From Candidatus Wolfebacteria bacterium RIFOXYD12_FULL_48_21 (GTDB lineage Bacteria; Patescibacteriota; Minisyncoccia; UBA6257; UBA9933): 64,000 nucleotides of DNA. Position numbers and translations under genes: made by a program. The stretch is from assembly GCA_001793945.1 (NCBI GenBank), contig MGIW01000005.1, forward strand, positions 57,923 through 121,922, given 5' to 3'. The notes below the pieces were generated by a model. That model had not been told where the DNA came from, ran no database searches, and worked only from the letters and a program-made list of their open reading frames with translations. This document shows, in pieces, positions 1 to 64,000 of this stretch. Position 1 is the first letter of the stretch, and the number at the start of each line of letters is the position of its first letter.

Positions 1-2189
1 CGAAGCAGTTGTTTAGTCGGGTCGCAACTCATATCACGCTCTCATCGCTGTTTTATGATACGAAGGTATACCAGCGCAGGCCCGGAGGGACCGAGCATCG
101 CGTTGAAGAAGTGGATTATGCAAAGCTCGCCGGCAAGCTCGCCATAGGATCATATAAGTTGAATGTATTCCATGTCGAAGCATTACATCGGCTGTTTGCG
201 CGCAATGCGGCGAACAGACAGATAAAGGTGTCATGGAGCGAACTGCTTGATCTGTTCAAGAAGGGATATTTTGATAAATACACCGAAGAACTAGAGGGGT
301 ACTATAACCTGATGGTCGGGCGGAAGTTTTTGCCGAACACGCCGGCGATCGCGAACTTTGGAAACCATCTCGGCATGGGAAGCGCATGTTTTACATTGGG
401 TGTTGCGGATTCTATCGAATTGATCATGGATACGCTCAAGTCCGCGGCGGTTATATTTAAGTCGGGTGGTGGCGTAGGCTATAACTTTTCACATTTGCGA
501 CCGGAAGGCGATTTTGTGAAAACGACAGGAGGCACTGCTTCGGGGCCAATCAGCTTCATGTCCATGTTCGATAACATGACCGAGGTCATCAAGCAAGGCG
601 GCATTCGCCGAGGCGCGAACATGGGTATTTTAAACAGCAACCATCCCGATATAGAAAAGTTCATCAAGGCAAAAGAGGGCAACAAGGCGTTGCGCAATTT
701 TAATATTTCGGTCATGTTGATGCCGGAGTTCTGGAAAGCGCTTGAAGAAGGGAAGCCGTATCAGCTGTTGAATCCGAGGAGCGGTAAGGTGGTAAAAGAA
801 GTGGATCCGGAACAGTTGTTTGATCTTATTGCCTATCAGGCATGGGAATCGGCAGAGCCGGGAGCGTTGTTCTTTGATAATATCAACGAGCATAATCCGT
901 TCTTGAAATCCATGGGCCCGATCGAAAGCACGAACCCGTGCGGCGAAGTGGTCTTGTACCCATATGAAAGTTGCAATCTTGGCTCGATCAATGTATGGAG
1001 CTATGCGGAAAAGAACGGAGGCAAGAAGGCAATATTCAATTGGGAGCGTCTTGCGGCTGACATTCAGGTTTCGATGCGTCTGCTTGATAATGTCATCGAT
1101 GTAAACAAATATCCGATGCCCGAGATTGAAGCCATGACATTGGCAACCAGAAAGATCGGTTTTGGCATGATGGGCCTCGGCGACCTGTTGTACGAACTTG
1201 AGATCCCGTACGATTCCAAGGAAGGTTTCGCGTTCATGGAGGAGCTTATGGAGTTCTTAAATTATCAGACCAAGGTCGCATCCGTCGATCTTGCAAAGGA
1301 GCGCGGCCGCATGCCGATGTTTGATAAGTCTTCATACAAAGATGGCAAGATGCCTTTCTCGGCATTTAAAGACAAAAAATCGTGGAGGCAGGATTGGAAG
1401 GGATTGGTCGAGAAGGTAAAGAAGTACGGCATCCGCAACGGGTTTACCACGGTGCTCGCACCGACGGGTTCCATTTCGATGATCGCGGGATGTTCGTCGG
1501 GAATCGAACCGGTTTTCAGTCTTGTGTTTGAAAAAAGCATATCAATCGGCAGTTTCTTTTATGTCGATCCGGTGTTTGAAGATCGCATGCAACGGGAAGG
1601 GTTGATGGACGACGCGCTCTTAAAGGATGTTTCGTCGACCGCGGGAAGCGTGCGAAGCATCGGTTACATGCCTCCGAAATTGAAGAAGGTATTTGTGACA
1701 TCTATGGATATCGCGCCGAAGGATCATGTGCGGGTGCTCGCCATTTTGCAGCGCTGGACCGATTCTTCCATTTCTAAAACAAATAACTTGCCGGCAACGG
1801 CGACCGTTGATGATATTAAAGAGATTTATCTGTTGGCGCATGAACTGGGGTGCAAGGGCGTTACCGTGTATCGCGATAAATCATTGACGGCTCAGGTGCT
1901 GAACGCAGGTACCAAGAAAGGAGATAAGGAGCGGGAAGATAAAAGAAAGGAAAGCGAAATGACCGTCATCAAGGATGAAAAAGCGAAAGGAATGACGATC
2001 TACCATAAGGCGGGGGCGGTCACGAGCGCGGTAGAACTCGGCCTGTCGCCGGCACCTTCGACGCTCAACGCGGAAGATTTCACCGGCTCGCTAAAGGAAC
2101 TGACTCATTGCCCAAGCTGTAAAACAAAGCTGGTGCGGCAAGAAGGTTGCCGCAAATGCCCAAACTGCGGCTGGGGATTGTGTAGCTAA
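1..2189 (+). CDS. nrdJ: Ribonucleotide reductase, class II (adenosylcobalamin-dependent-like), 5'-partial or TTG-initiated
   Basis: TNPCGEV active-site motif. C-terminal Cys zinc-ribbon (CPSCKTKLVRQEGCRKCPNCGW) typical of monomeric class II RNR. The ORF runs to the window edge with no upstream stop. Confidence 0.75.
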   Translation, partial: KQLFSRVATHITLSSLFYDTKVYQRRPGGTEHRVEEVDYAKLAGKLAIGSYKLNVFHVEALHRLFARNAANRQIKVSWSELLDLFKKGYFDKYTEELEGYYNLMVGRKFLPNTPAIANFGNHLGMGSACFTLGVADSIELIMDTLKSAAVIFKSGGGVGYNFSHLRPEGDFVKTTGGTASGPISFMSMFDNMTEVIKQGGIRRGANMGILNSNHPDIEKFIKAKEGNKALRNFNISVMLMPEFWKALEEGKPYQLLNPRSGKVVKEVDPEQLFDLIAYQAWESAEPGALFFDNINEHNPFLKSMGPIESTNPCGEVVLYPYESCNLGSINVWSYAEKNGGKKAIFNWERLAADIQVSMRLLDNVIDVNKYPMPEIEAMTLATRKIGFGMMGLGDLLYELEIPYDSKEGFAFMEELMEFLNYQTKVASVDLAKERGRMPMFDKSSYKDGKMPFSAFKDKKSWRQDWKGLVEKVKKYGIRNGFTTVLAPTGSISMIAGCSSGIEPVFSLVFEKSISIGSFFYVDPVFEDRMQREGLMDDALLKDVSSTAGSVRSIGYMPPKLKKVFVTSMDIAPKDHVRVLAILQRWTDSSISKTNNLPATATVDDIKEIYLLAHELGCKGVTVYRDKSLTAQVLNAGTKKGDKEREDKRKESEMTVIKDEKAKGMTIYHKAGAVTSAVELGLSPAPSTLNAEDFTGSLKELTHCPSCKTKLVRQEGCRKCPNCGWGLCS

Positions 2190-2233
2190 CGGCGCGAAAC
2201 GAAGAAAAACGAAACACGAAAAATGGATCAAGC

Positions 2234-2260
2234 AAAAAGGCACGCGTAGCGTGCCTTTTT
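2234..2260 (+). terminator. Rho-independent terminator hairpin after nrdJ
   Basis: aaaaaggcacgcgtagcgtgccttttt: GC stem followed by a T-run. Confidence 0.6.
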
Positions 2261-2316
2261 GGCGAGTTTTCCATATTCCGTTTTTCATTTTTCGAAATCC
2301 TTGATATACTCCCATC

Positions 2317-2967
2317 ATGAGCAACAAAGGAAAAGAGATATTGACATGGGTGGTGTTGGCAATCGGCCTCAGTGCTATCGTAGCCGGAATCTATGGCGCA
2401 GTTGCGCAACCGGGAGAGATAGGTAAAGAAGCCGGTAGTCTTGTTGCTCCGGTGACGGCGACAGATAAAACAAAAGGCAGCGCAGCAGCAAAGGTGACTG
2501 TCGTCGAGTATAGCGATTTTGAATGCCCCGCGTGCAGTTATTTCTACGGCATGCTTAAAAAGCTTGAAGAGGAAAAGGGCGATGCGGTGCGGATCGTGTA
2601 CCGCCATTTCCCGTTGCCACGGCACCGATATGCGCGCATAACGGCACAAGCGGCCGAGGCCGCCGGCATGCAGGGAAAGTTTTGGGAAATGCACGACATG
2701 CTGTTTGAAAAGCAAAAAGAATGGTCAAGGAGTGAAGACATTCAAGGGATACTGATCGGATATGCGAGCGCGATAGGGATAGACACCGCACTGTTCATAA
2801 ATGACTTGAAAAGAGCGGATATTGATGAAAAGATCGATCGTGATATGGCACTGGGCGTTGAACAGAAAATAGAAGGAACTCCGACATTCTTTTTGAATGG
2901 GAATATGATTCAATTCCGGTCATATGAAGAACTAAAACAGCTAGTTGAGGCGGAATTAAGCAAGTGA
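2317..2967 (+). CDS. DsbA-like thiol:disulfide oxidoreductase (thioredoxin fold), membrane-anchored
   Basis: N-terminal TM helix. CPAC active-site motif in the context YSDFECPACSYFY. Confidence 0.75.
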   Translation: MSNKGKEILTWVVLAIGLSAIVAGIYGAVAQPGEIGKEAGSLVAPVTATDKTKGSAAAKVTVVEYSDFECPACSYFYGMLKKLEEEKGDAVRIVYRHFPLPRHRYARITAQAAEAAGMQGKFWEMHDMLFEKQKEWSRSEDIQGILIGYASAIGIDTALFINDLKRADIDEKIDRDMALGVEQKIEGTPTFFLNGNMIQFRSYEELKQLVEAELSK

Positions 2968-2980
2968 GAATCTCTCGCAT

Positions 2981-3090
2981 TGTCATTCCGAGTGAGGCGG
3001 TACTCCGCGGAATCGAGGAATCTGTTTCTGGTTGTGTTATACCGGCGGGTGAGGGCCTGCCCTCGACCTGATCGGAGGCCGGAATCCAGT
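2981..3090. repeat. Composite palindromic repeat element of the GTCATTCC...GGAATCCAG family
   Basis: tgtcattccgagtgaggcgg...ggccggaatccagt. Related copies occur at more than 15 other sites in the window. Confidence 0.8.
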
Positions 3091-3104
3091 ACTACTATAA
3101 CGGT

Positions 3105-3524
3105 ATGAAAAAAAATCTGACAATTTGGGCAATACTCGCGTTGAGCACTATTGGCTTCATTGACTCGGTCTATTTGGCGCTAAAGATCCTTTTGAGCTCT
3201 CCCATAACCTGTTCTGCCTTTGGCGGCGGGTGCGATATTGTCGCGCAATCAAAATATAGCGCCATAGTGGGCGTACCGCTCTCGATGCTGGGTGTGTTGT
3301 TCTACGCGGCGATTATTATCGGCATAACATATTATCTGCAAAGGCGAACAATTAAGTCCCTGGAGTGGATAGCATACGGCTTGCTATTTGGCGGATTGTT
3401 CTCGATTTACCTGCTTGCTCTGCAGGCGTTTGTCATTGAAGCATGGTGCTTGTATTGCGTGGTGGCAGACGCAATCGGGATCGCAAATGCGCTATTGGCG
3501 ATCCGGCTATTGCGAATGAAATAA
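3105..3524 (+). CDS. Vitamin K epoxide reductase (VKOR) family membrane protein
   Basis: Four predicted TM segments. Loop cysteine pair CSAFGGGC. CLYC (CXXC) in the last TM. Sits immediately downstream of the DsbA-like gene. Confidence 0.75.
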   Translation: MKKNLTIWAILALSTIGFIDSVYLALKILLSSPITCSAFGGGCDIVAQSKYSAIVGVPLSMLGVLFYAAIIIGITYYLQRRTIKSLEWIAYGLLFGGLFSIYLLALQAFVIEAWCLYCVVADAIGIANALLAIRLLRMK

Positions 3525-3533
3525 TGGTAAAAA

Positions 3534-3558
3534 CCCCGTTCCTGGGCAAGGAACGGGG
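3534..3558. repeat. Palindromic hairpin CCCCGTTCCT-N5-AGGAACGGGG (copy 1)
   Basis: A perfect 10-bp stem. The same stem recurs at 4779-4804 on the other side of the ATPase gene. Confidence 0.8.
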
Positions 3559-3578
3559 TGGGGGGGGTCTGCATACCC

Positions 3579-3607
3579 TTGACAATTACATAATTATGAT
3601 AAATAAT
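3579..3607 (+). promoter_or_regulatory. Putative sigma70-type promoter upstream of the ATPase gene
   Basis: TTGACA at 3579-3584, with an AATAAT-like -10 element about 17 nt downstream. Confidence 0.35.
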
Positions 3608-3637
3608 GTAACTAATATTACATATTTTATATAAATT

Positions 3638-4771
3638 ATGAAATTAATCAAGCGAATCGCCCAGAAAAATATAGAAAAGGAGCTTTTTAAAGGGAGGGTT
3701 GTTGTAATTTATGGGGCAAGGCAGGTGGGAAAAACGACACTCGCGAAGGAAATTCTTACAAAATATCCCGATGATGGGGTGTATATTAATTGCGAGCAAT
3801 ATGAGGTGAGGCAGGGATTATCCGTGCGGAGCGCAGAAAGAATAAAAGCATTTATCGGAAATAAAAAACTTGTCATACTTGATGAAGCGCAACAAATACC
3901 GGAGATAGGGTTGATTTTGAAGTTAATGGTAGATACATACCCGGAGATGCAGGTCATCGCGACGGGGTCTTCGAGCTTTGATCTCATGAATAGCGTTGGA
4001 GAGCCGCTTGTCGGTAGGGCATCATGGTTCACGCTTTATCCGATCAGTCTTGAAGAAGTCGAACAGGACAAGACATTGTTTGGTGTTGAAGCACATCTTG
4101 AACATATGATGCGGTTCGGATCATACCCGGCGATCTGCTTTGAACCAGAGGAGGGTGCGATGCGAAAATTGGATGCGCTCGCTTCGGGATATTTATATAA
4201 AGATATTCTTGCATTTGAGGGGATACAAAAATCGGGCATATTGGTAAAGTTGACGCAACTTTTGGCACTGCAGGTAGGGAATGAAGTATCGCTCAGCGAA
4301 CTGGCGACGGTATTGGGAATTAGTAGACAATCGGTTTCGAAATATATAGATATTTTGGAAAAATCATTCATCATATTTCGACTACGGGCGTTGAGTAGAA
4401 ATTTGCGGAAAGAAATAGCAAAATCGGAGAAGGTGTATTTCTATGATCTTGGGATCCGTAACGCGGTCATTAGAAATTACAACCCACTGGCGATGCGTAA
4501 TGATGTCGGCGCATTATGGGAGAATTTAATGATCGTCGAGCGGATGAAGCGGAACAGTTACCATGGGCATTTCGCCAATATATATTTTTGGAGAACATAT
4601 GATCAAAAAGAAATTGATTTGATCGAGGAATATGGGGGCCGCCTACAGGGGTATGAATTTAAATGGGGGAATGCCACAGCGCGCGTACCGAAGCTATTTA
4701 TCGAGACATATAAAGATGCTACATGGCAGTTGGTGAATCGTAACAACTATTGGGATTTTATCGGAAAGTAA
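3638..4771 (+). CDS. AAA-type ATPase with C-terminal DUF4143-like domain (COG1373-type ATP-binding protein)
   Basis: Walker A GARQVGKTTL. DEAQ-like Walker B (ILDEAQ). Length and layout match archaeal-type ATPase/DUF4143 proteins. Confidence 0.65.
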   Translation: MKLIKRIAQKNIEKELFKGRVVVIYGARQVGKTTLAKEILTKYPDDGVYINCEQYEVRQGLSVRSAERIKAFIGNKKLVILDEAQQIPEIGLILKLMVDTYPEMQVIATGSSSFDLMNSVGEPLVGRASWFTLYPISLEEVEQDKTLFGVEAHLEHMMRFGSYPAICFEPEEGAMRKLDALASGYLYKDILAFEGIQKSGILVKLTQLLALQVGNEVSLSELATVLGISRQSVSKYIDILEKSFIIFRLRALSRNLRKEIAKSEKVYFYDLGIRNAVIRNYNPLAMRNDVGALWENLMIVERMKRNSYHGHFANIYFWRTYDQKEIDLIEEYGGRLQGYEFKWGNATARVPKLFIETYKDATWQLVNRNNYWDFIGK

Positions 4772-4778
4772 TGGAGAA

Positions 4779-4810
4779 CCCCCGTTCCTTGCTCAGGAAC
4801 GGGGTTTTTT
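4779..4810 (+). terminator. Hairpin plus T-run terminator (copy 2 of the CCCCGTTCCT palindrome)
   Basis: cccccgttccttgctcaggaacggggtttttt. Confidence 0.7.
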
Positions 4811-4824
4811 GGTATGGTATAGGC

Positions 4825-7800
4825 ATGTTAAAGGGAAGAAAAAAGTTTACTCCGAGCGAAGTGGAATCGGAAGTTTTGGAGTTTTGGAAACAAGACAAAA
4901 CATTCGAACGATCGGTCAAGAAACCTGCTCCGAAAGGGGAGTATGTATTTTACGATGGACCTCCGTTTGCGACCGGATTGCCCCACTATGGGCATATTTT
5001 GCAGAGCGTCATCAAGGATGTTGTTCCGCGATATCAGACCATGAACGGCAAGCGCGTGGAGCGTCGCTGGGGTTGGGATTGCCACGGATTGCCGGTTGAG
5101 AATTTGATCGAAAAGGAGCTGGGGCTTGAGACGAAAAAAGATATCGAAAATCTTGGTGTAGAGACCTTCAACGAAGCCGCGCGAGGCAGTGTTATGTCAT
5201 ATGCGCACGATTGGAAGAATATCATTCCGCGCATCGGCCGCTGGGTGGAAATGGAGAAAGACTACAAGACCATGGATGCGAGCTTTACTGAATCGGTAAT
5301 GTGGGTATTCAAGACGCTTTATGACAAAGGGCTGGTCTACGAAGGTCGCAAATCCATGCATGTGTGCCCGCGTTGCGAGACATCGTTGTCCAATTTTGAA
5401 GTTGCGTTGAACTATAAAGATATCGATGATATATCGACCTATGTAAAGTTTGCCGTTGCGGGAGAAAAAAATACCTACTTCATCGCATGGACGACCACGC
5501 CATGGACATTGCCGGGCAATGTGGCGCTGGCGATCAACGCAAAGGCGGAATATGTGACTGTTGAAGCAAGGACTGAAGCGGGTAAGGAGCGCTATATTCT
5601 GGCGAAGGATCGTCTTGCTATTATCGATGGGGAATATGTGATCGTAAAAACGGTAAAGGGCAAAGAGTTGGCCGGTACGGCATATGTGCCGCTGTTTGAT
5701 TACTATCAAAAAGGCGAATTGGAAAACCGCGAAAATGGCTGGAAGGTCTATGCGGCCGATTTTGTGACCATGGAAGACGGTTCGGGTATTGTGCATATCG
5801 CGCCGGCGTTCGGTGTCGACGATATGGAGGTAGCTCGCAAAGAAAAACTGCCATTTGTGCAGCATGTGGCCATGGATGGGCATTTCAAGCCGGAGGTGAA
5901 GGATTTCCCGGGATTGGCGGTAAAGCCGCGGGGAGACCACAAGGCGACCGATATAGAGGTCATCAAGTGGCTTGCGCACCATGGTAATTTGCTCAAGAAG
6001 CAAAAGCTGGTCCACTCATATCCGCATTGCTGGCGCTGTGAAACGCCGTTGCTGAACTACGCAACATCATCATGGTTCGTGGAAGTGACCAAGATCCGCG
6101 ATACAAAGAACGGGTTGGTGGAAAATAATAAAAAGGTCAACTGGATCCCAGGGCATATCAAAACGGGGCGTTTTGGCAACTGGGTGGCAGATGCGCGCGA
6201 TTGGGCCGTTTCCCGCTCGCGATTTTGGGGTGCACCCATTCCGGTATGGCGTTGCGATGAGTGTGGCGAGATAAAAGTAATGGGTTCCATTGCGGATATC
6301 AAAAAGAATGTGCCGAAATCGGGTAATGTTTATTTTACATTGCGCCATGGCGAGTCGCAGAATAACGCGCTCAATTTGGCAAGCTCAAATCCGAAGAACA
6401 CATATCATCTGACAAATAAAGGCAAGGCGCAGGTAGAAAAATCGGTTAAGGCATTCATAAAGCAGCTCAAGGGAAAGAAGATCGATCTGATCGTATCGTC
6501 TGATTTTGCACGGGCTCACGAAACGGCGGAACTCACCGCAAAGCTGCTCGGGTACGGAGCGAAGATCGTCATCGACAAGCGGTTGCGCGAGATCGACTGC
6601 GGCATTTTTGATGACAAGCCGATCGGTGAGTATCATGCGTATTTTGCATCGCTGGAAGAAAAGTTTATCAAGACCGCGCCGAAAGGAGAGAGTTTGAACG
6701 ATGTAAAAAAGCGCATAACGGAATTCGTATACGAAATTGATGCGAAGTATAAAGGGAAAAACATTTTGATCGTAAGTCATGAGTATCCCATTTGGGCGCT
6801 CTTTGCGGGTGTGCAAGGGTTCGATGGCAGAAAAGCGGTCGCCATGCGCAAGCCGAACAAGGACTTTATCGTCAATGCCGAAATAAAGAAATTGGATTTC
6901 AGCGTTATTCCGCATAACAAAAATTATGAACTGGATTTGCATCGCCCGTACATCGACCGGGTGGAATTGCAATGCGCAAAAGGGCACGCCATGAAGCGCG
7001 TACCGGATGTGTTTGATTGTTGGTTTGAGTCGGGTTCCATGCCGTATGGACAGGCACATTATCCGTTTGAAAATAAAAAGAAATTCGAAAAGAATTTCCC
7101 GGCAGAGTTTATTGCCGAAGCGGTTGACCAAACGCGCGGCTGGTTCTATACACTTATGGTTTTATCGACGGGCTTGTTCGGAAAGCCTGCATTTAAGAAT
7201 GTCATAACGACAGGATTGGTTCTTGCCGAAGACGGACAAAAGATGTCCAAAAAGCTGAAGAACTACCCTGATCCGATGACGATCGTGGACAAGTATGGCG
7301 CGGATGCGCTGCGCTTGTATTTGGTGTCATCGCCGATCGTTCGGGGAGAGGTGCTTAATTTTTCGGAAAAGGGTGTTGATGAATTGTACAAGAAGGTCAT
7401 TTCGCGCCTATGGAATGTATATAGTTTTTATGACATGTACGGGAAACAACTGATAACCAAAAACCAAAAACCAATAACGAAAAATGTGTTGGATACATGG
7501 ATGCTGGGTCGGCTTGATGAATTGATCGCCGAAACGACCGGCGCCATGAATAGCTATGAGCTTGACCGCGCGGTGCGCCCGATCGGTCAGTTTGTCGATG
7601 ACCTGTCGACATGGTATGTGCGTCGCTCCCGCCGCCGGTTCCAGAAGCCGGATGACAAAAAAGACTGGGAGCTCGCATCAAAAACGCTCGCGTATATTTT
7701 GTTTGAAACAAGCAAAGTAATGGCGCCGTTTACGCCGTTCTTTGCAGATGCATTGTATAAGTCGCTGAATACGAAAAAGAACGCATCCGTGCATTTGGAT

Positions 7801-8352
7801 GCGTGGCCGAAAGTCACATCGTTGGCAGTTTTGAAGGCGCATAAAAAGGCGGGGGTAATGATGGCCGAGGTGCGGACCTTGGCAAGCGTGGCGCTCGCAA
7901 AGCGCGCGCAGTTGGGCATCAAGGTGCGGCAGCCATTGTCTTCATTGACGGTCCAGTCGACCGTCGCAGGATTGAAGACAAATAAGGAGCTGTTGGCGAT
8001 CCTTGCCGACGAAGTAAATGTAAAGAATATCATCATAAAGCAATCCGTCGAGGGCATTGTCGAATTCGATACGCGTATCACACCGGAACTGTTGGAAGAG
8101 GGAATCATTCGCGAAAGTGTGCGCATGATCCAAGGGCTTCGGCAGGATGCAGGCTATGAGCCGAAGGACAAAATAACCCTGTTTGTCGACAGCGCCGCAT
8201 TGGGCGATATGGTCAAAAAATATGAAGAATTATTGAAAAAGGAAGTGGGGGCAAAGGTAATCATATTTGCCCAGGATCCGGAACATATTGATGCGTACTC
8301 CGAGCTGGTGCTCGAAGGTGATCGAATTTGGTTTGGCATCAGAAGAGCATAA
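4825..8352 (+). CDS. ileS: Isoleucyl-tRNA synthetase carrying an internal histidine-phosphatase-like domain insertion
   Basis: HIGH region PHYGHIL. KMSKKL (KMSKS). Zinc motifs CWRCETP and WRCDECGE. A start at the ATG at 4825 is preferred over the track start at 4750, which overlaps the hairpin. Confidence 0.9.
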   Translation: MLKGRKKFTPSEVESEVLEFWKQDKTFERSVKKPAPKGEYVFYDGPPFATGLPHYGHILQSVIKDVVPRYQTMNGKRVERRWGWDCHGLPVENLIEKELGLETKKDIENLGVETFNEAARGSVMSYAHDWKNIIPRIGRWVEMEKDYKTMDASFTESVMWVFKTLYDKGLVYEGRKSMHVCPRCETSLSNFEVALNYKDIDDISTYVKFAVAGEKNTYFIAWTTTPWTLPGNVALAINAKAEYVTVEARTEAGKERYILAKDRLAIIDGEYVIVKTVKGKELAGTAYVPLFDYYQKGELENRENGWKVYAADFVTMEDGSGIVHIAPAFGVDDMEVARKEKLPFVQHVAMDGHFKPEVKDFPGLAVKPRGDHKATDIEVIKWLAHHGNLLKKQKLVHSYPHCWRCETPLLNYATSSWFVEVTKIRDTKNGLVENNKKVNWIPGHIKTGRFGNWVADARDWAVSRSRFWGAPIPVWRCDECGEIKVMGSIADIKKNVPKSGNVYFTLRHGESQNNALNLASSNPKNTYHLTNKGKAQVEKSVKAFIKQLKGKKIDLIVSSDFARAHETAELTAKLLGYGAKIVIDKRLREIDCGIFDDKPIGEYHAYFASLEEKFIKTAPKGESLNDVKKRITEFVYEIDAKYKGKNILIVSHEYPIWALFAGVQGFDGRKAVAMRKPNKDFIVNAEIKKLDFSVIPHNKNYELDLHRPYIDRVELQCAKGHAMKRVPDVFDCWFESGSMPYGQAHYPFENKKKFEKNFPAEFIAEAVDQTRGWFYTLMVLSTGLFGKPAFKNVITTGLVLAEDGQKMSKKLKNYPDPMTIVDKYGADALRLYLVSSPIVRGEVLNFSEKGVDELYKKVISRLWNVYSFYDMYGKQLITKNQKPITKNVLDTWMLGRLDELIAETTGAMNSYELDRAVRPIGQFVDDLSTWYVRRSRRRFQKPDDKKDWELASKTLAYILFETSKVMAPFTPFFADALYKSLNTKKNASVHLDAWPKVTSLAVLKAHKKAGVMMAEVRTLASVALAKRAQLGIKVRQPLSSLTVQSTVAGLKTNKELLAILADEVNVKNIIIKQSVEGIVEFDTRITPELLEEGIIRESVRMIQGLRQDAGYEPKDKITLFVDSAALGDMVKKYEELLKKEVGAKVIIFAQDPEHIDAYSELVLEGDRIWFGIRRA

Positions 8353-8364
8353 TGCTCATATATT

Positions 8365-8428
8365 TGTCATTCCGGCCCGTTCGTCCGCCAGCTGGCGGAT
8401 CAGGGTAAAACTCCGGCCGGAATCCAGT
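8365..8428. repeat. Palindromic repeat element (GTCATTCC...GGAATCCAG family)
   Basis: tgtcattccggcccgttcgtccgccagctggcggatcagggtaaaactccggccggaatccagt. Confidence 0.8.
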
Positions 8429-8436
8429 AAAAAGTT

Positions 8437-9252
8437 ATGATTGATATTGCAATACAGATCGTCAATTACAAAACAAAGGCATATTTATCGCGCTGTATCG
8501 AGTCGGTGCTTAAAGACATGCGGGATTCCGGTATTGTGTATCGGGTAATTGTGCTGGAAAACGGCTCAGGTGATGATCTGCGCGATCTCGAAGATAGTTA
8601 CAAAGGGGAGCTCGTGGATTTTCAGTATTCCGGTAAAAATCTTGGGTTTGGAGGTGGGCACAATGCATTGTCGAAGAAATTGGAAAGCAAGTATATATTC
8701 GCATTAAATCCCGATACGCATATAGAAAAAGGCGCCATAAAGATATTGTTTGATTTTATGGAGGCGCATCCCGAAGCGGGTATGTGCGGTCCTCGGGTGC
8801 TATTGCCTGAGAAAAATTTTTTTTGGCACAAGAAGCCATTTTGGCCGAAGCAGTTTGTCTGGAAGGAATTTTTTGAACGGTACTTCGGAATTCGTATAAT
8901 GAAAAATATTGCATTTCTTGAGCATGACCCAATTATCGGTTCGGCACTTTTTATTCGGCGCGACGCGTATGAGAAAGTGGGAGGGTTTGACGAGCATCTG
9001 TTTTTATATTTTGAGGAAGGAGACCTTTGTAATTCATTGAAGAAAGAGGGGTATGGTATATTTTTTGTATATGATGCCATAGTGGTTCATTTCTATGGGA
9101 AGAGTGATGTGTCAAAAAGAAGGAAAGTAGAGGAGTTTAAAAAGTCCCGAAGGTATTTCTATATAAAATGGTATGGCGAGGAAAAAGCAAAAGAAATGTT
9201 GGCGAAGGAAGAAAATATACTGAACGACAAGCGCCTTGAAAAGGTGCTATAA
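8437..9252 (+). CDS. Glycosyltransferase family 2
   Basis: N-terminal IVNYKT...SV motif. DxD-like ALNPDT. GT2-like fold, about 270 aa. Confidence 0.65.
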   Translation: MIDIAIQIVNYKTKAYLSRCIESVLKDMRDSGIVYRVIVLENGSGDDLRDLEDSYKGELVDFQYSGKNLGFGGGHNALSKKLESKYIFALNPDTHIEKGAIKILFDFMEAHPEAGMCGPRVLLPEKNFFWHKKPFWPKQFVWKEFFERYFGIRIMKNIAFLEHDPIIGSALFIRRDAYEKVGGFDEHLFLYFEEGDLCNSLKKEGYGIFFVYDAIVVHFYGKSDVSKRRKVEEFKKSRRYFYIKWYGEEKAKEMLAKEENILNDKRLEKVL

Positions 9253-10181
9253 TGACAGATATGCTATCCACCATATTAGTTTCACTGCCGATATTTCTGA
9301 TTATCTTTGCCGGCTGGCTATTCCAAAAGGCAAAGGTCATGGAGGGGGACTGGGTCCATCAGGCAAATGCATTTGCCTACTACGCGGCCTTGCCAGCGCT
9401 GATCGTGGTCAGTCTGTGGGATATCAATTTTCGAAGTCCCGAGATCATACGGCTTACGCTGGCGAGCCTCGCGAGCATGACGGCATTTTTGGCTGTGTTA
9501 TTTGTGGTGCTTTCGTTGTTTACTGCTATGAAGCGCGACACCAAGGCGGCAATCTTTTTGACTGCGGCAACTGGTAATACGCTCTACATGGGCATTGCAT
9601 TGGTTGAAGTGGGATTCGGGAAAGGGCAGGTGCCGGCGGCGGCCTTGGTCGGGAATATATACCTCATCATCCCGTTGGTACTTTCTATATTGGTCGTGCG
9701 CTATTGGCACACCAAAGACCATGGTATTAAGGATGAACTGATGGCATTTTTAAAAAATCCGCTGGTGTTGTCTGTGGCGCTTGGTATAGCGTTGAGTTTT
9801 GTGCCGGTGGAGCACGCAGCTGTGGCGAGCCTAAAAAAGACCATGCAAATGCTCGGCAGTACATCTTCGCCCGTTGCGTTGTTTGCATTGGGAGGGTTTT
9901 TGTACGGGAAGTTTCTCAAGAAGGACCTGCATATGGTCATGTTTATCACGGCGCTGAAAATGATCGTATTTCCGCTGGTGGTCTTCGGGATATATGCATA
10001 CTTCGCAAAGGGTGTATCTGCGGAGATACCGGTGCTGCTGGCGACTATGCCGGTTGCGGTAACCACATTCGTCATAGCGGAAAAGTTCAAGTTGAACACG
10101 GCGTTGGTGGGTAACGCGATCGTGTTTGCAACACTTATGTCGTTCATAACCGCCCCGATCATATTATTGCTATTTAAATAA
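9252..10181 (+). CDS. AEC family (auxin efflux carrier / malate permease-like) membrane transporter
   Basis: About 10 TM helices. N-terminal LPIFLIIFAGW motif typical of the Mem_trans family. ATG overlaps the GT2 stop (TAATG). Confidence 0.55.
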   Translation: MTDMLSTILVSLPIFLIIFAGWLFQKAKVMEGDWVHQANAFAYYAALPALIVVSLWDINFRSPEIIRLTLASLASMTAFLAVLFVVLSLFTAMKRDTKAAIFLTAATGNTLYMGIALVEVGFGKGQVPAAALVGNIYLIIPLVLSILVVRYWHTKDHGIKDELMAFLKNPLVLSVALGIALSFVPVEHAAVASLKKTMQMLGSTSSPVALFALGGFLYGKFLKKDLHMVMFITALKMIVFPLVVFGIYAYFAKGVSAEIPVLLATMPVAVTTFVIAEKFKLNTALVGNAIVFATLMSFITAPIILLLFK

Positions 10182-10291
10182 ATATGTGTTCGCTGTCATC
10201 CTGAGCGGATCCGTCAGCAGACGGAGGAGCCGAAGGATCTGAAGCAGATTCCTCGGCAAGCTCGGAATGACAAGAGGGTGCAATTAAAACC

Positions 10292-11626
10292 ATGTCCCAT
10301 ATTAAAAACACAAAAAAACTCGCAAAAACCGCACTGCGCAAAAAAGCGTTGCAGATTGTTGAAGCAGGCTACGCTGCCATAGAAATACAAACGGCCATCA
10401 AAAGCCGCATCACGGTGGCCAAGGGCGTATTGACGGTGCGCGTCTTTGATAAAAAAGCGGAAGATGTGCGCATAGACCTGAATGACTATAAGCGGGTGTT
10501 TTTGGTGGGTATCGGAAAGGGCTCCGCTCTGGCAACCGTTGCCGTGGCTCGCGTATTGGGCAAGCACCTGACCAAAGGCATCGCACTGGATGTAGAAAAA
10601 CCGAATTTCAAATTTAAAATTTCAAATTTAAAATTATTGACCGGTACCCATCCGTTGCCGTCTCCGAAAAATGTAGCGGCAACGCAAAAGATCATGCATA
10701 TGGTCCGTGACTTAAATACGGATGATTTGGTGATCGTGTTTATGTGCGGAGGCGGCTCGGCACTGGCTGTTGCATCGGATGATGAGCTGCAGGCATCGAC
10801 GACCGTATTTAAAGAGCTAACCAAGGCGGGTGCAAACATCATCGAGCTGAACACGGTACGCAAGCATGTATCTGATATCAAGGGAGGTAATTTGGCGAAG
10901 GCGATCCATCCGGCAACGCTATTGACCTTGATGGCTTCCGATGTAATCGGGAACGATATGGAAATGATCGCATCGGGTCCGACGATATTGGATACGACCA
11001 CCAAGGCGGGTGCAGAGGCGATCCTGAAAAAATATGGCGTATCGAAAAAAGGTATCTCGTTAAAGGAAACGCCTAAGGAAGGCCGCTATTTTAAAAATGC
11101 AAAAAATGTATTGTTTGTTTCCAATAGTGATGCGGTGCGGGCGATGGCTGATATGGCGAAAAGGCTCGGGCTGAAGGCGAAGGTAAAAACACTTATATTT
11201 GAAGGCGAGGCAAAGCATGCGCTCGTGCCGATCGTACGGACGATCAAAAAAGGGGAGGCGATTTTGTTGGGCGGCGAAACAACGGTAACGCTGAGCGATG
11301 TCCCTGCGGGCAAAAAACCGGGCAAAGGGGGTAGAAATCAGGAAGTTGCGCTGGGGGTGATTGCGGCATGTGAGGCAATGCCGGAAAGGCTTGCCGATAT
11401 CGTGGCGATATCATACGCAAGCGATGGGCATGACAATTCCGACGCTGCAGGGGCAATAGCCGACGGCTATGCGCTAAAGGCGGCAAAGCGGGCGGGGCAA
11501 TCGGCGGGCGAGGCATTGGCATTGCATGCATCCTTTAGTTTCTTTGAAAAGAGCGGGAATTTGATACAGGTAAAGAACAAAAGTTTTAATGTGGCGGACT
11601 TGATGCTCGTAATCCGAGGGGAATAG
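10292..11626 (+). CDS. Glycerate kinase, MOFRL family (glycerate 2-kinase / hydroxypyruvate reductase-like)
   Basis: LVGIGKGSALA. GGETTVTLSD...GKGGRNQEVALG. DGHDNSDAAGA. The last two are characteristic MOFRL motifs. Confidence 0.7.
   Translation: MSHIKNTKKLAKTALRKKALQIVEAGYAAIEIQTAIKSRITVAKGVLTVRVFDKKAEDVRIDLNDYKRVFLVGIGKGSALATVAVARVLGKHLTKGIALDVEKPNFKFKISNLKLLTGTHPLPSPKNVAATQKIMHMVRDLNTDDLVIVFMCGGGSALAVASDDELQASTTVFKELTKAGANIIELNTVRKHVSDIKGGNLAKAIHPATLLTLMASDVIGNDMEMIASGPTILDTTTKAGAEAILKKYGVSKKGISLKETPKEGRYFKNAKNVLFVSNSDAVRAMADMAKRLGLKAKVKTLIFEGEAKHALVPIVRTIKKGEAILLGGETTVTLSDVPAGKKPGKGGRNQEVALGVIAACEAMPERLADIVAISYASDGHDNSDAAGAIADGYALKAAKRAGQSAGEALALHASFSFFEKSGNLIQVKNKSFNVADLMLVIRGE
10605..10636. 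repeat. AT-rich 16-bp tandem motif (AATTTCAAATTTAAAA x2) inside the glycerate kinase CDS
   Basis: Related copies lie in intergenic DNA at 20877-20907, 54113-54147 and 61527-61562. Confidence 0.7.
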
Positions 11627-11770
11627 TGCATGGGGAAACGGTTTATTTTCACGGAAAATGCCGTTTTTACTTTTAGTGGAAAATGGGTATACTTAAGGTA
11701 TGCAATTTAACCTGTTCCCGATGAATTCGTGGGAGGTATCAAGGAAGAAGTTGGGGAACAATAGACTATT

Positions 11771-13294
11771 ATGTATCAAAATCCATTGTTGTGGATCGTT
11801 TTGGTTGTCGGGGGGGCCGTCGGAGGCTACTACGCTCGGCAGGCAATCGGGCTGAAGAAGAAAAATAATATAGAGCAGATCATCGAGCGACAGATCGATG
11901 AAGCAAAGGTAAAGGCAAAGGAAATAGTGCTCGAGGGTCAGGAGCGGGCGTCTGCGCTCGTAGAGGAGGCAAAGCGCGAAGAGCGCGAGCGAAAGAGCCA
12001 AATAGACCGCATGGAAGAGCGGCTCGTAAAGAAAGAGGAATCGTTTGAGCGGGACCTGCACAATGTCCGCACAAAAGAAAATCGGCTCAACGAAGAAGCC
12101 ACGCAGCTGAAGGCAAAGGAAGGTGCGATTGAAGACCTAAAGCGCAAGGCGGAAGATCTGGTGGAAAAAAGCGCCGGACTGACGACGGAGCAGGCGCGCG
12201 AGATCATTATCAAGCGCACGCAGGAAGCGTATCAAAAGGATCTCGTGCAGATGGTACAAAAGTTGGAGCACGAGCGCGTGGAAGAGCTGGAAAAAAAGAG
12301 CCTCGATATTTTAACGACCGCAATCCAGCGATATAGTCGCAGTCATGTAGCAGAAGTGACTACGAGTATTTTTCACCTGCCGAACGAAGATCTGAAAGGA
12401 AAGATCATCGGCCGGGAAGGGCGCAATATCAAAGCCCTTGAGCGTCTGACGGGCGTGGAGTTTATTATCGACGAGGCTCCCGATTACATTGTCATTTCAT
12501 CGTTTGACCCGATGCGCCGCGAGGTCGCGGGGCTGACGCTTGAAAAGTTGTTGAAGGACGGCCGCATTCAGCCGGCGCGCATCGAAGAAAAGGTGGAGGA
12601 GTCAAAGAATGAGCTGACTAAGCGTGCATTTGAGATAGGCGAACAGGCAGCCCATGAGGTAGGCATTTATGACCTCCCGAAGGAATTGATCCAGCTTCTG
12701 GGTCGCCTACATTTCCGCACGAGCTATGGGCAGAACGCGTTGGTGCATTCCATAGAAGCGGCACATTTAGCGGGCATGATCGCATCGGAGCTTGGCATAA
12801 ATGCGGATGTTTCCCGCAAAGCGGCATTGCTGCACGATATTGGCAAGGCGATAGACCATGAGGTCGCGGGAAGCCATGTGGAGCTTGGACAAAAGATATT
12901 GAAGAAATATAACATCAGTGAAAAGGTGATCCAGGCAATGGAATCGCATCATGAGGATTATCCGTTTGCTTCGCCCGAGGCGTATGTCGTTGCGGCGACC
13001 GACGCCTTGTCGGCAGCCCGACCGGGTGCCCGACGCGAGAATATAGACAATTACATTAAGCGTCTTGAGGAGCTTGAAAAGATCGCAGGCGAGTTTAGCG
13101 GCGTGAAGCAGGCTTATGCAATCTCGGCCGGCAGGGAGCTGCGCATTTTCGTAACCCCTGAAAAGATGGACGATTTTGCCGCATTCCAGCTGGCGCATGA
13201 TGTGGCCAATAAGATCGAAGCCGAGTTAAAATACCCCGGCGAAATAAAAGTAGTAGTCATCCGCGAGATGCGAGCCGTCGAATATGCGCGCTAA
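11771..13294 (+). CDS. rny: Ribonuclease Y
   Basis: N-terminal TM, coiled coil, KH domain (GREGRNIKALE) and HD domain (LLHDIGKA). Confidence 0.9.
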   Translation: MYQNPLLWIVLVVGGAVGGYYARQAIGLKKKNNIEQIIERQIDEAKVKAKEIVLEGQERASALVEEAKREERERKSQIDRMEERLVKKEESFERDLHNVRTKENRLNEEATQLKAKEGAIEDLKRKAEDLVEKSAGLTTEQAREIIIKRTQEAYQKDLVQMVQKLEHERVEELEKKSLDILTTAIQRYSRSHVAEVTTSIFHLPNEDLKGKIIGREGRNIKALERLTGVEFIIDEAPDYIVISSFDPMRREVAGLTLEKLLKDGRIQPARIEEKVEESKNELTKRAFEIGEQAAHEVGIYDLPKELIQLLGRLHFRTSYGQNALVHSIEAAHLAGMIASELGINADVSRKAALLHDIGKAIDHEVAGSHVELGQKILKKYNISEKVIQAMESHHEDYPFASPEAYVVAATDALSAARPGARRENIDNYIKRLEELEKIAGEFSGVKQAYAISAGRELRIFVTPEKMDDFAAFQLAHDVANKIEAELKYPGEIKVVVIREMRAVEYAR

Positions 13295-13497
13295 TGCGCG
13301 CATATGACGGCGAAGTCATGAGTGTAATCGAATGGCGCGCAGTAGAGTACGCCCGATAGGGCGGACACTACTGCGCGCCCTGATCCGCCGGCTGGCGGAC
13401 GAATGGGCGAGCTGTCGAATACGCGCGGTAACCAATGACCGATAACCAATAACTCATAACGGGTAACAAAAAGGCGGGACGCAATGCGTCCCGCTTT

Positions 13498-13620
13498 TGT
13501 CATTCCCGTGAAAACGGGAATCCATGTCCTGATTGTAACGCATACTGGATCCCGTATCGGAGTACGGGATGACAATGCGTTTAGCGTGTCATTCCCGTCC
13601 GCCCACTGGCGGAGGAATCC
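13498..13620. repeat. Cluster of palindromic repeat elements in the rny-hup intergenic region
   Basis: tgtcattcccgtgaaaacgggaatccat...gtcattcccgtccgcccactggcggaggaatcc. Confidence 0.75.
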
Positions 13621-13631
13621 ATAACGGAAAT

Positions 13632-13669
13632 AAAAAACGACTCGTCACCATTCGACGAGTTGTTTTTTA
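13632..13669 (+). terminator. Rho-independent terminator
   Basis: aaaaaacgactcgtcaccattcgacgagttgtttttt. Confidence 0.55.
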
Positions 13670-13873
13670 TTCTGCGCTTTGGACTCTAATACACCACTAA
13701 AGTACCGCTATGGTCAATATCCCCCAAAACTATTGTTTACACCGCATAAATACTATATAATTTGACTATAAGTAAATAAGTCAAAGGTCGAGGTAGGAAA
13801 AAGCATTATCCGACAGGTGCGGGGACACGAATTTCGTTGATCCGTAATCAGTTGGGGACATGCGCATTGCTCA

Positions 13874-14149
13874 ATGAACAAAGTAGAATTGATCGACGCA
13901 GTACAGCAGGCAGCCGGCATCGAAATGAAGAAGCAGGCGGTTATGGCTGTAGAAGCGGTATTCGATACCATCACCAAGGCATTGGCACGCGGAGAGGAAG
14001 TTGCGGTTTCCGGTTTCGGAAGCTTCAAAGCCACCAAGCGCGCCGCTCGCATGGGTGTAAACCCGAAGACTGGTGAAAAGATCCAGATCGCGGCATCCAT
14101 CGCGCCGAAGTTCAAGGCTGCAAAGGCCTTCAAGGACGCAGTCAAATGA
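13874..14149 (+). CDS. hup: DNA-binding protein HU
   Basis: MNKVELIDAV...GFGSF...NPKTGE signature. 91 aa. Confidence 0.9.
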   Translation: MNKVELIDAVQQAAGIEMKKQAVMAVEAVFDTITKALARGEEVAVSGFGSFKATKRAARMGVNPKTGEKIQIAASIAPKFKAAKAFKDAVK

Positions 14150-14209
14150 CCCGCATCCAAGGGTCATCCTGATCCGCCAGCCGGCGGATTCAGGATCTCG
14201 TGGCATGAA

Positions 14210-14330
14210 GCATAAACAAAAATACCCCCTTGCCCCGTAGTAGATTTTCGACGGTACTTGCGTACGCTTTCCAAAGGAAAGCGAAGTCGAAAATTCACTA
14301 CAGGGCTTGCGTGGGTATTTTTGTTTATGC
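14210..14330. other. Large imperfect palindrome / structured element (possible ncRNA or regulatory cruciform)
   Basis: The outer 18-bp arms gcataaacaaaaataccc / gggtatttttgtttatgc are perfect complements. The inner arms are partly complementary, with a central hairpin gctttccaaaggaaagc. Confidence 0.5.
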
Positions 14331-14369
14331 CATAATGGATATAGCAAATAATAATAGGGGGAATGAACT

Positions 14370-14870
14370 ATGGCGACAATAAACAGGGAAGTTACGCTGT
14401 GCCTACTGGTAAGGGATGGAAACATCTATTTGGCAAAGAAAAAAAGAGGATTCGGAAAGGATAGATGGAACGGCTACGGCGGGAAGGTCGAATCAGGCGA
14501 GGCAATAAGAGTTGCGGCAATACGCGAATTGCTTGAGGAGACAAATAGCGAGAACGGGCGGGGGGTTGTGGTAGATATTGACCAGCTGGAGCCGGTCGCA
14601 ATTATCGACTTCCATTTTAATCTGAAGCCCGAGTGGAACCAGCGTGCGCATGTGTTCATAGTGCGAGAATGGGGCGGCGAACCGCAGGAGACGGAAGAGA
14701 TGATGCCGGAACGGTTTGCCATCACGGACATTCCATATCATGAGATGTGGCCCGAGGATAGAATATGGTTTCCGCGCATACTTGCAGGCGAACGGTTGCG
14801 GGGAGAAATCGTGTTTAGGGACAACGAAGGAAATGCGGAGCGCATCGAATTCCAGCCCATGGCAGTATGA
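14370..14870 (+). CDS. NUDIX hydrolase
   Basis: Nudix box GGKVESGEAIRVAAIRELLEETN. Confidence 0.8.
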   Translation: MATINREVTLCLLVRDGNIYLAKKKRGFGKDRWNGYGGKVESGEAIRVAAIRELLEETNSENGRGVVVDIDQLEPVAIIDFHFNLKPEWNQRAHVFIVREWGGEPQETEEMMPERFAITDIPYHEMWPEDRIWFPRILAGERLRGEIVFRDNEGNAERIEFQPMAV

Positions 14871-14880
14871 AAAAGCCGCT

Positions 14881-14910
14881 CAATGAAGCGGCCTTTTTTT
14901 ATACCGTATA
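14881..14910 (+). terminator. Rho-independent terminator
   Basis: aaaagccgctcaatgaagcggccttttttt. Confidence 0.65.
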
Positions 14911-14943
14911 CCTTATACTGTATACTCTATACCTGCTACCGAT

Positions 14944-15816
14944 TTACTTCCTGATCCGATCGTTCATCTTGAAGAACAATTCGTACGCGGCTTTAATCTC
15001 TTTGAGTGATTCCTTTGCGAGGTCTCTTACTTGATCTTGTGAATCGATCTCGGCAAGTTCTTCGGCAGGGGATTGCTCCTGCGGTGCGATGGGCTTAAGC
15101 TCTTCGGCTGAGACTTCTTTTTTCGGCTGGAGCGGTGCGACGCTGGTGGTAAAATAGATACCCTTTGCCTTGTCGGTTAGTATTTTCGCATTTTTTAACG
15201 AATGTTCTGCCTGTGTAAGATATTTTTTGAGTGCGTCGGTATTCACAAGTTTCTGCTTGTCCAACTTTTTGATGTCGTTGCCGATCTTAATGGCGCGGAG
15301 TTGCACGACGCCATGTACGGTTTCGGTTTGAATGATAAGGATCAAATTGCCGGTCTCTTTCAGAGCGGGGGTGTAGGTCGTCTCTCTCCACGCTTTCAGG
15401 TCGGTAGCAATGGCTTTGATCTCATCCAAAGAAATATCTTCCTTGGCGAGTCTGGCTTCCAAGCCGGCATAATATTTGCTGGATGTTGCAAGTGTGGCGA
15501 CAAAATGATCGCGCGCCAAAGACCATGCATCGTCGAGCTTGAGGTCGTTCAGCGTGTCGGTAAGGGTCTTGATCTCGTTTTGAGAGGCGGAAATGACCTC
15601 TTTAAGGATGGCCTTGCGCTGTTCTGCGGTAAGGGTTTCTGCTGATTCTTCCTTTGCGATTGCGGTATTGATAAGCGATGCGGTGATTTCCGTGGCTTGT
15701 GCGCTCGGAGCAGACATAAAAAGACCGCCAAATATCGCGATGGCAAAAGAAGAAATAAATAATGTGATTCGTGTGTGTTTCATGGTATTAACGGGATACT
15801 TCATCGAGTATGTCAT
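14944..15816 (-). CDS. Hypothetical secreted coiled-coil protein; last gene of the ECF sigma operon
   Basis: Signal peptide ending AQA. Helical, Lys/Glu-rich. Co-directional with, and overlapping, the upstream anti-sigma-like gene. Confidence 0.4.
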   Translation of the reverse strand: MTYSMKYPVNTMKHTRITLFISSFAIAIFGGLFMSAPSAQATEITASLINTAIAKEESAETLTAEQRKAILKEVISASQNEIKTLTDTLNDLKLDDAWSLARDHFVATLATSSKYYAGLEARLAKEDISLDEIKAIATDLKAWRETTYTPALKETGNLILIIQTETVHGVVQLRAIKIGNDIKKLDKQKLVNTDALKKYLTQAEHSLKNAKILTDKAKGIYFTTSVAPLQPKKEVSAEELKPIAPQEQSPAEELAEIDSQDQVRDLAKESLKEIKAAYELFFKMNDRIRK

Positions 15817-16333
15817 TGATTTGTCGTTCTGCTGATATTTCCGACGAATCGCTTTTGATAAGGAACGCGCCTATGTCAGTAGTTGTCGTTGCGGATGCCG
15901 TATCTGCGGGCGCTGCAAGCATCATAGTTGCAGCAGGAGCAGTAGGGGATTCCGACTTGCTGATCTCTGCGATCTTGGTCAGCGTGGTTTGATTGGAAGT
16001 GTCGAGATAATCGATGGTTTCAAGGGTGACCTCTATGGAAGCATTGATCTCGTCCGCCTCGGCAATCAAGCTGCGATGATTGAGGCCTTCAAGCGCAAGC
16101 GGGGAATAGGTTTCGTTGATGTAGGTGGTGCCGCCAAGGATCATGAATATTCCGATAAGTCCCAAACCGACAATGCTCGAAATGCGGAAAAATGTACTAA
16201 CGCGCAATGCATTGGCGTGCGCCGGTGATTGCTGAGGGGAAGCCAAAATGAGCATTCGGGAATGCTTTGCGTAGTCGGAATCGGGATGAATGTGTTTCAA
16301 CTCCCGTAAAGTTTTGAAAATGTCAGTTTTCAT
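15788..16333 (-). CDS. Putative anti-sigma factor (single-pass membrane protein)
   Basis: About 55-aa cytoplasmic N-terminus, one TM helix (FFRISSIVGLGLIGIFMILGG) and an extracytoplasmic Ser/Thr-rich domain. Sits immediately downstream of the ECF sigma gene. Confidence 0.4.
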   Translation of the reverse strand: MKTDIFKTLRELKHIHPDSDYAKHSRMLILASPQQSPAHANALRVSTFFRISSIVGLGLIGIFMILGGTTYINETYSPLALEGLNHRSLIAEADEINASIEVTLETIDYLDTSNQTTLTKIAEISKSESPTAPAATMMLAAPADTASATTTTDIGAFLIKSDSSEISAERQINDILDEVSR

Positions 16334-16338
16334 GAATG

Positions 16339-16887
16339 CTATGCGTCTTTATTCAATAATGCCTTGAGTTGTTTGATGGCCCGGTGCTGGAGCACGCGAA
16401 CTGTAGTTTCAGGTTTTTTGAGGATGCGGGCCACTTCGGAAGGGCTGAGCTCTTCGATGTACCGCATAATGATGATGTCTTGGTAGTCCTGCTTGAGCTG
16501 CTTTAGAGCCTCCTTTACGGTAGCGACCTGGAATTGGAAATGCACGGCATCTTCGAGGGAAGACTCATGGCGGGGAATATCCGCTTCATGAAGGCCTTCA
16601 ATATCGATGGTGGATTTTTTGGTCCGGTAATGGTCGATGACCTTATTGCGGGCAATTTGGTAGAGCAGGCTCGAAAAAGGGAAGCCTCTGTGTTTATAGC
16701 CTGCTATGTGTTGCCATGCGTTTAAAAAAACATGGTGGGTGATATCCTCGGCTTCCTCACGATGGCTGACCTTAAGATAGACAAAACGATAGATTTGACC
16801 GTGGTATTTATCGTACAGTAGGCCAAAAGCCAAGGTATCACCCCCAATGGCGCGGTCGATTATGGATTTTTCTTCGCCATCTAACAT
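16339..16887 (-). CDS. RNA polymerase sigma-70 factor, ECF subfamily
   Basis: Region 2 (YRFVYLKV...DITHHVFLNAW) and region 4 (LSPSEVARILKKPETTVRVLQHRAIKQLK). Confidence 0.8.
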   Translation of the reverse strand: MLDGEEKSIIDRAIGGDTLAFGLLYDKYHGQIYRFVYLKVSHREEAEDITHHVFLNAWQHIAGYKHRGFPFSSLLYQIARNKVIDHYRTKKSTIDIEGLHEADIPRHESSLEDAVHFQFQVATVKEALKQLKQDYQDIIIMRYIEELSPSEVARILKKPETTVRVLQHRAIKQLKALLNKDA

Positions 16888-17130
16888 ATAGAACGAATAA
16901 AAACCTGTTTAGTTTCAGTCCCTATTCAGAAACCTATAATACCACAAATCCTATTTAAAAGCCATGGGCAGGGCTTCATTCCGGCCTAAGTCTGTCCGCT
17001 ATCTGCCTGTCGGTTGGCAGGTGGCGGACAGTTGGAATCCATATGTCAAAAAATCGCATAAGTTGTCATTCCGGCGGAAGCCGGAATCTATAAAAATCAA
17101 AAAATCGCCGGAGGCGATTTTTCTTCTCTG

Positions 17131-17202
17131 AGCGGTAGACCGGGCTCGAACCGGCGACCTCCTCCTTGGCAAGGAGGCGTTCTACCACTGAACTACTACC
17201 GC
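17131..17202 (-). tRNA. tRNA-Gly (anticodon GCC)
   Basis: Cloverleaf: GCGGTAG acceptor, loop TTGCCAA, T-arm GGTTCGAGCCCGG, discriminator U. Terminator hairpin at 17097-17125. Confidence 0.85.
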
Positions 17203-17263
17203 TTAGTAAAATTGAGTATACTATATGGAAAGAATAATATCAAGATAATTTTTCTTACATTTT

Positions 17264-17292
17264 TGTCATTCCGGCGAAGGCCGGAATCCAGA
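17264..17292. repeat. Minimal palindromic repeat unit
   Basis: tgtcattccggcgaaggccggaatccag. A similar unit lies at 17060-17090. Confidence 0.8.
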
Positions 17293-17392
17293 GGGTGAAT
17301 ATTTAAGTGGATCAAAGATGGAAAAACATAGATCACGGCCGGAGTTTTACCCTGAGCTTGTCGAACGGACCGGGATGACAAACATTCTTAAT

Positions 17393-18571
17393 ATGAAAAT
17401 GTATTGTAAAAAAACCGCATGCGGGGGTCTGCTCGCAGTCGTATTCTTCGCCGGAGTCGCGTTTCCGGGCGGCGCGGCAAAAGCCGCATCGATAGGAGAG
17501 TTAACGGCGCAGATACAGGTGTTGATGGCGCAGGTCATCGAGTTGCAACGCCAATTATCAGCGATGACAGCAGTAACGCCACAATTATCGGTTAATTTGG
17601 CATATGGGATAAAGGGGAGCGCAGAAGTTCAAAAGTTGCAGCAATTTCTTATCCGGCGGGGATATTTAGGAGAAGGGTTTGCCACGGGGAACTTTTTTTC
17701 GTTGACGCGTGACGCCGTGCGTCGATTTCAGCAGGCGAGTGGGCTGCCAGTCACGGGAGTGGCGGACGAAGAAACAGTAAAGGTTATTAACGACCTGTTG
17801 GTGCGGCAGGCGGAAGTGGATCGAATGGAAGCGGGAAGCGAGACATTAACCGTAAAGGTTGCGACATCAACTCCATTGATCGGGCAGGATGCCGTCCTTG
17901 TGGCGGAGCGGCCGGAATATCAGATCGATTCTCGGCCGGCCTACGATCTGGCGGCCATAGAGCAGGCAACCTTTGACATGGTTAATCTGGAGCGGCAAAA
18001 ACAGGGGCTTGGCATACTCCGGTGGAACGAGCAAGTTGCTACGGTGGCGCGTGCGCACAGTAGCGATCAGGCGGGAGATAACGAGGTAATCACAAACCCC
18101 GATGTGGCATGTCTTTACCCATTCATACGGCACGAGGGATTTGTGTTCGGATTCAAATCGGGAGAGCGGTTGGAGCGCTCGGGCGTGCGCTATCGGCTTG
18201 CAGGAGAAAACATTATCATATTGCCGATGACAAAAAATATGATCTATCGGGCGGAGGAAGCGGTGCCTCCTTGTGCTACGACAAAAGAAACAGAGGGGCA
18301 GCAGGGAGAAACGATCGAGGAGGCCCGTATACGCATTAAGGCGATGCTCGATGAGCGAATCGCCCTCATGCGGGGGCAGGAGCAGCTGGACTGGGCAAAT
18401 AGGGAATGGCGGAGCGTGCAAGAGATCGCAAGTGAATCAACGGCCGATTGGATGGCTTCGGAGGGGCATAAGCGAAACATACTGACCGCGGATTTTGAAG
18501 AGGGTGCTATTGGGGCTGCGGTCGTGAATGATTATATTATCCTGACACAGGTCTTTCTTAAAAAACCATGA
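17393..18571 (+). CDS. Secreted protein with peptidoglycan-binding (PG_binding_1) and CAP/YkwD-like domains
   Basis: Signal peptide MKMYCKKTACGGLLAVVFFAG. VQKLQQFLIRRGYL...GLPVTGVADEET (PG-binding). NLERQKQGLGILRWNEQVATVARAHS (CAP). A start at the internal ATG is preferred. Confidence 0.55.
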   Translation: MKMYCKKTACGGLLAVVFFAGVAFPGGAAKAASIGELTAQIQVLMAQVIELQRQLSAMTAVTPQLSVNLAYGIKGSAEVQKLQQFLIRRGYLGEGFATGNFFSLTRDAVRRFQQASGLPVTGVADEETVKVINDLLVRQAEVDRMEAGSETLTVKVATSTPLIGQDAVLVAERPEYQIDSRPAYDLAAIEQATFDMVNLERQKQGLGILRWNEQVATVARAHSSDQAGDNEVITNPDVACLYPFIRHEGFVFGFKSGERLERSGVRYRLAGENIIILPMTKNMIYRAEEAVPPCATTKETEGQQGETIEEARIRIKAMLDERIALMRGQEQLDWANREWRSVQEIASESTADWMASEGHKRNILTADFEEGAIGAAVVNDYIILTQVFLKKP

Positions 18572-18672
18572 GAGCGTGAGGCTTGAGGTTGGAGGTATGA
18601 ATAATAGGGAAAGAGGGTTATAATAAAGCATTCTATCGGAACTCATACCTCCATACTCCTAACGCTAAAAAT

Positions 18673-19707
18673 GTGACCAAAGAAAAAATACAGCACAATT
18701 TCTTTTTTATCTTGTTGGGCGTGATGACGGTTGCCGGGCTTGTTTTGTTGAGCCCCTATGCCGGCATGTTCTTCGTTTCCATTATGTTTGCGATCATATT
18801 CAAACCAATGCATTTGCGAGTACGACATCTGTTCGGCGGACACCGGAATACAAGTGCGTTGATTACGACATTGATCGTCATGATGGTGGTGTTGATTCCG
18901 TTGGGTTTTTTCGGGTTCCAAATATTTGAGGAAGCAAAAGATCTCTACCTGCTGATTGCCAATGAAGACATGGGAAACGGCATTGTGGCAAAAACAGGCA
19001 CTGCCTTGCAACGGTATGCGCCGCAACTTGCCCCCGCGCTCTCTGAAGATATCGGGCAATATCTCGGCAAGGGGTTGCAATGGGCGGTTACCAATTTGGG
19101 AGTGATATTTTCAAGCGTCGCAACGACCATGGTTGATTTCGTACTGGTGCTGTTCACATTATTCTTTCTTTTTAGAGACGAGGAGACCTTTAGAAAAATG
19201 ATATTGGCGTTAAGCCCACTGCAGGATGCACACAGTGCCGAATTGCTCGATAGGGTGGAGGCGGCCATAGCATCGGTAACAAAAGGAACTATTCTGGTTG
19301 CGCTACTGCAAGGTGTTTTGACGGGTCTCGGGTTTGCGCTTGTGGGTATGCCCAATCCGGTATTGTGGGCCAGTATTGCCGCATTTGCCGCGATGGTTCC
19401 CGCAATCGGCACCGGCTTGGTCATCGTGCCGGCAGTTGCGTATCTGGCATTGATCGGGCACATGTCTGCGGCAACGATACTCGCTGTGTGGGGAGTGGGA
19501 ATCGTGGGAACGGTAGACAATCTGTTGCGCCCCATGCTCATAGGCAGGGGCATAAAAATACATCCTTTGATTATTTTGTTTTCCGCATTGGGCGGGTTGC
19601 AGTTCTTCGGGATCATTGGATTCTTCGTGGGGCCGGTGGTCCTGGCGGTCCTGTTTACGCTATTTGAGATGTATCCGAAGATCATGCAAAGCCATACGGA
19701 AGTGTGA
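18673..19707 (+). CDS. AI-2E family transporter (UPF0118 / PerM-like permease)
   Basis: About 8 TM helices, 344 aa. A Gly-rich C-terminal TM cluster typical of the family. Confidence 0.5.
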   Translation: MTKEKIQHNFFFILLGVMTVAGLVLLSPYAGMFFVSIMFAIIFKPMHLRVRHLFGGHRNTSALITTLIVMMVVLIPLGFFGFQIFEEAKDLYLLIANEDMGNGIVAKTGTALQRYAPQLAPALSEDIGQYLGKGLQWAVTNLGVIFSSVATTMVDFVLVLFTLFFLFRDEETFRKMILALSPLQDAHSAELLDRVEAAIASVTKGTILVALLQGVLTGLGFALVGMPNPVLWASIAAFAAMVPAIGTGLVIVPAVAYLALIGHMSAATILAVWGVGIVGTVDNLLRPMLIGRGIKIHPLIILFSALGGLQFFGIIGFFVGPVVLAVLFTLFEMYPKIMQSHTEV

Positions 19708-19712
19708 TCAAT

Positions 19713-19750
19713 AAAAAACCGCCCGACGCGCAAGCGCCGGGCATTTTTTT
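19713..19750 (+). terminator. Rho-independent terminator
   Basis: aaaaaaccgcccgacgcgcaagcgccgggcattttttt. Confidence 0.7.
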
Positions 19751-19756
19751 GCACTA

Positions 19757-19784
19757 TTGCAAAAAAAGACAAAAGGAATATACT
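19757..19784 (+). promoter_or_regulatory. Sigma70-like promoter for pyk
   Basis: TTGCAA, a 16-nt spacer, then TATACT, about 30 nt upstream of the pyk ATG. Confidence 0.5.
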
Positions 19785-19814
19785 GGTAAACTTACGCTAA
19801 TCAAAAACAAGACC

Positions 19815-20876
19815 ATGAAAACAAAAATAATAGCGACCATCGGACCAAAATCCGAGTCATACGAAGAATTGAAGGCCATGACCGAGGCCGGGTTGAACAT
19901 AGCGCGTATGAACTTCTCGCATTGCACAGTTGAAGAATATCAGCTAAGAAAGGCGAACATCGAACGCATAAACAAGGAGTTGGGGACATCCGTCGAGATT
20001 CTGCAGGACCTGCAAGGCCCGCGGATCCGTGTAGGAAAGCTGCCGACGGAAGGTGTAGAACTCGAAGAGGGCAAAACATATGTTTTTTCATATGAGCAAA
20101 AGGAGTATGAACCGGGAGGAGTGATACCGATCGGCGATCCGTATTTGCATGTCGATGTGAAGGTCGGTGAACCGTTCTATTTGGCGAACGGAGATATGGA
20201 GCTGGTTATTACGGATGTGCAGGGATCGCAGATCTATGCAAAGGTGGTAACCGAGGGTACATTGTTTTCGCGCAAGGCAATCAATGTGCCGCGCACGAAT
20301 TTGACATGCGGAGGCGTGACCGAAAAGGACATCGAGGACGCGAAGTTCGGCGTGGTGCAGGGAGCTGATTATATCGCATTGTCGTTCGTGCAATCTGCGG
20401 ATGATATTATAAAACTGCGAAGCGTATTTCCGGATAAAAAGATCAAGATCATAGCCAAGATCGAACGCGCATTGGCGCTCGACAACATAGACGCGATCAT
20501 AGAAGAATCGGACGGTATTATGATCGCCCGCGGAGATCTTGGCATAGAGATCCCTATGGAAGACCTGCCGATCATTCAAAAGAACCTCATACGGCATGCG
20601 CACTGGCACAACAAGCCGGCGATTGTCGCGACGCAGATGATGATGTCGATGGTAGACCACGAGCATCCGTCGCGCGCCGAAGTGAGCGATGTGGCTAATG
20701 CCGTGTTTGAGGGAGGGGATGCGGTCATGTTGTCCGACGAAACAGCGGCAGGAAAGCACCCGGCAAAGGCGGTCGCCATGATGGTAAAGATCGTAAAGCG
20801 TACGGAAGATTACACAAAGCGGGAAAGCTTCTTTGAAATGGAAACCCTCGGGGAATACAAAAAGGCGAAGAAATAA
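19815..20876 (+). CDS. pyk: Pyruvate kinase, short form lacking the C-terminal (allosteric) domain
   Basis: MKTKIIATIGPKSES...RMNFSHC. MIARGDLGIEIP. AEVSDVANAV. MLSDETAAGKHP. The protein ends about 120 aa early relative to canonical PK. Confidence 0.8.
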   Translation: MKTKIIATIGPKSESYEELKAMTEAGLNIARMNFSHCTVEEYQLRKANIERINKELGTSVEILQDLQGPRIRVGKLPTEGVELEEGKTYVFSYEQKEYEPGGVIPIGDPYLHVDVKVGEPFYLANGDMELVITDVQGSQIYAKVVTEGTLFSRKAINVPRTNLTCGGVTEKDIEDAKFGVVQGADYIALSFVQSADDIIKLRSVFPDKKIKIIAKIERALALDNIDAIIEESDGIMIARGDLGIEIPMEDLPIIQKNLIRHAHWHNKPAIVATQMMMSMVDHEHPSRAEVSDVANAVFEGGDAVMLSDETAAGKHPAKAVAMMVKIVKRTEDYTKRESFFEMETLGEYKKAKK

Positions 20877-20907
20877 TTTGAAATTAAAAATTTTAAATTT
20901 AAAATTC
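20877..20907. repeat. AT-rich AAATTTAAAATT-type motif copy
   Basis: tttgaaattaaaaattttaaatttaaaattc. Confidence 0.6.
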
Positions 20908-20913
20908 CAAAAA

Positions 20914-20950
20914 GAAAAGTACCGCTTATAAGCGGTACTTTTCTTTTTGG
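20914..20950 (+). terminator. Rho-independent terminator after pyk
   Basis: aaaagtaccgcttataagcggtacttttcttttt. Confidence 0.7.
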
Positions 20951-21270
20951 TGCGCATAGACGGTAAAACATCGAACCGCCTAAAAGCATACCTTGCACGC
21001 TTCTGGGAATTTTATCAATCAAGCCCCGGCCTACAAAGAGCCCTTGCAAATGCTTAATTTCGCATTGATTAGGCACTCTGCCTTACCACATAGCATATAT
21101 CTAAATAGAGTAGATAATTGGGTATAGGTATGGAGAACTATTTTTAGTTATTGATTCGTAGTGGTATACTTACTGCAATGGCGATATATGAGTCGCATCG
21201 AAACCTCACTTTTAAAAATCCTCATTTAAATCCTTAGACAGAAGTCTGTGGAAATTTATATAAAATCAAA

Positions 21271-22293
21271 ATGAATAAAAAATCATTATATTTTATTGTA
21301 ATAGCAATCATTGCCCTTGTTATTGCCTGGTATGGGTATGGGTATTGGAAATCTACTACTACTACTACTACTACTACTCAAGAGAAGATTGTTATTGGAC
21401 GTGTTGATTGGCCGGGATACCTCGGGCTGATCATTGCAGATAAGAAGGGGTATTTCAGAGATGAGGGGCTCGATGTGGAGGTGCGACGCTATCCGGGATT
21501 GACGGAGCTCTTGCGGGGCTATCGATCTGGCGAGATTCAAGGGAAATTCAATCCTACATTCGATTGCGTTACCGATGCATATGAAGGGATTGATAACATG
21601 GCGGTCATTGCGATTGATCAGAGCAATGGGGCCGACGGGATCATCGCCAGGCCCGGTATCTCCTCGATACGGAATTTGAAGGGGAAAAAGGTGGGTGTTG
21701 AGCGCGGGACTATTGAGGAATTCTTCCTTCGGTATGCCTTGGACCGGTATGATATGAAATTCGAAGATATCATACCGGTCAATCTGACCGCTGAGCAAGC
21801 GGCGGATGCAGTCGTTGCCGGTGATGTCGATTCCTCGGTCACGTATGAACCGTACATGACGAAGGCGATCAAAAAGAGCGGAGGAACGTTATTGTTTTCT
21901 TCTGCGGATGCGTTAGGAGTGGTGGTAGACGTGCTTACAATGAGGGCCGATTTTATCGATCAATATCCCGATAAGGTGCAGGCCATTGTTAGGGCCTATT
22001 TTCGTGCCATTGATTTTTGGAAAGCGAATCCCATGGAGGCAAATGATATTGTCGCGAAAGAGCTTGGGTCTTCTCCGGAAGACATCCTGGCGCAACTCAA
22101 GGGCATTTCCGTGCTTGATGCGACCGATAATCGAACCGCATTTACGTTTGCGCCCGGGTCTCAGTCGCTGTATGGAAATATGCGGGCGGTCGACAATTTC
22201 ATCAAACTGTCAGGCAAATCATCGAAGACGGTCGATACCGATGCCATGGTTGAACCACGATTTATTCGCGATCTATTCCGATCCAATCAGTAG
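21271..22293 (+). CDS. Membrane-anchored substrate-binding protein, NMT1/SsuA/TauA-like (NitT/TauT family SBP fold)
   Basis: N-terminal TM helix. Poly-Thr linker encoded by the (ACT)8 run at 21355-21378. The SBP fold begins at IGRVDWPGYLGL. Confidence 0.55.
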   Translation: MNKKSLYFIVIAIIALVIAWYGYGYWKSTTTTTTTTQEKIVIGRVDWPGYLGLIIADKKGYFRDEGLDVEVRRYPGLTELLRGYRSGEIQGKFNPTFDCVTDAYEGIDNMAVIAIDQSNGADGIIARPGISSIRNLKGKKVGVERGTIEEFFLRYALDRYDMKFEDIIPVNLTAEQAADAVVAGDVDSSVTYEPYMTKAIKKSGGTLLFSSADALGVVVDVLTMRADFIDQYPDKVQAIVRAYFRAIDFWKANPMEANDIVAKELGSSPEDILAQLKGISVLDATDNRTAFTFAPGSQSLYGNMRAVDNFIKLSGKSSKTVDTDAMVEPRFIRDLFRSNQ

Positions 22294-22309
22294 ATTGCGT
22301 TGCTATTTT

Positions 22310-24493
22310 ATGAAATTAACAACAAAAGTTGCGCTTATCTTTGGCGGGGGTGCTACCGTAATGATTATGGTCACTTCGTTTTTAATCTTTACTTCAACTC
22401 GCTCGATTCTGAAAAAAAATATCAGCGCTCAGCAAACCATATCCGCCGTTGAGACGATCGACAAGATAGACCGTATATTCAATAATTATCTGCTGACCTT
22501 GCAGACTATGGGAGAAGAGGAGGATCTCGAGCGTTTCTTAGGTGGCGAAAAAAATATTCAACCAGAAATCAATCGGCGCATGCGAGAGCTTACCTTTTTG
22601 ACCGGGCCATGGGATATTCTTTTTGTGGTGGATAGAAACGGTACAATAATTCTTTCGACACGTGCCGATGAGGTCGGTAAATCGATCAAGCAAGAGCCCG
22701 TTAGTAATATCGCGTATGAAAAGGCGCTTGAAGGAGGGACATATTATTCCGGCATGGTCACATCTGAAGATGCTGGGAAGCCGACGGTTATTTTCGCCGC
22801 TCCGATTAAGCAAGAATCAGGTAAAAGGATTGTAGAAGGCGTTATTATAGGGAATATGTCATGGCCGGTCATTTCCGAGGCGTTGCATACCGTTAGTATA
22901 TCGGCTGAGCTTGATCTGTATGACGCCCAAAGCGTGCTCATCGCTACCAATCGGGATGATCCTGCGAATTTATTTACTCGCGATCAAACCGTTGAAAATG
23001 ATAGGCAGAGATATAGGGGGAAACAAAATTCATTTACGACCATCGGAGAGCATGCAGGAGATACCGAGCCATATTTAATAACACATGCCCCCTCATTGGG
23101 TTTCTTGTCGTATAAGGGCAATGGGTGGCTTTTAATTGCCAAAGCGCCAACCAGGGTCGTTTTTGGTCCCGCAACGAGCATTGCATTGAGAACAACTGCA
23201 TTTATGGTGTTGCTCATTATACTAATGATTGGGCTTGTTTCATTTCTTTTTATAAAAATATTTGTGCGCCCTGTCGTCGCAATGACGAATACGGCAGCCG
23301 CCATTGCGAAAGGAGATCTTACGAAGCGCGTTGTCGGGTTGTCGAACGATGAAATAGGTACGCTGGGAAACGAGTTCAATGTGATGACCGAAACATTGAT
23401 CAAAGATGCTGCGCAGATCAGTAGTATATCCGAAGAGTTACGGAAGGAGTTGAATAAAAGCAAAGCACTTATGGAGAGTATTGGCGACGGTGTTGTGGCA
23501 ATCGATCGGGCATGGAATATTGTATTATGGAATAAGACCGCAACGGCAATTTCTGGATGGTCTCAGGGAGAGGCCTTGGGTAAGCCATTCCGCGATGTTG
23601 TAAAATTTATTCGTGAACGCGATCGGGAAGAAAATATTATGTTTATTGAAGAGGCAATGCTGCATAGTAAACCTTTTTCAATGGAAGGTGATACTATTTT
23701 GATAAAAAAGGATGGCAGTGAAATACCGATCAGCGACAGTGCCGCACCGATTATTGAACATGATGGTGTGGTGTCCGGAGCGATCATCATATTCCGGGAT
23801 GCTTCACAGGAGAGGGAGGCACATCGCCTTCATTCCGATTTCGCCTATGCTTCGCATCAAATCCGCACTCCGGTTGCCAAAGCGTTGTGGATGTTGGAAT
23901 CTGCGTTAGATAAAGAAAACGTGCAAGACATTAAGGGGCAGGTGGGTAAAGCATATCAAGCGATCCAGAGCGTAAATAAGTTAAGCGAAGAGCTTATCGA
24001 AGTTTCACGGATAGATCAAAAACAAGTGGCTGTTGAAAAAGACGATGTCGGACTTGGTGATATACTGAGTGGTATCATTAAGGACATGGCTATTAAGGCG
24101 AAGGATAAAGATGTAGCTCTTGAGATCCATAGTATTCCTGAGTCCATGAGAATTACTACAAGCCCTGCATTATTAAAAAAGATACTGCAGGCGCTCATTG
24201 AAAACGCGATTATTTACTGCAAGGAAAAAAGTACGGTTGATATCAATGCAATTATTGATAATAAGGAGTTGTTGATACAGGTGAGTAATATTGGCTTTGG
24301 TATCTTGGGCGAAGATCAGCCCGCCGTCTTTACCAAGTTTTTTAGAGGAAAAAATATTGATACCACGGCAATCGCTGGTGCCGGATTGGGTCTCTATATC
24401 GCAAGAGGATATGCGAAAATTTTAGGCGGTAGAATATGGTTTGATTCGAAAGGAGATAAGATAACATTCTATGTTTCTCTGCCAATCGCATAA
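22310..24493 (+). CDS. Sensor histidine kinase (TM, Cache-like, TM, HAMP, PAS, HisKA, HATPase_c)
   Basis: HAMP region (AIAKGDLTKRV). PAS (IGDGVVAIDRAWNIVLWN). H-box ASHQIRTPV. G-box GAGLGLYIARG. A start at the ATG at 22310 (MKLTTKV) is preferred. Confidence 0.8.
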   Translation: MKLTTKVALIFGGGATVMIMVTSFLIFTSTRSILKKNISAQQTISAVETIDKIDRIFNNYLLTLQTMGEEEDLERFLGGEKNIQPEINRRMRELTFLTGPWDILFVVDRNGTIILSTRADEVGKSIKQEPVSNIAYEKALEGGTYYSGMVTSEDAGKPTVIFAAPIKQESGKRIVEGVIIGNMSWPVISEALHTVSISAELDLYDAQSVLIATNRDDPANLFTRDQTVENDRQRYRGKQNSFTTIGEHAGDTEPYLITHAPSLGFLSYKGNGWLLIAKAPTRVVFGPATSIALRTTAFMVLLIILMIGLVSFLFIKIFVRPVVAMTNTAAAIAKGDLTKRVVGLSNDEIGTLGNEFNVMTETLIKDAAQISSISEELRKELNKSKALMESIGDGVVAIDRAWNIVLWNKTATAISGWSQGEALGKPFRDVVKFIRERDREENIMFIEEAMLHSKPFSMEGDTILIKKDGSEIPISDSAAPIIEHDGVVSGAIIIFRDASQEREAHRLHSDFAYASHQIRTPVAKALWMLESALDKENVQDIKGQVGKAYQAIQSVNKLSEELIEVSRIDQKQVAVEKDDVGLGDILSGIIKDMAIKAKDKDVALEIHSIPESMRITTSPALLKKILQALIENAIIYCKEKSTVDINAIIDNKELLIQVSNIGFGILGEDQPAVFTKFFRGKNIDTTAIAGAGLGLYIARGYAKILGGRIWFDSKGDKITFYVSLPIA

Positions 24494-24542
24494 AAACACA
24501 CAGTACAAAAACCACCGCATCTGCGGTGGTTTTTGTTTTTTG

Positions 24543-24615
24543 TGCACCCCCTGGGAATCGAACCCAGAACCTTGGGCTTAAGAGGCCCCTGCTCTACCAA
24601 TTGAGCTAGAGGTGC
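24543..24615 (-). tRNA. tRNA-Lys (anticodon CTT)
   Basis: Loop CTCTTAA. T-arm GGGTTCGATTCCC. Discriminator A. Confidence 0.75.
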
Positions 24616-24635
24616 GCAATTAACTGATAACTTAT

Positions 24636-24660
24636 AACCTTTAACCTTTAACCTTTAACG
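24636..24660. repeat. Heptamer tandem repeat (ACCTTTA)x3
   Basis: aacctttaacctttaacctttaacg. Confidence 0.7.
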
Positions 24661-24735
24661 CATACATTATAACAACCAGAATGTATTTGCAACTTTGTTA
24701 TAAGTTACTCGTTATTGGTTATTAGTCAAAGGATG

Positions 24736-24809
24736 TGCCCCCGGATGGATTTGAACCATCGACACACTGCTTAAAAGGCAGGTGCTCTACCAGGCTGAGC
24801 TACAGGGGC
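24736..24809 (-). tRNA. tRNA-Lys (anticodon TTT)
   Basis: Loop CTTTTAA. Acceptor GCCCCTG/CGGGGGC. T-arm GATGGTTCAAATCCATC. Confidence 0.85.
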
Positions 24810-24925
24810 GTATAGGTAACTTACAACAAATAACATATGACCTATAACAGATACTTTATAATAATCAGTGTCTGTTTGCAACCTTTGTTATTAGTCATGT
24901 GTTATTGGTTATTAGTCAAAGGATG

Positions 24926-25082
24926 TGCACCCGGAGGGACTCGCCCGCGACTCCATTATGCGTCGTCGCGCGTAATGGGTCTGGGCACCGACTCGCGTGT
25001 GCCATCTGATGGTGCTCCGCCAACTGGCGGATCCGTCGTTCGAGTCCCTCGCGTGGGCAAAGCAGTTTGCCCACTCGGGTAC
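24926..25082 (-). pseudogene. tRNA-Arg 3'-end duplicate / tRNA-like remnant with embedded palindromic-repeat hairpins
   Basis: The last about 18 nt (GAGTCCCTCCGGGTGCAC) nearly match the 3' end of the intact tRNA-Arg at 25106-25179. It is preceded by the same ~55-nt trailer that follows tRNA-Lys(TTT). No canonical cloverleaf can be drawn. Confidence 0.45.
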
Positions 25083-25105
25083 ACAAAAAATAATTGTATT
25101 TTTTG

Positions 25106-25179
25106 TGCACCCGGAGGGATTCGAACCCCCAACCGACTGCTTCGAAGGCAGCTACTCTATCCAATTGAGCTACGGGTGC
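25106..25179 (-). tRNA. tRNA-Arg (anticodon TCG)
   Basis: Acceptor GCACCCG/CGGGTGC. Loop CTTCGAA. T-arm GGGGGTTCGAATCCCTC. Confidence 0.85.
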
Positions 25180-25262
25180 ATTGTTTTAAGTTTTCCGTTC
25201 GTATAGTGTATAATGGAAATCAACAAAAGACAAGATTCGTCAAGGAAATACAAGCTCTATGT

Positions 25263-25380
25263 TGTCATTCCGAGTGGAGCGGTACTCCGTGGAGTCGAGG
25301 AATCTGCCGTATAACATCAGATCCCTCTCCGCCGGCTGGCGGATCGGGATGACAATGCAAAGGGCTCGGGATGACAATGC
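25263..25380. repeat. Composite palindromic repeat element
   Basis: tgtcattccgagtggagcgg...ccgccggctggcggatcgggatgacaatgc. Confidence 0.8.
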
Positions 25381-25386
25381 AAATTC

Positions 25387-26859
25387 ATGCGGAAAAAGGA
25401 AACAAAACAGTTCGAAATACCCAAAGAAGCGCGCGCCATTTGCGCGGTCTTGAAATTGGCAGGGCATGAGGCATATTTGGTCGGCGGGTGCGTACGCGAT
25501 ATGATCGCGGGCATCGAGCCGAAGGATTGGGATATAACCACAAGCGCCCGCCCGGAACAAATACAGGAATTGTTTCCGGAGCATGTATATGAAAACAATT
25601 TTGGAACGGTCGCGGTAAAAACGGAAAGCGAAGATCCGAAGCTTAAGATCGTCGAGGTAACGACATTTCGTATCGAAGGAAAATATTCCGACAAGCGGCA
25701 CCCGGACGAAGTGAAGTTTGCAGACAAGGTGGAAGACGACCTCTCTCGCCGCGATTTTACCGTGAATGCCATGGCGTATGATATAGATGCAAATGAAGTC
25801 ATTGATCCGTATGGTGGCCGTGAAGATTTGGACGCCAAGGTGTTACGGACGGTCGGCGATCCGAACAAGCGTTTTGAGGAAGATGCGCTTCGTCTGATGC
25901 GCGCCGTGCGCTTTGCTGCGGAGTTTGGTTTTACGATTGAGGAATATACCGAGCAGGCATTGCAGAAAAATGCAGGCTTGTTGGAAATGATCGCCAAGGA
26001 GCGTATTCGTGACGAATTTATCAAGATCATTATAACCGCAAAGGCAGTGGAGGGAGTGGAGGAGTTGGAACGCACGGGGTTGTTGCGTTTTGTTATGCCG
26101 GAACTGCGCGACGGCATCGGCGTGGGGCAGAACGAGCACCATATCTATTCCGTGTGGGAACACAATCTTAAATCGCTCGAATACGCGGTAAAAAAGGACT
26201 ATGCGTTGGAGATACGACTTGCCGCGCTGTTGCACGATGTGGGAAAGCCGCGCACAAAAGCGGGCAACGGAAAAACATCGACATTTTATAACCATGAAAT
26301 GGCTGGCGCGCGCATTGCGGCGCGCATGCTGGATCGTTTGCATGTGCCGAAGCATATTGCCGAATCCATCATCCACCTTATTCGTTACCACATGTTTTAT
26401 TACAATGTGGGCGAAGTAAGCGCAGCAGGCGTGCGACGGTTTTTGGCGCGGGTCGGTCCCGAGTCGATCGATGACCTGATCAAAGTGCGCGAGGCGGACC
26501 GCATCGGTTCCGGCGTGCCCAAGGCGGTGCCGTACAAACTGCGTCACTTGCTGTTTATGATAGAAAAGGTAAAACGCGACCCTATTTCCCCGAAGATGCT
26601 CAAGATCAACGGAGAAGAGATCATGGAGTTGCTTGCCATCAAGCCGGGTCCGAAAGTGGGAAAGATACTTGCGGTATTGCTCGAAGAGGTTATCGAGGAT
26701 CCGTTCAAAAACGAACAGGTGCTATTGAAGCGTCGCGTTGAACAGCTAAACGAAATGGAAGAAGAAGAGCTTGCCGCCATGGTAAAAAAGGCAAAAGAAA
26801 CTAAGGACGAATTCGAAGAAGGTGTTGAGCAGAGCATGAAAAAACAGTTTCATGTGTGA
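25387..26859 (+). CDS. cca: CCA-adding tRNA nucleotidyltransferase with HD domain
   Basis: PolyA-polymerase head domain LVGGCVRD...DWDITT. HD motif LLHDVGKP. Confidence 0.8.
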   Translation: MRKKETKQFEIPKEARAICAVLKLAGHEAYLVGGCVRDMIAGIEPKDWDITTSARPEQIQELFPEHVYENNFGTVAVKTESEDPKLKIVEVTTFRIEGKYSDKRHPDEVKFADKVEDDLSRRDFTVNAMAYDIDANEVIDPYGGREDLDAKVLRTVGDPNKRFEEDALRLMRAVRFAAEFGFTIEEYTEQALQKNAGLLEMIAKERIRDEFIKIIITAKAVEGVEELERTGLLRFVMPELRDGIGVGQNEHHIYSVWEHNLKSLEYAVKKDYALEIRLAALLHDVGKPRTKAGNGKTSTFYNHEMAGARIAARMLDRLHVPKHIAESIIHLIRYHMFYYNVGEVSAAGVRRFLARVGPESIDDLIKVREADRIGSGVPKAVPYKLRHLLFMIEKVKRDPISPKMLKINGEEIMELLAIKPGPKVGKILAVLLEEVIEDPFKNEQVLLKRRVEQLNEMEEEELAAMVKKAKETKDEFEEGVEQSMKKQFHV

Positions 26860-26863
26860 AGAT

Positions 26864-26892
26864 TGACAGATTGCATAAAATAGTGCTATATA
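26864..26892 (+). promoter_or_regulatory. Sigma70-like promoter
   Basis: TTGACA, a 17-nt spacer, then TATATA. A strong SD (aaaggaga) follows, 8 nt before the ATG at 26939. Confidence 0.5.
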
Positions 26893-26938
26893 AAAATAGG
26901 ACTATTTAGGATAAAATTTTGAAAAAAGGAGATGCGCA

Positions 26939-27103
26939 ATGGAGAAGTGGGAATATCGCGTGATTTGGATTGAAACAGGGTATGATAGGAGTGGGGCAGA
27001 AATAATACTTAACGAGCTCGGAGAGGAAGGCTGGGAGGTGTGTGCGGCGATAGCGGATGAAAATGGTACTGGTGGCGTTATCCTGAAAAGAAAAAAAAGA
27101 TAA
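26939..27103 (+). CDS. DUF4177-like small protein (54 aa; below the 60-aa ORF-track cutoff)
   Basis: MEKWEYRVIWIETGYDRSGAEIILNELGEEGWEVCAAIADENGTGGVILKRKKR. Good RBS. Terminator at 27133-27159. Confidence 0.55.
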   Translation: MEKWEYRVIWIETGYDRSGAEIILNELGEEGWEVCAAIADENGTGGVILKRKKR

Positions 27104-27132
27104 ACGCACTTTATAAGCGGCATACCACAGAA

Positions 27133-27159
27133 GCGGGAATAACGACCCCGCTTTTTTTT
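27133..27159 (+). terminator. Rho-independent terminator
   Basis: gcgggaataacgaccccgctttttttt. Confidence 0.65.
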
Positions 27160-27200
27160 GTACAACAAAAATCGCCTGGAAAGGCGACTTTTGTTACTAC

Positions 27201-27274
27201 TGGTCGGGGTGCCGGGAATTGAACCCGGATCTTACACACCCGAAGCGCATATACTACCGTTGTACTACACCCCG
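27201..27274 (-). tRNA. tRNA-Pro (anticodon CGG), CCA encoded
   Basis: C1-G72 acceptor pair (a tRNA-Pro hallmark). Loop TTCGGGT with G37. T-arm CCGGGTTCAATTCCCGG. Ends ACCA. Confidence 0.85.
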
Positions 27275-27447
27275 TTCGGATATGTGTTATATAGTAGCCG
27301 TATTTTGCAAAGAACGCAAGAAATCGTGGCGCAGAGCAAGAAAGTTTGACAAAACAAAAAGAAAGTGTTTACATGGGGACAGTAATTTACGAACTGGATA
27401 TAAAAGGTTTTTAACTATAGATCTGCCATGGCGCAAGGAGGAAACGA

Positions 27448-28686
27448 ATGAGCATGCTCGTATTGGAGGAAGATAGCTGGATCAAGCTATTTCCGGATGA
27501 AGGCCGACCGGCATTGCCGAAAGGACTGGTAAAGCCGAGAAATGGAGAAAAAACAACGAGGCAAGCAGAGCTACGGAACGGAAAGAAAGCAGTTTCTGTA
27601 TGTGCGATAGTCGCGCCGGTCGCATCAACACCCAAAGAAGAGCCGACTGGAGAGGATCTCGCGGCGATAGAACTGGATGATATGGGCGAAGACCCGGACG
27701 GGTTCGAAGAATTGAGCGAAGAAGACGGCGAAGAGCTGGAAGTAGCCAAGGTGTCTGCTTCGACCCAAGACCCGTTGCAGTATTACTTGCATGAGCTCAG
27801 GAACTATCCGTTGCTAACCCCACCGGAAGAATTCGCGCTTGCCTTAAAAAAGGAGGCAGGGTGTGCGGCGAGTAAAAAACAACTAGTCGAACGCAACTTG
27901 CGGCTCGTGATCATGATCGCCAAACGGTACCTGTATCGGGGGCTTCCATTGGAAGACCTCATACAAGAGGGAAATGCGGGGCTCATGCGTGCTGCTGAAA
28001 AATTCAGCACGAGCTTCGACTGCAAGTTCGCTACCTATGCGACATGGTGGATTCACCAGGCGATCAAAATTGCGCTGAAGAACAAGACGAGGCCCATTCG
28101 TTTGCCGGCGCATGTCGAAGAACTGTTGTCGTGGCGCATGAAAGCAACCGCTTCGCTCATAGAAAAGCTGGGCCGCAAGCCGGATACCGAGGAGATGATT
28201 GAAGAGATCACTCAACTGATCTTCAAGAACTCTTCGATATACGCTGAAGCTCGAAAGACCGCGTTCTTCACCGACATAGCGATAAAGAGGCTTCGCGCCT
28301 CTGTCCGCCGCATGGAAAGGGCATATGCGCAGACAAAAATGTATTCGCTCGATACCGAGGTAGGGGAAGATGGAACGACGATGATAGACTTTGTCGCCAG
28401 TAGCAAGCCAAACCCCGAAGATATCCTCGGCACCGAAGAAATAAACCGGAAACTGGTGGAGCCTGCGCTTGCAATCCTTACGGAACAACAGCGACACATC
28501 ATGCGTCAGCGGTTCGGGTTCGACGGCGAAGAAAAAACGCTCGAAGAACTCGGCGAGGTTTATGGAGTGACACGGGAACGTATCCGACAGATCGAGTTGA
28601 TAGCGATGAGGCGGCTGTGCCTCTATTTCCAGAGGGAAAAGCGGATAGGAATGGAGGCAATGGAAGCAATGCAGGGTGCGCGGTAG
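27448..28686 (+). CDS. RNA polymerase sigma factor, RpoD/SigA family (regions 1.2-4)
   Basis: Acidic N-terminus. DPLQYYLHEL (region 1.2). LVERNLRLVIMIAKRY...GLMRAAEKF (region 2). Region 4 HTH LEELGEVYGVTRERIRQIE. Strong SD. Confidence 0.8.
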   Translation: MSMLVLEEDSWIKLFPDEGRPALPKGLVKPRNGEKTTRQAELRNGKKAVSVCAIVAPVASTPKEEPTGEDLAAIELDDMGEDPDGFEELSEEDGEELEVAKVSASTQDPLQYYLHELRNYPLLTPPEEFALALKKEAGCAASKKQLVERNLRLVIMIAKRYLYRGLPLEDLIQEGNAGLMRAAEKFSTSFDCKFATYATWWIHQAIKIALKNKTRPIRLPAHVEELLSWRMKATASLIEKLGRKPDTEEMIEEITQLIFKNSSIYAEARKTAFFTDIAIKRLRASVRRMERAYAQTKMYSLDTEVGEDGTTMIDFVASSKPNPEDILGTEEINRKLVEPALAILTEQQRHIMRQRFGFDGEEKTLEELGEVYGVTRERIRQIELIAMRRLCLYFQREKRIGMEAMEAMQGAR

Positions 28687-28741
28687 CGCACCCTGTTTTT
28701 TTATTCCCCTTGGGTCTCGGAGTGTGTATAATGGAGGAGAT

Positions 28742-30004
28742 ATGAAAAAATTGACACTGGACAACGGATTGCGATTAGTATTGGTGCCGCGGGAGGCAAG
28801 CTTGGCGACCACGGTGCTGGTACTGGTGGAAACGGGCTCGAAATATGAAACAAAGGATATTAGCGGCATATCGCATTTCTTAGAGCACATGTGCTTTAAG
28901 GGCACGGAAAAGCGACCGACGGCGTTTGCCATAGCAAGCGAACTCGACGGCATCGGCGCGTCGTACAACGCATTTACAAGTCAGGAATACACGGGTTATT
29001 ACGCCAAGGCGCGCCCCAAACACTTTGGGCAGATATTGGATGTGGTGTCCGATATTTATTTGAATCAAAAATTTGATACGGCGGAGATCGACAAGGAGCG
29101 GGGCGTAATTATCGAAGAGATCAATATGTACGAAGACCTGCCTATGCGCAAGGTGCAGGATGTGTTCATGGCGCTGATGTATGGCGATCAGCCGGCCGGG
29201 TGGCCTATAGCGGGCCACAAGGATGTGGTAAGTAAGATAACGCGGGAAGACTTCGTTGAATATCATAAAAAGCATTATGTTGCTGAAGCGACTATCGTGG
29301 TCATTGCAGGAGCGTTCGACGAACAGGAAGCGCTCGACGGCGTAAAAAAATATTTCGCAAACATTACAACGGGAACAAAAGGGGCGAAGGTAAAAACGAG
29401 CGAATCGCAAAGCACGCCGCAAATCGCGTTAGCGAACAAGAAAACCGACCAAACACATTTGGTCATGGGTGTGCGCGCGTTTGACCTGTTCGACGAACGG
29501 AAATACGCGCTTGAACTGCTTGCCGATATTCTCGGCGGCGGCATGAGTTCGCGCCTGTTCCAGAAGGTGCGCGAAGAAATGGGCGCCGCCTATTACATCG
29601 GCGCAGGCGCAGACCTTTCGACCGATCACGGCTATATGGATATATCCGCGGGCATCGATCATAAAAAGATCGACGATGTACTCGCGGCGATCGTGAGTGA
29701 GTTGAAGCGCATGGCCGCGGAACCGGTCGCGCCCGAAGAACTGACGCGCGCCAAGGAACACTTGATCGGCGGGCTAGTGCTGGGGCTGGAAACATCAAAC
29801 CAATGGGCAGGGTTTTATGGTTCGCAGGAGGCATTGGAGAAAAAAATGATGAGCCCCGAGGAGTTGATCAAAAAAACGCAGGAAGTAACAGCGGAACAAA
29901 TACAGGCCGTCGCACAGGATATTATAAAAAACGAAGGCCTAAACCTTGCCATCATCGGCCCATTCAAAGACAAGGAGAGGTTTGAAAAATTACTGACATT
30001 CTGA
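28742..30004 (+). CDS. M16 family (pitrilysin/insulinase-like) zinc peptidase
   Basis: Inverted zinc motif HFLEHMCFKGT (HxxEH). A start at the ATG at 28742 (MKKLTLDNGLRL), which has an SD, is preferred. Confidence 0.75.
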   Translation: MKKLTLDNGLRLVLVPREASLATTVLVLVETGSKYETKDISGISHFLEHMCFKGTEKRPTAFAIASELDGIGASYNAFTSQEYTGYYAKARPKHFGQILDVVSDIYLNQKFDTAEIDKERGVIIEEINMYEDLPMRKVQDVFMALMYGDQPAGWPIAGHKDVVSKITREDFVEYHKKHYVAEATIVVIAGAFDEQEALDGVKKYFANITTGTKGAKVKTSESQSTPQIALANKKTDQTHLVMGVRAFDLFDERKYALELLADILGGGMSSRLFQKVREEMGAAYYIGAGADLSTDHGYMDISAGIDHKKIDDVLAAIVSELKRMAAEPVAPEELTRAKEHLIGGLVLGLETSNQWAGFYGSQEALEKKMMSPEELIKKTQEVTAEQIQAVAQDIIKNEGLNLAIIGPFKDKERFEKLLTF

Positions 30005-30101
30005 TTAGGTTGTCATTCCCGCACTTTTGCATTGTCATTCCCGTGAAAACGGGAATACAGCATCCCCATGCTACATACTACATACTACACGCTACGCTAA
30101 T

Positions 30102-30845
30102 ATGAAAGTCATTCCAACAATTAACTGCACCGCATTCGCCTGTGTAAAAAAGCGCATAGAAGAAGCGCAAACTTTTTTGCCCAAATCCGCCAGTGGGCGG
30201 AGGTGGCTGCAAATAGATGTGAGTGACGGCAAGTTTAGTGAGTTTGTGTCATCCCCGCCCTCCTCTCTGTCATCCCGGCGAAAGCCGGGATCCACTACTA
30301 ATACCCGCGGAGCGCACGATAGCAGTCCAAAAAGCTGGAACAACCCCGAAAAGCTGGCGGCGTGGCTGAAAGAAAAAAAGATAACCGACATCAATTTTGA
30401 AATACACCTTATGGTAGTAGACCCGAAGCCGTGGGTCATGCGGTGGTTCGAGGCGGGCGCAAAGCGCGTCATCGTGCATGTCGAGGCAATCACCCCGCAG
30501 GACATTCTGTTTTTAAAAGGGTTTGGAAAGGGAAAGGTGGGTATTGCACTGGTTCCGGCAACGCCGCTCAAAAAAGCGGAAAAATATTTGGAGCATTTTC
30601 CATTTGTGCAGCTACTCGCAGTGAAGCCGGGCTATTCGGGACAAAGGTTCGATAGGAAGGTGCTCGAAAAGATCGTGTTTCTGAAAGCGCTCCACCCCGA
30701 TAGTATCGTAGAAATAGACGGGGGAGTGAACGCGACCACCGCACCGGCGATCAAAGACGCGGGCGCCGACATCATCGTTTCCGGTTCGTATATCTTCGAA
30801 GCCAAAGACAAAAAAGCAGCGTACAAGGAATTGAAGAAGATTTAA
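30102..30845 (+). CDS. Ribulose-phosphate 3-epimerase family protein (divergent), carrying an in-frame repeat-element insertion
   Basis: IPTI...IDVSDGKF, HLMVVDP and IDGGVN...SGSYIF align with RPE motifs. The catalytic His in DxxDGHF is replaced by Lys. The segment 30247-30300 is a copy of the palindromic repeat. Confidence 0.5.
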   Translation: MKVIPTINCTAFACVKKRIEEAQTFLPKSASGRRWLQIDVSDGKFSEFVSSPPSSLSSRRKPGSTTNTRGAHDSSPKSWNNPEKLAAWLKEKKITDINFEIHLMVVDPKPWVMRWFEAGAKRVIVHVEAITPQDILFLKGFGKGKVGIALVPATPLKKAEKYLEHFPFVQLLAVKPGYSGQRFDRKVLEKIVFLKALHPDSIVEIDGGVNATTAPAIKDAGADIIVSGSYIFEAKDKKAAYKELKKI

Positions 30846-31073
30846 CGCAAATTGCTCGCCCCGTGGTCCGCCATGGGCGGACTTTACGGGGTCATTTCTG
30901 ACGCGGGTCCCGGCTTTTGCCGGGATAAACTCCAGCAGGAATCCAGTATTCCGTTATCGGTTATCGGTTATAGGTCATGAGTTGTCCCCCATATTGTCAT
31001 TCCCGTGAAAACGGGAATCCAGTATTCTACGCAATTATGTTAAATAGGTGCATAATATAAAAATAAAAAGTAT

Positions 31074-31328
31074 ATGGCAGGTAATAAGATTGATTTTATA
31101 AAACGCTATAAGGAGCTGGTAGAGAAAGTAGAAAAAGGAGAAATAGCTATCGGAGATGCATGTTACGAAATAGGAAGAGGCATGGCGGTAAGGACATTGA
31201 GGATCGATCCGAAACTGGAAGGAATCATGAGAGAAGCTGAGGAGTTTGAGTCGTCTCCCAAAGAAACCCAAGGGAGCAGAGAGGAACGATGGGCTAAGTT
31301 AAAAAACAAGATCGAAAGTTTGCGATAA
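31074..31328 (+). CDS. Hypothetical small protein, translationally coupled to recQ
   Basis: 84-aa ORF. Its stop lies 3 nt before the recQ start. Confidence 0.35.
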   Translation: MAGNKIDFIKRYKELVEKVEKGEIAIGDACYEIGRGMAVRTLRIDPKLEGIMREAEEFESSPKETQGSREERWAKLKNKIESLR

Positions 31329-31331
31329 GCC

Positions 31332-32849
31332 ATGAAAACCCTCCTTAAAAAACATTTTGGATATGAGGAATTCAGGCCGCTGCAGGAAGAGATCATCAAG
31401 AGGGTATTGACCGGGAAAGACTGCGTCGTATTGATGCCGACGGGAGGAGGAAAATCCCTGTGCTTCCAGCTCCCGGCGCTTATCTTGGAAGGTGCGGTGA
31501 TCGTTATTTCGCCTCTTATTTCGTTGATGAAAGATCAAGTGGATGCGCTGTGCGCAAACGGCATTGCGGCGGGCCTGATCAACAGCACGCTTTCTCAAAG
31601 TGAGATTACGGATGTCATGGAGCAAGTAAGAGAAGGGGCGATAAAGATCCTCTACATAGCTCCGGAACGATTTGCCGTGCCGGGATTTGAGAGTTTTTTG
31701 CATGCACTGAACATAGGGTTGATTGCCGTCGACGAGGCGCATTGCATCTCCGAATGGGGGCATGACTTTAGGCCGGATTATAGAAACTTAAGATCGTTAC
31801 GGAGCAAATTCCCGACGGTTCCGATCATCGCACTTACCGCCACCGCAACCGAAAAAGTGCGCGAAGATATCGTTAAGCAGCTCAATATAGAAGATGCAAA
31901 AGTTTTTATTTCCAGTTTTAACCGGCCTAATTTAAGTTACGAGGTATTGCCCAAAAAGGATTCGATTAAGACGGTCATATCATTACTGAGTAGCTATAAA
32001 GACGAAAGTAGTATCATCTATTGTTTTTCGCGCAATGATACGGAAAAGTTGGTCACCGAATTGAAGAAGTATGGATTCAAGGCTGCGGCGTATCATGCGG
32101 GGTTAAATCAAAAAACAAGAAAAGAAAATCAGGAAAAATTTATCCGTGACGAGATTGACATCATGGTCGCTACTATTGCATTCGGCATGGGGATCGATAA
32201 GCCCGATGTGCGACTGGTCATTCATCACGGTTTGCCGAAATCGATAGAGGGATATTATCAGGAAACCGGACGGGCCGGGCGCGACGGACTGCCTGCCCGG
32301 TGCGTACTCCTTTTTTCGTATGCCGACAAATTCAAACATGACTATTTTATTCGCGCCGTCACAGATAAGATAGAGCGGGAAAAAGCAGAACAAAAGCTCG
32401 AGAGCGTCCTGACATACGGGACTCTTTTTGGATGCCGACGCCGGTTTTTATTGCGTTACTTCGACGAAGGATATGATAAAAAAAATTGCGGGAATTGTGA
32501 TGGATGCGTCAAGCAAGCTCCGCTCGAAATACACGCGATGCCACTTAGGGCGGTAAAGCAGAAAGTTGCGAGTGCATCCGTTTCGGGGAGTGCTCGCGGT
32601 AGCGCTCTATTTGAAGAGTTAAGGGCTATAAGAACACAAGAAGCACAACGATTGAGCGTACCGCCATACATTATCTTCGGAGACAAAACACTGAAAGAGA
32701 TGGTAGCACATCTCCCGCAGACTCCAGCCGAGTTCTTGGAAATAAACGGAGTAGGCGACCAAAAACTCGCCAAGTTCGGAGAACTATTTATGGGTGCTAT
32801 TCGGCGGTATGAGGAAGTAAATAATAAGGCTTCCGAAAGGGATTGCTGA
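31332..32849 (+). CDS. recQ: ATP-dependent DNA helicase RecQ
   Basis: Walker A in the context LMPTGGGKSLC. DEAHCISEWGHDFRPDY. Zinc-binding CRRRFLLRYFDEGYDKKNCGNCDGC. C-terminal HRDC domain. Confidence 0.9.
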   Translation: MKTLLKKHFGYEEFRPLQEEIIKRVLTGKDCVVLMPTGGGKSLCFQLPALILEGAVIVISPLISLMKDQVDALCANGIAAGLINSTLSQSEITDVMEQVREGAIKILYIAPERFAVPGFESFLHALNIGLIAVDEAHCISEWGHDFRPDYRNLRSLRSKFPTVPIIALTATATEKVREDIVKQLNIEDAKVFISSFNRPNLSYEVLPKKDSIKTVISLLSSYKDESSIIYCFSRNDTEKLVTELKKYGFKAAAYHAGLNQKTRKENQEKFIRDEIDIMVATIAFGMGIDKPDVRLVIHHGLPKSIEGYYQETGRAGRDGLPARCVLLFSYADKFKHDYFIRAVTDKIEREKAEQKLESVLTYGTLFGCRRRFLLRYFDEGYDKKNCGNCDGCVKQAPLEIHAMPLRAVKQKVASASVSGSARGSALFEELRAIRTQEAQRLSVPPYIIFGDKTLKEMVAHLPQTPAEFLEINGVGDQKLAKFGELFMGAIRRYEEVNNKASERDC

Positions 32850-32875
32850 TAATAAGACTGGCATCGCGTAAAAGC

Positions 32876-33013
32876 GTGTCATCCCGTTGAAAAACGGGAT
32901 CCAGAGCCATTCCCCGCATTGTAATTCCCGCGAGTGAGGGCCTGTCCTCGACTTGATCGGGGACGGGAATCCAGTGTCCCTCGCATTGTCATTCCGGCCT
33001 CCGAGCCGGAATC
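32876..33013. repeat. Cluster of three palindromic repeat units
   Basis: gtgtcatcccgttgaaaaacgggatccag...ttgtaattcccgcgagtgagggcctgtcctcgacttgatcggggacgggaatccagt...ttgtcattccggcctccgagccggaatc. Confidence 0.8.
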
Positions 33014-33123
33014 TGCTAGTCATTTGGTGTCGTTTGGTTGCCAAATTCAACCTTTTCTCTTACAATACGGAGGTGTTTTGAGCCTATGTCATCAGTTATT
33101 GGTTATTGGTTGTAGGTTAATTT

Positions 33124-33212
33124 GGAGAGGTCGCATAGAGGCCTAGTGCGGCGGTTTGCTAAACCGCTATGCGGGTTAAACCGCATCGAGGGTTCGAATC
33201 CCTCCCTCTCCG
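33124..33212 (+). tRNA. tRNA-Ser (anticodon GCT), class II with long variable arm
   Basis: Acceptor GGAGAGG. 3-bp D-stem. Loop TTGCTAA. Variable arm TGCGGGTTAAACCGCA. T-arm GAGGGTTCGAATCCCTC. Discriminator G. Confidence 0.85.
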
Positions 33213-33417
33213 CAGAGACAATTTAGTATCGGATAGACCCGAGTGTCTCAAAAAGCATCTAAAGAGTGCAATTGTAGTAACGCTCTTTAAGTATCATGTA
33301 ATGGAATTTATATGAAATAGATAACCGCTTGCAAACCATATATAAGGGCGTACAATAAGTACAAGAGAAGACTTACCGCTAAGCTTTTGGAAATATTAAC
33401 TCTTAAATAGAGATTAT

Positions 33418-33855
33418 ATGCATCTATCAAATAAAAATATAATTATCATGACATTAGTATTGTCAGTTATATTAAATGCCTATCTTTTATTTTTACCAAA
33501 AAAATTGATCGTTACTAAAGAGATTGCATGGTCAACGGATAGTATGAGTGCAAGAGGTTATTTAGAGCCAGTAAATTATGAGGAGCCAAAAGATTGGAAT
33601 ACAATATTTTTTATTGATGCTTTAAATATTGGGGAGAGAGAAAAAGCAAGGTTTTTTGCAAAAGAGATTGTTGTTGCAGGCGGAGTTTTAATCAATCTTA
33701 ATCTTAAAGAATATCCTATAGTAGAAGCTAATGAGGGAAAAATCGTTGCCCAAGATAATACTTATAGGTTTGAGATTACAAAAGATGAAGTGTCTATTAC
33801 AGACAAAGATGGGGAGGTGGCGAGGTTAAGCGATATGTATAAAATTGAATTATAA
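33418..33855 (+). CDS. Hypothetical membrane-anchored protein (AT-rich island gene A)
   Basis: 145-aa ORF with an N-terminal TM helix. GC is markedly lower than the flanks. Confidence 0.35.
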   Translation: MHLSNKNIIIMTLVLSVILNAYLLFLPKKLIVTKEIAWSTDSMSARGYLEPVNYEEPKDWNTIFFIDALNIGEREKARFFAKEIVVAGGVLINLNLKEYPIVEANEGKIVAQDNTYRFEITKDEVSITDKDGEVARLSDMYKIEL

Positions 33856-33961
33856 ATATTGAAAAAATAAAAACTATGTTTTATCGGAATTGTAATACTC
33901 TAAAATAGAAGTTCTTATCCCTTATGGGTATTACTATTAGAAATAACTTTAGAAGTAAAAT

Positions 33962-34270
33962 ATGAAGAATTATTTTGGGAAAAATAGGAAACTGATTTTT
34001 GCAATATTAATCGCTACAGTTCTATGGTCTGTCGGAAATTTTTATTTAAGAAGCAAATTCCATTCTGGCGAATGTGTGCGGGCACTTGATGGATACACTT
34101 GGCATATAAACAATTATAGGTTTGGAAAATATTTTTTGATGGGATGGCAGGGTAATGCATGGGGCAATGAAGTGAAAATGGACAAAGACATTCTCGAAAG
34201 GGAAGATATTTCCGGAATAATAGCTTATCATCAAGTTGTTTGTCCCGAGTATAATCCAAATAATAATTAA
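33962..34270 (+). CDS. Hypothetical membrane-anchored protein (AT-rich island gene B)
   Basis: 102-aa ORF with an N-terminal TM helix. Confidence 0.3.
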   Translation: MKNYFGKNRKLIFAILIATVLWSVGNFYLRSKFHSGECVRALDGYTWHINNYRFGKYFLMGWQGNAWGNEVKMDKDILEREDISGIIAYHQVVCPEYNPNNN

Positions 34271-34373
34271 AGATAGTATTTAATTATGTGAACGGGAAAA
34301 AATAAAATTATGGAAATCATCTTTGCGATAATAGTTGGCTGGTATATTTCTGAAAAATTGATTAATAAATGAA

Positions 34374-35012
34374 GTGAATATAAAAGACATAAAAAAATCT
34401 ATTTACCAAAAAAGAGCAGAAGATCCTGCGGTGTGGGCTCTCGCTGGTTTTAGAAATGAAGAAATAGGTAAGTTTTTCCTAAGAAAATATCGCTCATACT
34501 ATTGGCGATTAGAACAAGAACACTTAGAATTGGCATCGGGGGATCTTCTAAAGAAGAAAAGGAGATTCAATCACCGAGATGGGGATTTACATCGATATGT
34601 ACTGATGTTTTTCGGCTATGCTATCGAAAATTATCTTAAAGGCATTTTAATTAAAAGAGGCTGTAGTCCTATAGAGACTGATGCTAAAAGTAAGCTTCGC
34701 TTGGTTGCGTCCATATCAAATCACAAGCTCGTAGATTATTTTAATAATGTTTTCAGTACTACGCCGGATAAAATAGTGGAAGAAGCACTTAAAAATTTGC
34801 AGAGAGCTATTGAGTCTGGCAAATACGGAGTACCAAAATACGAAGATCAATATTATTCTTTTACCGCAAACTTTGATCAGACAATCATTATTGCAAAAGG
34901 ATTAATAAAGAAAATTAAAAAAATATTAAGCCCCAACCCAACCACCCCAAATCCACCACCGCTAAAACCTCAAAAAATCCTTATACTGATTGCAGGTTTG
35001 GGGGTACTATAA
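34374..35012 (+). CDS. Hypothetical protein with a C-terminal Pro-rich linker and TM anchor (island gene C); GTG start
   Basis: Contains RDGDLH (an Rx4H, HEPN-like spacing; speculative). Ends PNPTTPNPPPLKPQKILILIAGLGVL. The start codon sits 1 nt after the stop of a 20-aa TM mini-ORF at 34310-34372. Confidence 0.3.
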   Translation: MNIKDIKKSIYQKRAEDPAVWALAGFRNEEIGKFFLRKYRSYYWRLEQEHLELASGDLLKKKRRFNHRDGDLHRYVLMFFGYAIENYLKGILIKRGCSPIETDAKSKLRLVASISNHKLVDYFNNVFSTTPDKIVEEALKNLQRAIESGKYGVPKYEDQYYSFTANFDQTIIIAKGLIKKIKKILSPNPTTPNPPPLKPQKILILIAGLGVL

Positions 35013-35033
35013 AAGAATCCGAATACTAATCAA

Positions 35034-35120
35034 ATGGAAAAAGATTTCAACAGGTGGAATGAACACAAGAAGCGAGTAGAGGGCGTAGATCAGAAATTTC
35101 TTTTTAAACAAGGAGAGTGA
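35034..35120 (+). pseudogene. Truncated paralogous fragment of the N-terminus of the downstream MazF/PemK-like gene
   Basis: MEKDFNRWNEHKKRVEGVDQKFLFKQGE* parallels MLKDFFKWHSEKEKIHNRESGVYFYERE at 35349 and ends at an in-frame stop. Confidence 0.45.
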
Positions 35121-35348
35121 AAGAAAAACTCGAGACATTGCTCGAGCTTTTCCTAAAATTATCACCAGAGCCGAAGCTCTGGATCGGTGGGTTCCCCCAA
35201 AAGTAATTTAAGTGTAGGCCGTGCTCAGAATAAAGTCAAAACAAAATATCTACATACGAAATATCCGCTTCACACATAGTGAATATATGGCAATATATTT
35301 TTTAAAATTTGTACTGGATTAGTTGGCCATGCTATCATTGTTTCAAAT

Positions 35349-35732
35349 ATGTTGAAAGACTTTTTCAAATGGCATAGCGAGAAAGAGAAAATACACAATA
35401 GAGAAAGCGGTGTATATTTTTATGAACGAGAGATTTGGTGGGCTAGTCTGGGTTTGAATATTGGATACGAAGAAGACGGTAAAAATGAAAAGTTCGAAAG
35501 ACCGATTTTGGTTTTAAAAAAATTCAATAAGTATATTTTATGGGCATTGCCGTTAACAAGCAAAAATAAGGAAAGTAAATATTACTACCCATTCGAATTT
35601 AAAGGAGAAAAATATTCGGTCATTTTATCTCAGCTAAGAATTATCAGTAGCAAGAGGTTATTAAGGAAATTAGGCCAGATGCCCGAAGATGATTTCTCTA
35701 AAATTAGAGAGTCAATAAGAAAGCTTGTATAA
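35349..35732 (+). CDS. Type II toxin-antitoxin system PemK/MazF-family endoribonuclease toxin homolog (orphan)
   Basis: Matches the EndoA/MazF pattern GVYFYEREIWWASLG...ERPILVLKKFN...ALPLTSK...SVILSQLRIISSKRL. No MazE/PemI-sized ORF immediately upstream. Confidence 0.6.
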   Translation: MLKDFFKWHSEKEKIHNRESGVYFYEREIWWASLGLNIGYEEDGKNEKFERPILVLKKFNKYILWALPLTSKNKESKYYYPFEFKGEKYSVILSQLRIISSKRLLRKLGQMPEDDFSKIRESIRKLV

Positions 35733-36101
35733 AACGAAACCCCTTCTTGCGAAGGGGTTTCTCGGAGGCCGAAGCCCATTTATAAAGATATTGTAACAAG
35801 TAGGCAGTCAAAGTCAATAGCTCAAAAATAAAGGGAATAATATATATTATGCGAGCGAGCATCGAAATACAAAAGGAGATATAAACAAAAGAGCCGCGAA
35901 GCGCGACCCTTTTTAATGACATTATTAGTATAGCAATAAGCCGACTAAAGTCAAGAAAAGAAAGTGCTTAACCATAAACTCTGGCCCGTGTCGCATAATT
36001 ACTTAAGGGGTCGGGTACCTTCATCCCAAACTCTCAGACGAGAACAAAAAAATGCGGAAAGCTCGAAGCTTTCCGCATTTGCGAAAGGGGTTGCCGCGCG
36101 G

Positions 36102-36416
36102 TTACGCGGCAGGGCGGTAGCGGAGAACCGTGGGGCTTACCCGCACCGCCGTTTTGATTTTGTGGGGTACGCACCGAACGCCCGTGCGCCTTGAGGGATG
36201 CCAATCCCGCTGGCTCAAGGGGATCATGTTCGGCCCGGCAGGGTCGGCGACCAGCTCAATGGGGACATACCCCTTTTGGGCGGGGTCCCGAAGCGGGTCG
36301 GGGGCGAAGCCGTCATCGAATTCCATGCCGAACAGTTCGTCGGCCCGCATCTCGCCACCCGTCAGTGCCGCACAGGGGCACTTCTGGTCTTTACCGCAAT
36401 AAAGTACTTTCGCCAT
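36102..36416 (-). CDS. Hypothetical protein in the GC-rich block
   Basis: Strong SD (aaggagg) 6 nt before the ATG. About 62% GC. Terminator hairpin downstream at about 36043-36075. Confidence 0.35.
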   Translation of the reverse strand: MAKVLYCGKDQKCPCAALTGGEMRADELFGMEFDDGFAPDPLRDPAQKGYVPIELVADPAGPNMIPLSQRDWHPSRRTGVRCVPHKIKTAVRVSPTVLRYRPAA

Positions 36417-36593
36417 GACTAACCTCCTTAGGGTTATTAGGGAAGTAATAAAATATACTGTTTTTAATCTATCATGTATTTATATATTTGTCAAGGGCTT
36501 CATTGACAAACCACATAGGCGATGGCATATTTATCGCAGGTGGGTCATGATGGCTCAATAAGATAACAATGCACATTAAGAAGGAGGGTGTTT

Positions 36594-37049
36594 ATGAAGT
36601 TCTTCATTCCGCTCAGTATGGTAACTGAACGAGGCGGTAATAGCGATCCTTACGCATCGCTTGCACATGGGGCAGTGTATGGACCCTACGAAAGTGACAG
36701 GGAAATGCGAAAAGCATTTGCGCGCCTTGGCGCGAGTGACAGGGATAAAAAACTTGCCCTTGTCTTTGACGGTCATATAATGCCCATTGAGCAGGAGGCA
36801 ATGGGAAAACCCGAGAGCGAGAAGAGCGAGCCCGGCAATATGGACAACTATATCGCGGATGAAGATAACATCGATAAATTCAGGTGCAAAAAATGCCACG
36901 CGGTTATCATGGGTGCGGTGGTATCGCACCCCATCCATTTGCGCAGTATGCCCGGAGCCGGTTCTGGCCAGTGCCAGCGTGAAACGGTACCCTATTGCCC
37001 GAACTGCGAAACGAAGCCTGACCCCCATGGCGCTCCCGTCTACAAATAA
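36594..37049 (+). CDS. Hypothetical protein with a C-terminal Cys-rich zinc-ribbon-like region (GC-rich block)
   Basis: SD aaggaggg 7 nt upstream. FRCKKCH...CQRETVPYCPNCE. Terminator at 37081-37117. Confidence 0.35.
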   Translation: MKFFIPLSMVTERGGNSDPYASLAHGAVYGPYESDREMRKAFARLGASDRDKKLALVFDGHIMPIEQEAMGKPESEKSEPGNMDNYIADEDNIDKFRCKKCHAVIMGAVVSHPIHLRSMPGAGSGQCQRETVPYCPNCETKPDPHGAPVYK

Positions 37050-37080
37050 TGGGTGGGAGGTAGCTCCTCTGGTATATAAG

Positions 37081-37117
37081 CCCGTCGCGTCTTCGGACCG
37101 CTGACGGGCTTTTTTTG
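37081..37117 (+). terminator. Rho-independent terminator closing the GC-rich block
   Basis: cccgtcgcgtcttcggaccgctgacgggcttttttt. Confidence 0.65.
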
Positions 37118-37176
37118 TTTAGTTTTACTTGGATCATCGTGGCTATCACGAACCGATTTTCATATAATGAAAACAC

Positions 37177-37779
37177 ATGACCGAACCAACCCAAAAACTG
37201 CTTGCGTTTTACGACAAGCACATCGACGAACACGGGTCCGGTCCGCGCGCGGTGGGGTGGGGGAGTGCCGGGTCGCAAAAGGTACGGTTCAAGGAATTGT
37301 CCGAGATAGGCGATTTGAACAATAGTTCCGTGCTCGATGTCGGGTGCGGGTTGGGGGATCTGTATGAATATCTCGCCGGTCGTTACGACGGCGTGGAGTA
37401 CACGGGCATAGACATCAATCCGCGCTATGTGGAGCGCGCACGGGAGGCGCACCCCGAAGCACATTTTGAGGTTGCGGATTTTGGAACATATGAAGGCAAA
37501 AAGTTTGACTACATACTTGCATCAGGTGCGTTTTCGGTAAAAATCCAGAATTATAAAGAGGTATATTTCAAGCATATCGAAAAAATGTTCGCCATGGCCC
37601 GCAAGGGGGTTGCGTTTAATATCCTCGACAAGGAACACCATCCCGACGATGAATCGTATGCCGCGTATTCGGTAGCTGAAGTACGCAATTTCTGCCTTTC
37701 CTTGACCGATAATGTCGTCATACGACACGACTATCTTCCGCACGATTTTACGGTGCTATCGGGAAAGCGCTTTATTTAG
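37177..37779 (+). CDS. Class I SAM-dependent methyltransferase
   Basis: Motif I VLDVGCGLGDL. About 200 aa. Confidence 0.65.
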   Translation: MTEPTQKLLAFYDKHIDEHGSGPRAVGWGSAGSQKVRFKELSEIGDLNNSSVLDVGCGLGDLYEYLAGRYDGVEYTGIDINPRYVERAREAHPEAHFEVADFGTYEGKKFDYILASGAFSVKIQNYKEVYFKHIEKMFAMARKGVAFNILDKEHHPDDESYAAYSVAEVRNFCLSLTDNVVIRHDYLPHDFTVLSGKRFI

Positions 37780-37794
37780 CATGCAGAAGCCAGT

Positions 37795-38274
37795 GTGGTA
37801 TGGTATACTAAAACCACTATGGAAAAGAATGAGGCAATGAAACAGGAGGCACTCGATTTTTTGAAGGACCATGTCGTGGCGGTCATCGCATCGACGGATA
37901 AAGATCATCGCCCGAACGCCGCAACGATCCTGTACCATATCGACGACGATATGAATTTCTTTTTCATGACCCGCAGGCAGACGCGCAAATACGAAAACAT
38001 CATGGCGAACCCGCGCGTGGCTATTGTGGTCGGCATAGGCGATGGGCCCGGCACGGTGCAGGCAGAAGGCGAGGCGCATGTCATAAAGGATGGTTTGGAA
38101 AAGTTTTTTAAAGAGATAGGGGATAACAAAATGTTGAAAGAAATGTACTACGGTCCATTTTTGATGCTGCCGGGTACGGATCTTGAAGTGGTGCGCGTGC
38201 GCATCGATTGGATGCGCTATCTGCATTTGAACACGGATACGCAAACGGAGGAATATTATAGAATCGTCGGTTAA
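37795..38274 (+). CDS. Pyridoxamine 5'-phosphate oxidase family (FMN-binding split barrel) protein
   Basis: FLKDHVVAVIAS...RPNAATILYH...FFFMTRRQTRKYENIMANPRVAIVV. Confidence 0.6.
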   Translation: MVWYTKTTMEKNEAMKQEALDFLKDHVVAVIASTDKDHRPNAATILYHIDDDMNFFFMTRRQTRKYENIMANPRVAIVVGIGDGPGTVQAEGEAHVIKDGLEKFFKEIGDNKMLKEMYYGPFLMLPGTDLEVVRVRIDWMRYLHLNTDTQTEEYYRIVG

Positions 38275-38287
38275 GCGAACACGCAGT

Positions 38288-39466
38288 ATGAAAGTTTTAT
38301 TTCCAAGAACACAAAAGATCAATCTTTCGCCGATAAAACAGATAGAACTGGAAGCGTCGCAGATCCCCGATGTCATTTCTTTGGCACAAGGCATTCCGTC
38401 GTTCGATACACCGGAGGTCGTCAAAAAGGCGGCCATCAAGGCGCTGAACAAAGGACTGGTGGCAAAGTATTCATTGACCTACGGATTGCCAGAATTGCGT
38501 GAGACCATCGAGGAAAAGCTTGCGGAGGAGGGAATGTACTACGATTTTGAAAATGAAATAGTGGTAACGGTAGGTTCAATCGAGGCGATTACGGCATCGT
38601 TGATCACGATCATAGACGGAAAAAAGAACGAAGTCGTTCTTTTTTCGCCGAGCTATGCATCGTACGCGGAAGCGGTGAAGGTTGCCGGGGGAAAACCGAT
38701 ATTTGTGAATCTCGATGAAAAAAACGGTTGGAGCGTAGACTTTGAAGCGTTGGCAAAAAAGATCACGGCCAACACGGCGGGGATTCTGTTTGCGAACCCG
38801 AACAACCCCACCGGAACGGTCATGGGGAAGGAAACGCTATTGCGCATAGCCGAGCTCGCGGAAAAGAAAAAGTGTTATATCATATCCGATGAGGTGTATA
38901 AGGATTTTTTGTACGGCGAATACGAGGGGGAGTCTTTGTTCTCCTTGGCGCAAGTTCCCGCATTGCGCAAGCGGGTCATTCGCGTATTTAGCTTATCGAA
39001 GGCATATGCCATGACCGGGTGGCGCATAGGGTTCGTGCATAGCGATGAAGAAGTGATTAAAGAAATCGTAAAGGTGCACGACGCGATGGTCACATGCGCA
39101 CCGGTCATCTCGCAATACGCAGCCATGGCCGCACTCGATTTCGCAGATAAAGATATTGAGCGATTTCGTGAAGAATATGCACGGCGCAGGGATATCACTA
39201 TGGCGCATCTTGATGATCTTTCGGAGTTCTTCTCTTATGAAAAGCCAAACGGAGCATACTTCGTATTTCCGAAACTGTTGCCCAAGCGGGATTCGTGGCA
39301 ATTCGCACATGACCTGCTCGAAAAGGCCGGGGTCGCCGTGGTGCCGGGGGTCGCATTTGGACCGAACGGTGAAAGCCATATTCGCATTTCATTCGGACGG
39401 ACGGAAAAGGATATTGATAGGGCGTTTGAGAGGATTAAAGCGTATTTTAGGAAAGAGGCAAAATGA
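38288..39466 (+). CDS. PLP-dependent aminotransferase, class I/II (aspartate aminotransferase-like)
   Basis: SLSKAYAMTGWRIGF (PLP-lysine region). NPNNPTG. Confidence 0.8.
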   Translation: MKVLFPRTQKINLSPIKQIELEASQIPDVISLAQGIPSFDTPEVVKKAAIKALNKGLVAKYSLTYGLPELRETIEEKLAEEGMYYDFENEIVVTVGSIEAITASLITIIDGKKNEVVLFSPSYASYAEAVKVAGGKPIFVNLDEKNGWSVDFEALAKKITANTAGILFANPNNPTGTVMGKETLLRIAELAEKKKCYIISDEVYKDFLYGEYEGESLFSLAQVPALRKRVIRVFSLSKAYAMTGWRIGFVHSDEEVIKEIVKVHDAMVTCAPVISQYAAMAALDFADKDIERFREEYARRRDITMAHLDDLSEFFSYEKPNGAYFVFPKLLPKRDSWQFAHDLLEKAGVAVVPGVAFGPNGESHIRISFGRTEKDIDRAFERIKAYFRKEAK

Positions 39467-39524
39467 GGAGGGTGTCATACCTACGCCTGCCTGCCAGTGG
39501 GCAGGAAAGCAGGGCGCATAGTAT

Positions 39525-39669
39525 TGTCATCCCGCCCTCCCCCCCCCGTATTGTCATCCCGAGCGCAATGCAATGGAGTCGAGGGATCTGATTTAAGAAA
39601 GCAGATTCCTCGACTGCACGGAGTACTGCGGAGTTTATCCTGAGCTTGTCGAACGGGCTCGGAATGACA
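39525..39669. repeat. Composite palindromic repeat cluster
   Basis: ttgtcatcccgccctccc...ttgtcatcccgagcg...tcctgagcttgtcgaacgggctcggaatgaca. The tcctgagcttgtcgaacgg segment is also found at 17345-17365. Confidence 0.8.
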
Positions 39670-39704
39670 GGGGAGTCAATGGAAGAGTTTGCCATATAAT
39701 CACA

Positions 39705-40526
39705 ATGAACACGATCGCAAAACGAACAACTCAATGTATCCTGAAATGGCTCGCAAAGGCACATATCGCCAAAACGAAGCCATATATTATCGTGATCGCG
39801 GGTACGACCAGACGCGCATGGATAAAGGAAGCGGTGGAGCGCGCGTTACTCGAGCGCAACACATTGGTCCGCTCGAGTAAAAAGCATTTCAATGCGGAAC
39901 TTGGGTTGCCGTTGTCTATTCTGGATCTTCCGTCAGGGGAGGGGAACGCGCGCAAATGGATTGGCGTGCTATGGCAGGCTTTCAAAAAGGTTGCCGATTT
40001 TAGAAAAAAGACGATAAGCAGGGAGCGAATAGAACACCTTGTGCTTGAGTTGGCGATTGATACTCCGCGAGACATGGATTATTTGTTGAGCATCGTAAAG
40101 CCGAACATGGTGGTCATGACGACGGTGACCATGGTCTATGCGGAACAATTCGAAACCTTGGACAATGTTGCGCATGAATTCGAGGCGCTCGCCGCAGCAC
40201 TCCCATGGAATGGCATATTGGTACTGAATGCCGATGACGATCGCATCCGTGAGCTTTCGCATGCATACAAGGGCAAAACGGTAACCTATGGTTTTGCCGA
40301 AGATGCGCAGTTCAGGGCGGTCGACGCCCGCAGAACGGAAACGGGCGAGGAGTTCCGCTTTGAGGTAAAGCGCAAGGAGCTCGAGTCGTATCGCAAAAAA
40401 ATCAACAGGTTCGGCAAGCATCATATCTATGCGGAGCTGGTTCGCGAAATTGTGCTTGACAACTTCAAGGCCCAACCAAAAGATTTCTTCAACCGCATGG
40501 CAAAGGGGTTGTTGGATAGGGGATAG
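39705..40526 (+). CDS. Mur ligase-like protein with degenerate P-loop (probable pseudoenzyme)
   Basis: IIVIAGTTRRAWIKEAVERAL aligns to ITGTNGKTTT with GKT replaced by RRA. ILVLNADDDRI matches the MurF-type motif. Confidence 0.35.
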   Translation: MNTIAKRTTQCILKWLAKAHIAKTKPYIIVIAGTTRRAWIKEAVERALLERNTLVRSSKKHFNAELGLPLSILDLPSGEGNARKWIGVLWQAFKKVADFRKKTISRERIEHLVLELAIDTPRDMDYLLSIVKPNMVVMTTVTMVYAEQFETLDNVAHEFEALAAALPWNGILVLNADDDRIRELSHAYKGKTVTYGFAEDAQFRAVDARRTETGEEFRFEVKRKELESYRKKINRFGKHHIYAELVREIVLDNFKAQPKDFFNRMAKGLLDRG

Positions 40527-40530
40527 AATG
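40473..40530 (+). repeat. 58-bp direct repeat, copy 1 (the 3' end of the Mur ligase-like CDS)
   Basis: caaccaaaagatttcttcaaccgcatggcaaaggggttgttggataggggatagaatg. Has one mismatch to copy 2 at 41451-41508. Confidence 0.85.
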
Positions 40531-40585
40531 ATGGAGGATAAAAAGTGGGCTGGATTTTAATGTGTTTTTATGATATAATATAAAA

Positions 40586-40816
40586 ATGAAAACGCTTGAT
40601 AAAAAATCGCTGTTTTGGGATGTTCGCGATATCGATCCGCAAAAAAATGCACGGTTTATAATCGAGCGGATCTTGGCGTTTGGCGACTTGGACGACTTCA
40701 AATGGTTGGTAGACAGGTACGGAGTTGAAAAGATTAAGGATGTATGCGCGCACAGCAAGGTGCTTGATAGAAAATCGGCATCGTTTTGGAACAATTATTT
40801 TCGTCGAAACGCATAA
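40586..40816 (+). CDS. Small hypothetical protein, candidate cognate partner (antitoxin?) of the downstream AbiEii-like gene
   Basis: 76 aa. Its stop lies 3 nt before the start of the next gene. Confidence 0.35.
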   Translation: MKTLDKKSLFWDVRDIDPQKNARFIIERILAFGDLDDFKWLVDRYGVEKIKDVCAHSKVLDRKSASFWNNYFRRNA

Positions 40817-40818
40817 TA

Positions 40819-41448
40819 ATGCATACAGAATCAATCCACGAAGAAACAAAGAAGGTATTGGAACTATTGTCGGCGAGCGGTGTCGTCGACGGTTTTTATT
40901 TAGCGGGCGGGACGGCGCTGGCAATACAGCTCGGGCATCGGGAATCGATCGATCTTGATTGGTTTTGCAGTGCAGGTTTTTCAAACGAACAGCTGATATC
41001 CCTCTTGGCGAAGCTGGGCGTTTTTTCGCTCACGAGCGAAGATGTTGATACGGTGCACGGTGTATTGAATGGAGTAAAAATAAGTTTTTTGAAATACGAC
41101 CATGAGCAACTGTTTCCATTTGTCGAGTTTGATGGCGTGCGAGTGGCAGACGAGCGCGATATAGCGGCGATGAAGATCAGCGCCATATCGTCACGCGGAA
41201 GCAAAAAGGATTTTATCGATCTGTATTTTCTGATGCAGAAATATCACATAACTGAATTGCTTGTGTTGTTTGAGCGGAAGCATAGCGGCATTCAATATAA
41301 CATGCTGCACATTTTGAAAAGCTTGGATTTTTTCGATAGCGCGGACGATGACCCGATGCCAATCATGCTCAAGCCGATTGAATGGCCAGAGGTTAAACGG
41401 GCGATCGAGCGGGAGGTGGACGGTTATATTGCAAAATATAGGAAGTAA
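40819..41448 (+). CDS. Nucleotidyltransferase of the AbiEii/AbiGii (DUF1814) toxin family
   Basis: GGTAL motif with RESIDLDWF (FYLAGGTALAIQLGHRESIDLDWF). About 210 aa. A start at the ATG at 40819 is preferred. Confidence 0.6.
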   Translation: MHTESIHEETKKVLELLSASGVVDGFYLAGGTALAIQLGHRESIDLDWFCSAGFSNEQLISLLAKLGVFSLTSEDVDTVHGVLNGVKISFLKYDHEQLFPFVEFDGVRVADERDIAAMKISAISSRGSKKDFIDLYFLMQKYHITELLVLFERKHSGIQYNMLHILKSLDFFDSADDDPMPIMLKPIEWPEVKRAIEREVDGYIAKYRK

Positions 41449-41450
41449 GA

Positions 41451-41508
41451 CAACCAAAAGATTTCTTCAACCGCATGGCAAAAGGGTTGTTGGATAGGGG
41501 ATAGAATG
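41451..41508 (+). repeat. 58-bp direct repeat, copy 2
   Basis: caaccaaaagatttcttcaaccgcatggcaaaagggttgttggataggggatagaatg. Confidence 0.85.
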
Positions 41509-41518
41509 GTATGGAATA

Positions 41519-41548
41519 AAAACGCCGCCGGATTTTCGGCGGCATTTT
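41519..41548 (+). terminator. Rho-independent terminator
   Basis: aaaaacgccgccggattttcggcggcatttt. Confidence 0.65.
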
Positions 41549-41561
41549 GCTGTGCGTCAAA

Positions 41562-41589
41562 AATAAAAGGTTTGACAAATACTATAAAT
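41562..41589 (+). promoter_or_regulatory. Sigma70-like promoter
   Basis: TTGACA, a 16-nt spacer, then CATAAT. Confidence 0.4.
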
Positions 41590-41655
41590 AATGCATAATT
41601 TATCCAGATAGCAAATTACAGGCCTTAAAAAATAAATAGCGGAAGGGAGAAGACC

Positions 41656-42243
41656 ATGACAGATGATCTCGGGAAGTTTATCAATGGGAGGGTTGTTTCA
41701 GAACTGGAGAAAAGGGGTGTGACCGAAGCGGATATCAACTTGGTTGTGGAAAAGGGTGAAGTATTGGCAGTCGACATATTCGTCGACGCCTTCTTGAAGT
41801 GCCTCCAGCGGGTTAAGGAGGCATTCCGTACTATGACCGGAGGCACCCGCACGACCGATGAGGTCGTTGCCGCCGGCAACTATGACTGGGTGAACTCCAT
41901 GGTCAACGGGGATAACTTCCCGATGCGGCCCATGCCCGATGGTCCCCGCGAGATAGTGTTCCTCGAATTCGATCACGATACGACATCCGAGGAAGCCCTT
42001 GCGGAAGCGGAGCGACAAGGGCTTGAGCGTCCTCTGTACGAAGACGCACTGTTTTTCGGAGAACAGCATCCCGAAGAACAGCGCAAAGACCCGATCGTAT
42101 TCCTGCACGAACCGTGGCAGGACCCGTGCGGCAACCTGAGCGTGCTGGTACTCGACTGCGGTGACAGGTACCGCTACCTGCGCCTGGGCTACTTCGGCGA
42201 CAGTTGGGATCGGCGGTGTCGGTTCGCGTTCGTCCGAAAGTAA
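41656..42243 (+). CDS. Hypothetical protein (GC-rich, likely foreign)
   Basis: 195-aa ORF at about 60% GC, with SD gggaga. Followed by a terminator at 42301-42329. Confidence 0.35.
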   Translation: MTDDLGKFINGRVVSELEKRGVTEADINLVVEKGEVLAVDIFVDAFLKCLQRVKEAFRTMTGGTRTTDEVVAAGNYDWVNSMVNGDNFPMRPMPDGPREIVFLEFDHDTTSEEALAEAERQGLERPLYEDALFFGEQHPEEQRKDPIVFLHEPWQDPCGNLSVLVLDCGDRYRYLRLGYFGDSWDRRCRFAFVRK

Positions 42244-42300
42244 CTTGGATTCTGAGAATCTTGTGCCTTGTCGGGCACTTGGACCCTTGGAATCTTTCTA

Positions 42301-42329
42301 CGGCCCTCGCTATGCGAGGGCCTTTTTTG
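42301..42329 (+). terminator. Rho-independent terminator
   Basis: cggccctcgctatgcgagggcctttttt. Confidence 0.65.
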
Positions 42330-42390
42330 TTAGAGAGCAAATATTTTTTGTATTATTGCACAATTATACTATATTTAGTACAATTAAATC

Positions 42391-43230
42391 ATGGGAAGAA
42401 AAATGGTATCCATTTCAATAGAGAAATTAAGGGAACTGTATATCGATAAATACTTATCATCCTATGAAATCGGGGAGCAATTTAATTGTTCGGATGCTAC
42501 CATTAGAAATAAATTAAAAGAGGCGGGAATCAAATTGCGATCAGGCGGTAGGAAAAAGTTCAAATATAAAAAATATTCCTTCGCGGGGAATGATACGATA
42601 AAGGCATATATGGTTGGGTTCAGAATCGGAGATCTAAATGTATATCGGCCGAGCGTCAATTCGAGAATATTAGTGATAAGGTGTCATACGACCATATTGC
42701 ATCAAGTAGATGTTATAAAATTTTTGTTTGGTAAATATGGGAAAGTAGAGGATGCAATTGGGAAAACTGGATCATATCATGTTAATGTTTATCTGGACCA
42801 GTCATTCGATTTTTTAGTGAGTAAAACAGAAATACCCCAATGGATAAAGGAGGGGGATTCTGCCGTTAAGTGGTCATTTATAGCGGGGTATGTAGACGCC
42901 GAAGGGTCTTTTAAGCTAAATCAAGGCAAGGGGCGATTTAAGATAGATGCGTACGATTACTTTATTTTGGAATGGATTAATGAATTTTTGCAAAATGAGC
43001 AGATCAATGGTAAGTTTAGGCGAATATGCGAGAAGGGGGAGCTTAAGTATGCATCCTATGTATGGAAGGATGACCTATGGAGATTGGAAGTAAATTCTGC
43101 GCATTGCTTGGAGCGGTTTATACAAGGGATGATGCCATATCTCTTACATGTCGATAGAATAAAAGATGCTAAAATAGTATTAGAGAATATCAATGAACGA
43201 AAAAAACGGGGGACAATTAAGTCATATTAG
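42391..43230 (+). CDS. Free-standing double-motif LAGLIDADG homing endonuclease-like protein with N-terminal HTH
   Basis: Motif 1 YMVGFRIGDLNV. Motif 2 FIAGYVDAEGSF. N-terminal HTH LRELYIDKYLSSYEIGEQFNCSDATIRNKLKEAG. An AT-rich gene. Confidence 0.65.
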   Translation: MGRKMVSISIEKLRELYIDKYLSSYEIGEQFNCSDATIRNKLKEAGIKLRSGGRKKFKYKKYSFAGNDTIKAYMVGFRIGDLNVYRPSVNSRILVIRCHTTILHQVDVIKFLFGKYGKVEDAIGKTGSYHVNVYLDQSFDFLVSKTEIPQWIKEGDSAVKWSFIAGYVDAEGSFKLNQGKGRFKIDAYDYFILEWINEFLQNEQINGKFRRICEKGELKYASYVWKDDLWRLEVNSAHCLERFIQGMMPYLLHVDRIKDAKIVLENINERKKRGTIKSY

Positions 43231-45013
43231 AAACTTTGCGATAATAGCCCACATAGATGCGGGAAAGTCCACATTGGCTGACCGTCTATTGGAGATTACC
43301 AAGACCGTGGAAGTGCGCGACATGAAGGCGCAATTTTTGGATCAAATGGATCTCGAGCGTGAGCGGGGCATTACTATAAAAATGGCTCCGGTGCGCATGG
43401 ACTATGTGAGCCAACGCGACGGAAAGAAATACATATTGAATCTTATAGACACGCCGGGTCACCCCGACTTTGCATATGAGGTATCGCGCGCGTTTAAGGC
43501 GGTAGAGGGCGTCATTTTGTTGGTGGATGCGACGCAGGGCATACAGGCGCAGACCTTGGCGAATTTTGAAATGGCAAAAAAGGCGGGCGTCAAAGTGATC
43601 GGTGCGTTGAACAAGGTAGACATGAACCCGCCGCAGCTCGAGACGGTATTACTTGAAACTGCGCAGCTGTTGGATTGTCCGCTTGAAGATATATTCAGAA
43701 TATCGGGAAAAACCGGCGCGGGCGTGCAGGAACTGCTCGAAGAAGTGATCGTGAAACTTCCGCCTCCGAAGGAGTGGGAACAAGGATCGAAAGAACAAAA
43801 GGCAGAATCCACGGCAGGGAGGGCGGCGCTGGTGTTTGATTCGGTGTACGACGACCACAAGGGCATCATCGCATTCGTGCGGGTGTTTCATGGCGAGTTT
43901 GCGGGCAACCAAGATACAAAACTGGTGGCGACGAATGTGAAAATAAAAACAAAGGAGGTCGGCTACTTCCAGCCGAAAATGAAGGCATCGCCGAAGATAA
44001 CAAAAGGGGAGATTGGTTACATCGCGACCGGCATCAAGGATCCGGATAAATTGAAGATCGGCGATACGATCGGCGACACCGATTTGGGAGGATATCAGGA
44101 ACCGCAACCGCGGGTATTTGTTTCCTTCTTCCCGGAAGATGGTAGCGAATATGAAGAACTGAAAAAATCGTTTCAAAAATTGAAATTGACCGACCCGGCA
44201 CTTAAGACCGACCCGGATTACAACGATGTATTGGGCCGAGGATTTAAAGTTGGCTTTTTGGGCAAGTTGCATTTTGAGATCATTTCGCAGCGATTGGAGC
44301 AGGATTTTGACATGAGTACGGTAAACAGCTTCCCGTCGGTGGCGTACAAAATAAAGAAGCCGCATGGAAAGGAATTGGTGGTGATAGAAAACCCGCAGGA
44401 CCTGCCGGCGGAATATGACGAAATATGGGAGCCGATGATCGAGCTGGAGATATTGGCGCCCACGGTCTATTTGGGGCCGATCATGAAGCTAAAAGAGATG
44501 TTTCGCATGGGAGAAATGCAGACGACCAACATGGTCGATCGCGTGCTCATCAAAACGCGCATGCCGCTCATGGAATTGATATCCGACTTCGACGACCAGC
44601 TGAAATCGCTGACCCACGGGTTTGCGTCATTTAGTTACGAAATGTCCGAATACCAAAAGGCGGACCTTGCGCGCATCGATGTGATGGTTGCAAAGGATAT
44701 GGTGGTCGGCTTGTCGCGCATTTTGCCAAAAAAAGACATAGAATACGAGGCACGACAAATGGCGATACGCTTGAAGGATCTTTTACCGCAACAACAGTTT
44801 GCGCAGGCTATTCAGATCACAACGGGAGCGAAAGTCATCGCGCGCGAAACGATAGCGCCGATGCGCAAGGATGTGACGGGGTATTTGTACGGTGGCGACA
44901 GAACGCGCAAAATGAAACTGTGGAAAAAGCAGAAAGAAGGAAAGAAACGGTTGCTTTCCATGGCAAAGGTAAATGTATCCGCCGATGTGTTCAAGGAACT
45001 GCTGAAGAAGTGA
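43193..45013 (+). CDS. lepA: Translation elongation factor 4 (LepA)
   Basis: NFAIIAHIDAGKSTL G1 motif. DTPGH. NKVD. About 600 aa, with a LepA-specific C-terminal domain. Confidence 0.9.
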   Translation: MNEKNGGQLSHIRNFAIIAHIDAGKSTLADRLLEITKTVEVRDMKAQFLDQMDLERERGITIKMAPVRMDYVSQRDGKKYILNLIDTPGHPDFAYEVSRAFKAVEGVILLVDATQGIQAQTLANFEMAKKAGVKVIGALNKVDMNPPQLETVLLETAQLLDCPLEDIFRISGKTGAGVQELLEEVIVKLPPPKEWEQGSKEQKAESTAGRAALVFDSVYDDHKGIIAFVRVFHGEFAGNQDTKLVATNVKIKTKEVGYFQPKMKASPKITKGEIGYIATGIKDPDKLKIGDTIGDTDLGGYQEPQPRVFVSFFPEDGSEYEELKKSFQKLKLTDPALKTDPDYNDVLGRGFKVGFLGKLHFEIISQRLEQDFDMSTVNSFPSVAYKIKKPHGKELVVIENPQDLPAEYDEIWEPMIELEILAPTVYLGPIMKLKEMFRMGEMQTTNMVDRVLIKTRMPLMELISDFDDQLKSLTHGFASFSYEMSEYQKADLARIDVMVAKDMVVGLSRILPKKDIEYEARQMAIRLKDLLPQQQFAQAIQITTGAKVIARETIAPMRKDVTGYLYGGDRTRKMKLWKKQKEGKKRLLSMAKVNVSADVFKELLKK

Positions 45014-45119
45014 CCCGCCTCAAGCGGGTCATCCCGGACTTGATCCGGGATCTCGTGTAAGGCAAGGAGATTCCGGCTCCCCGTATCGTGGTACGGGGCA
45101 GGCTCCGGGCCGGAATGAC
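45011..45119. repeat. Composite palindromic repeat after lepA
   Basis: gacccgcctcaagcgggtcatcccggacttgatccgggatctcg...gggccggaatgacag. Confidence 0.75.
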
Positions 45120-45209
45120 AGTAGACTCATTTTACGGTATAGTATATATGGTTAGGGAAAGCGCTCTTTCCGCCGTGAACCAAGAACTGTTAACTGTGAA
45201 CCATTTACT

Positions 45210-45473
45210 ATGGGTAAATATATTACAATCGCGATTTTGGCAGTTATCATTGTGTTTGTCTCGATAAAGGCCTTCGGGATGTTCGGGAAGGGGCGTGATA
45301 TGGGCGACCAACTACAGGCATCCAAGGAAAAGATGGAACTGCTGAGCAAGGAAAACGAAGAATTACAGGCGCAGCTAAATTATTTTTCCCACGAAGAAAA
45401 TCTTGAAAAGGAACTACGGGCAAAATTCAATTATAAAAAGCCGGATGAAAAGATCATGATCATCACGCCGTAA
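45210..45473 (+). CDS. Septum formation initiator family protein (FtsB/DivIC-like)
   Basis: N-terminal TM helix followed by a coiled coil (ELLSKENEELQAQLNYFSHEENLEKELRAKFNYKKPDEKIM). Confidence 0.55.
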   Translation: MGKYITIAILAVIIVFVSIKAFGMFGKGRDMGDQLQASKEKMELLSKENEELQAQLNYFSHEENLEKELRAKFNYKKPDEKIMIITP

Positions 45474-45480
45474 TACCATT

Positions 45481-46068
45481 ATGAAACCCAAAAAAATAGT
45501 AAAACTGACTGCACTCATCGGAGGAGGAATTATATTGATTGGAGGTATTGTGATCGGGGTGACCGGCTTATGGCCGGTTGCGCGCGTGGGTGCTTCACCG
45601 ATCACCTATGCGGCATTCAGGGATAATTTCATGATGGTGGATTATTTTTATCGGAGCAATGTGCGGATCACCGGCGGAAGCGACCAGGCGGTAAATACGA
45701 ATGAGGTCCAGCGCGATCTGCAGCGCGTGACTATGGAGGGCTTGATCGACAGGATATTGATCGATCGCGAGCTGAAAAAGCGCTATACCGATGACGATCT
45801 CGAGCGGTTGATCGCAAATAAGATAGAGGGAGTCGATTTGACTTCGGAAACGATGGTAGAAGCGATGAGACTGATGTACGGATTGGAAGCGGAGGGATTT
45901 AAGGAGCTGGTATTGATCCCGAAAGCGAAGCAAGAGATTCTCGAGGGAAATCTATCCCTGCAAAATGGAACATTCAGCGATTGGTTGGCAGCACAAAAAA
46001 CGGAAGCAAGTATTCTTGTGTTTGTGCCGAGCCTTCAGTGGAGCGGAGATGAGGTGCGGGTTCGATAA
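45481..46068 (+). CDS. Hypothetical membrane-anchored protein (possibly SurA-N-like chaperone domain)
   Basis: An N-terminal TM helix and a helical extracytoplasmic domain. Confidence 0.3.
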   Translation: MKPKKIVKLTALIGGGIILIGGIVIGVTGLWPVARVGASPITYAAFRDNFMMVDYFYRSNVRITGGSDQAVNTNEVQRDLQRVTMEGLIDRILIDRELKKRYTDDDLERLIANKIEGVDLTSETMVEAMRLMYGLEAEGFKELVLIPKAKQEILEGNLSLQNGTFSDWLAAQKTEASILVFVPSLQWSGDEVRVR

Positions 46069-46094
46069 TAAACACATGCCCGCGTAACGCGGGC

Positions 46095-47855
46095 ATGTTT
46101 GATGATATGATGCGCACGATACATGACTCAAAGGAATTGTCGGTAGTATGGAAAAATCTCCGAAATAAGCAACGGGTCATTCGGGGTGCCGTTGTTGCGG
46201 TCATTGCGAGCATCATCGCGGCGGTATTGCCGTATCTCTATGGCCGGTTGGCGGACATCGCACTGGATGCACGGGCGAGCGTCACGCTTATGGCGACACT
46301 GGTCGTGCTTTGGTTGGTATTGTCCATCGTGCGCGATTGGATGGATCGGAGCAGTATATTCACGGCGGAAGAAATATCGGTTGAATTGTACGATGATCTG
46401 ACTGTCGAGTTTATGATGCATGTGGTTCGCTTGCCGCTCGAATTTCATAAAAGTAAAAAAATAGGCAAGGTCATGAGCCAAATCGCGCGTGGCGTGGACG
46501 ATATAAGCGACCTGTTCCGGGACATGTTCACATTTTTGCCCGCGATTATTTCGTTTGTGGCGGCGAATATTATTCTGCTGCTCGTTGAATGGCGTTTGAG
46601 TGTTATTTTGTCGGTTGCATGTGCGTCCTATGTCATGGTAACGCTCAAATATACCGAGCGCATAGGACGGGAGCAAAAGAAGATGCGAAAATACCGCAAC
46701 GCGGCACACGGAGAATTGCACGAAGCGGTCATGAATGTCGAGGCAATCAAGGCGACCACGAACGAGCGGTTTGAGAACACGCGACTGCGGAAGAAATTCA
46801 GAAAAGCGACAGACCTGTACATGCGGCACTTGGCCATTTGGCGGAGGCTCGAAGCGTGGCAAGGAAATATTTTGACGATAGGATTTATCATCGTATTTTC
46901 GATGGGCGTGTGGATGCTTCGCATGGGAACGATGACGCCGGGCAAGCTCATGATGTTCGTGGGATACATTGGGTTGTTGACCGGGCCGCTTTCGCAATTG
47001 GCAAACCAATATAGACAGGTAAAGATAGGGTGGGATGCGTTCAAAAGCGCGTTGGAATATTATGAAATGGAACCGGAGCGGGATGCGGAGGGTGCAAAAC
47101 CGTTGCGGGATGTTAAGGGGGAGGTTGTGTTCGAAGAAGTATCGTTCAGATATGAAAAAGGAAGAAGGATCCTTGAAGATGTTTCTTTTACGGCGCGTTC
47201 GGGAGAAACGGTTGCCGTGGTGGGGGGGAGCGGTGCGGGTAAATCGACACTACTTAGTTTGATCAGTCGGCATTACGCGCCGCAAAAGGGGCGTGTATTG
47301 ATCGACGGAACGGACATCATGACGGCAACGCTTGCATCTATTAGATCGCAGATAGCGATCGTGCCGCAGGAGGTCATGTTATTTAATAGTTCCATCAAGG
47401 AAAACATCCGCTATGGCAATAGACGGGCGACCGACGAGGAAGTATTCGCGGCGGCAACCGCAGCAAACGCCCATGTGTTCATAGAAAAGTTTCCGAAAGG
47501 ATACAACCAACCGGTGGGGGAGCGCGGCGTAAAACTATCGACCGGGCAAAAGCAACGGCTTGCGATCGCACGCGCCATCTTGCGGAATCCGAAGATATTG
47601 ATATTGGACGAAGCGACATCGGCACTCGATTCCGCTTCGGAAAAATTGGTTCAAGAGGCATTGGAGCGGCTTACGCGCAATCGCACGACATTTGTCATCG
47701 CGCATCGCTTGAGCACGATTAAAAACGCGAACAAGATAATCGTGTTTGAAAAAGGAACCATAACGGAACGCGGGACGCATGACGAACTGATGCAAAAGGA
47801 AGGAGGTTCCTATAGAAGATTTTGGGAACTGCAGACATCGGCGAATAAAAAATGA
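46095..47855 (+). CDS. ABC transporter, fused permease/ATP-binding exporter (ABCB/MsbA-like)
   Basis: 6-TM N-terminal domain. Walker A GGSGAGKST. Signature LSTGQKQRLAIARA. Walker B ILILDEATSALD. Confidence 0.85.
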   Translation: MFDDMMRTIHDSKELSVVWKNLRNKQRVIRGAVVAVIASIIAAVLPYLYGRLADIALDARASVTLMATLVVLWLVLSIVRDWMDRSSIFTAEEISVELYDDLTVEFMMHVVRLPLEFHKSKKIGKVMSQIARGVDDISDLFRDMFTFLPAIISFVAANIILLLVEWRLSVILSVACASYVMVTLKYTERIGREQKKMRKYRNAAHGELHEAVMNVEAIKATTNERFENTRLRKKFRKATDLYMRHLAIWRRLEAWQGNILTIGFIIVFSMGVWMLRMGTMTPGKLMMFVGYIGLLTGPLSQLANQYRQVKIGWDAFKSALEYYEMEPERDAEGAKPLRDVKGEVVFEEVSFRYEKGRRILEDVSFTARSGETVAVVGGSGAGKSTLLSLISRHYAPQKGRVLIDGTDIMTATLASIRSQIAIVPQEVMLFNSSIKENIRYGNRRATDEEVFAAATAANAHVFIEKFPKGYNQPVGERGVKLSTGQKQRLAIARAILRNPKILILDEATSALDSASEKLVQEALERLTRNRTTFVIAHRLSTIKNANKIIVFEKGTITERGTHDELMQKEGGSYRRFWELQTSANKK

Positions 47856-47957
47856 TCTATGGAGGTCATTTTTTGTTCGCATTCATTCGTGTAAAGGTGT
47901 ATAATGAATGTACTAATATATTTTAATAAAAGGTCGCGGAAATACGATACATACGAT

Positions 47958-48473
47958 ATGAAAAAACAATACATATGCATGCTCGCAGGATGTGTGGCAT
48001 TGCTGGGTTCAGCTGTGTTGGTCCATGCACAGGCGCCGACTTCGGTGCCCGGAACGGCTACGACGACTGCGGCGGCAAAAAAGGCCCGCTTGCAGGGGGC
48101 GGTTGCAGCCATGGAGCGCAATTTTGAGGTTAGGATAGCGGGCCTTGAAAGTCTTGCCGGGCGCATTCAAACGCGCATCGCGAAGATACAGATAGGTGGA
48201 AAGGATATGACGGCAGCCAGTGCCAAACTCGTAGCGGCGCAAAAATTGATCGCCGAAGCAAAAGCGGAATTGGCAAATTTGAAAAAGGCCGATACGACGA
48301 TGGTCGCTGCGGCAAAGCCGGCAACGGCATTCGGCAATGTAAAGAACAGATTTGCCAAGAATGTGACGGCAAAGATAAAAGCGGCCCATGCGGCGCTGGT
48401 CGAAACCATTGTCATTATGAAGGGTCAAGGGGCTTCGGGCTCGGCGACATCAAGCACCCCGACAGTTCAATAA
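47958..48473 (+). CDS. Hypothetical secreted protein
   Basis: Signal peptide MKKQYICMLAGCVALLGSAVLVHAQA, then an Ala-rich helical region. Confidence 0.4.
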   Translation: MKKQYICMLAGCVALLGSAVLVHAQAPTSVPGTATTTAAAKKARLQGAVAAMERNFEVRIAGLESLAGRIQTRIAKIQIGGKDMTAASAKLVAAQKLIAEAKAELANLKKADTTMVAAAKPATAFGNVKNRFAKNVTAKIKAAHAALVETIVIMKGQGASGSATSSTPTVQ

Positions 48474-48491
48474 TCAATAAAAAAATAGACC

Positions 48492-49094
48492 ATGGATAAT
48501 TTTGAGATGGAAAAAAACACCACGCCGGCAGCGGAAGGGTCTGCACCAGTACAACCGCCGGTAGCAACGCCGGCACCGGCACCCATGCCAGCCGCCGCAC
48601 CCGTAGAGCCGACGCCAATGGTTCCGCCGATGTCGCAACAGTCTACGGCTATGCCGTCTGCGCCGAGCGAGCCGATTGCTCCGATGGTGCAACCGGTAGA
48701 GTCCGCTGTACCACAGGCTGATATGCGCATGGAAACGCCGATAGAACCGATCATGCGACCGATCGATCTTTCGGCACATGAAGGAACGACACCGCAGGCA
48801 AGCGCATCAATGGATAAGGGAAAAAAGAAATTGATCATCATTGCCATCGTTATTGTTGCAGGGTTGGTCGCAGGAGTAGGAGGATTCTTCATATGGAGAA
48901 TGATGAATACTCCGGCGGAAGTCATTCCGGCAACGGAGCAGATGACACCCGAAGCGGTGACTCCGCCAGTTGCGGTGCCGGCGCTTGAGGTTGATGACAT
49001 ATCGGTCATCGAAAAAGAACTCAGCGCGTTTACTGCAACGGATATCGACAAAGAGGCGCAAAGTAGCCTTGATGCGATCAACTCGGCGCTTTGA
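48492..49094 (+). CDS. Hypothetical Pro/Ala-rich single-pass membrane protein
   Basis: A low-complexity Pro/Ala N-terminal region followed by a TM helix (LIIIAIVIVAGLVAGVGGFFIW). Confidence 0.35.
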   Translation: MDNFEMEKNTTPAAEGSAPVQPPVATPAPAPMPAAAPVEPTPMVPPMSQQSTAMPSAPSEPIAPMVQPVESAVPQADMRMETPIEPIMRPIDLSAHEGTTPQASASMDKGKKKLIIIAIVIVAGLVAGVGGFFIWRMMNTPAEVIPATEQMTPEAVTPPVAVPALEVDDISVIEKELSAFTATDIDKEAQSSLDAINSAL

Positions 49095-49143
49095 GTTTGT
49101 TGCGTTGAAAACGCCGATAGTGTATACTGTAATGGTATGTTAA

Positions 49144-49172
49144 AGAACCGCCTGTGAGGGGCGGTTTTTTTG
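49144..49172 (+). terminator. Rho-independent terminator (the same hairpin recurs after serS)
   Basis: aaccgcctgtgaggggcggttttttt. An identical stem-loop lies at 58858-58880. Confidence 0.65.
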
Positions 49173-49261
49173 TGGCTATGGGAGTTTGACAGGGCTTACG
49201 ATTATTTGTATGGTATCGTTAGCTGTTAAACAATTATTTATTGACCAAGCGGAGGGGGATC

Positions 49262-49630
49262 ATGAGCAAGAAGGTTTTAGTGGTGGATGATTCGTTGTCC
49301 ATGCGGGAGTTTTTGTCGCTCCTGCTACTGACGGAGCTGAAGAATCTCGACATCGAGGTTACGACGGCCAGCGATGGCTGGACGGCGTTCGATGCGATAG
49401 GCAAGATGAGCTTTGACCTCGTGCTGACCGACAACAACATGCCGGGTATGCAAGGAGCGGAGCTGGTGGTCGCAGTGCATGACCTTGGCTGCAAGACCCC
49501 GTTTATCATGGTCACCGGCGACGAAGAAAATGATGTTCCTCCTGTCGCAAAAAAGATGTTGAAGGCGTTCGTGCCTAAGCCGTTTTTAGTGGATGATTTT
49601 TTGGAGTTAATAAGGGAAACGCTGCAGTGA
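49262..49630 (+). CDS. Response regulator receiver-domain protein (CheY-like, single domain)
   Basis: VLVVDDS...LTDNNMPGMQG...KPF. Only a receiver domain; no output domain. Confidence 0.7.
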   Translation: MSKKVLVVDDSLSMREFLSLLLLTELKNLDIEVTTASDGWTAFDAIGKMSFDLVLTDNNMPGMQGAELVVAVHDLGCKTPFIMVTGDEENDVPPVAKKMLKAFVPKPFLVDDFLELIRETLQ

Positions 49631-49688
49631 TCTGCAGTTTGCCCCGCAAAAAAGCCCCCGTGTTTGGGGGCCTTTTATTTCATGTCCG

Positions 49689-49895
49689 TTATTTTGCAAG
49701 CTCGGTTTCCATGAACGAGATCCAATCTTGGGTCTCTTTTTTGTTTGCGGCAAGCTTGGCCATCTCGTCGAGAATATGCTTGTGCTGCTCCTCTCCGTAT
49801 TTCTTTTGCAGATATGTTTCGGTGAGTTCGATGCGGATCAGGGATTCCTTTGCATTATCGAGGAACTCCTGTACTATTTCTTGTTTGGTTTTCAT
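49689..49895 (-). CDS. Hypothetical small protein
   Basis: 68-aa ORF between two terminator-like hairpins. Confidence 0.3.
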   Translation of the reverse strand: MKTKQEIVQEFLDNAKESLIRIELTETYLQKKYGEEQHKHILDEMAKLAANKKETQDWISFMETELAK

Positions 49896-50146
49896 AGGTT
49901 TTTAGTATAGCGGAAAATGGTCATTTTGCAAATCGAATAATGGTGTGTAAGCGGGGAATATAAGGAATTGTCATTCCGACCGTATCCGTCAGCTGACGGA
50001 GGAGTGGAGGAATCTGCAGGCGGGCTCAGATCCCTTTGTAGTCCATTTGGCAGACTCAAGGCATGGCTTCCCCAGATGATAGAAATGGTAGTTTTAAATT
50101 CGTTGTGGGTTGTAGGTTGTCGGTCGTTGGTTTACAATTGGGTAAT

Positions 50147-51577
50147 ATGTTGAAGATCTACGATCCGATAGGCAAAAGGAATAGGGAATTCGAAGCGATC
50201 GACCCGGAAAAGGTTGGTCTTTACGGGTGCGGCCCGACCGTGTATGACCATGTGCATGTGGGCAATTTACGCGCCTATGTGTTTGTCGACCTGTTGAAGC
50301 GATATCTGCGGTATAGCGGGTACGATGTGCGACATGTTATGAACATAACCGATGTGGACGACAAGACCATCAAAGGAAGTCGCGCGGCGGGTAGATCGTT
50401 GAAGGAGTTTACTGAAAAATATTTGACGGCGTTTCTGGAAGATCTCGAAAAGGTGAACATCGAACTTCCGGATGTAATGCCCAAGGCGACCGACCATATT
50501 GAAGAAATGGTCGTACTTATAGAACAGCTATTGGAAAAAGGCTATGCATATCGGGTTGAAGGTTCTGTTTATTTTCGCATCGCCCGGTTTCCGAAGTATG
50601 GCGAACTGGTCGGGTTGGAAAAGCAGGAACTGAAGAAAGATGCCGATGGGCGTCTTGGCAACGCCGATGAATATGGAAAGGAAGAAGCAAATGATTTTGT
50701 GCTGTGGAAGGGATATCGCGAAGAGGATGGCGATGTGTATTGGGATACCCGCATAGGCAAGGGCAGGCCGGGCTGGCACATAGAATGCTCGGCTATGGCC
50801 ATGAAGTACCTGGGGGAAACACTCGACATCCACTGCGGCGGCGTCGACCTGATGTTCCCGCATCATGTGAACGAAATAGCGCAGTCGGAGGCGGCAACAG
50901 GGAAGACATTTGTGAATAATTGGATGCACAATGCGCATGTGATCATCGACGGGCAGAAAATGTCCAAATCGCTCGGCAACGCATATACCGTGCGGGACTT
51001 GATGGAAAAAGGATATGATCCGCTCCTGTTGCGCATAATCCTGCTGAAGACGCATTATCGCGCGGTGATCAATTTTACCCTCGAAGATTTTGTGCAGGTG
51101 CGGGCAATGGCTGATAGGTTCGAGGAGTTCATGCTGCATATAGACAATGTGATCAATGTCGAATACAACGAAGTCGACATCGAGGCGCTGATCGTGGAGT
51201 ATCGTGGCAAGTTCATTGAAGCGATGGACGATGACCTGAATATCAGTGGGGCTTTTGCGGCGGTGTTTGATTTTATGAATGAGGTCAACGGGCACATGGA
51301 CGAGCTCAACACCGAGCAGGCGAAGAACATAAAGATATGCATATTTGAAATAGACGAGGTACTCGGATTTATTCGGGAGTTGTATGATCGATATCGTATG
51401 GAATTGACCAAGCGGATAGACGAAGCAAATGCGGATGAGCTGGTAAAGCAACGCAACGAAGCACGCAAGGCTGGCGATTATGCGAAAGCGGACGAGATTC
51501 GGGATACATTGACCAAGCACGGGATTGAATTAAAAGACGGAACCCACGGGACGATTATCGCTCTTATTAAACTTTGA
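50147..51577 (+). CDS. cysS: Cysteinyl-tRNA synthetase
   Basis: HIGH region CGPTVYDHVHVGN. KMSKSLGN. A start at the ATG at 50147 (MLKIYDP) is preferred. Confidence 0.9.
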   Translation: MLKIYDPIGKRNREFEAIDPEKVGLYGCGPTVYDHVHVGNLRAYVFVDLLKRYLRYSGYDVRHVMNITDVDDKTIKGSRAAGRSLKEFTEKYLTAFLEDLEKVNIELPDVMPKATDHIEEMVVLIEQLLEKGYAYRVEGSVYFRIARFPKYGELVGLEKQELKKDADGRLGNADEYGKEEANDFVLWKGYREEDGDVYWDTRIGKGRPGWHIECSAMAMKYLGETLDIHCGGVDLMFPHHVNEIAQSEAATGKTFVNNWMHNAHVIIDGQKMSKSLGNAYTVRDLMEKGYDPLLLRIILLKTHYRAVINFTLEDFVQVRAMADRFEEFMLHIDNVINVEYNEVDIEALIVEYRGKFIEAMDDDLNISGAFAAVFDFMNEVNGHMDELNTEQAKNIKICIFEIDEVLGFIRELYDRYRMELTKRIDEANADELVKQRNEARKAGDYAKADEIRDTLTKHGIELKDGTHGTIIALIKL

Positions 51578-51593
51578 ATTACGAAACTCGCTT

Positions 51594-51673
51594 TGTCATT
51601 CTGATCCGCCAGCCGGCGGATTCAGAATCTGATTGATATCGCTAAGAGATCCTGAAATAAATTCAGGATGACA
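51594..51673. repeat. Palindromic repeat element
   Basis: ttgtcattctgatccgccagccggcggattcagaatctg...tcaggatgacag. Confidence 0.75.
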
Positions 51674-51722
51674 GTGCTATTTTAAAGCAGCAAATGGAGT
51701 TTCGTAATCCAAAGTATTAAAT

Positions 51723-51754
51723 AAAAAATACCCGCCATCCGGCGGGTATTTTTT
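51723..51754. terminator. Bidirectional terminator between cysS and the convergent membrane-protein gene
   Basis: aaaaaatacccgccatccggcgggtattttttat. Confidence 0.65.
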
Positions 51755-52331
51755 ATAGCAGTTGAGCGGCGTGAATGATAAGGAAAATGCCGGCCACATT
51801 GAGAAAGAATACAAGAAGGATGAACTTCCATTGTTTGACATGGGAAAGTCCGAGGATACTCACACCGACTTCGTCGGGGAATGGCGACGCCACGATGATG
51901 GCACCGATGATCGGCGTAAGCCATAGGAAATACGGGGTATGAAAGAGCTGATACAGGGTGGTAGAGCCTTCAAGCTTTTTGAAAAGCGGCTTTAGCTCTT
52001 CGGTAATGCCATCGCGAACGAATCGAAAGAGAAGAAAATCGCCCGCGACCGATCCGATGCCCGCGACTAATGCGATCGTAAATGGGGAGTAAATCGCGGT
52101 GAACTCATACAAAATGGCGAGCGCCGGCGCGACGGTAAAGGTAAAAACATAAAACATGCCGACGATAAACATGCCCGGGTATCCCCATGTGCCGACATTA
52201 GTAACGATGTCATGTACGAATTGTGTTTCGGCAATAAAAAAGAAAAGTACAAGACTCGCGGCCAACAGTCCGGTATTGCGGTATTTCCATGCGCGATAAT
52301 AGGCAAGCGGATGGGGAAGGTGGACATTCAT
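51753..52331 (-). CDS. Hypothetical polytopic membrane protein
   Basis: About 5 TM helices. A start at the internal Met (MNVHLP) is preferred over the longer track ORF, which would overlap the DUF378 gene. Confidence 0.35.
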   Translation of the reverse strand: MNVHLPHPLAYYRAWKYRNTGLLAASLVLFFFIAETQFVHDIVTNVGTWGYPGMFIVGMFYVFTFTVAPALAILYEFTAIYSPFTIALVAGIGSVAGDFLLFRFVRDGITEELKPLFKKLEGSTTLYQLFHTPYFLWLTPIIGAIIVASPFPDEVGVSILGLSHVKQWKFILLVFFLNVAGIFLIIHAAQLL

Positions 52332-52416
52332 GGGTATATGCACAAGTATACTACGAACGGAACGGGAGGAAAAGGAAACATAAAAAACCCTCGCGGGTTC
52401 TTTATGGTGTAGTGGG

Positions 52417-52653
52417 TCACATCGTTTGTCCCGATGCAGGCATTTCGGCGGAGCAGACTTTGCAATCCTTTTTGTGGGTTGCTGCGACTGCAATGGCGGA
52501 AAGACCAACGAGAATATAGATGATGCGGGAAAGAATGGCTTCTTGGCTTCCGAACAGCAGCATGCCGATATCCCACTTGAATATTCCGACCAAGAGCCAA
52601 TTAAGGCCGCCGATCACGAGCAATGCAAATGTGATGTAGTGGAGTACTTTCAT
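52417..52653 (-). CDS. DUF378-family small membrane protein
   Basis: ALLVIGGLNWLLVGIF...SRIIYILVGLSAIA matches the DUF378 pattern. Confidence 0.55.
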   Translation of the reverse strand: MKVLHYITFALLVIGGLNWLLVGIFKWDIGMLLFGSQEAILSRIIYILVGLSAIAVAATHKKDCKVCSAEMPASGQTM

Positions 52654-52836
52654 GGTAGCAACAAACAACGAACAACTGGCTACCGACAACAATCATTATA
52701 CACGCGTTGGTATATTGCGTTGTGGGTTATAGGTTATAGGTTGTCGGTTATTTTGCCGACCTTTTATATAAGTATACCACGGGACGGGAAAAAGGAGTAT
52801 AATAGGGAAAAGGTCATTAATATATTCACAAACAAT

Positions 52837-53220
52837 ATGGAAAGAAAAGAAGATATGTGTGGTATGTGCGAGGGAAGTGCATGTGGGCAGTGCGATATGC
52901 GCCCTATGCAGGAAGAGGGCAGCCAGTGCGGCATGGGTTGCCAACAGATGTACGGTATGCGATGTGGCGGGAGACACTTCCTGCTTCGTTGGATTCTTGG
53001 CATCTTGATCCTCGTGGTCGTATTCGTTGCGGGCCTCAAGCTCGGCGAGTTCAAAGAGCGCGCATGGGGTGGTAGCTATGGCGGACGCATGATGGAACGC
53101 AATCTCGACAAAATGTCGGGCTACGGCATGATGCAGTACCGCGACGATGTCGATGCGTACTATCGTTCCGGCATGATGCGCGGAGCGGGGGCTGGCGTTC
53201 CAGCGGCTCCGGTTCAATAA
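52837..53220 (+). CDS. Hypothetical Cys-rich / Met-rich small membrane protein
   Basis: CGMC, CGQC and CGMGC motifs, a TM helix, then a Met/Gly/Tyr-rich tail with MM pairs. Confidence 0.35.
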   Translation: MERKEDMCGMCEGSACGQCDMRPMQEEGSQCGMGCQQMYGMRCGGRHFLLRWILGILILVVVFVAGLKLGEFKERAWGGSYGGRMMERNLDKMSGYGMMQYRDDVDAYYRSGMMRGAGAGVPAAPVQ

Positions 53221-53227
53221 GAACACA

Positions 53228-53262
53228 AAAAAACAGCCCCTTGCGTGGCTGTTTTTTTGTGT
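53228..53262. terminator. Bidirectional terminator (long inverted repeat)
   Basis: gaacacaaaaaaacagccccttgcgtggctgtttttttgtgttc. Confidence 0.65.
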
Positions 53263-53272
53263 TCTATTTGGG

Positions 53273-53734
53273 TTACTCGAATGGGAATAGTTCAAACCCT
53301 TCTTCGCCATACAGTTCTTCATTAAAGAACTTGATCGTCGTGGGGCGTATCTTGTACGCGCGTGATTTGAGGATCTTATTGCGGAAGTTATTAATGCTGA
53401 TAATCGCCTCCATGCCCGGATTCGTGGAGTTCCATAGGTTAATGATCGCGTCGAATTGTTCAAGGCCGCTGACATCTTCCACAATTCCCTTTATTTGTGC
53501 CCCGATTTTCTTTGCGCTTACGACTTGGTGCGAATCGGCGATGACGCAGGCAACATGCGGATCTTTTGCGATGTTGGTGCAGTGTTCGCTATCCGGTTCG
53601 CTAATGAAATAAAAACTAAAATCCCCATCGACGGCAAAGTAGACGGCGCAGTTGGCAGGGGCCTCGCCATAAGTGGCAAGCGACATAAGATTTTGCGACT
53701 TCAGATATGCGTGAAGAGATTCCTTGTTTGTCAT
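53273..53734 (-). CDS. Pyridoxamine 5'-phosphate oxidase-like FMN-binding protein
   Basis: LMSLATYGEAPANCAVYFAVDGDFSFYFIS...VACVIAD split-barrel pattern. Confidence 0.5.
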   Translation of the reverse strand: MTNKESLHAYLKSQNLMSLATYGEAPANCAVYFAVDGDFSFYFISEPDSEHCTNIAKDPHVACVIADSHQVVSAKKIGAQIKGIVEDVSGLEQFDAIINLWNSTNPGMEAIISINNFRNKILKSRAYKIRPTTIKFFNEELYGEEGFELFPFE

Positions 53735-53979
53735 TGTTATGATAATAGCATAAAAAATAAAACTAAAAAATGGGTGCGTTGCGGCCTAAAGAGAGCCTAA
53801 AGGGGTCAGGTACCTTTAATTTGTCACATGGCCCTTGTAAAATAACACAAGGCAACCCATCGAATAGCTAAAAGCCATGAGCGAGTCGAACGGTTTGCCC
53901 TGTGATAACGCAAAAAAGCCCCTTCAAGAGGGGCTGATTTTACGGGGCTAAAAGCTATGAGCGAGTGAAACGAGTCGAA

Positions 53980-54053
53980 TGGCTGGGGGACAGGGATTCG
54001 GACCCCGATTCGCGGCTTCAAAGGCCGATGTCCTACCATTAGACGATCCCCCA
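53980..54053 (-). tRNA. tRNA-Gln (anticodon TTG), CCA encoded
   Basis: U1-A72 pair and a 3-bp D-stem, as in bacterial tRNA-Gln. Loop CTTTGAA. Ends CAGCCA. Confidence 0.8.
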
Positions 54054-54112
54054 AAATTTACTTATCAGCCCATTCTATCACACCTTTTGACCATTCCGCA
54101 AATAGTACGAAT

Positions 54113-54147
54113 AATTTAAAATTTCAAATTATAAATTTAAAATTTAT
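54113..54147. repeat. AT-rich AAATTTAAAATT-type motif copy
   Basis: aatttaaaatttcaaattataaatttaaaattt. Confidence 0.6.
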
Positions 54148-54202
54148 CGGTGTGGATAAAGGAACTTGCAATAAAAGGCGCGAAAGGTGGTATAATGGAT
54201 AT

Positions 54203-55189
54203 ATGAATAAATATATCATTGTAATTATGGCGACGATGCTATTTGCGGCAAATGCATCGGCGCAAGAAGCGACCACTACGACAGCCACTACCGTTACGGC
54301 GACAACCGCGCCTTCGGCAACATCCGTCCCGCCGGTTAGGAAAACGCTGATCCAGGATGCGCTGGATGCAAATAGGGTATTGCGACAAGATGCGCTTCGT
54401 GAGGCGGAGGAGATGAAACAAGGACTCCGCGAAACAAACGAAGCGTCCCGCGAGGGAGTGCACACACTGCAGGAGGGGATCCGAAAAGAACTGGAACAGA
54501 AACGCGAAGAGATTCGCGGCGGCATTGCCACATCATCGCGTGAAGAGCTGCGCAAGACCATGGAAGAACAGCGCGAAGCGGTAAAGCAAAAGATGGAGCA
54601 GGTAAGGAAAGAAATCGAAGCGCGGCGCGAAGCGTTTAAGGACGCGATGGAAGCAAAGCGCGAAGAAGTAAAGCGCACGATAGAAGCGCGACGCGAAGAG
54701 CTGAAAACGAAGCTCGAAGCGATCCGCGATGAAAGAAAGCGCACCGCGGTAGAAACGATCGACAAGCGATTTGAAGAAATAAATGCGAACAGGCTCGAGC
54801 ATTTCTCCAATGCGGTGGATCAGCTGGAAAAGGTGTTGCAAAGCGTAGAATCGCGAACTGCAAAGGCAGAGGAAGCAGGGAAGGATGTTTCGACGGTAAA
54901 GACAGCCATTACGGCGGCGAAAACGGCCATTACGGCGGCACGCGCGGCTATCGTAGCGCAGTCAGCAAAGACATATGTGCCGACCATCGGACAAGAAGAC
55001 GCATTGCGCGCCGATGTGGGTAAAACGCGCCAAGCATTGCAAGCGGATCTGAAGGTTGTGCAGGATGCGGTACGCGCAGTGCAGGAAGCCATCCGCAAGG
55101 CAGCCACCGACCTGGCAAAGATTCCGGGTGTGAACACGGTCGACATTCCGGCGACGGCAACATCGACGGCAACTTCAACTAACCAATAA
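54203..55189 (+). CDS. Hypothetical secreted coiled-coil protein with EARRE/KREE-type repeats
   Basis: Signal peptide MNKYIIVIMATMLFAANASA, followed by repetitive charged helical repeats. The antisense Ser-rich ORF at 54124-54810 is judged spurious. Confidence 0.5.
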   Translation: MNKYIIVIMATMLFAANASAQEATTTTATTVTATTAPSATSVPPVRKTLIQDALDANRVLRQDALREAEEMKQGLRETNEASREGVHTLQEGIRKELEQKREEIRGGIATSSREELRKTMEEQREAVKQKMEQVRKEIEARREAFKDAMEAKREEVKRTIEARREELKTKLEAIRDERKRTAVETIDKRFEEINANRLEHFSNAVDQLEKVLQSVESRTAKAEEAGKDVSTVKTAITAAKTAITAARAAIVAQSAKTYVPTIGQEDALRADVGKTRQALQADLKVVQDAVRAVQEAIRKAATDLAKIPGVNTVDIPATATSTATSTNQ

Positions 55190-55197
55190 TACGATCT

Positions 55198-55410
55198 ATG
55201 AATAAAAAGAACTATGCGATCATTGCGATAATCCTTGTTGCCATTGTGGCCGGATTCATATGGTGGAGCGGCAGGCAAATGGACCAACTTCCGGAAACCA
55301 TAGCGCCGGCCGATACGACCGATGCCATTCAAGCGGAATTGGACGGCATTGACATAGGCGAGCTTGACGCCGAGTTTGCCGATGTTGACGAAGTGATCAA
55401 AGGACTGTAA
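55198..55410 (+). CDS. Hypothetical small membrane protein
   Basis: 70 aa with an N-terminal TM helix and an acidic tail. Terminator at 55422-55449. Confidence 0.35.
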   Translation: MNKKNYAIIAIILVAIVAGFIWWSGRQMDQLPETIAPADTTDAIQAELDGIDIGELDAEFADVDEVIKGL

Positions 55411-55587
55411 AAAGCAGCATAAAAACACCCCGTGACGGGGTGTTTTTGTTGTATTGTCATTCCCGCGGAAGCGGGAATCCACTTCAATTTCATGCGAAGT
55501 GCATAATGTAATAATTATAGATGCGCGTACCGCATAAAAGTGTAATGGATTCCGGCTCGGAGGCCGGAATGACAGAAAGAAATCGTA

Positions 55588-56694
55588 TTACGATGTTTTG
55601 AGATTCTCAATAAGAGCCAGCTCCAGCGGAACGATGGCAAACGGACTGTAGCGCATTTCGGTATAGGCGACGATCAGCGCTTTGACGAGCGCGATGGTTG
55701 CCTTTTCTTCGATCGATTTACTATGGCGTAAAATAGTATCCACTTCGCGGGAAGTATAGAGCTGTCGAAAATCGTGTTCAAGCTTGGGGCTAAAACGAAT
55801 GGCAAGTACGCGCCGATAGTAGTGGATAAGGTCTTTTGCGAACTGCACGATGTTGTGTCCGTCTTCGTGCACGCCATTGATGTTTGCCAGCGCTCCGGCA
55901 AGATCTTTTGTGATGATCAAGTCGACAAGATCGCTGACACGGGAAAATGCAACACGGCCAAGAATACGCTCGACGCTTTCGACGCTGATCGTTTCTTCCA
56001 TTGCGGCGATCTGGTCGAGGAGTGATTCGGCATCGCGAAAACTGCCGTCCGCTCCGGCCGCGATCAATTCAAGTGCTTCTTCATCGAAGGATATTTTTTC
56101 TTCAGATACGATCTTCTTGAGCTTATCGACAAGTTCCTTAAGGGGGACCTTCTTAAAGTGGAACCGCTGCGCGCGCGAGGCTACGGTCGGCGGAACTTTA
56201 TCATATTCGGTGGTCGCTAAAATAAAGATCGCGTGCCGGGGCGGTTCTTCGAGTATTTTGAGGAGCGCGTTGAATGCGTCCTTACTGAGCTGGTGAACTT
56301 CATCGATGATGAATACTTTGTATGTGTAGGAAGACGGGGATAGGAGTGCTCCTTCTTTAAGACTACGGATATCATCGATCCCGCGGGTCGAGGCGGCATC
56401 GATTTCGATGATGTCCATGGCGTTTCCGCTGTCTATTTCGATGCAGGCTTGGCAGGTGTTGCACGGCTCGCCAAGTTTCTTGAATTCGGGATCAGATAGC
56501 CGTTTTTGGCAGTTTGCGATTTTTGCGATCAGGCGTGCGGTGGTCGTCTTACCGCTTCCGCGGGCACCATAAAAAAGATAGGCATGGCTTAACCGATCCG
56601 TTTTTGCGGCATTTTTGATGATACGGATGATGGATTCCTGACCCAAAACATCCTCGAACCGTTTAGGGCGGTATTTGCGATAGAGTGCAAGCAT
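55588..56694 (-). CDS. dnaX: DNA polymerase III subunit gamma/tau, short (gamma-length) form
   Basis: YGARGSGKTTTARLIAK. Zinc module CQKRLSDPEFKKLGEPCNTCQAC. Sensor motifs. 368 aa. Confidence 0.85.
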   Translation of the reverse strand: MLALYRKYRPKRFEDVLGQESIIRIIKNAAKTDRLSHAYLFYGARGSGKTTTARLIAKIANCQKRLSDPEFKKLGEPCNTCQACIEIDSGNAMDIIEIDAASTRGIDDIRSLKEGALLSPSSYTYKVFIIDEVHQLSKDAFNALLKILEEPPRHAIFILATTEYDKVPPTVASRAQRFHFKKVPLKELVDKLKKIVSEEKISFDEEALELIAAGADGSFRDAESLLDQIAAMEETISVESVERILGRVAFSRVSDLVDLIITKDLAGALANINGVHEDGHNIVQFAKDLIHYYRRVLAIRFSPKLEHDFRQLYTSREVDTILRHSKSIEEKATIALVKALIVAYTEMRYSPFAIVPLELALIENLKTS

Positions 56695-56834
56695 GGTATA
56701 TGGAATAATTGTACGCTATGGCAAGGGTATTTGCCAACGCCTTTACAAAATAAAAGAAAATATGTAGCATGCGAATAGACTGTGCGGAAATGCACGACAT
56801 TAACAAACATACAGAGGACGGGAGGACGGTTGCC

Positions 56835-57425
56835 ATGGCACAATCAAAAAGCGCTTTTTGGGGAGGGTTTGTTATGCTGTCAGGGGCAGTACTGCTGATT
56901 CGCGAAGGGCTGGTGCTGATGCGGGGAGTTGGACAGCAAAAGGTATTCGCTGTGATCAGCGGCGTGCTCGAGCTTCCGATTCCGCAGATTGATACCATAC
57001 TGGGCTGGACACTGAATTATGTAGGCGCGCTGGCGGTAGCGGCCATGACATATGGCATCGCGAAGTATACCATGGACAAAAAAGATGCCGTGCTCGGTTT
57101 TGCCGGGTTTGCTATCGGGTTTGGCCTATTGGCTGCCGGTCTCGCAGGTTCGGCGTGGTTTCCTTGGTTGCTCGTGTCATTGGCAACGGGAATGGCGACC
57201 GCATATGCTTCAGAAAAAGCACGCGCATTTCCCGCATCGGAAGTATTTTCCTTGGAGATGGGTGCGATCATCGGTATGACGGCCAGTGTGGCGCTGGAGT
57301 ATGGACTGTTCATGGCCGCCGTGGTGGAGTTCTGGGTCGGCTGCTTGTACTGGGTAGGCGCTCTCGCAGTCGTTCTGCACTTTGAAGGCAAGAAAAACAG
57401 ATACGACGAAGAGGATAGTTGGTAA
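56835..57425 (+). CDS. Hypothetical polytopic membrane protein
   Basis: SD ggagga before the ATG at 56835. Five or six TM helices. Confidence 0.35.
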   Translation: MAQSKSAFWGGFVMLSGAVLLIREGLVLMRGVGQQKVFAVISGVLELPIPQIDTILGWTLNYVGALAVAAMTYGIAKYTMDKKDAVLGFAGFAIGFGLLAAGLAGSAWFPWLLVSLATGMATAYASEKARAFPASEVFSLEMGAIIGMTASVALEYGLFMAAVVEFWVGCLYWVGALAVVLHFEGKKNRYDEEDSW

Positions 57426-57516
57426 AAAGATCAGCACGGCCGGGGAGAAGACTCCGGCAACAAGAAAGGACCTACTACGGTAGGTCCTTTATTTTTGGGC
57501 TTTTTTGGCGTACAAT

Positions 57517-58845
57517 TTTCGTATTATGGTAGATATTAAATACATTAGGGATAATGTGGAAGCGGTCAAAGGTGCCATTAAAAACAAGCACATTGACCTT
57601 AATTTGGATGAATTATTGGAAGCGGACAAGACGCGTGTCGATTTGCAACAGAAGGTCGAGCGGTTGAGCGCATTGAAGAACGAACTGAATGAGCGCATGA
57701 AAACAGCATCGGCAGATGAGCGGGGACCGATCATCGAAGAAGGGAAAAAGGTAAAGGAAGATCTGCTTGCCGCCGAGCCGGCCTATCGCGAAGCAAAGCA
57801 GAAGTTTGATGAACTGATGGTACGCGTGCCGACCGTACCGTCGAGCGATACGCCGCTCGGCGCGAGCGATGCGGACAATGTGGAAATCTACCGTTGGGGC
57901 GAGCCGAAAAAGTTCGATTTCGAACCGAAAGATCATGTGCAATTGGCGCAGGAGCTCGACATTATCGATTTTGAAAAGGGCGCCAAGGTAAGCGGATATC
58001 GCGGGTATTATTTGAAAAACGAAGGCACGCAGTTGGTAATGGCGTTAATGATGTACGCCGTCAACAAAATGGCGCAAAAAGGATACACGCCCATGATCCC
58101 GCCGACATTGGTCAAAGGGTTCTCGTTGTTCGGAAGCGGGTACTTCAAAGGAATGGATTACGACCCGGAAGTGGACGAGATCTACCAAATAGCGACATCG
58201 GACAAAGATGCCGAAGGCGCAACCGCAAAAGATAAAAAGTTTTTGGTCGGAACCGCCGAGCCGTCATTGCTTGCATATTATTCGGACGAAGTGTTAAAGG
58301 AAGAGCAGCTGCCGATTCGTTTGGCAGGGTACAGCCAGTGCTATCGCAGTGAAATAGGAAGCTACGGCAAAGATACGAAGGGCATGTATCGCGTGCACGA
58401 GTTCATGAAGGTAGAGCAGGTGGTCATCGCCAAAGCAGATGCAGAAGAAGCGAACAAGCTTCAGCAGGAGATGATGGATATCTCGCGCGAGATGCACGAG
58501 GAGCTTGGTTTGCCGTATCGGCAGATACAGATCTGTGCGGGCGACATGAGCGCAGGCAAGTTTCGCGCATTCGATATAGAGGCATGGATGCCGGGCCTGA
58601 ACCGTTGGGGTGAAACCGGGTCGGCGAGCAACTTTGTCGATTGGCAGGCGCGCCGCCTGAATGTAAAATATGTCGATGCGAACGGCGAGCGGAAATATGT
58701 GTATATGTTGAACAACACGGCATTGCCGAGCCCGCGCAGCTTCATAGCGGTGCTGGAGAATTACCAGCAAGCCGATGGCAGTATAGTGATTCCCGAGGTC
58801 TTGCAAAAATACACGGGATTCGCCAAAATAGAAAGACGCAAATAA
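57517..58845 (+). CDS. serS: Seryl-tRNA synthetase
   Basis: N-terminal MVDIKYIRDN coiled-coil arm. Class II motifs (FRxE-like RSEIGS, GLPYRQIQICAGDMSAGKFRAFDIE). A TTG 21 nt upstream is an alternative start. Confidence 0.9.
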   Translation, partial: FRIMVDIKYIRDNVEAVKGAIKNKHIDLNLDELLEADKTRVDLQQKVERLSALKNELNERMKTASADERGPIIEEGKKVKEDLLAAEPAYREAKQKFDELMVRVPTVPSSDTPLGASDADNVEIYRWGEPKKFDFEPKDHVQLAQELDIIDFEKGAKVSGYRGYYLKNEGTQLVMALMMYAVNKMAQKGYTPMIPPTLVKGFSLFGSGYFKGMDYDPEVDEIYQIATSDKDAEGATAKDKKFLVGTAEPSLLAYYSDEVLKEEQLPIRLAGYSQCYRSEIGSYGKDTKGMYRVHEFMKVEQVVIAKADAEEANKLQQEMMDISREMHEELGLPYRQIQICAGDMSAGKFRAFDIEAWMPGLNRWGETGSASNFVDWQARRLNVKYVDANGERKYVYMLNNTALPSPRSFIAVLENYQQADGSIVIPEVLQKYTGFAKIERRK

Positions 58846-59069
58846 TCTTGCGATGCAAACCGCCTGTGAGGGGCGGTTCTGTATGCCAGTGTAGCTTCGT
58901 TGCGACTTGCCGTTGCTAGTGATCCGCCAGCGGGCGGAGAATGTGCAACGCGGCGGAGTGTCGGTTGCGCATTCGTTTTTCGCGCAACCGACGAGAGCAC
59001 TGTGCCCGACAGGGCGCTTGCGAATAGCGAACAGAGAGGAGCATTGAAAATTTGGAAAGCGGGGTAATT

Positions 59070-59142
59070 CGCCAGTGTAGCTCAGTTGGTAGAGCAACGC
59101 ACTCGTAACGCGTAGGTCGCCGGTTCGATTCCGGCCACTGGC
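59070..59142 (+). tRNA. tRNA-Thr (anticodon CGT)
   Basis: Acceptor GCCAGTG/CACTGGC. Loop CTCGTAA. T-arm GCCGGTTCGATTCCGGC. Confidence 0.8.
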
Positions 59143-59144
59143 TC

Positions 59145-59513
59145 ATGGAGAGGATAGCAATAAATGTATTGGCAATTAGGGATAATGAGATTCTTCTTGT
59201 AAAAAAGAATGAAACTTGGATTTTGCCGGGAGGAAAACCGATGGAAGGGGAATCCGATACAGATTGCTTACTCAGAGAGGTAAAGGAGGAGTTGCCATTA
59301 GTGGAAGTCTCAAACATTAGATACTTTAATGATTTTGTCGGTATTACGCCGCATAAGGGAGACATGCTACGCGCGAAAGTATATTGGGGCGATGTGGAAG
59401 GGGAAATTAAACCGAATGCCGAAATCAATTCGGCGCAGTGGGTAAAAAGAGAGAAAATGGAAGAATATGCATTAAGCGACATTACACAAAAAATAGTTAA
59501 TGCGTTGAAATAA
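59145..59513 (+). CDS. NUDIX hydrolase
   Basis: Nudix box [21 protein letters not shown]. The start codon abuts the tRNA-Thr 3' end. Confidence 0.7.
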
Positions 59514-59518
59514 AAATC

Positions 59519-60604
59519 ATGACAGAAGAATCAAAACGACAACTCGAAGACATTAAAACAGAAGCCGCTCACTTGCGCGCTTCTTTTGATATTGAAACAA
59601 AGGCGAACCGCGTAAAGGAGTTGGAATACGAAATGGGTGATCCTGATTTTTGGAACAACAGGGAAAATGCGGATGCGAAGATCAAGGAATTGGGCGAGGT
59701 GAATGAGATGGTAAAAAAGTTCAAGGAAATAGGCGAAGATATCGAGATGATCGAATTGTTGGCGGGAGATAAGAAAGAAGACGAAGAGATTGCAACCGCG
59801 TTAGCTGCATTAAAAAAGAAGCTGCAGAAGATCGAGATAGAAAAACTGTTCAGCGGGAAATACGACATGCAATCGGCTATCATCACGATTCAGGCAGGGG
59901 CTGGAGGAAACGAGTCTGAAGATTGGGCAGGTATGTTGTGCGAAATGTACGAAGGCTATGCCCGCCGCCGCGGTTGGAAGTTTACAATCATCGATGAAAG
60001 CGAAGGGGAACAATCCAAGACGGCGCGCCACGCATACAAGGGAGTGACCTTTGAAGTAAAAGGAAAATATGCCTATGGGTATTTAAAAAAGGAATACGGC
60101 GTACATCGGCTGGTTCGCATCTCGCCGTTTTCCGCCGAAGATAAGCGGCATACATCGTTTTGCTTGGTCGAGGTTATGCCCGATTTGCCGCAGGTAGACA
60201 TGGAAGGATTCATCATTCCGGAAGACGACCTGAAGGTCGAGTTTTCGCGTGCCGGAGGTCCGGGCGGACAGAATGTGAACAAGGTGGAAACCGCGGTGCG
60301 CATCACGCATGTGCCGACAGGGCTCGTGTCATCATCGCGCGTAGAGCGTTCGCAAATGGCGAACCGCCAATTGGCTATGAATCTTTTGCGCGCGCGTTTG
60401 GTGAAATTAATGGAAGAACAGCAGGCAAAGGAAGTGGGAGATCTTAAAACGCGAACGAAGGTAGAGTGGGGAAGTCAGATTCGTTCTTATGTGTTGAACC
60501 CGTACAAGATGGTCAAGGATCATCGCACGGGAGTGGAAACATCGCAGGCGGAGCGGGTATTGGGTGGAGAACTGGATGAATTCATCGATGCGGAATTGGG
60601 ATGA
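59519..60604 (+). CDS. prfB: Peptide chain release factor 2, encoded without programmed frameshift
   Basis: SPF motif (RISPFSAED). GGQ ([25 protein letters not shown]). A single uninterrupted 361-aa ORF. Confidence 0.85.
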
Positions 60605-60771
60605 TAAAAAACGGCTAAACATATAGCCGTTTTTTGTCGTTGGACACGGTCGGCGCGAATTTGGTATACTAAAAAGACTATTGAGAGGTAGTGCAGGATA
60701 GATTCCTGTGTTCGTAGGAAGGATAATAAACGGAATCAGTTCATAATTCTTGATTCTTTATTCGTGCCATT

Positions 60772-61464
60772 ATGATTATTTTTCAAAATGTTACCAAGAT
60801 CTACAAGATGGACGACCATGAAACGGTCGCCGTGGAAGACATCAATCTACACATTCATCAAAAGGAATTCGTTTCCATGGTGGGGAAGTCGGGAGCGGGA
60901 AAGTCTACGCTGATTAAATTGCTCACCGGCGAAGAAAAGCCGACCAAGGGGAAAGTGAGTTTTGGTTCATATAATGTAAACAAGCTGAAGCCGAATGAAT
61001 TGCCGTTTTTGCGTCGAAAGATGGGGGTTATTTTTCAGGACTTCCGATTGTTGCCGAACAAAAACGCATACGAAAATGTAGCATTTGCATTGGAGGTGGC
61101 CGGCAGAACCCAGCAGGAGATCATGGAGTTCGTACCGCAGGCGCTTGAAATGGTGGGGCTAAAAGACAAAATGCGCAATTTTCCGCGCGAACTGTCGGGT
61201 GGTGAAAAACAGCGCGTGGCCATTGCCCGCGCCATGATCAATCACCCCGATGTGATCATCGCCGACGAGCCTACCGGAAATCTTGACCCGGTCAACACAT
61301 GGGAAATTCTCAAGCTTTTGTTGAAGATCAACGAGCTGGGAACGACCGTCATTTTGACGACGCATAACAAAGACATTGTGAATAGCATCAATAAACGGGT
61401 GATCAGCGTGGAAGACGGTCGGATCATCCGGGACGAAGAAGAAGGAAAGTATATATTGGTATAA
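60772..61464 (+). CDS. ftsE: Cell division ATP-binding protein FtsE
   Basis: Walker A GKSGAGKST. Signature LSGGEKQRVAIARA. Directly upstream of ftsX. Confidence 0.85.
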   Translation: MIIFQNVTKIYKMDDHETVAVEDINLHIHQKEFVSMVGKSGAGKSTLIKLLTGEEKPTKGKVSFGSYNVNKLKPNELPFLRRKMGVIFQDFRLLPNKNAYENVAFALEVAGRTQQEIMEFVPQALEMVGLKDKMRNFPRELSGGEKQRVAIARAMINHPDVIIADEPTGNLDPVNTWEILKLLLKINELGTTVILTTHNKDIVNSINKRVISVEDGRIIRDEEEGKYILV

Positions 61465-61526
61465 CTCAAAGGTTTGAATTTAAATCAAAGACAGTGACTT
61501 CGAAAAGTAAAATCGCTTGCCACATG

Positions 61527-61562
61527 TTTTAAATTTTAAATTTTAAATTTTAAATTTTTAAG
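61527..61562. repeat. (TTTTAAA)n-type AT-rich tandem repeat
   Basis: ttttaaattttaaattttaaattttaaatttttaag. Confidence 0.7.
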
Positions 61563-62471
61563 ATGCTCACTACACTCTCACGCGTTATCAAATATGGACT
61601 GGTTGGTTTTTGGAGGAATGGCTGGTTGTCTACCGCGACAATCGCCATAGTCTTCTTGGTGCTGGTTGGCTTCGGCGGACTGCTGATGTTCAACTCATTG
61701 GCAAATATCGTATTGGCGGACATACAGGACAAAATAGACATCAGCATCTATTTCAAGGTAGACGCGCCCGAGGATCGCATATTGGAAGTACAGCGCGCGC
61801 TTGAAAGCCTGCCAGAAGTAAAAGAAGTGGAATATGTATCCCGCGATGTGGCATTGGAAACATTCCGGGAACAGCACAAGGATGACCCGACGGTTTCGCA
61901 GGCATTGGAAGCGCTTGATGAAAATCCACTTGCCGCAGCCATCAATATCAAAGCGCGTGAGCTGAAAGATTACGAAGCGATTGCCGGATACCTTGATAAG
62001 GAATCATATAAGGACATTACCGACAAGATATCCTATGCGCAAAACATTGGCGTTATAGACCGCCTGAAGAGCATTAAAAGCACGGTAGAGCAGGGAGGAT
62101 TGTTGCTCATCATATTCATCAGTCTTGTAGCCGCGCTGATCATATTCAATACCATTCGCCTTGCGATCTATTCGAATCGCGAAGAGCTTGCGGTCATGCG
62201 ATTGGTAGGCGCTTCGAACTTCTTCATCCGGGGACCGTATATGATCGAAGGGATCATCTACGGCGTAGTGGGAAGTGTTATGAGCGTGGCAATGGTCACG
62301 ATAGGCGTATTCTATGCCGCGCCGTATGTAAAGATATTTGTACCGGACATCAACGGCTGGGCATATTACCTTTCAAACTTTTTCATGTTCATGTCCGCGC
62401 AGATATTCTTTGGCGTTGGACTGGGTGTAATCTCGAGTTACATCGCAGTTAGAAAATATTTGAAGATATAA
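61563..62471 (+). CDS. ftsX: Cell division permease FtsX
   Basis: Large extracytoplasmic loop between TM1 and the C-terminal 3-TM bundle. 302 aa. Downstream of ftsE. Confidence 0.8.
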   Translation: MLTTLSRVIKYGLVGFWRNGWLSTATIAIVFLVLVGFGGLLMFNSLANIVLADIQDKIDISIYFKVDAPEDRILEVQRALESLPEVKEVEYVSRDVALETFREQHKDDPTVSQALEALDENPLAAAINIKARELKDYEAIAGYLDKESYKDITDKISYAQNIGVIDRLKSIKSTVEQGGLLLIIFISLVAALIIFNTIRLAIYSNREELAVMRLVGASNFFIRGPYMIEGIIYGVVGSVMSVAMVTIGVFYAAPYVKIFVPDINGWAYYLSNFFMFMSAQIFFGVGLGVISSYIAVRKYLKI

Positions 62472-62472
62472 T

Positions 62473-62497
62473 AAAAAGCCCCGAAAGGGGCTTTTGT
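62473..62497. terminator. Bidirectional terminator
   Basis: aaaaagccccgaaaggggctttt. Confidence 0.65.
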
Positions 62498-62522
62498 GCA
62501 CGCAGGGCATAAGTCCGTTGCC

Positions 62523-63104
62523 CTACGATGTAAAGAGTATGGCTATATATCGTATCGCCTCCGCTTTCTCTTTGCTGCCATATGGCACCGACTTGTATGC
62601 TTCAAGCATTTCCGCAAGCGTAGCGCAATAGGATAGCCGCTTGCGCATAGCCGCAAGGCTTTCGGGACTCTTGAGTGGCGCGTTCGTCTGCGCTTCGCAG
62701 GCTTCCGCAAGATCACTCGCTCGTTCTATCTCGGCGGCTGAAAGTTTTCGCCACCTGCGCAACGCTTCCGTCTGAATGACGCTTTTGTTGGGGGTGTAAT
62801 GGAATACTATCCGCGCCTGTTTGGCGGTAGTGCAGAGAGCGAGCCAAATAAGAATCAGATCAACCTCTTCCTGACTCCCGTGGGGTACGCACCGATATTT
62901 TTGCAGTGCCTCTTCGAATGTACTGATCGGTTGAATGTGGGGCGGAGGCAAAAGTCCTAAAGCGCTGACAATGAGATCGATAGGGATGTCGGTCTTTTCC
63001 CCCATGATGCAGATCTGTTCCGGAGTAAGCATGGAATATCCTCCAAATGTAAAGGTTGCTGGGTCGAATGGGTGCTGACTTCTTGATACCATATGGCTCA
63101 GCAT
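62523..63104 (-). CDS. Hypothetical protein with an internal tandem duplication
   Basis: EEALQKYRCVPHGSQEEVDLILIWLAL and AEMLEAYKSVPYGSKEKAEAIRYIAIL are paralogous halves. Confidence 0.3.
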   Translation of the reverse strand: MLSHMVSRSQHPFDPATFTFGGYSMLTPEQICIMGEKTDIPIDLIVSALGLLPPPHIQPISTFEEALQKYRCVPHGSQEEVDLILIWLALCTTAKQARIVFHYTPNKSVIQTEALRRWRKLSAAEIERASDLAEACEAQTNAPLKSPESLAAMRKRLSYCATLAEMLEAYKSVPYGSKEKAEAIRYIAILFTS

Positions 63105-63148
63105 TTGTAAACGAAGCTAAAAAAGCGCGCCATATGGCGCGCTTTTCG

Positions 63149-64000
63149 TTACTGAAGATGATAGATAAAGATCGATGTGCCGGCACGGGCATCGGGGTCG
63201 TAGGGTGACCGTTCTTTTACGAGCCACGGGTATTCATCTTCCGGCTTGCGATAAAACCCGGGTGCGGTTGGTGCGATGGCGTTTTGCAGATTGTTGATCG
63301 AAATGGCGAGCCATTCGATGCCCTCCTGCTTTGGATCGCCCATGGTAGAGTTCCAATCTACAGCCTTGTCTCCTAAATAGTAATGCACGCTGCCGCCGCC
63401 GAAGTAGTTGACGGCGATCTTGTCGATATTGTGTTCTTCGGTAAATTGGGCGAGCCGCTTAAGGTCTTGGCCCCAATCATAATTCGAATCGGTTACGATG
63501 CGGTAGCCGTTAGGCGTGCCACCGGCAAGCGTATTGAAGTATGAAATGAAGTAGGGGCCGGTCAAAAGCGATTCGGCGATGTACCACACGACAAAGAAAA
63601 TGACGGCAGCCGTTTTGAAGGACGATTTGACCATACCAACGATGGCGGTCATGAGGTTGCGGAACAACCCTTGCGTAAAATCGAAATCCTGTCGCGTCCA
63701 CCGTTTGATGCGTCCGGCGGCGATGATGTACATAAGCGGAATGGTCGGCAACACATGTCTGATGCCGATGTTGAGCGGACTCTTCATGCTGTAGGCCCAG
63801 TAAAGCACGATGAACGAAAGCATGGAAAACTCGGCGAAGTTCAAATTAACATAGGTAAAGAAGCGATCCTTGAGACTGGCTGGTCCGCGGAAGTTTTTAA
63901 GGAATGAACCGATGCCGAGCAATAGTGCAAAACCAAGAAGGATGAGCGACGGCAGTGGTTCCTTGTAGAAGAACACGACAGGGAAGTAATACCACCAACC
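63149..64000 (-). CDS. Membrane protein, C-terminal part; glycosyltransferase GT39/PMT_2-like? The 5' end lies beyond the window.
   Basis: The ORF runs off the window edge. TM-rich with a large soluble C-terminal domain (YDWGQDLKRLAQFTEEH). Confidence 0.3.
   Translation of the reverse strand, partial: GWWYYFPVVFFYKEPLPSLILLGFALLLGIGSFLKNFRGPASLKDRFFTYVNLNFAEFSMLSFIVLYWAYSMKSPLNIGIRHVLPTIPLMYIIAAGRIKRWTRQDFDFTQGLFRNLMTAIVGMVKSSFKTAAVIFFVVWYIAESLLTGPYFISYFNTLAGGTPNGYRIVTDSNYDWGQDLKRLAQFTEEHNIDKIAVNYFGGGSVHYYLGDKAVDWNSTMGDPKQEGIEWLAISINNLQNAIAPTAPGFYRKPEDEYPWLVKERSPYDPDARAGTSIFIYHLQ

Follow-up and report, generated by a model that had tools for sequence, protein, structure and literature searches.

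In the 64-kb window examined here, that is, the whole stretch of DNA analysed, a gene for a protein of the ribulose-phosphate 3-epimerase (RPE) family follows an M16 peptidase gene and contains an in-frame insertion that includes palindromic repeat DNA. The rpe-like coding sequence (30102..30845, on the forward strand, as are all features below unless stated otherwise) runs from an ATG at 30102 to a TAA at 30843–30845 and encodes a 247-aa TIM barrel, as judged from Pfam, the PDB, AlphaFold2 and orthologues. Its start codon is set by the orthologues, all of which have M(K/R)(V/I)IP as their N terminus; the extension of the longest open reading frame upstream of it (30027–30101) consists only of an intergenic copy of the repeat that is read from a TTG onwards, and the preliminary description of the locus was right to call it repeat-derived. 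The space that separates the M16 peptidase and rpe-like genes holds, on the evidence of a core search and the frame read-through, a half-site followed by a full hairpin repeat (30011..30060), 7 nt past the upstream stop codon. In the relative L006, the same two genes are 3 nt apart, without the repeat.

The inserted block, delimited by empty-site alleles and by loop length, comprises 31 codons (SEFVSSPPSSLSSRRKPGSTTNTRGAHDSSP; 30237..30329) in place of three ancestral ones (AAT CCA AAC, the NPN of F-NPN-KSW), a net gain of 84 nt or 28 aa that leaves the frame reading ...DGKF SEFVSSPPSSLSSRRKPGSTTNTRGAHDSSP KSWNNPE.... Only three of the six frames of the block are open. The preliminary description had recognised both the in-frame insertion and the copy of a dispersed palindromic repeat within it (a string at 30247–30296), but its boundaries, 30247–30300, and its size of about 25 residues have to be replaced by those given here.

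Within the block, a half-site (TGTCATCCCCGC; 30247..30258), which is the unpartnered 5′ arm of the hairpin repeat, is followed by a pyrimidine spacer (CCTCCTCTC) and then by a full hairpin repeat of the type known as Ssn-related motif (SRM) or NTS (TGTCATCCCGGCGAAAGCCGGGATCCAC; 30268..30295), with its stem at 30272–30279 and 30284–30291 and a GAAA loop at 30280–30283. The half-site is assigned by its layout, as half-site, roughly 10 nt and full hairpin come in the same order in the intergenic copies at 30011/30033, 39525/39552 and 25368/25346, and the hairpin by the SRM pattern, compensatory stem changes and its RNA fold (−16 kcal/mol, z = −4.5). The remainder is a right-hand module (TACTAATACCCGCGGAGCGCACGATAGCAGTCCA; 30296..30329) that occurs in all insert-bearing alleles, being common to the window, P0001, L130, L129 and P0003 and truncated in P0004. 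A blastn search of the window for a second copy of this module (34–36 nt) found none, and it may not be of repeat origin. It weakly resembles GCGCGGAACGCGC upstream of the L003 and L004 genes, with 14 of 21 matches, which could be chance.

The gene also carries a second in-frame palindrome (TCCGCCAGTGGGCGGA; 30186..30201), of a family of its own (family 2), which the preliminary description had missed. It turns PK(G/N)GW into PKSASGRRW, a net gain of 12 nt or 4 aa (ASGR), and is recognised by its presence in P0001, P0002 and L129 and absence from P0003, P0004, P0006 and L130, by the frequency of its motif (CCGCC-N4-GGCGG, 10 in the window against 0.03 expected) and by its hairpin fold (−13 kcal/mol). 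In the intergenic region 3′ of the gene lie an SRM copy (TGTCATTCCCGTGAAAACGGGAATCCAG; 30995..31022), which is a strict dRS3 match and agrees with 25 of 28 NTS positions, and, on the reverse strand, a related hairpin (ATCCCGGCAAAAGCCGGGA; 30908..30926), which blastn with the insert as query picked out in the window at 18 of 19 identities. From 29900 to 31150, none of the hairpins is followed by a terminator-like run of T, and an Rfam scan returned tRNAs only, with no intron or other RNA family.

The repeat family and its known counterparts

Because the repeat family is too variable for a strict pattern, a search with which gave only 3 matches, we counted its core motif instead. Over the 64 kb of the window, there are 29 occurrences of this core (TGTCATYCY), compared to 2.3 expected and a maximum of 7 in 200 shuffles, and a relaxed palindrome (ATYCCS-N8-SGGRAT) occurs 8 times compared to 0.17 expected. 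The published SRM pattern, HGTCWYN(0-2)YYVSBRHN(0-5)WNVSBRGN(0-2)RNCYNB (PMC11893778), has five matches in the window, the intragenic copy among them, against 0.33 in shuffles. The core of the intragenic copy shares 24 of 27 positions with an intergenic copy at 17264 (blastn). Four window copies contain the strict dRS3 palindrome (ATTCCC-N8-GGGAAT) exactly; the intragenic one reads ATCCCG-N8-CGGGAT and so fails that pattern. Just one gene is affected by the 29 cores.

SRM/NTS hairpin repeats pair with the GIY-YIG single-stranded DNA nuclease SsnA, and the SRM class contains the Neisseria dRS3 (Chenal et al. 2025, PMC11893778). The ssn genes, of the GIY-YIG type cd10448, typically have SRMs on their flanks, and the nuclease cuts single-stranded DNA site-specifically beside the hairpin, with an effect on transformation. 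Devosia and Sphingomonas, reported there as SRM-rich, are also among the matches of our own scan, in which SRM-type motifs were spread over at least 119 genome loci, belonging to many phyla, as well as at least 120 contigs of viral origin. Besides the fit of the intragenic copy to the SRM pattern, the window copies agree with the NTS consensus CGTCATTCCCGCGMAVGCGGGAATCYRG at 25 of its 28 positions and share with the published elements oriented non-palindromic flanks, hairpins, a multi-copy state and a clustered or mosaic order. The paper that defines the class mentions neither Patescibacteria nor intragenic, in-frame copies (PMC11893778). A Ramlibacter MAG has the same hairpin family in frame within its pyruvate dehydrogenase E1.

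Neither a regular-expression search nor phmmer with Ssn-like proteins from viral loci found an Ssn/GIY-YIG gene in the 64-kb window, and a Pfam scan of the 40 largest remaining open reading frames in the window found no transposase, RAYT or Ssn. Near the L004 orthologue, a GIY-YIG open reading frame of 71 aa lies 150 nt after an SRM; we dropped the claim that this is the missing Ssn, because its homologues in L256 and L257 have a partial duplicate of a tRNA on one side and the intact tRNA on the other, and 20 kb of sequence there is free of SRMs.

Palindromic elements of Rickettsia (Ogata et al. 2000, covered in the MITE review PMC10969869) are likewise dispersed palindromes that sit in frame in unrelated housekeeping or metabolic genes, are translated and occupy sites that, by prediction, the fold and function can accommodate. 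Those elements measure about 150 bp, encode a conserved peptide and have nearly half of their copies within genes, whereas here a 28-nt hairpin lies in a 93-nt mosaic block with a drifting peptide, in another phylum.

NIMEs, in which dRS3 palindromes flank variable RS modules, are said to be confined to Neisseria and intergenic, and 13 of 19 tbpB fragments end at or near NIME arrays (PMC1797815). They resemble the present repeat in the exact palindrome of the four window copies, in a mosaic make-up with modules interchangeable between conserved palindrome ends and in a link to the ends of recombination tracts. Here, however, the mosaic unit lies inside an open reading frame and its palindrome departs from the strict dRS3 form.

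REP/BIME and bacterial MITEs are also short extragenic hairpin repeats, often located just past stop codons and arranged in mosaics, and occasional in-frame fusions of MITEs with host open reading frames are known (PMC10969869). Yet the GTAG head, the RAYT (IS200/IS605-like Y1) that mobilises REP/BIME and any transposase are absent from the window, and the intragenic copy has neither terminal inverted repeats nor a target-site duplication. We considered the whole block as a MITE with terminal inverted repeats and rejected this, its fold being not significant (z = −1.7) and its ends without significant pairing; set against the empty site, the block junctions have no target-site duplication. In the literature on repeats in the candidate phyla radiation and Patescibacteria, we found nothing relevant.

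The host enzyme and its enlarged loop

The rpe-like protein matches PF00834 with 118.1 bits against a gathering cut-off of 21.1 (E = 4e-34), in an alignment restricted to residues 92–232, as the insert interrupts the N-terminal portion. Solved RPEs in the PDB match it at an E value of about 1e-21, and its AlphaFold2 model (pLDDT 91.7 overall) is a (β/α)8 barrel whose best Foldseek matches in the PDB are the RPEs 4nu7, 1rpx, 3ovq and 2fli (E about 1e-16, TM 0.78–0.86). The closest named homologues come from Wolfebacteria MAGs. The equivalog cut-off of TIGR01163 is not reached (126.6 bits compared to 212.6, NCBIfam), nor is that of NF004076 (130.5 compared to 165). We regard the product as an RPE-family protein with a presumed epimerase activity, whose exact nature is uncertain because the clade has Gln for the metal-binding His and the score falls below the TIGR01163 cut-off.

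In human RPE, we take His35, Asp37, His70 and Asp175 to be the metal-binding and catalytic residues (structures 3OVP/3OVQ). Across 98 clade homologues, D39, H102, M104 and D206 of the rpe-like protein are invariant. Human His35, of the H-x-D motif, aligns with Gln37, at a position that holds Gln in 62 and His in 34 of the 98; this deviation is unrelated to the insert, and insert-free alleles have it too. The preliminary description had instead pointed to the Lys of DGKF as a replacement of the catalytic His of DxxDGHF and had suggested a possibly inactive enzyme. The first of these is contradicted by the clade, in which 80 of 98 members have Lys there, by the solved potato RPE, which has Arg (DGRF), and by the position itself, which is neither metal-binding nor catalytic. 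As for the second, the invariance of the four residues, together with a dN/dS of 0.05–0.11 in the flanks, argues that the gene with its insert probably encodes a working protein.

In the AlphaFold2 model, the insert sits just after DGKF, between β2 (34–41) and α2 (82–91), with the barrel predicted confidently on both sides and mean pLDDT values of 58 and 52 for the ten-residue blocks 51–60 and 61–70. Its 31 residues, rich in Ser, Pro, Arg and Thr, are modelled as what is probably a disordered β2–α2 loop. This loop has exactly five residues in 93 of the 98 homologues, all distant ones included, and is situated at the barrel's catalytic, C-terminal face. Because of that location and a length that is invariant in 95% of homologues, the insert may not be truly neutral.

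Alleles, empty site and evolution of the insert

The insert is present in six alleles from six independent assemblies, in five sequence-distinct versions, and is thus not an assembly artefact. The block is 93 nt long in four alleles, 96 nt in L129 and 72 nt in P0004, and is in frame and free of stops in all of them. The corresponding empty site, TTC AAT CCA AAC AAA, is found in P0002/L001 and P0006/L006. Insert-free P0002 is 96% identical to the window protein in aligned columns, and the insert-free allele is present in the same groundwater sample as an insert-bearing one. Every insert-bearing allele is on a contig with repeats. The preliminary description had held that the loop would be ancestral if relatives without the repeat family carried it as well; the relatives of that kind, L006 (no core in 20.6 kb) and L133 (none), are also without the insertion. 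Homologues truncated to 144 aa were considered as frame-disrupted alleles and rejected as such: P0022/L128 is short through an assembly gap, with N at the junction, and P0020/L129 is an intact insert-bearing gene that the gene finder miscalled.

Insert-bearing alleles span a deep node, from the window to P0003 and possibly P0004, and their history may consist of a single ancient insertion with one later loss, or of several insertions. The same loop holds different palindromes in P0070, and in L129 the inner module has been swapped for one that shows about 85% identity with the window's intergenic copies at 17372 and 39661. P0001 equals the window up to the insert, equals L130 over 30331–30450 and is still closer to L130 than to the window over 30451–600; on this comparison, a recombination tract in P0001 ends beside the hairpin.

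The dN/dS of the flanks is 0.11 between the window and P0001, 0.07 against P0002 and 0.064 against P0003 (range 0.05–0.11), which points to strong purifying selection on the flanking codons. For the insert, a pN of 0.286 and a pS of 0.337 between the window and P0003 (pN/pS about 0.85) indicate that it evolves like DNA and not like protein, and that the peptide it would encode drifts almost neutrally. Its stem is conserved, with all 16 stem bases the same in these two alleles while flank synonymous sites differ at 59%; by our own calculation, the chance of such identity under neutrality is about 7e-7. Stem cells are paired in 98.9% of cases, three of the eight pairs have compensatory changes and the covariation score was reached in none of 500 shuffles.

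A probable tolerated passenger and the alternatives

We consider it highly probable that an SRM/NTS-type repeat was inserted, as part of a 93-nt block, into the RPE-family gene of a Wolfebacteria-like genome and has since been carried as a tolerated passenger. A passenger is preferred to a disruption because the barrel and the conserved catalytic residues are untouched and purifying selection is strong. The repeat has the form TGTCATYCC, stem, purine-rich tetraloop, stem, GGRATCCA, and the block, a multiple of three and open in the frame used, would be translated, with compensatory changes, or else conversion from copies elsewhere, keeping the hairpin intact within the gene. By analogy with NTS/Ssn and REP/RAYT, insertion might have been the work of a nuclease or transposase that acts on hairpins in single-stranded DNA, or of recombination between copies of the repeat.

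There is a small though appreciable probability that the hairpin or the new loop has been co-opted, be it to provide a recombination boundary or hot spot for incoming DNA, to tune translation through mRNA structure or to form a new loop at the surface or the active site. NTS/Ssn and NIME arrays have reportedly been proposed as boundaries or hot spots for the recombination of incoming DNA, and the end of the P0001 tract next to the hairpin, the swapped inner module of L129 and the other palindromes in the loop of P0070 would suit such a role, as would stems conserved well past synonymous expectation, with compensatory changes, in an insert that persists over a dS of about 1.2. Concerted evolution with other copies, or repeated insertion, would however explain the stem conservation without any function, and the breakpoint is a single observation, for which coincidence would give such proximity in about 30% of cases on a rough estimate. 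The insert is dispensable, given the empty allele in the same groundwater sample, and its peptide is not conserved.

A broader reading, to which we give little credence, is that SRM/NTS hairpins are active in Patescibacteria, where they would form translated mosaic cassettes within genes and selection or conversion would maintain the hairpin as a boundary or exchange point for recombination. To our knowledge, descriptions of these hairpins have so far concerned intergenic copies that partner Ssn nucleases, chiefly in Pseudomonadati. If true, this reading would amount to repeat-driven remodelling of protein loops, with insertions at three sites, from two families of palindrome, in one enzyme family; module swapping between close alleles and the recombination tract at the insert would be a part of it, and it would tie the in-frame palindromes of Rickettsia to the same hairpin-nuclease biology.

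It is improbable that the insertion has inactivated, or is inactivating, the gene as a young pseudogene. Such a fate could be expected from its place in a length-invariant loop adjoining the catalytic Asp39, from the replacement of the metal-binding His by Gln and from scores below the equivalog cut-offs; but the low dN/dS of the flanks holds even between insert-bearing alleles at a dS of about 1.2, five distinct versions all retain the frame, the Gln is common across the clade and shared with insert-free alleles, and the barrel is confident on either side of the insert.

Precedents exist for palindromes or gaps that ribosomes skip, namely phage T4 gene 60 and the mobile, bypassed GC-rich ‘byp’ palindromes of yeast mitochondria, and the block contains a stable hairpin (−16 kcal/mol). 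That it goes untranslated here, through ribosome bypass or removal from the RNA, is nevertheless very improbable, as length and stops would then be unconstrained, yet blocks of 93, 96 and 72 nt are all multiples of three and stop-free (a chance of roughly 0.08 per independent version, on a rough estimate), no Rfam intron or RNA family is found and there is no sign of matching codons for take-off and landing. Least probable of all is an ancestral long loop, lost in most relatives and only coincidentally similar to the repeat: insert-bearing alleles do span a deep node, but 93 of 98 homologues, with all distant ones among them, have the five-residue loop, the block contains a dispersed repeat copy that fits a published motif, and contigs of repeat-free relatives are without the insertion.

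As a tolerated passenger, the repeat would extend in-frame palindromic insertions, classically those of Rickettsia, to the candidate phyla radiation, with the inserted element assigned to the recently defined SRM/NTS hairpin class. The locus also provides a natural experiment, with 96%-identical alleles that do or do not carry a 28-residue insertion beside the active site of a TIM barrel in one groundwater community, and permits a direct test of how proteins tolerate insertions of selfish DNA. In practical terms, such inserts split domain matches (Pfam, 92–232), mislead gene callers (P0020, 144 aa) and create spurious extensions of open reading frames.

An in-frame repeat in an RPE-family gene

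The single long forward-strand ORF within 29800-31100 runs from a TTG at 30027 to 30845, and its product matches the ribulose-phosphate 3-epimerase (RPE) family. As M(K/R)(V/I)IP forms the N-terminus of all orthologs, we place the true start at ATG 30102, giving a protein of 247 aa compared to 215 aa in the closest of its 1113 homologs. The 75 nt before this ATG are an intergenic repeat copy (TTGTCATTCCCGC-ACTTTTGCAT-TGTCATTCCCGTGAAAACGGGAATACA), in line with a preliminary description that considered the 5′ extension of the longest ORF repeat-derived. Because the protein passes the Pfam threshold but misses the TIGR01163 equivalog cut-off, we name it an RPE-family enzyme with presumed epimerase activity.

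The same description proposed that a repeat copy is read in frame within this gene, and this holds: the string in question lies at 30247-30296 and translates as ...DGKF-SEFVSSPPSSLSSRRKPGSTTNTRGAHDSSP-KSWNNPE.... The stretch from the invariant Phe of DGKF to the Trp of KSWNNP is exactly five residues in 93 of 98 aligned homologs and is longer only in the window protein and homologs P0001, P0003, P0004 and P0070. At the DNA level, P0002 (96% identical to the window protein over aligned columns) and P0006 carry an empty site, TTC AAT CCA AAC AAA AGC, whereas in the window 93 nt separate TTT from AAA AGC. Compared with these two, the inserted block (30237-30329) thus puts 31 codons in place of 3. 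All insert-bearing alleles are on contigs with the repeat; when we searched for the insert in repeat-free relatives, which would have made it ancestral, the repeat-free contigs lacked it (no repeat cores in the 20.6 kb of L006, the P0006 locus, nor on L133). The insert is present in six independent assemblies and is therefore not an artefact. The case is well supported, clear-cut and open to experiment.

An AlphaFold2 model built from the 98-sequence alignment has a pLDDT of 91.7, and its best PDB matches in Foldseek are RPEs. Confidence dips between β2 (residues 34-41) and α2 (82-91), with ten-residue means of 58 (51-60), 52 (61-70) and 76 (71-80). The insert thus falls six residues past Asp39, within a β-α loop at the catalytic face, and is predicted to be disordered. 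It had also been suggested that the catalytic His of DxxDGHF is replaced by Lys, but PDB alignments pair WLQIDVSDGKF with WIHVDVMDGRF in potato and LHLDVMDGHF in human; as potato has Arg here and 80 of 98 clade members have Lys, this position is not a conserved catalytic His. The real deviation is Gln37, aligned to human His35, which we take to be a metal ligand (structures 3OVP/3OVQ, whose numbering agrees with the PDB alignment). Of the 98 homologs, 62 have Gln here and 34 have His, irrespective of the insert.

The hairpin family and its relatives

The 64 kb contain 29 TGTCATYCY cores (20 forward and 9 reverse), compared to 2.3 expected. In a repeat search of the window, the intragenic copy clusters with six or seven intergenic copies (families D1 and D2), and in blastn it shares 24 of 27 aligned positions with the copy at 17264. 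Simple copies are an 8-bp stem with a purine-rich tetraloop (GAAA, GGAA, GAAG), and the intragenic hairpin folds at -16 kcal/mol (z = -4.5). Its layout, a half-site TGTCATCCCCGC, a spacer of roughly 10 nt and a full hairpin, is found again at 30011/30033, 39525/39552 and 25368/25346. Nearly all other copies are intergenic, often 7-30 nt past the upstream gene's stop codon and oriented alike; hairpins checked within 29900-31150 have no terminator-like T-tail, and no Rfam family was found for the copies. Other intergenic short repeats, tandem GGTTAT/GGTTGT-type and AAATTT-rich, also recur (30952-30983, 33074-33120, 24683-24729 and 50101-50132; also 10601, 20872, 54110 and 61522), several beside tRNA genes or copies of the hairpin.

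The intragenic repeat groups, by sequence and organisation, with the SRM/NTS/dRS3-NIME hairpins. Four window copies match exactly the dRS3 of Neisseria, ATTCCC-N8-GGGAAT (PMC1797815), and the intragenic copy fits the degenerate ‘Ssn-related motif’ (SRM), which Chenal et al. 2025 defined together with the Neisseria transformation sequence (NTS, CGTCATTCCCGCGMAVGCGGGAATCYRG; PMC11893778). The small GIY-YIG nuclease SsnA binds and cleaves the single-stranded form of these hairpins, the hairpins modulate meningococcal transformation, and NTS-ssnA-NTS units look insertion-sequence-like; intragenic copies and Patescibacteria are not mentioned there (PMC11893778). Functionally, the likeness is to Rickettsia palindromic elements, where a dispersed palindrome is translated within a housekeeping enzyme (PMC10969869).

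Scanning one genome per species with a 26-nt hairpin pattern, TGTCATYCCGGCGRARGCCGGRATCC, we found at least 119 matching loci (L009-L127), with Alpha-, Beta-, Gamma- and ‘Delta’-proteobacteria, Bacteroidota, Chloroflexota, Gemmatimonadales, Ignavibacteria, Planctomycetota, Elusimicrobiota and others among the matches listed. A slightly broader pattern matched at least 120 viral contigs in IMG/VR (L136-L215 and further loci); one of these, L179, carries a 97-aa GIY-YIG (Ssn-like) ORF (2922-3335) flanked by SRMs. In a Ramlibacter sp. MAG (DATMBW010000535.1; L094 2442-5319, reverse strand), pyruvate dehydrogenase E1 has an in-frame insert of the same family, roughly 29 hairpin-derived residues (ARNSLDSGFRRNDREGGRNEQGGGGNDKEGGGNDGSGGGDLVFFQ) where E. 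coli 1L8A reads RNEQDGGDLVYFQ.

Alleles, history and selection

The six insert-bearing alleles comprise five sequence-distinct versions. The 93-nt blocks of the window and P0001 are identical; that of L130, also 93 nt, has the stem CCCCGC/GCGGGG instead of CCCGGC/GCCGGG, and in P0003 (93 nt) changes are confined to the loop. P0004 has a 72-nt block with the stem TACCGG/CCGGTA, and L129 a 96-nt block with unchanged outer ends and an inner module roughly 85% identical to the intergenic window copies at 17372 and 39661. Every version is in frame and stop-free, with just three of the six frames of the block open. Across 11 aligned hairpins, pairing holds in 98.9% of stem cells and compensatory changes occur in 3 of 8 pairs; none of 500 shuffles reached the covariation score.

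Flank dN/dS (Nei-Gojobori) is 0.11 for the window against P0001, 0.07 against P0002 and 0.064 against P0003 (dS roughly 1.2). Within the block, pN is 0.286 and pS 0.337 between the window and P0003, so that the peptide drifts almost freely, while all 16 stem bases are identical despite 59% of flank synonymous sites differing. It is thus the hairpin that is retained and not the peptide; selection, conversion from other copies or re-insertion could each account for this retention.

In a neighbour-joining tree of the flanks, the window, P0001, L129, P0002 and L130 form a clade (100% support) with P0003 as sister (97.5%). From this topology, the simplest history is one old insertion, followed by replacement or loss that left P0002 empty; repeated insertion is a possible alternative. 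Excising the block alone would not be expected to restore AAT CCA AAC. These alleles have clearly recombined: P0001 matches the window exactly over 30002-30330 and 30601-30905, but has 9 differences from it and none from L130 over 30331-30450, and 8 and 5, respectively, over 30451-600. The 5′ end of this tract abuts the insert, a single case that could be coincidence. A single groundwater assembly, ERZ909573, is the source of both the empty P0002 allele (L001) and the insert-bearing L129.

Two 144-aa database proteins at this locus are artefacts. In L128 (GCA_003453235.1, DMLX01000002.1), an assembly gap (N) at roughly 5966-6001 cuts the protein, standing where the gene should have its 5′ portion with the insertion site, and in L129 (767-1201) the gene is intact and insert-bearing with a miscalled start. 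In-gene repeats harm assembly as well as gene calling.

Further insertions and candidate mobile units

A second in-frame palindrome, TCCGCCAGTGGGCGGA (30186-30201), overlooked in the preliminary description, turns PK(G/N)GW into PKSASGRRW, adding ASGR. Its family, CCGCC-N4-GGCGG, counts 10 in the window compared to 0.03 expected and is often the inner module of composite TGTCAT...GGAATC elements. P0001, P0002 and L129 share this palindrome; L130, P0003, P0004 and P0006 lack it. Among distant orthologs, P0070 (44% identity) carries an in-frame GAGCCGCCAGCGGGCGGCTC at the same β2-α2 site (L008 1500-1519) and a further in-frame tandem VRVSPRLVRVSPR, and P0036 (L135, gene 5001-5696) carries an in-frame TCCGCCTCGGGCGGA at a third site (peptide SKGGSASGGQ) and a decayed palindrome at the first. 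These orthologs are independent cases of such insertion, and palindromes have repeatedly colonised the enzyme family.

Neither a transposase nor a GIY-YIG gene was found within the 64-kb window. In L004, a 71-aa GIY-YIG ORF lies closely downstream of an rpe-like ortholog, one of a Paceibacterota group of 71-81 aa (L004 1385-1708; L256 9950-10350; L257 9950-10350). On one side of the ORF is a partial 5′ tRNA duplicate that a CCTGCCTGCCGGCAGGCAGG hairpin interrupts; on the other is an intact tRNA beginning with GGAGAGGTGGCTGAGTGG, which is complete in L256 and L257, whereas L004 stops at its 5′ start. There are no SRMs within 20 kb of the ORF in L256 and L257, and the unit looks like a tRNA-gene-targeting mobile unit of Paceibacterota.

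Elsewhere in the window, an AbiEii toxin ORF (40786-41445), an unknown ORF and a LAGLIDADG_3 ORF (42391-43227) separate, over 40473-43227, Mur-ligase and LepA genes that are neighbours in the relative L006; the AbiEii ORF is bracketed by an 86-nt direct repeat (40473-40558 and 41451-41536, 87% identical). A 1200-aa IleRS-like class I aminoacyl-tRNA synthetase (4750-8349, forward strand; tRNA-synt_1, Anticodon_1, DUF5915) holds a histidine-phosphatase domain (His_Phos_1, E = 8e-30) at residues 531-695, within its catalytic domain.

Follow-up and report, generated by a model that had tools for sequence, protein, structure and literature searches.

The questions raised by this locus are what a low-GC stretch directly 3' of a tRNA-Ser(GCT) gene in Candidatus Wolfebacteria carries and how it came to lie there. 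The tRNA gene (33124 to 33213, plus strand; identified with ARAGORN and matching the Rfam tRNA model at 54.7 bits) is the left anchor of the island, and in alignment A5 its D-arm, anticodon stem, and variable arm depart from the allele found in syntenic relatives. Low GC begins no more than approximately 20 nt past the end of the gene at 33213, and the island, set apart by composition, identity to a sister genome (L002), and synteny, spans 33214 to 35990 (no strand assigned). GC in 400-nt windows across 33.2 to 36.0 kb ranges from 0.29 to 0.38, and the only 1-kb bins with a GC below 0.40 in the window (the whole 64-kb stretch of DNA analyzed) are those of the island. Against 558 equal-sized windows elsewhere in this stretch, the GC of the island is 0.336 compared with 0.483 ± 0.018 (z = -8.3; lowest value outside the island, 0.433), and its tetranucleotide L1 distance is 0.54 compared with 0.188 ± 0.019 (maximum, 0.251). 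The sharp GC drop 3' of the tRNA described in the initial annotation is thus a strong outlier by both windowed GC and tetranucleotide composition.

Only three more distant syntenic relatives (L131 to L133) were compared, using a class I SAM methyltransferase gene (37177 to 37779, plus strand; assigned from Pfam and from its homologs and their contigs) as the right-hand core anchor for synteny. L131 keeps rpe, tRNA-Ser, the ORF5 homolog, and the methyltransferase gene without the island, while the same site in L132 holds a different low-GC cargo, a gene for a 736-aa N6_Mtase/Eco57I/Methylase_S protein. The sister genome is 100% identical over 33000 to 35500, with flanks of only 81 to 96% identity. 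These comparisons uphold the earlier proposal that the low-GC stretch was horizontally acquired at the 3' side of tRNA-Ser(GCT). That it could be native DNA, with a composition reflecting the function of AT-rich membrane or small genes, would suit island genes that are short and partly hydrophobic, but this is already contradicted by the empty site in L131 and the different cargo in L132; given also the perfect identity to L002 between diverged flanks and a tetranucleotide signature far outside the range of the window, we regard it as barely credible.

How the island arrived is a separate matter. No integrase or recombinase ORF, fragment, or family match was found in 33.2 to 37.2 kb using the ORF list and profile searches, in agreement with the initial annotation. 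The direct repeat of the tRNA-Ser 3' end suggested to lie near 37.1 kb (attR) did not appear anywhere in the window: no repeat of this end of 10 nt or more is present in 33.25 to 38 kb, and no copy of the terminal 28-mer with up to three mismatches exists elsewhere in the 64 kb. A classical integrase-mediated tRNA island that has since lost its integrase and attR (a decayed integrative element) would lie, as this one does, exactly at the tRNA 3' end, and a 12- to 16-nt direct repeat of that end (CGAATCCCTCCCTCTC), located 200 to 310 nt downstream of the tRNA in both L131 and L132, suggests past site-specific integration at tRNA-Ser in the lineage. Nevertheless, such an origin seems unlikely here, as the repeat and any trace of an integrase are missing, and an identical island between diverged flanks in two genomes is consistent with homologous recombination having replaced one allele with another. 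The island would have passed recently between two diverged Wolfebacteria populations, most likely by homologous recombination via the conserved flanks rather than by site-specific integration, no circular form or att site having been found. Small and integrase free, the island occupies a hotspot of recombination immediately downstream of this Candidatus Wolfebacteria tRNA gene.

The right-hand side of the region had been read as an approximately 1-kb block of about 62% GC (36.08 to 37.12 kb), with the two opposite compositional skews implying at least two foreign acquisitions. The block has a GC of 0.533 overall, and only ORF5 (36102 to 36416, minus strand; 104 aa with a Cys-rich N terminus) is GC rich (0.632), with a terminator at 36050 to 36080 in the scan. 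Homologs of ORF5 with 68% amino acid identity lie in the same position and orientation beside the methyltransferase gene in L131 (7561 to 7863) and L132 (3567 to 3872) and are likewise GC rich (0.60 in L131). Because it is conserved in place and GC rich in both relatives, L131 being island free, ORF5 is an ancestral core gene outside the island and not a second acquisition. A GC-rich gene adjoining an island need not itself be foreign, and the tempting reading was wrong in this instance. ORF6 (36594 to 37049, plus strand; 151 aa, zinc-ribbon-like CxxC...CxxC) has a host-like GC of 0.522 and separates ORF5 from the methyltransferase gene as a lineage-specific insertion, absent from L131 to L133 and present in L002 in a shortened 84-aa form. 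Its family matches are weak and below cutoff (zf-CHY, E = 0.062; phrog_19024, E = 0.082), with no viral match, and the terminator said to close the block is visible as a hairpin plus T7 at 37080 to 37116.

Within the region, the ORFs starting at 33418, 33962, 34374, 35349, 36102, and 36594 are all present in the ORF list as previously described, and the view that the island cargo is addiction or defense like was sustained. ORF1 (33418 to 33855, plus strand; 145 aa) and ORF2 (33962 to 34270, plus strand; 102 aa) are ORFans with N-terminal hydrophobic helices, neither matching a Pfam, NCBIfam, PADLOC, or PHROG family. ORF1 has no viral relative, its only relatives being Wolfebacteria "hypothetical protein" entries, and no relatives of ORF2 were detected outside these Wolfebacteria. 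ORF3 (34374 to 35012, plus strand; 212 aa) has a HEPN four-helix fold, its Pfam HEPN score lying under the cutoff, and belongs to a rare family of approximately 190 aa that is associated with defense islands. Although the fold bears out the HEPN-like assignment, the Rx4H motif on which it had been based (RDGDLH, residues 67 to 72) is not conserved in the family, in which E85, K89, and Y151 are invariant and H117 is nearly so. Similarly, the Pro-rich, hydrophobic tail had been noted correctly, but these last approximately 26 aa (residues ~187 to 212; 34929 to 35012) are an add-on specific to this copy, found in none of approximately 30 homologous clusters.

The initial annotation raised the possibility that, taken together, the island's four to five genes make up a single multigene defense or addiction system. 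The genes are indeed co-oriented and tightly spaced, and the identical block is inherited in two genomes, yet the toxin gene and its RNA partner (described below) occur without ORF1 to ORF3 in approximately 75 other contexts, dozens of them unrelated. ORF3 homologs elsewhere adjoin Dam-type or EcoRI-type methylases, GmrSD/HNH, or transposase genes, without ORF1, ORF2, or PemK; relatives of ORF1 and ORF2 were detected only in these Wolfebacteria; and no island protein has a PADLOC match. A single system is, on this evidence, highly improbable. The island combines independent cassettes as a mosaic: a pair of membrane-anchored ORFan proteins, one HEPN-fold protein, and a toxin module in an intact and a decayed copy.

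The intact toxin gene (35349 to 35732, plus strand) encodes a predicted 127-aa MazF/PemK-fold protein with an N-terminal helix extension. Its recognition as MazF/PemK-like was confirmed by Pfam PemK_toxin (46 bits; cutoff, 23.1; E = 6e-12) and PHROG 9567 (1e-16), and an AF2 model matched MazF-mt1, SaMazF, BsMazF, and EcMazF using Foldseek, each with a probability of 1.0, at TM scores of 0.56 to 0.63 against MazF structures. R51 and T70, the counterparts of the MazF catalytic pair, are invariant in the family alignment (A2). The 336 nt upstream of the gene contain only a toxin fragment and no adjacent protein antitoxin gene, and among 60 to 70 distinct homologous loci the toxin has no conserved protein neighbor, the genes on both sides being unrelated housekeeping or miscellaneous ones.

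What follows the toxin gene is a conserved small RNA element of approximately 55 nt on the minus strand (35729 to 35783), convergent with the toxin gene and overlapping its stop codon with its 3' tail. It consists of a 5' AUAAAUGG segment, helix P1 (GGGC-UUCG-GCCU), a CCGAGA linker, the terminator hairpin P2, and UCGUUUU, with a fold energy of -24.9 kcal/mol (z = -4.1). A covariance model, R1, scored it at 56.6 bits (E = 1.8e-13) as the sole match in the 64 kb. Among 80 homologous loci R1 gave 76 matches, all antisense and all abutting the toxin 3' end, and the element can be seen in the raw 3' flanks at approximately 75 of the 80. In 316 kb of unrelated loci, R1 matched only the L011 copy of the same island and one viral toxin locus. 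No Rfam match (Rfam 15) was obtained for a 600-nt slice at E values up to 10 or for 14 other loci. Double changes affect 10 of 11 base pairs, although alignment A4 was fitted to R1, which inflates pairing counts, and P2 is of the terminator type, in which hairpins covary anyway; the covariation score was 0.387, compared with 0.179 in shuffles (0 of 500 reaching 0.387) and at most 0.234 in slid controls. A predicted promoter (35790 to 35817, minus strand; TTGACT-16-TACAAT with a TG extension) precedes the element, and TTGAC[AT]-16..18-TAnnnT occurs 2 to 8 nt before the RNA in 59 of 65 distinct loci, compared with 17 of 1,600 random 55-mers (1%). In most of the homologous loci compared, the predicted RNA element follows the toxin gene with its promoter and both helices conserved.

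Further downstream, a UUCG-loop hairpin (35887 to 35913, within a feature extending to 35954; no strand assigned) with T-runs on both strands was identified in the scan (-15.8 kcal/mol; z = -5.0), followed by a promoter-like site on the minus strand (35954 to 35927). The hairpin is likely a bidirectional terminator marking the predicted 3' end of the toxin transcript.

The element could be read differently, as a conserved 3' untranslated region of the toxin mRNA or its bidirectional terminator, with the opposite-strand promoter incidental or driving unrelated antisense transcription. In favor of this, the P2 hairpin resembles a terminator and comes straight after the stop codon, the reading frames of some annotated ORFs continue across the element (the P0055 C terminus, KNETPLSGGISEAEAHL, is one case), and a G-U versus A-C strand test was neutral (41 versus 41), so that the strand assignment rests on the predicted promoter and U-tail only. 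However, on the toxin strand the A/T run precedes the hairpin rather than following it, the U-tail being on the antisense strand; the near-consensus -35 and -10 boxes keep their short, fixed distance from the RNA 5' end far more often than by chance; and a terminator has no use for either P1 or the invariant single-stranded motifs. We think this alternative reading improbable.

An antisense RNA gene of its own is the reading that we favor, and the proposed module would comprise the MazF-fold endoribonuclease gene and this convergent RNA gene with its own promoter, the RNA serving as the putative antitoxin. In a type I-like version, the RNA would base-pair with the toxin mRNA, whose transcription has to continue across the RNA region; the overlap itself covers only the RNA 3' end and the toxin stop, and a wider one would require read-through to the hairpin at 35887 to 35913. 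In a type III-like version, the RNA would use ACAAAUGG and CUCCGAGA, its invariant single-stranded segments, to bind the toxin. The broader proposal, a large MazF-fold family with no protein antitoxin, controlled by a dedicated convergent RNA of approximately 55 nt with these invariant segments and constituting a distinct toxin-antitoxin architecture, is put forward tentatively, at slightly less than even confidence. At 90% identity the toxin family forms at least 907 clusters, and JGI metagenomes contain more than 555 of its loci, the majority from Patescibacteria. Taken as a whole, an integrase-free hotspot island of independent cassettes, carrying a MazF-fold toxin with a putative RNA antitoxin and bordered by an ancestral ORF5, is in our judgment a probable account.

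The antisense RNA gene and a decayed second toxin copy had both been missed by the initial annotation. This copy (PemK', 35034 to 35120, plus strand) retains 28 N-terminal codons before a stop, with 11 of 28 residues identical to the P0132 N terminus (BLASTP; E = 3e-6). Beyond it lies what would be a second antisense RNA unit, either decayed or divergent (35155 to 35239, minus strand), in which a promoter-like TTGACT-17-TACACT (35239 to 35211) precedes a two-hairpin RNA (35204 to 35155) with the same P1-linker-P2-U-tail layout (z = -2.8); R1 did not score this unit, and its family membership is putative.

MazF is the textbook type II toxin, always taught with its MazE protein partner, and CPR genomes are tiny and have few known regulators. 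If the proposal is correct, a type II-type toxin would be paired with a type I- or type III-type RNA antitoxin, and a widespread small-RNA-guarded branch of MazF would blur the boundaries between these types. CPR bacteria would gain an extremely compact (~0.5 kb) addiction or defense module, overlooked in annotation because gene callers ignore the RNA or translate through it, and an R1-type covariance model would be at hand for annotating "orphan" toxins by the hundreds. The island would also illustrate how episymbiotic CPR populations swap defense cargo at a tRNA-side hotspot without an integrase.

Like known tRNA-adjacent genomic and defense islands, this one combines a tRNA 3'-end site, deviant composition, and toxin-antitoxin or defense-type cargo that varies among relatives, including the restriction-modification gene in L132. 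It differs in having neither an integrase nor an att repeat, in its length of only 2.8 kb, and in a transfer that looks like allelic replacement between populations. Compared with HEPN toxins and defense proteins (HepT/MNT, AbiV, and the Csm6 HEPN), the ORF3 family lacks a conserved Rx4-6H, and no MNT partner is present here. The Rfam "pemK RNA motif" is likewise an RNA family that takes its name from the pemK toxin genes with which it is associated, but its covariance model has no match here, and the present element is downstream of and antisense to the toxin gene.

Type I toxins are small hydrophobic peptides, and Bacillus subtilis txpA/RatA and bsrG/SR4 are type I systems with convergent, 3'-overlapping antisense RNAs. 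The island module resembles type I systems as a compact, mobile two-gene unit with a small RNA that has its own predicted promoter and overlaps the toxin gene 3' end convergently. In contrast, its toxin is a predicted soluble MazF-fold RNase of 127 aa rather than a small hydrophobic peptide, and its RNA has single-stranded motifs that are invariant across very diverged loci, which pure cis-antisense pairing does not need. On Campylobacter jejuni pVir, a toxin homolog with 34% identity to the island toxin is followed by a convergent promoter and hairpin, with no R1 match on the plasmid. CjrA/CjpT of pVir has been described as a type I system with an antisense sRNA antitoxin (PMC10470494, PMC7826846); because an aapA/IsoA-type system has been reported on a C. 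jejuni plasmid (PMC5416894), cjpT may be a peptide rather than the PemK-like gene.

As in type III systems (ToxIN, AbiQ/antiQ, and CptIN), a predicted endoribonuclease toxin is paired with an RNA instead of a protein, and the conserved RNA motifs could be toxin-binding or processing sites. The RNA here is, however, single copy, antisense, and downstream, with no upstream tandem array on the toxin strand (no tandem repeats were found at 35.0 to 35.35 kb by TRF and repeat search), and the island toxin is nearer to true MazF than to ToxN by Foldseek. With type II MazEF and PemIK, the module shares the MazF fold and the invariant Arg and Thr of the toxin. It departs from them in the extra N-terminal helix (DFxxWxxxK) and in having no MazE, AbrB, or RHH gene adjacent here or conserved beside the homologs; the conserved partner is a predicted RNA gene on the opposite strand.

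Considered alone, the low-GC island at 33214-35990 is an ordinary small defence/toxin-antitoxin (TA) islet at an insertion hotspot; its interest lies in an unannotated RNA partner of the MazF-fold toxin that it carries. ARAGORN placed tRNA-Ser(GCT) at 33124-33213 (+), and directly past this gene the GC content fell from approximately 0.49 to between 0.29 and 0.38, rising again at approximately 36.0 kb. The island has a GC content of 0.336, compared with 0.483 ± 0.018 for 558 equal-sized windows taken elsewhere (z = -8.3), and a tetranucleotide distance of 0.54, compared with 0.188 ± 0.019 elsewhere (maximum, 0.251), bearing out the sharp fall described in the initial annotation. Three 1-kb bins in the 64 kb have a GC content below 0.40, all of them in this stretch.

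The sister genome, Wolfebacteria RIFOXYB1_FULL_54_12 (loci L002 and L011), is syntenic with the window and shares 81 to 93% identity with it across the core flanks and 94 to 96% across RecQ. Over 33000-35500 identity reaches 100%; it is 97.8% over 35500-36000 and falls to 91% and then 82 to 87% beyond that. A segment of zero differences within diverged flanks indicates recent lateral exchange. Exact copies of the window proteins were identified in Wolfebacteria MAGs, among them RIFOXYB2_FULL_49_7, and in aquifer assemblies (Rifle and ANAN16). Two more distant syntenic contigs, L131 and L132, were retrieved via homologues of the methyltransferase at 37177-37779 (+). In L131 (65% identity) the gene order is sigma70, M16 peptidase, rpe, DUF2975, tRNA-Ser(GCT), ORF5 homologue, methyltransferase, PNPOx, aminotransferase, Mur ligase, and LepA, with neither a low-GC stretch nor RecQ; this contig represents the empty site. 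In L132 (67% identity), rpe and tRNA-Ser(GCT) are followed by 2.4 kb at a GC content of 0.35 to 0.39, the ORF5 homologue, and the methyltransferase, and the 2.4 kb carries a 736-amino-acid (aa) N6_Mtase/Eco57I/Methylase_S gene, the site being occupied by a different low-GC defence cargo. As one relative is empty and the other holds other cargo, the 3' flank of tRNA-Ser is a recurrent insertion hotspot in this lineage, and together with the identity to the sister genome this shows that an island on the 3' side of the tRNA is real and was placed correctly. At its right edge, the sister genome has an extra stretch of approximately 420 nt (L002:11612-12031, between window positions 35988 and 36017) in which the 75 nt coding the Pro-rich tail of ORF3 (window 34929-35003) recur as a 92% copy, so the island border itself is under remodelling. 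A second variable spot was observed at approximately 40586-43230, where the Mur ligase gene and lepA are separated by a DUF6922 and AbiEii pair, an ORF of 195 aa, and a LAGLIDADG-like ORF, in contrast to L131, L132, and L133 (a further syntenic relative), in which lepA directly follows the Mur ligase gene.

Neither an integrase nor a fragment of one was seen in the region among the ORFs or in family scans, in agreement with the earlier claim that none is present. The attR proposed near 37.1 kb, a direct repeat of the tRNA-Ser 3' end, was not found in the window, whether searched for as a 28-mer with up to three mismatches, by blastn-short, or as exact k-mers of 10 to 14 nt. Both results speak against a decayed integrase island, an origin that we consider unlikely; in its favour, L131 and L132 have a 12- to 16-nt repeat of the tRNA 3' end (CGAATCCCTCCCTCTC) 200 to 310 nt downstream of the tRNA, and site-specific integration may therefore have shaped the locus earlier. 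We infer that the island entered by replacement through homologous recombination via its flanks, which fits a stretch of perfect identity shared by two genomes whose flanks have diverged.

The repeat in L131 and L132 terminates a GC-rich element of approximately 130 to 200 nt (L131:7230-7445 and L132:1060-1236) that lies directly 3' of tRNA-Ser(GCT), is highly conserved between the two contigs, and is absent from the window. The element contains an 11-bp perfect hairpin, is closed by GGATTCG...CGAATCC, and matched nothing in Rfam; it may represent the scar of an old attR, what is left of a tRNA-like sequence, or an unknown RNA. Many Patescibacteria contigs unrelated to each other (L014, L017, L019, L021-L024, and L031) have RecQ beside a tRNA-Ser gene or a pair of them. 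In the window (31076-33213), RecQ and an 84-aa ORF lie between rpe and tRNA-Ser, and no RecQ is present there in L131 or L132. The tRNA-Ser(GCT) allele of the window differs from the near-identical alleles of L131-L133 throughout the D-arm, anticodon stem, and variable arm, sharing the acceptor and T-arm, and RecQ and this allele may have arrived jointly. ARAGORN also identified a tRNA-Ser with the unusual anticodon ACT beside tRNA-Ser(GCT) in three Patescibacteria contigs (L014:6815-6902, L017:11487-11574, and L026:15148-15235), adjoining RecQ as well in L014 and L017. Two copies of a short palindromic repeat, CATTGTCATTCCGGCCTCCGAGCCGGAATC, lie upstream of the tRNA (window 32912-32998), and the repeat recurs in other loci and contigs, for example, upstream of the toxin gene in L074 and at L002:516-545; it looks like a REP-like dispersed element.

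To the right of the island, the reported block of approximately 1 kb at 62% GC was not recovered, as 36080-37120 has an overall GC content of 0.533 and the GC-rich part is confined to ORF5 (36102-36416, -; 0.632), with ORF6 (36594-37049, +) at 0.522. ORF5 shares 68% aa identity with genes in L131 and L132 (tblastn E values of 7e-46 and 2e-44) that have the same orientation and position beside the methyltransferase, and the L131 homologue is also GC-rich (0.60). The high GC content of ORF5 is intrinsic and the gene itself ancestral, and the two separate acquisitions deduced from the opposite skews are incorrect. In the sister MAG, the ORF5 homologue (L002:12300-12320) has one additional G in a G-run (GGGTCGGGGGGCG versus GGGTCGGGGGCG), which breaks the frame so that fragments of 71/53 or 79 aa are called; either the gene has become a pseudogene or the assembly is in error here. 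The zinc-ribbon-like ORF6 is absent from L131-L133, is present in a shortened form (84 aa) in L002, and has no relatives in the viral contigs scanned; it is a lineage-specific insert of host-like composition. PADLOC, NCBIfam, and PHROG scans of ORF1, ORF2, ORF3, ORF5, and ORF6 returned nothing useful.

Within the island, ORF1 (33418-33855) and ORF2 (33962-34270), both on the plus strand, each have a hydrophobic N-terminal helix, and no relatives beyond these Wolfebacteria were detectable by family scans, in viral contigs, or by protein search. For ORF3 (34374-35012, +), a word-indexed search found one relative and an exhaustive HMMER scan of 1.84 billion representatives found 30 clusters; the family alignment was too diverged for the scan of viral contigs. 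All 30 clusters are approximately 190 aa and match only residues 1 to 186 of ORF3, making the Pro-rich hydrophobic tail specific to the window copy, and as the tail DNA recurs at a second place in L002, the tail is a recombination joint. The Rx4H HEPN-like motif originally noted (RDGDLH, residues 67 to 72) is not conserved in the family, in which E85, K89, and Y151 are invariant and H117, G149, and K150 nearly so. Neighbours of the relatives include a Dam-type methylase (L049), an EcoRI-type methylase with GmrSD/HNH (L140), and a transposase with an NYN protein (L141). The Pfam HEPN match was below threshold, a PDB sequence search was empty, and the HEPN assignment was settled by fold comparison only; given the invariant residues and these neighbours, ORF3 is a noncanonical HEPN-fold protein associated with defence islands. 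The GTG start of ORF3 coincides exactly with the end of a hydrophobic mini-ORF of 20 codons (MEIIFAIIVGWYISEKLINK; 34311-34373).

The 127-aa ORF at 35349-35732 (+) is a PemK/MazF toxin (Pfam, E value of 6e-12; PHROG 9567, E value of 1e-16), and its model matches MazF-mt1 and the MazF proteins of S. aureus, B. subtilis, and E. coli (probability 1.0; TM score, 0.56 to 0.63), upholding the initial assignment. R51 and T70 are invariant in the family and are presumably the catalytic Arg/Thr pair of MazF. The family comprises at least 555 confirmed relatives by metagenome scan and at least 907 clusters by protein search. No antitoxin ORF was found near the toxin. A scan for promoters and terminators revealed three minus-strand units, each combining a UUCG-loop hairpin with a -10 box and a TTGACT -35 box; the middle one abuts the toxin stop codon. 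Integron attC-like cassette borders or att sites had been considered for the 'AAAGTCAA / GCCGAAGC' motifs that follow toxin copies, but these resolved as the -35 box and UUCG hairpins of antisense transcription units.

Of 80 homologous toxin loci taken from metagenomes, nearly all showed the RNA element in their raw 3' flanks. Read antisense to the toxin, a promoter (TTGACA, 17 nt, TAnAAT, then approximately 5 nt) precedes a 5' segment, UACAAAUGG; helix P1, usually GGC-UUCG-GCC and at times swapped to GCC...GGC or lengthened; a linker, CUCCGAGA; helix P2, a terminator hairpin of variable sequence; and a 3' end, UCGUUUUUU, whose tail overlaps the toxin stop codon. A covariance model, R1, built from 41 sequences had one match in the whole window, at 35729-35783 (-) (56.6 bits; E value of 1.8e-13), and 76 matches over 74 of the 80 loci, all antisense and all abutting the toxin gene. 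In 316 kb of unrelated Patescibacteria (CPR) loci, it matched only the same island in L011 and, weakly, a site after a viral toxin homologue. In the R1 alignment 85% of cells are paired, with double changes in 10 of 11 pairs, and the covariation score, from an alignment fitted to the model, was 0.387, compared with 0.179 for shuffles (none of 500 reached 0.387) and at most 0.234 for slid controls; this covariation supports both predicted helices. Rfam 15 had nothing at the element, and some annotated proteins read through it, such as P0055, ending in KNETPLSGGISEAEAHL. The genes up- and downstream of the toxin are mutually unrelated across loci (rpoB/C, dnaK, ligA, ABC ATPases, and membrane proteins). 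The conserved unit is thus toxin plus RNA, approximately 0.5 kb dropped into many contexts, and the reading of the island genes as one locus does not hold. A DnaA-box-like TTATCCACA (up to one mismatch) was present just upstream of the RNA promoter in 18 of 76 loci, compared with 18 of 400 random windows; these sites lie 80 to 200 nt past the toxin gene end in the metagenomic loci, and the window's own copy has none.

A decayed second toxin copy was found at 35034-35120, encoding the first 28 residues of a PemK-like protein followed by a stop (E value of 3e-6 to protein P0132). Its 3' flank, 35155-35239 (-), has a promoter-like site and an RNA folding as P1, linker, P2, and U-tail. R1 gave no score to the two outer minus-strand units of the window, including this RNA, which is treated as a degraded or divergent paralogue of putative membership.

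Judged from sequence, the small RNA is somewhat likely to be an antitoxin. That the element is merely a 3' untranslated region or terminator appears improbable; a count of G-U versus A-C by strand was neutral, and at 59 of the 65 distinct loci the RNA was preceded by its promoter at a distance of 2 to 8 nt, compared with 17 of 1,600 random 55-mers. If the RNA is an antitoxin, a type I-like antisense mode would be favoured by the convergent layout and the predicted read-through toxin mRNA: on the toxin strand no terminator precedes the RNA gene, and a hairpin with a T-run next appears at 35887-35913, so that the toxin mRNA is expected to be complementary to the entire RNA. A type III-like mode, by direct binding or as a decoy, would be favoured by the single-stranded ACAAAUGG and CUCCGAGA, which are nearly invariant among toxins only 50 to 68% identical, since cis-antisense pairing does not require such invariance. 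Masking of the toxin Shine-Dalgarno sequence by CCUCC of the RNA was rejected as a general mechanism, as only 16 of 72 toxin genes have a Shine-Dalgarno-like 4-mer upstream; its lack in the other 56 suggests short-leader or leaderless toxin mRNAs. Just upstream of the start codon, several toxin genes (L061, L074, L077, and L101) share a -10 box resembling TATAATATCACT.

Toxin homologues with 28 to 40% identity were identified on Campylobacter, Helicobacter, and Nitratiruptor plasmids and in CJIE4 prophages. In C. jejuni 81-176, the stop codon of the pVir homologue, WP_011117588 at 30630-31034, directly adjoins a hairpin, and a convergent promoter (TTGATT-17-TATAAT) lies beyond this gene. The Nitratiruptor plasmid homologue similarly has a stop-codon-abutting hairpin with a -10-like box on the opposite strand; R1 matched neither. 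CjrA on pVir has been described as the antisense-RNA antitoxin of a 'type I' system, cjrA/cjpT (PMC10470494, PMC7826846). That cjpT is the PemK-like gene of pVir is a lead only, the secondary sources being silent on its identity, and as an aapA/IsoA-type peptide system is also reported on a C. jejuni plasmid (PMC5416894), the link between the toxin and cjrA/cjpT stays at that level. In CPR, the pairing of a MazF-fold toxin with an RNA appears to be common. Type II TA requires a protein antitoxin, which this module lacks, and the defining features are those of neither type I nor type III: it resembles type I in having a predicted antisense RNA whose tail overlaps the toxin stop codon but differs in that the toxin is not a small peptide, and it lacks a repeat array but shares with type III the pairing of an RNase toxin with an RNA partner.

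Follow-up and report, generated by a model that had tools for sequence, protein, structure and literature searches.

A PemK/MazF-fold toxin gene of a Candidatus Wolfebacteria genome and its conserved convergent small RNA, a probable antitoxin

The window analysed here, i.e., a stretch of 64,000 nucleotides of Candidatus Wolfebacteria bacterium RIFOXYD12_FULL_48_21 (contig MGIW01000005.1, positions 57,923 to 121,922), holds a gene for a 127-aa protein of the PemK/MazF fold, a convergent small RNA (sRNA) gene that overlaps its stop codon, and a 28-codon open reading frame (ORF) upstream. Both ORFs are present where the first-pass annotation of this DNA had placed them, at 35349-35732(+) and 35034-35120(+). 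The features of the locus, in window coordinates, are:

35034-35120, plus strand: 28-codon ORF, best read as the remnant of a second toxin gene (family codons 1-28, with TGA where the family has an invariant WW)
35121-35239, minus strand: unit A, a predicted sRNA-like transcription unit behind the remnant, with promoter TTGACT-17-TACACT (35239-35211) and hairpins at 35199-35188, 35182-35165 (UUCG loop) and 35154-35121 (terminator abutting the remnant stop)
35349-35732, plus strand: toxin gene, TAA stop at 35730-35732; residues 1 to about 26 of the product form a family-specific N-terminal extension with a predicted helix at 5-18
35730-35783, minus strand: sRNA gene of about 54-55 nt, a putative RNA antitoxin, its 3' end overlapping the toxin stop codon
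35736-35761, minus strand: sRNA hairpin 1, an 11-bp stem with a GCAA loop, then CGUUUUA; intrinsic terminator on the minus strand
35766-35777, minus strand: sRNA hairpin 2, GGGC-UUCG-GCCU, seen in the fold and as covariance helix 1
35790-35817, minus strand: sRNA promoter, -35 TTGACT (35817-35812), 16-nt spacer, -10 TACAAT (35795-35790), scoring 10/12 in the promoter scan
35887-35954, minus strand: unit C, promoter-like TTGACT-16-TATACT (35954-35927) and one hairpin (35913-35887)

The assignment of the larger ORF to the MazF/PemK-like toxins was borne out by both profile and structure searches. Pfam PemK_toxin (PF02452) matched residues 27-126 with an E-value of 6.2e-12 and 46.1 bits (cut-off 23.1), the PHROG 'MazF-like growth inhibitor' matched residues 4-125 (E 1.3e-16), and when the AlphaFold2 model of the toxin (mean pLDDT 77) was compared to the PDB with Foldseek, the top 50 matches were all MazF, at probability 1.0 and TM 0.56-0.74. 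Searches of NCBIfam and PADLOC with the toxin and with the three neighbours that precede it gave no matches beyond chance level. In a profile alignment, R51-P52 of the toxin was aligned to R25-P26 of B. subtilis MazF and T70 to T48, both residues being invariant among 28 family members; R25 and T48 are what we take to be the active-site Arg and Thr, from the work on 4MDX. Judged by its fold, and with the putative catalytic Arg and Thr conserved, the toxin is probably a MazF/PemK-fold endoribonuclease. Positions 32-128 of the toxin family correspond to residues 8-109 of B. subtilis EndoA, so that some 25-30 N-terminal residues are without counterpart in solved MazF structures. This N-terminal extension had been noted before as a feature of the window toxin; it is indeed there, but it is conserved throughout the family rather than being a local peculiarity. 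An alignment of 18 sequences has F5, W8, K12 and F24 as invariant positions, a conserved N-terminal 'KDFxxW...K' helix is the hallmark of the subfamily, and nearly all of the best 120 of 907 homologues include the N-terminus, at a query coverage of at least 93%. The family is found mostly in Patescibacteria, with relatives on Campylobacterota plasmids and in prophages, and relatives of the toxin occur at no fewer than 556 loci in species-representative genomes. Carriage of the family by phages was considered and rejected: IMG/VR holds one relative only, and the named phage matches are Campylobacter prophages and one Latilactobacillus phage.

In type II MazEF/PemIK systems, such as B. subtilis EndoA-EndoAI (PDB 4ME7, 4MDX), a toxin of this fold, with which the window toxin has the probable catalytic Arg/Thr in common, is paired with an antitoxin protein. 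The earlier claim that no MazE/PemI-like antitoxin adjoins the toxin held when ORFs of at least 20 aa with ATG, GTG or TTG starts were searched on both strands of 35007-35398 and 35633-35922, where no Pfam antitoxin was found. Likewise, no protein family recurred in more than 4 of 80 homologous loci (515 ORFs of at least 40 aa, within 400 nt of the toxin), and the regions upstream of the toxin are unrelated among these loci. An adjacent MazE/PemI-type antitoxin gene is thus missing from the window locus, and none recurs among the 80 loci; databases label these toxin genes 'type II PemK/MazF family toxin'. The window module differs from type II in this respect, in its extra conserved N-terminal helix and in having an RNA partner.

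The RNA lies on the other side of the toxin gene, where sequence conservation directly 3' of the stop codon was seen by eye among homologous loci. A covariance model (R1) was built on a hand-specified structure, the combination of MAFFT and RNAalifold on raw sequences having given 5 pairs only because the hairpin lengths vary. R1 matched the window at 35728-35785(-) with 66.1 bits (E 1.3e-10), its sole match in the 64 kb. From the predicted start, A 35783, the sRNA runs AUAAAUGG, hairpin 2 with its UUCG loop, CUCCGAGA, hairpin 1/terminator with its GCAA loop, and CGUUUUA, and it includes the conserved unpaired segments ACAAAU and CCGA. Its minimum free energy is -24.9 kcal/mol (z -4.4). On the plus strand, the terminator scan and the fold found no U-tract behind hairpin 1. 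In searches against Rfam 15, neither the window copy nor that of locus L019 had a match at E≤10, and 20 loci screened at gathering score gave none.

The window and the 80 protein-seeded loci together gave 64 R1 matches at E≤1, every one opposite the toxin strand. R1 located the sRNA in 61 of the 80 loci, the addition of a promoter/5'-box heuristic raised this to 71, and inspection by eye to about 78, such that at most 2 of the 80 have an intact toxin with no adjoining RNA. A TTGAC[A/T]-16/17-TATACT promoter precedes the RNA at a constant spacing in about 50 of the 63 homologous matches. Across the 63 sequences, R1 helix 1 (hairpin 2) is 80.7% paired, with double changes in 3 of its 4 pairs, and helix 2 (hairpin 1) is 86.8% paired, with double changes in 9 of 10. 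Relative to alignments in which the partners were slid, the structure has more paired cells (85% versus 43-67%) and more double-change cells (159 versus 17-47), and none of 500 shuffles reached the observed value. Hairpin loops of the UUCG or GNRA type number 58 of 131 on the RNA strand and 0 of 130 on the complement. Conservation extends to unpaired positions: A5-G10, C22-G26, C50 and G51 are 87-100% conserved at 45-68% protein identity. The linkage was also recovered from the side of the RNA. With the pattern AAATGGN{0,1}CTTCGGSCTCCGAGA as an RNA-only seed, 77 metagenome loci were collected, and in 66 of these the toxin is convergent and adjoining, at a median distance of 33 nt. An intact toxin is missing in 10, several of which hold only C-terminal scraps of it, as expected if the toxin was lost and not if the RNA spread independently. 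A reading of the 3' element as an integron attC or other recombination site was rejected in view of the fixed-distance promoter, the UUCG/GNRA loops confined to one strand, and the U-tract. A search for integration boundaries found no att-like direct repeat of 9 nt or more between the 3' end of tRNA-Ser and the distal end of the AT-rich islet. The sRNA gene exists, in this orientation and with this structure, in near-obligate linkage to the toxin, and it is the sole conserved partner of the toxin family. The designation 'orphan' toxin is therefore probably mistaken, since the convergent gene directly downstream (35730-35817(-), with its promoter) had been missed.

We read the locus, with some reserve but as the probable case, as a two-gene toxin/RNA-antitoxin module beside a decayed second, divergent module. 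The sRNA, which on the sequence evidence is probably the antitoxin of the toxin, would be transcribed towards the toxin gene from a strong promoter of its own, of the sigma-70 type, and terminate on the toxin stop codon, its two tetraloop-capped hairpins being flanked by unpaired ACAAAU and CCGA, and would keep the toxin harmless. Two mechanisms, which are not exclusive of each other, may be envisaged. In the first, which is type III-like, the toxin would recognise the sRNA directly and in a sequence-specific manner, the RNA serving to sequester it or as a pseudo-substrate; this is a serious possibility, if short of a probable one, with indirect support from the conserved unpaired motifs and the family-specific N-terminal helix. 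Cis-antisense action on the 3' UTR/stop region of the toxin mRNA followed by RNA decay (type I-like) is possible with somewhat less conviction.

Type III systems (ToxIN, CptIN, TenpIN) consist of a Kid/MazF-related endoribonuclease toxin and a structured RNA antitoxin in excess, and in the window module the conserved unpaired segments of the sRNA may similarly fill the toxin active site. The toxin of the window is, however, a Pfam PemK member and not of the ToxN/AbiQ type seen in type III, a family for which it had no match among the profile libraries searched. The antitoxin RNAs of type III are tandem repeats encoded upstream on the same strand, whereas the window sRNA occurs once, downstream of the toxin gene and convergent to it. 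Around the toxin locus no tandem repeats were found, the region 33200-36200 having only two AT-rich micro-arrays elsewhere. The lack of tandem RNA repeats, and an arrangement typical of type I, both speak against a type III-like reading. We tentatively suggest, as a rather doubtful extension of direct recognition, that a MazF/PemK RNase is inhibited directly by a single-copy convergent tetraloop sRNA, with UACAAAU/CCGA as pseudo-substrates and the N-terminal helix as RNA-docking adaptor, and that this may represent an independent type III-like class, arisen around a toxin of 'type II', large, unrecognised and widespread in Patescibacteria.

The strongest alternative to this module reading is that the sRNA is purely of type I, i.e., that it acts solely in cis as antisense to the toxin mRNA 3' UTR/stop, through RNase III/exonuclease decay or blocked translation termination, and never touches the protein. 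We consider this possible, though on the unlikely side. Because the plus strand lacks a terminator at hairpin 1, the toxin transcript should carry the full complement of the sRNA, and it is this read-through of the RNA gene that would permit the pairing; on the plus strand, no terminator-like hairpin followed by a U-run is met 3' of the toxin gene before that of unit C. The convergent, 3'-abutting layout, with a hairpin that terminates the minus-strand transcript only, accords with such a mechanism, as does an extra bidirectional terminator common to both genes in four loci (L004, L013, L022 and L062). Type I systems with convergent antitoxin RNAs that overlap at the 3' end are known in txpA/RatA, bsrG/SR4 and par RNAI/RNAII of pAD1, and the window sRNA resembles them in being convergent, in having its own promoter, in ending at or overlapping the toxin 3' end, and in terminator sharing. 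Enzyme toxins also occur in type I, as in SymE/SymR and RalR/RalA; typically, however, type I toxins are small hydrophobic membrane peptides, whereas the window toxin is a 127-aa soluble protein of an RNase fold. A cis-antisense RNA needs no conserved sequence, yet the primary sequence of this sRNA family, unpaired nucleotides included, is deeply conserved. The UUCG and GNRA caps point the same way, rigid tetraloop hairpins being poor starters of antisense pairing. Nor was there extra pairing with the translation-initiation region of the toxin: over 38 cognate pairs the interaction energy was -23.8 kcal/mol for cognate versus -23.3 kcal/mol for non-cognate combinations (p = 0.36), and with the C. 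jejuni sRNA and the toxin 5' region no cognate-specific signal was seen (p = 0.29), so that pairing in trans between the sRNA and the 5' end of the toxin mRNA was rejected. An enzyme toxin checked only at synthesis would, moreover, be left with no safeguard against leakage.

A relative in Campylobacter jejuni bears on this choice. The pVir0047 toxin is of the same subfamily as the window toxin, with an N-terminal FDxWNxxKK motif and 34% identity; its gene, CJJ81176_pVir0047 (PemK-like, NC_008770 30634-31038, +), has no protein antitoxin annotated. A CjpT/CjrA type I system of C. jejuni was reportedly described by Shen and colleagues in 2016, and we think it likely that CjpT/CjrA is the pair of pVir0047 and the sRNA CJpv3. 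CJpv3 is a 77-nt sRNA on the minus strand of pVir, from 31119 to 31043, with a Northern blot signal (Dugar et al., 2013, PMC3656092). In favour of pure type I action, CJpv3 is far above the toxin transcript in abundance, with TSS table values of 16164 at its start and 28 at the toxin start (PMC3656092, Tables S12 and S5), and passages in two papers present CjrA as the antisense RNA antitoxin of a type I system of C. jejuni 81-176 (PMC7826846, PMC10470494), the former placing it on pVir. CJpv3 ends 5 nt past the pVir0047 stop, with its hairpins abutting the stop, and the window sRNA has the same convergent layout, but CJpv3 has three hairpins and another sequence, as compared to about 54 nt and two hairpins in the window. 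R1 run with filters off gave no significant match at the Campylobacterota downstream elements, so the link between CJpv3 and the window sRNA is drawn from toxin homology and shared layout and not from RNA sequence. The pVir0047/CJpv3 pair is plasmid-borne, whereas the module of Patescibacteria is chromosomal. Rfam also has a structured RNA named for its association with pemK, the pemK RNA motif (RF02913), which a preprint's script treats as cis-regulatory. Neither the window, searched at E≤10, nor the best-scoring copy of the sRNA matched RF02913, and a search of 20 homologous loci with the gathering score as threshold was negative too. Literature searches found no published description of the toxin/sRNA module of Patescibacteria.

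It is improbable that the sRNA, though real, is no antitoxin at all but a regulator of other targets, an RNase substrate or cofactor, or a travelling transcription insulator, the toxin being solitary or curbed by its own N-terminal helix or a distant factor. A CUCC-type linker motif of the sRNA could pair with the Shine-Dalgarno sequence of other mRNAs, and orphan RNA copies do occur. The orphan RNAs adjoin toxin scraps, however, intact toxins almost never stand without an adjoining RNA, the two genes are near-obligately linked whether the search starts from the toxin (71-78 of 80) or from the RNA (66 of 77), and the position of the RNA relative to the toxin stop codon is fixed.

The 28-codon ORF upstream provides the second, decayed part of the proposed arrangement. 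When the family HMM was run against 2185 six-frame segments of the window, the toxin gave E 8e-66, the 28-codon ORF E 0.0067 and the next segment E 2.8; the match covers HMM positions 2-30, in the same register and with the same start as the toxin. This sustains the homology to the toxin N-terminus that had been proposed, as does alignment at the DNA level, in which 42 of 84 nt are identical to the toxin 5' end in codon register (codon-shuffle p = 0.0015). The notion of a paralogue thus stood, but that of a copy of the neighbouring gene did not: the ORF is closer to that of L020, a locus in an unrelated genome (52 of 84 nt), and is therefore an old or separately acquired paralogue. Of the readings offered earlier, a decayed second toxin copy remains the best, and it is consistent with tandem arrays of toxin modules elsewhere, i.e., four copies plus a fragment in L047 and two copies each in L023, L033 and L053. 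The fragment of L047 is internal and differently placed (residues 14-45). A functional leader or regulatory peptide, a surrogate antitoxin, or a hidden protein antitoxin with an unusual start near by is very improbable, for although the ORF is complete from ATG to stop, 229 nt upstream of the toxin and on the same strand, it ends exactly where the invariant core of the family begins, an N-terminal-only match upstream of the toxin occurs among the 80 loci in the window's own (L001) alone, BLASTN recovers the full-length ORF only in L087 and L120, both the same sequence, the small ORFs of both strands match no antitoxin family, and no protein family recurs beside the toxin.

Behind the remnant, unit A has a fold of -35.6 kcal/mol (z -4.7) and a layout like that of the window sRNA gene, without the conserved unpaired motifs of the family. 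In the proposed second module, the toxin body would have been deleted while the RNA unit survived, and a toxin-antitoxin pair is expected to decay in this order, the toxin first. Membership of units A and C in the R1 family was rejected, with no R1 match when filters were off and BLASTN matches only in the same organism; a 9-nt match between unit A and the RNA tail of L020, AAUUUUAGG, is too weak to use. Since unit A has no R1 match, its reading as part of a second module is drawn from layout only. The hairpin of unit C (-15.8 kcal/mol, z -4.65) has A- and U-runs on its flanks, as a bidirectional terminator does, and unit C may be all that is left of a third module.

Surveys of toxin-antitoxin systems that follow current annotation would score these genes as orphan toxins, while the partner of the toxin is an unannotated RNA outside Rfam, in 71-78 of the 80 loci examined and in 66 RNA-seeded loci. 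To our knowledge, almost no regulatory RNAs are known from the candidate phyla radiation, to whose inventory a sizeable RNA family is added. Should the RNA prove to be the antitoxin, toxins of the MazF superfamily would be found in systems with protein and with RNA antitoxins, which is of interest for the evolution and exchange of antitoxin types. The pair is compact, a 127-aa protein and a 54-nt RNA, and this family of an uncultured lineage is tied to a tractable relative with a detectable RNA, that of C. jejuni pVir.

Both ORFs reported by the first-pass annotation, at 35034-35120(+) and 35349-35732(+), are present, and the 127-aa product of the second is, as had been proposed, of the MazF/PemK type. 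Its residues 27-126 match Pfam PemK_toxin (E 6.2e-12; 46.1 bits, cut-off 23.1), and the 50 best PDB matches to its AlphaFold2 model (pLDDT 77) are all MazF structures. When the family profile was compared with B. subtilis EndoA, positions 32-128 aligned with EndoA residues 8-109, placing R51-P52 of the toxin on R25-P26 and T70 on T48. Profile and model thereby identify a predicted, catalytically plausible MazF-fold RNase. Since the alignment starts at position 32, the toxin begins with 25-30 residues that the MazF core lacks. The N-terminal extension noted earlier is therefore real, but it is not peculiar to this gene: F5, W8, K12 and F24 are invariant in the family alignments, and the extension is a trait of the family. 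The exact protein is on record from Candidatus Wolfebacteria; among the best 120 of 907 homologues, mostly 126-144 aa long, query coverage is at least 93% for nearly all and 97-100% for most. With one genome scanned per species, at least 556 loci with a toxin relative were found, and the best 80 of these are almost all from Patescibacteria. Relatives sharing the N-terminal motif F-D-x-W-N-x-x-K-K are also carried by plasmids of Campylobacter, Helicobacter and Nitratiruptor and by CJIE4 prophages of Campylobacter.

The absence of an adjoining protein antitoxin was upheld, with no antitoxin-like small ORF on either strand with any start codon. The 80 loci hold 515 ORFs of at least 40 aa no more than 400 nt from the toxin, and no protein family among them is found in more than four loci. 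Upstream sequences are unrelated among the loci, the toxin often starting a few bases behind some unrelated gene. Comparison of the DNA of the homologous loci revealed a strikingly conserved element right behind the toxin stop codon. On the opposite strand it reads TTGAC[A/T], 16/17 nt, TATACT, about 6 nt and ACAAAUGG, followed by a hairpin, CUCCGAGA, a second hairpin and CGUUUUUU(A), the terminal U-run being the complement of the toxin's TAAAAAA. A covariance model, R1, was built on 26 copies of this small RNA (sRNA) element. The features of the window are as follows.

34374-35012, plus strand: 212-aa ORF, ending 21 nt before the toxin remnant
35034-35120, plus strand: 28-codon ORF, the toxin remnant
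35121-35239, minus strand: unit A, behind the remnant, carrying a TTGACT/TACACT promoter, a hairpin with a UUCG loop and, directly against the remnant's stop, a terminator
35349-35732, plus strand: toxin gene
35728-35785, minus strand: sRNA as matched by R1 (66 bits; the only R1 match in the 64 kb)
35887-35954, minus strand: unit C, a further promoter-plus-hairpin element

Across the window and the 80 loci, R1 gave 64 matches at E<=1, all opposite to the toxin strand and nearly all abutting its stop. Covariation is seen in both helices: pairing holds in 85% of cells, compared with 43-67% with the partners slid, double-change cells number 159 against 17-47, and the observed covariation was reached by 0/500 shuffles. 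Folds of 61/64 copies contain exactly two hairpins. UUCG or GNRA loops number 58/131 on the sRNA strand and 0/130 on its complement, and about 50/63 matches have a near-consensus promoter at a fixed distance. The unpaired positions A5-G10, C22-G26, C50 and G51 are 87-100% conserved, while the toxins are merely 45-68% identical. No Rfam 15 family, the pemK motif RF02913 included, matches the sRNA. In the 80 toxin loci, the sRNA is found in 71 by automated criteria, variant forms counted, and in about 78 by eye. Conversely, scanning metagenome contigs with a 21-22-nt sRNA motif gave 77 loci, of which 66 have a convergent, adjacent toxin homologue (median distance 33 nt), ten have no intact toxin and one is cut by the contig end. 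Several of the ten keep only C-terminal toxin scraps beside an intact sRNA (L091/L121/L134, L149), whereas an intact toxin without an adjacent sRNA occurs in at most 2/80 loci. This asymmetry is predicted for a toxin-antitoxin pair, in which the antidote may outlive the poison and not the reverse. At the sequence level, the sRNA emerges as a structured, independently transcribed RNA tightly linked to the toxin.

Variant arrangements were also observed. In about 8/80 loci (L012, L014, L026, L047, L055, L058, L061, L071) the usual TAA is missing from the toxin ORF, which extends 7-20 codons through the sRNA complement, terminating in L026 in a conserved CATTTGTAA; such extension could be relevant to an antisense mechanism. 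In L004, L013, L022 and L062, the sRNA's own terminator hairpin is separated from the toxin stop by an extra bidirectional terminator (A-run, hairpin, U-run). One toxin gene in a Rickettsia-labelled MAG is followed by two successive sRNA-like units (L077:3384-3540), each with CCAATTTGT and a hairpin; a variant related to these comes after the toxins of L052, L070, L074 and L078. Across 20 homologous loci, Rfam gave a single match at gathering score, a DUF3800-IX RNA (L040:877-946(-), 43.2 bits), which is about 2 kb off the toxin and unrelated to it.

A toxin homologue on plasmid pVir of C. jejuni 81-176, CJJ81176_pVir0047 (NC_008770 30634-31038(+)), has an sRNA beside it. CJpv3, 77 nt long and read from the minus strand (31119 to 31043), lies between pVir0047 and pVir0048 and was 'detected on Northern blot' (Dugar et al. 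2013, PMC3656092, Table S12) with a probe located in the element beside pVir0047; the transcription start site table gives 16164 at 31119(-) and 28 at the toxin's own start, 30608 (PMC3656092, Table S5). A cultivable relative thus does produce an abundant, convergent sRNA whose end lies 5 nt past the stop. The pair resembles the window's module in the toxin's N-terminal motif and the convergent sRNA at its stop, but differs in that CJpv3 is not detected by R1. Hairpins abut the toxin stop in the Helicobacter and Nitratiruptor homologues too, and R1 finds no match at the Campylobacter, Helicobacter or Nitratiruptor elements. Passages of PMC10470494 and PMC7826846 credit to Shen et al. 2016 a type I system of strain 81-176 whose antitoxin, CjrA, is an RNA and which is located on pVir according to PMC7826846; this CjpT/CjrA system is likely to be the pVir0047/CJpv3 pair. 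Another candidate for it involves Cjpv2 (start 25268, +), the other Northern-validated pVir sRNA (PMC3656092). It sits in an unannotated gap (L160:929-1404; NC_008770 25228-25703) whose minus strand holds small hydrophobic ORFs of 35, 41 and 58 aa, and together they look like a classical type I pair.

We infer, with somewhat better than even confidence, that the sRNA is the antitoxin of this MazF-type toxin. How it would act is less certain. Direct, type III-like recognition by the toxin is a tentative first choice. It is favored by the deep conservation of unpaired sRNA bases, for which a cis-antisense RNA has no need, by the rigid tetraloop scaffolds, by the modeled aromatic and basic N-terminal helix specific to the toxin family, and by the lack of pairing between the sRNA and the toxin 5' region; more generally, an enzyme toxin would need an inhibitor of the protein. 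As a lead only, the conserved 5' UACAAAU of the sRNA is similar to UACAU, the site reported for B. subtilis and S. aureus MazF. An antisense, type I-like action is rated somewhat lower; the convergent layout with the sRNA abutting the toxin stop, the absence of a plus-strand terminator ahead of the sRNA gene and the label 'antisense, type I' given to CjrA speak for it.

Upstream of the toxin lie the probable remains of a second module. The proposed homology of the 28-codon ORF to the toxin N-terminus was borne out: it is the second-best family HMM match among 2185 six-frame segments of the window (E 0.0067 over positions 2-30; next segment, E 2.8), and at the DNA level, aligned in codon register, it agrees with the toxin 5' end at 42/84 nt (p = 0.0015). 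It is not a copy of the toxin's own 5' end, since 52/84 nt agree with the L020 toxin. Being closer to toxins of other genomes than to its neighbor, it is an old or separately acquired paralogue and not a recent copy. The suggestion of a leader peptide is not supported, because an N-terminal-only second match upstream of the toxin occurs in the window's locus alone among the 80, and the full-length BLASTN matches to the fragment are confined to L087 and L120, which are the same sequence. Unit A has the same layout as the sRNA gene and no match to R1. Past the toxin gene, a terminator-like structure with a U-run first appears on the plus strand as the hairpin of unit C. Multiple modules occur elsewhere: L047:22-3867 is a tandem array of four toxin copies and an internal fragment, L023:3007-5094 holds two toxin-sRNA pairs with an R1 match behind each toxin copy, and L033 and L053 have two toxins each.

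These genes occupy an AT-rich islet (33250-35960; GC 30-37%, about 32% overall, against about 50% around) starting about 40 nt past tRNA-Ser(gct) (33124-33213). Besides the toxin, its remnant and the RNA units, the islet contains three ORFs that match no family. It has no integrase, and no direct repeat of at least 9 nt links the tRNA-Ser end and the far border. An Rfam 'Plastid-psbl-rps4' match at 33159-33212(-) (57.9 bits, threshold 68) is an artefact of the tRNA-Ser reverse strand. The 212-aa ORF matches HEPN weakly and below the threshold (E 0.0033; 18 bits, cut-off 22), ends in a proline-rich and then hydrophobic C-terminus (…PNPTTPNPPPLKPQKILILIAGLGVL) and has no match in NCBIfam, PADLOC or PHROG. 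In the window (35309-35351) and many loci (for example L027, L029, L031, L044, L059, L060), a -10-like box precedes the toxin ATG by only 3-10 nt, with no visible Shine-Dalgarno, so many toxin mRNAs of the family may be leaderless; the window's own promoter match is weak (TTGTAC-18-TATCAT).

The first-pass annotation was thus sound in its observations and partly so in its interpretation, and it missed the conserved convergent sRNA, which is our main result. The module is less new if Shen et al. 2016 already defined its Campylobacter homologue. With this sRNA adjoining the toxin, the locus is probably an RNA-antitoxin module and not an orphan type II toxin.
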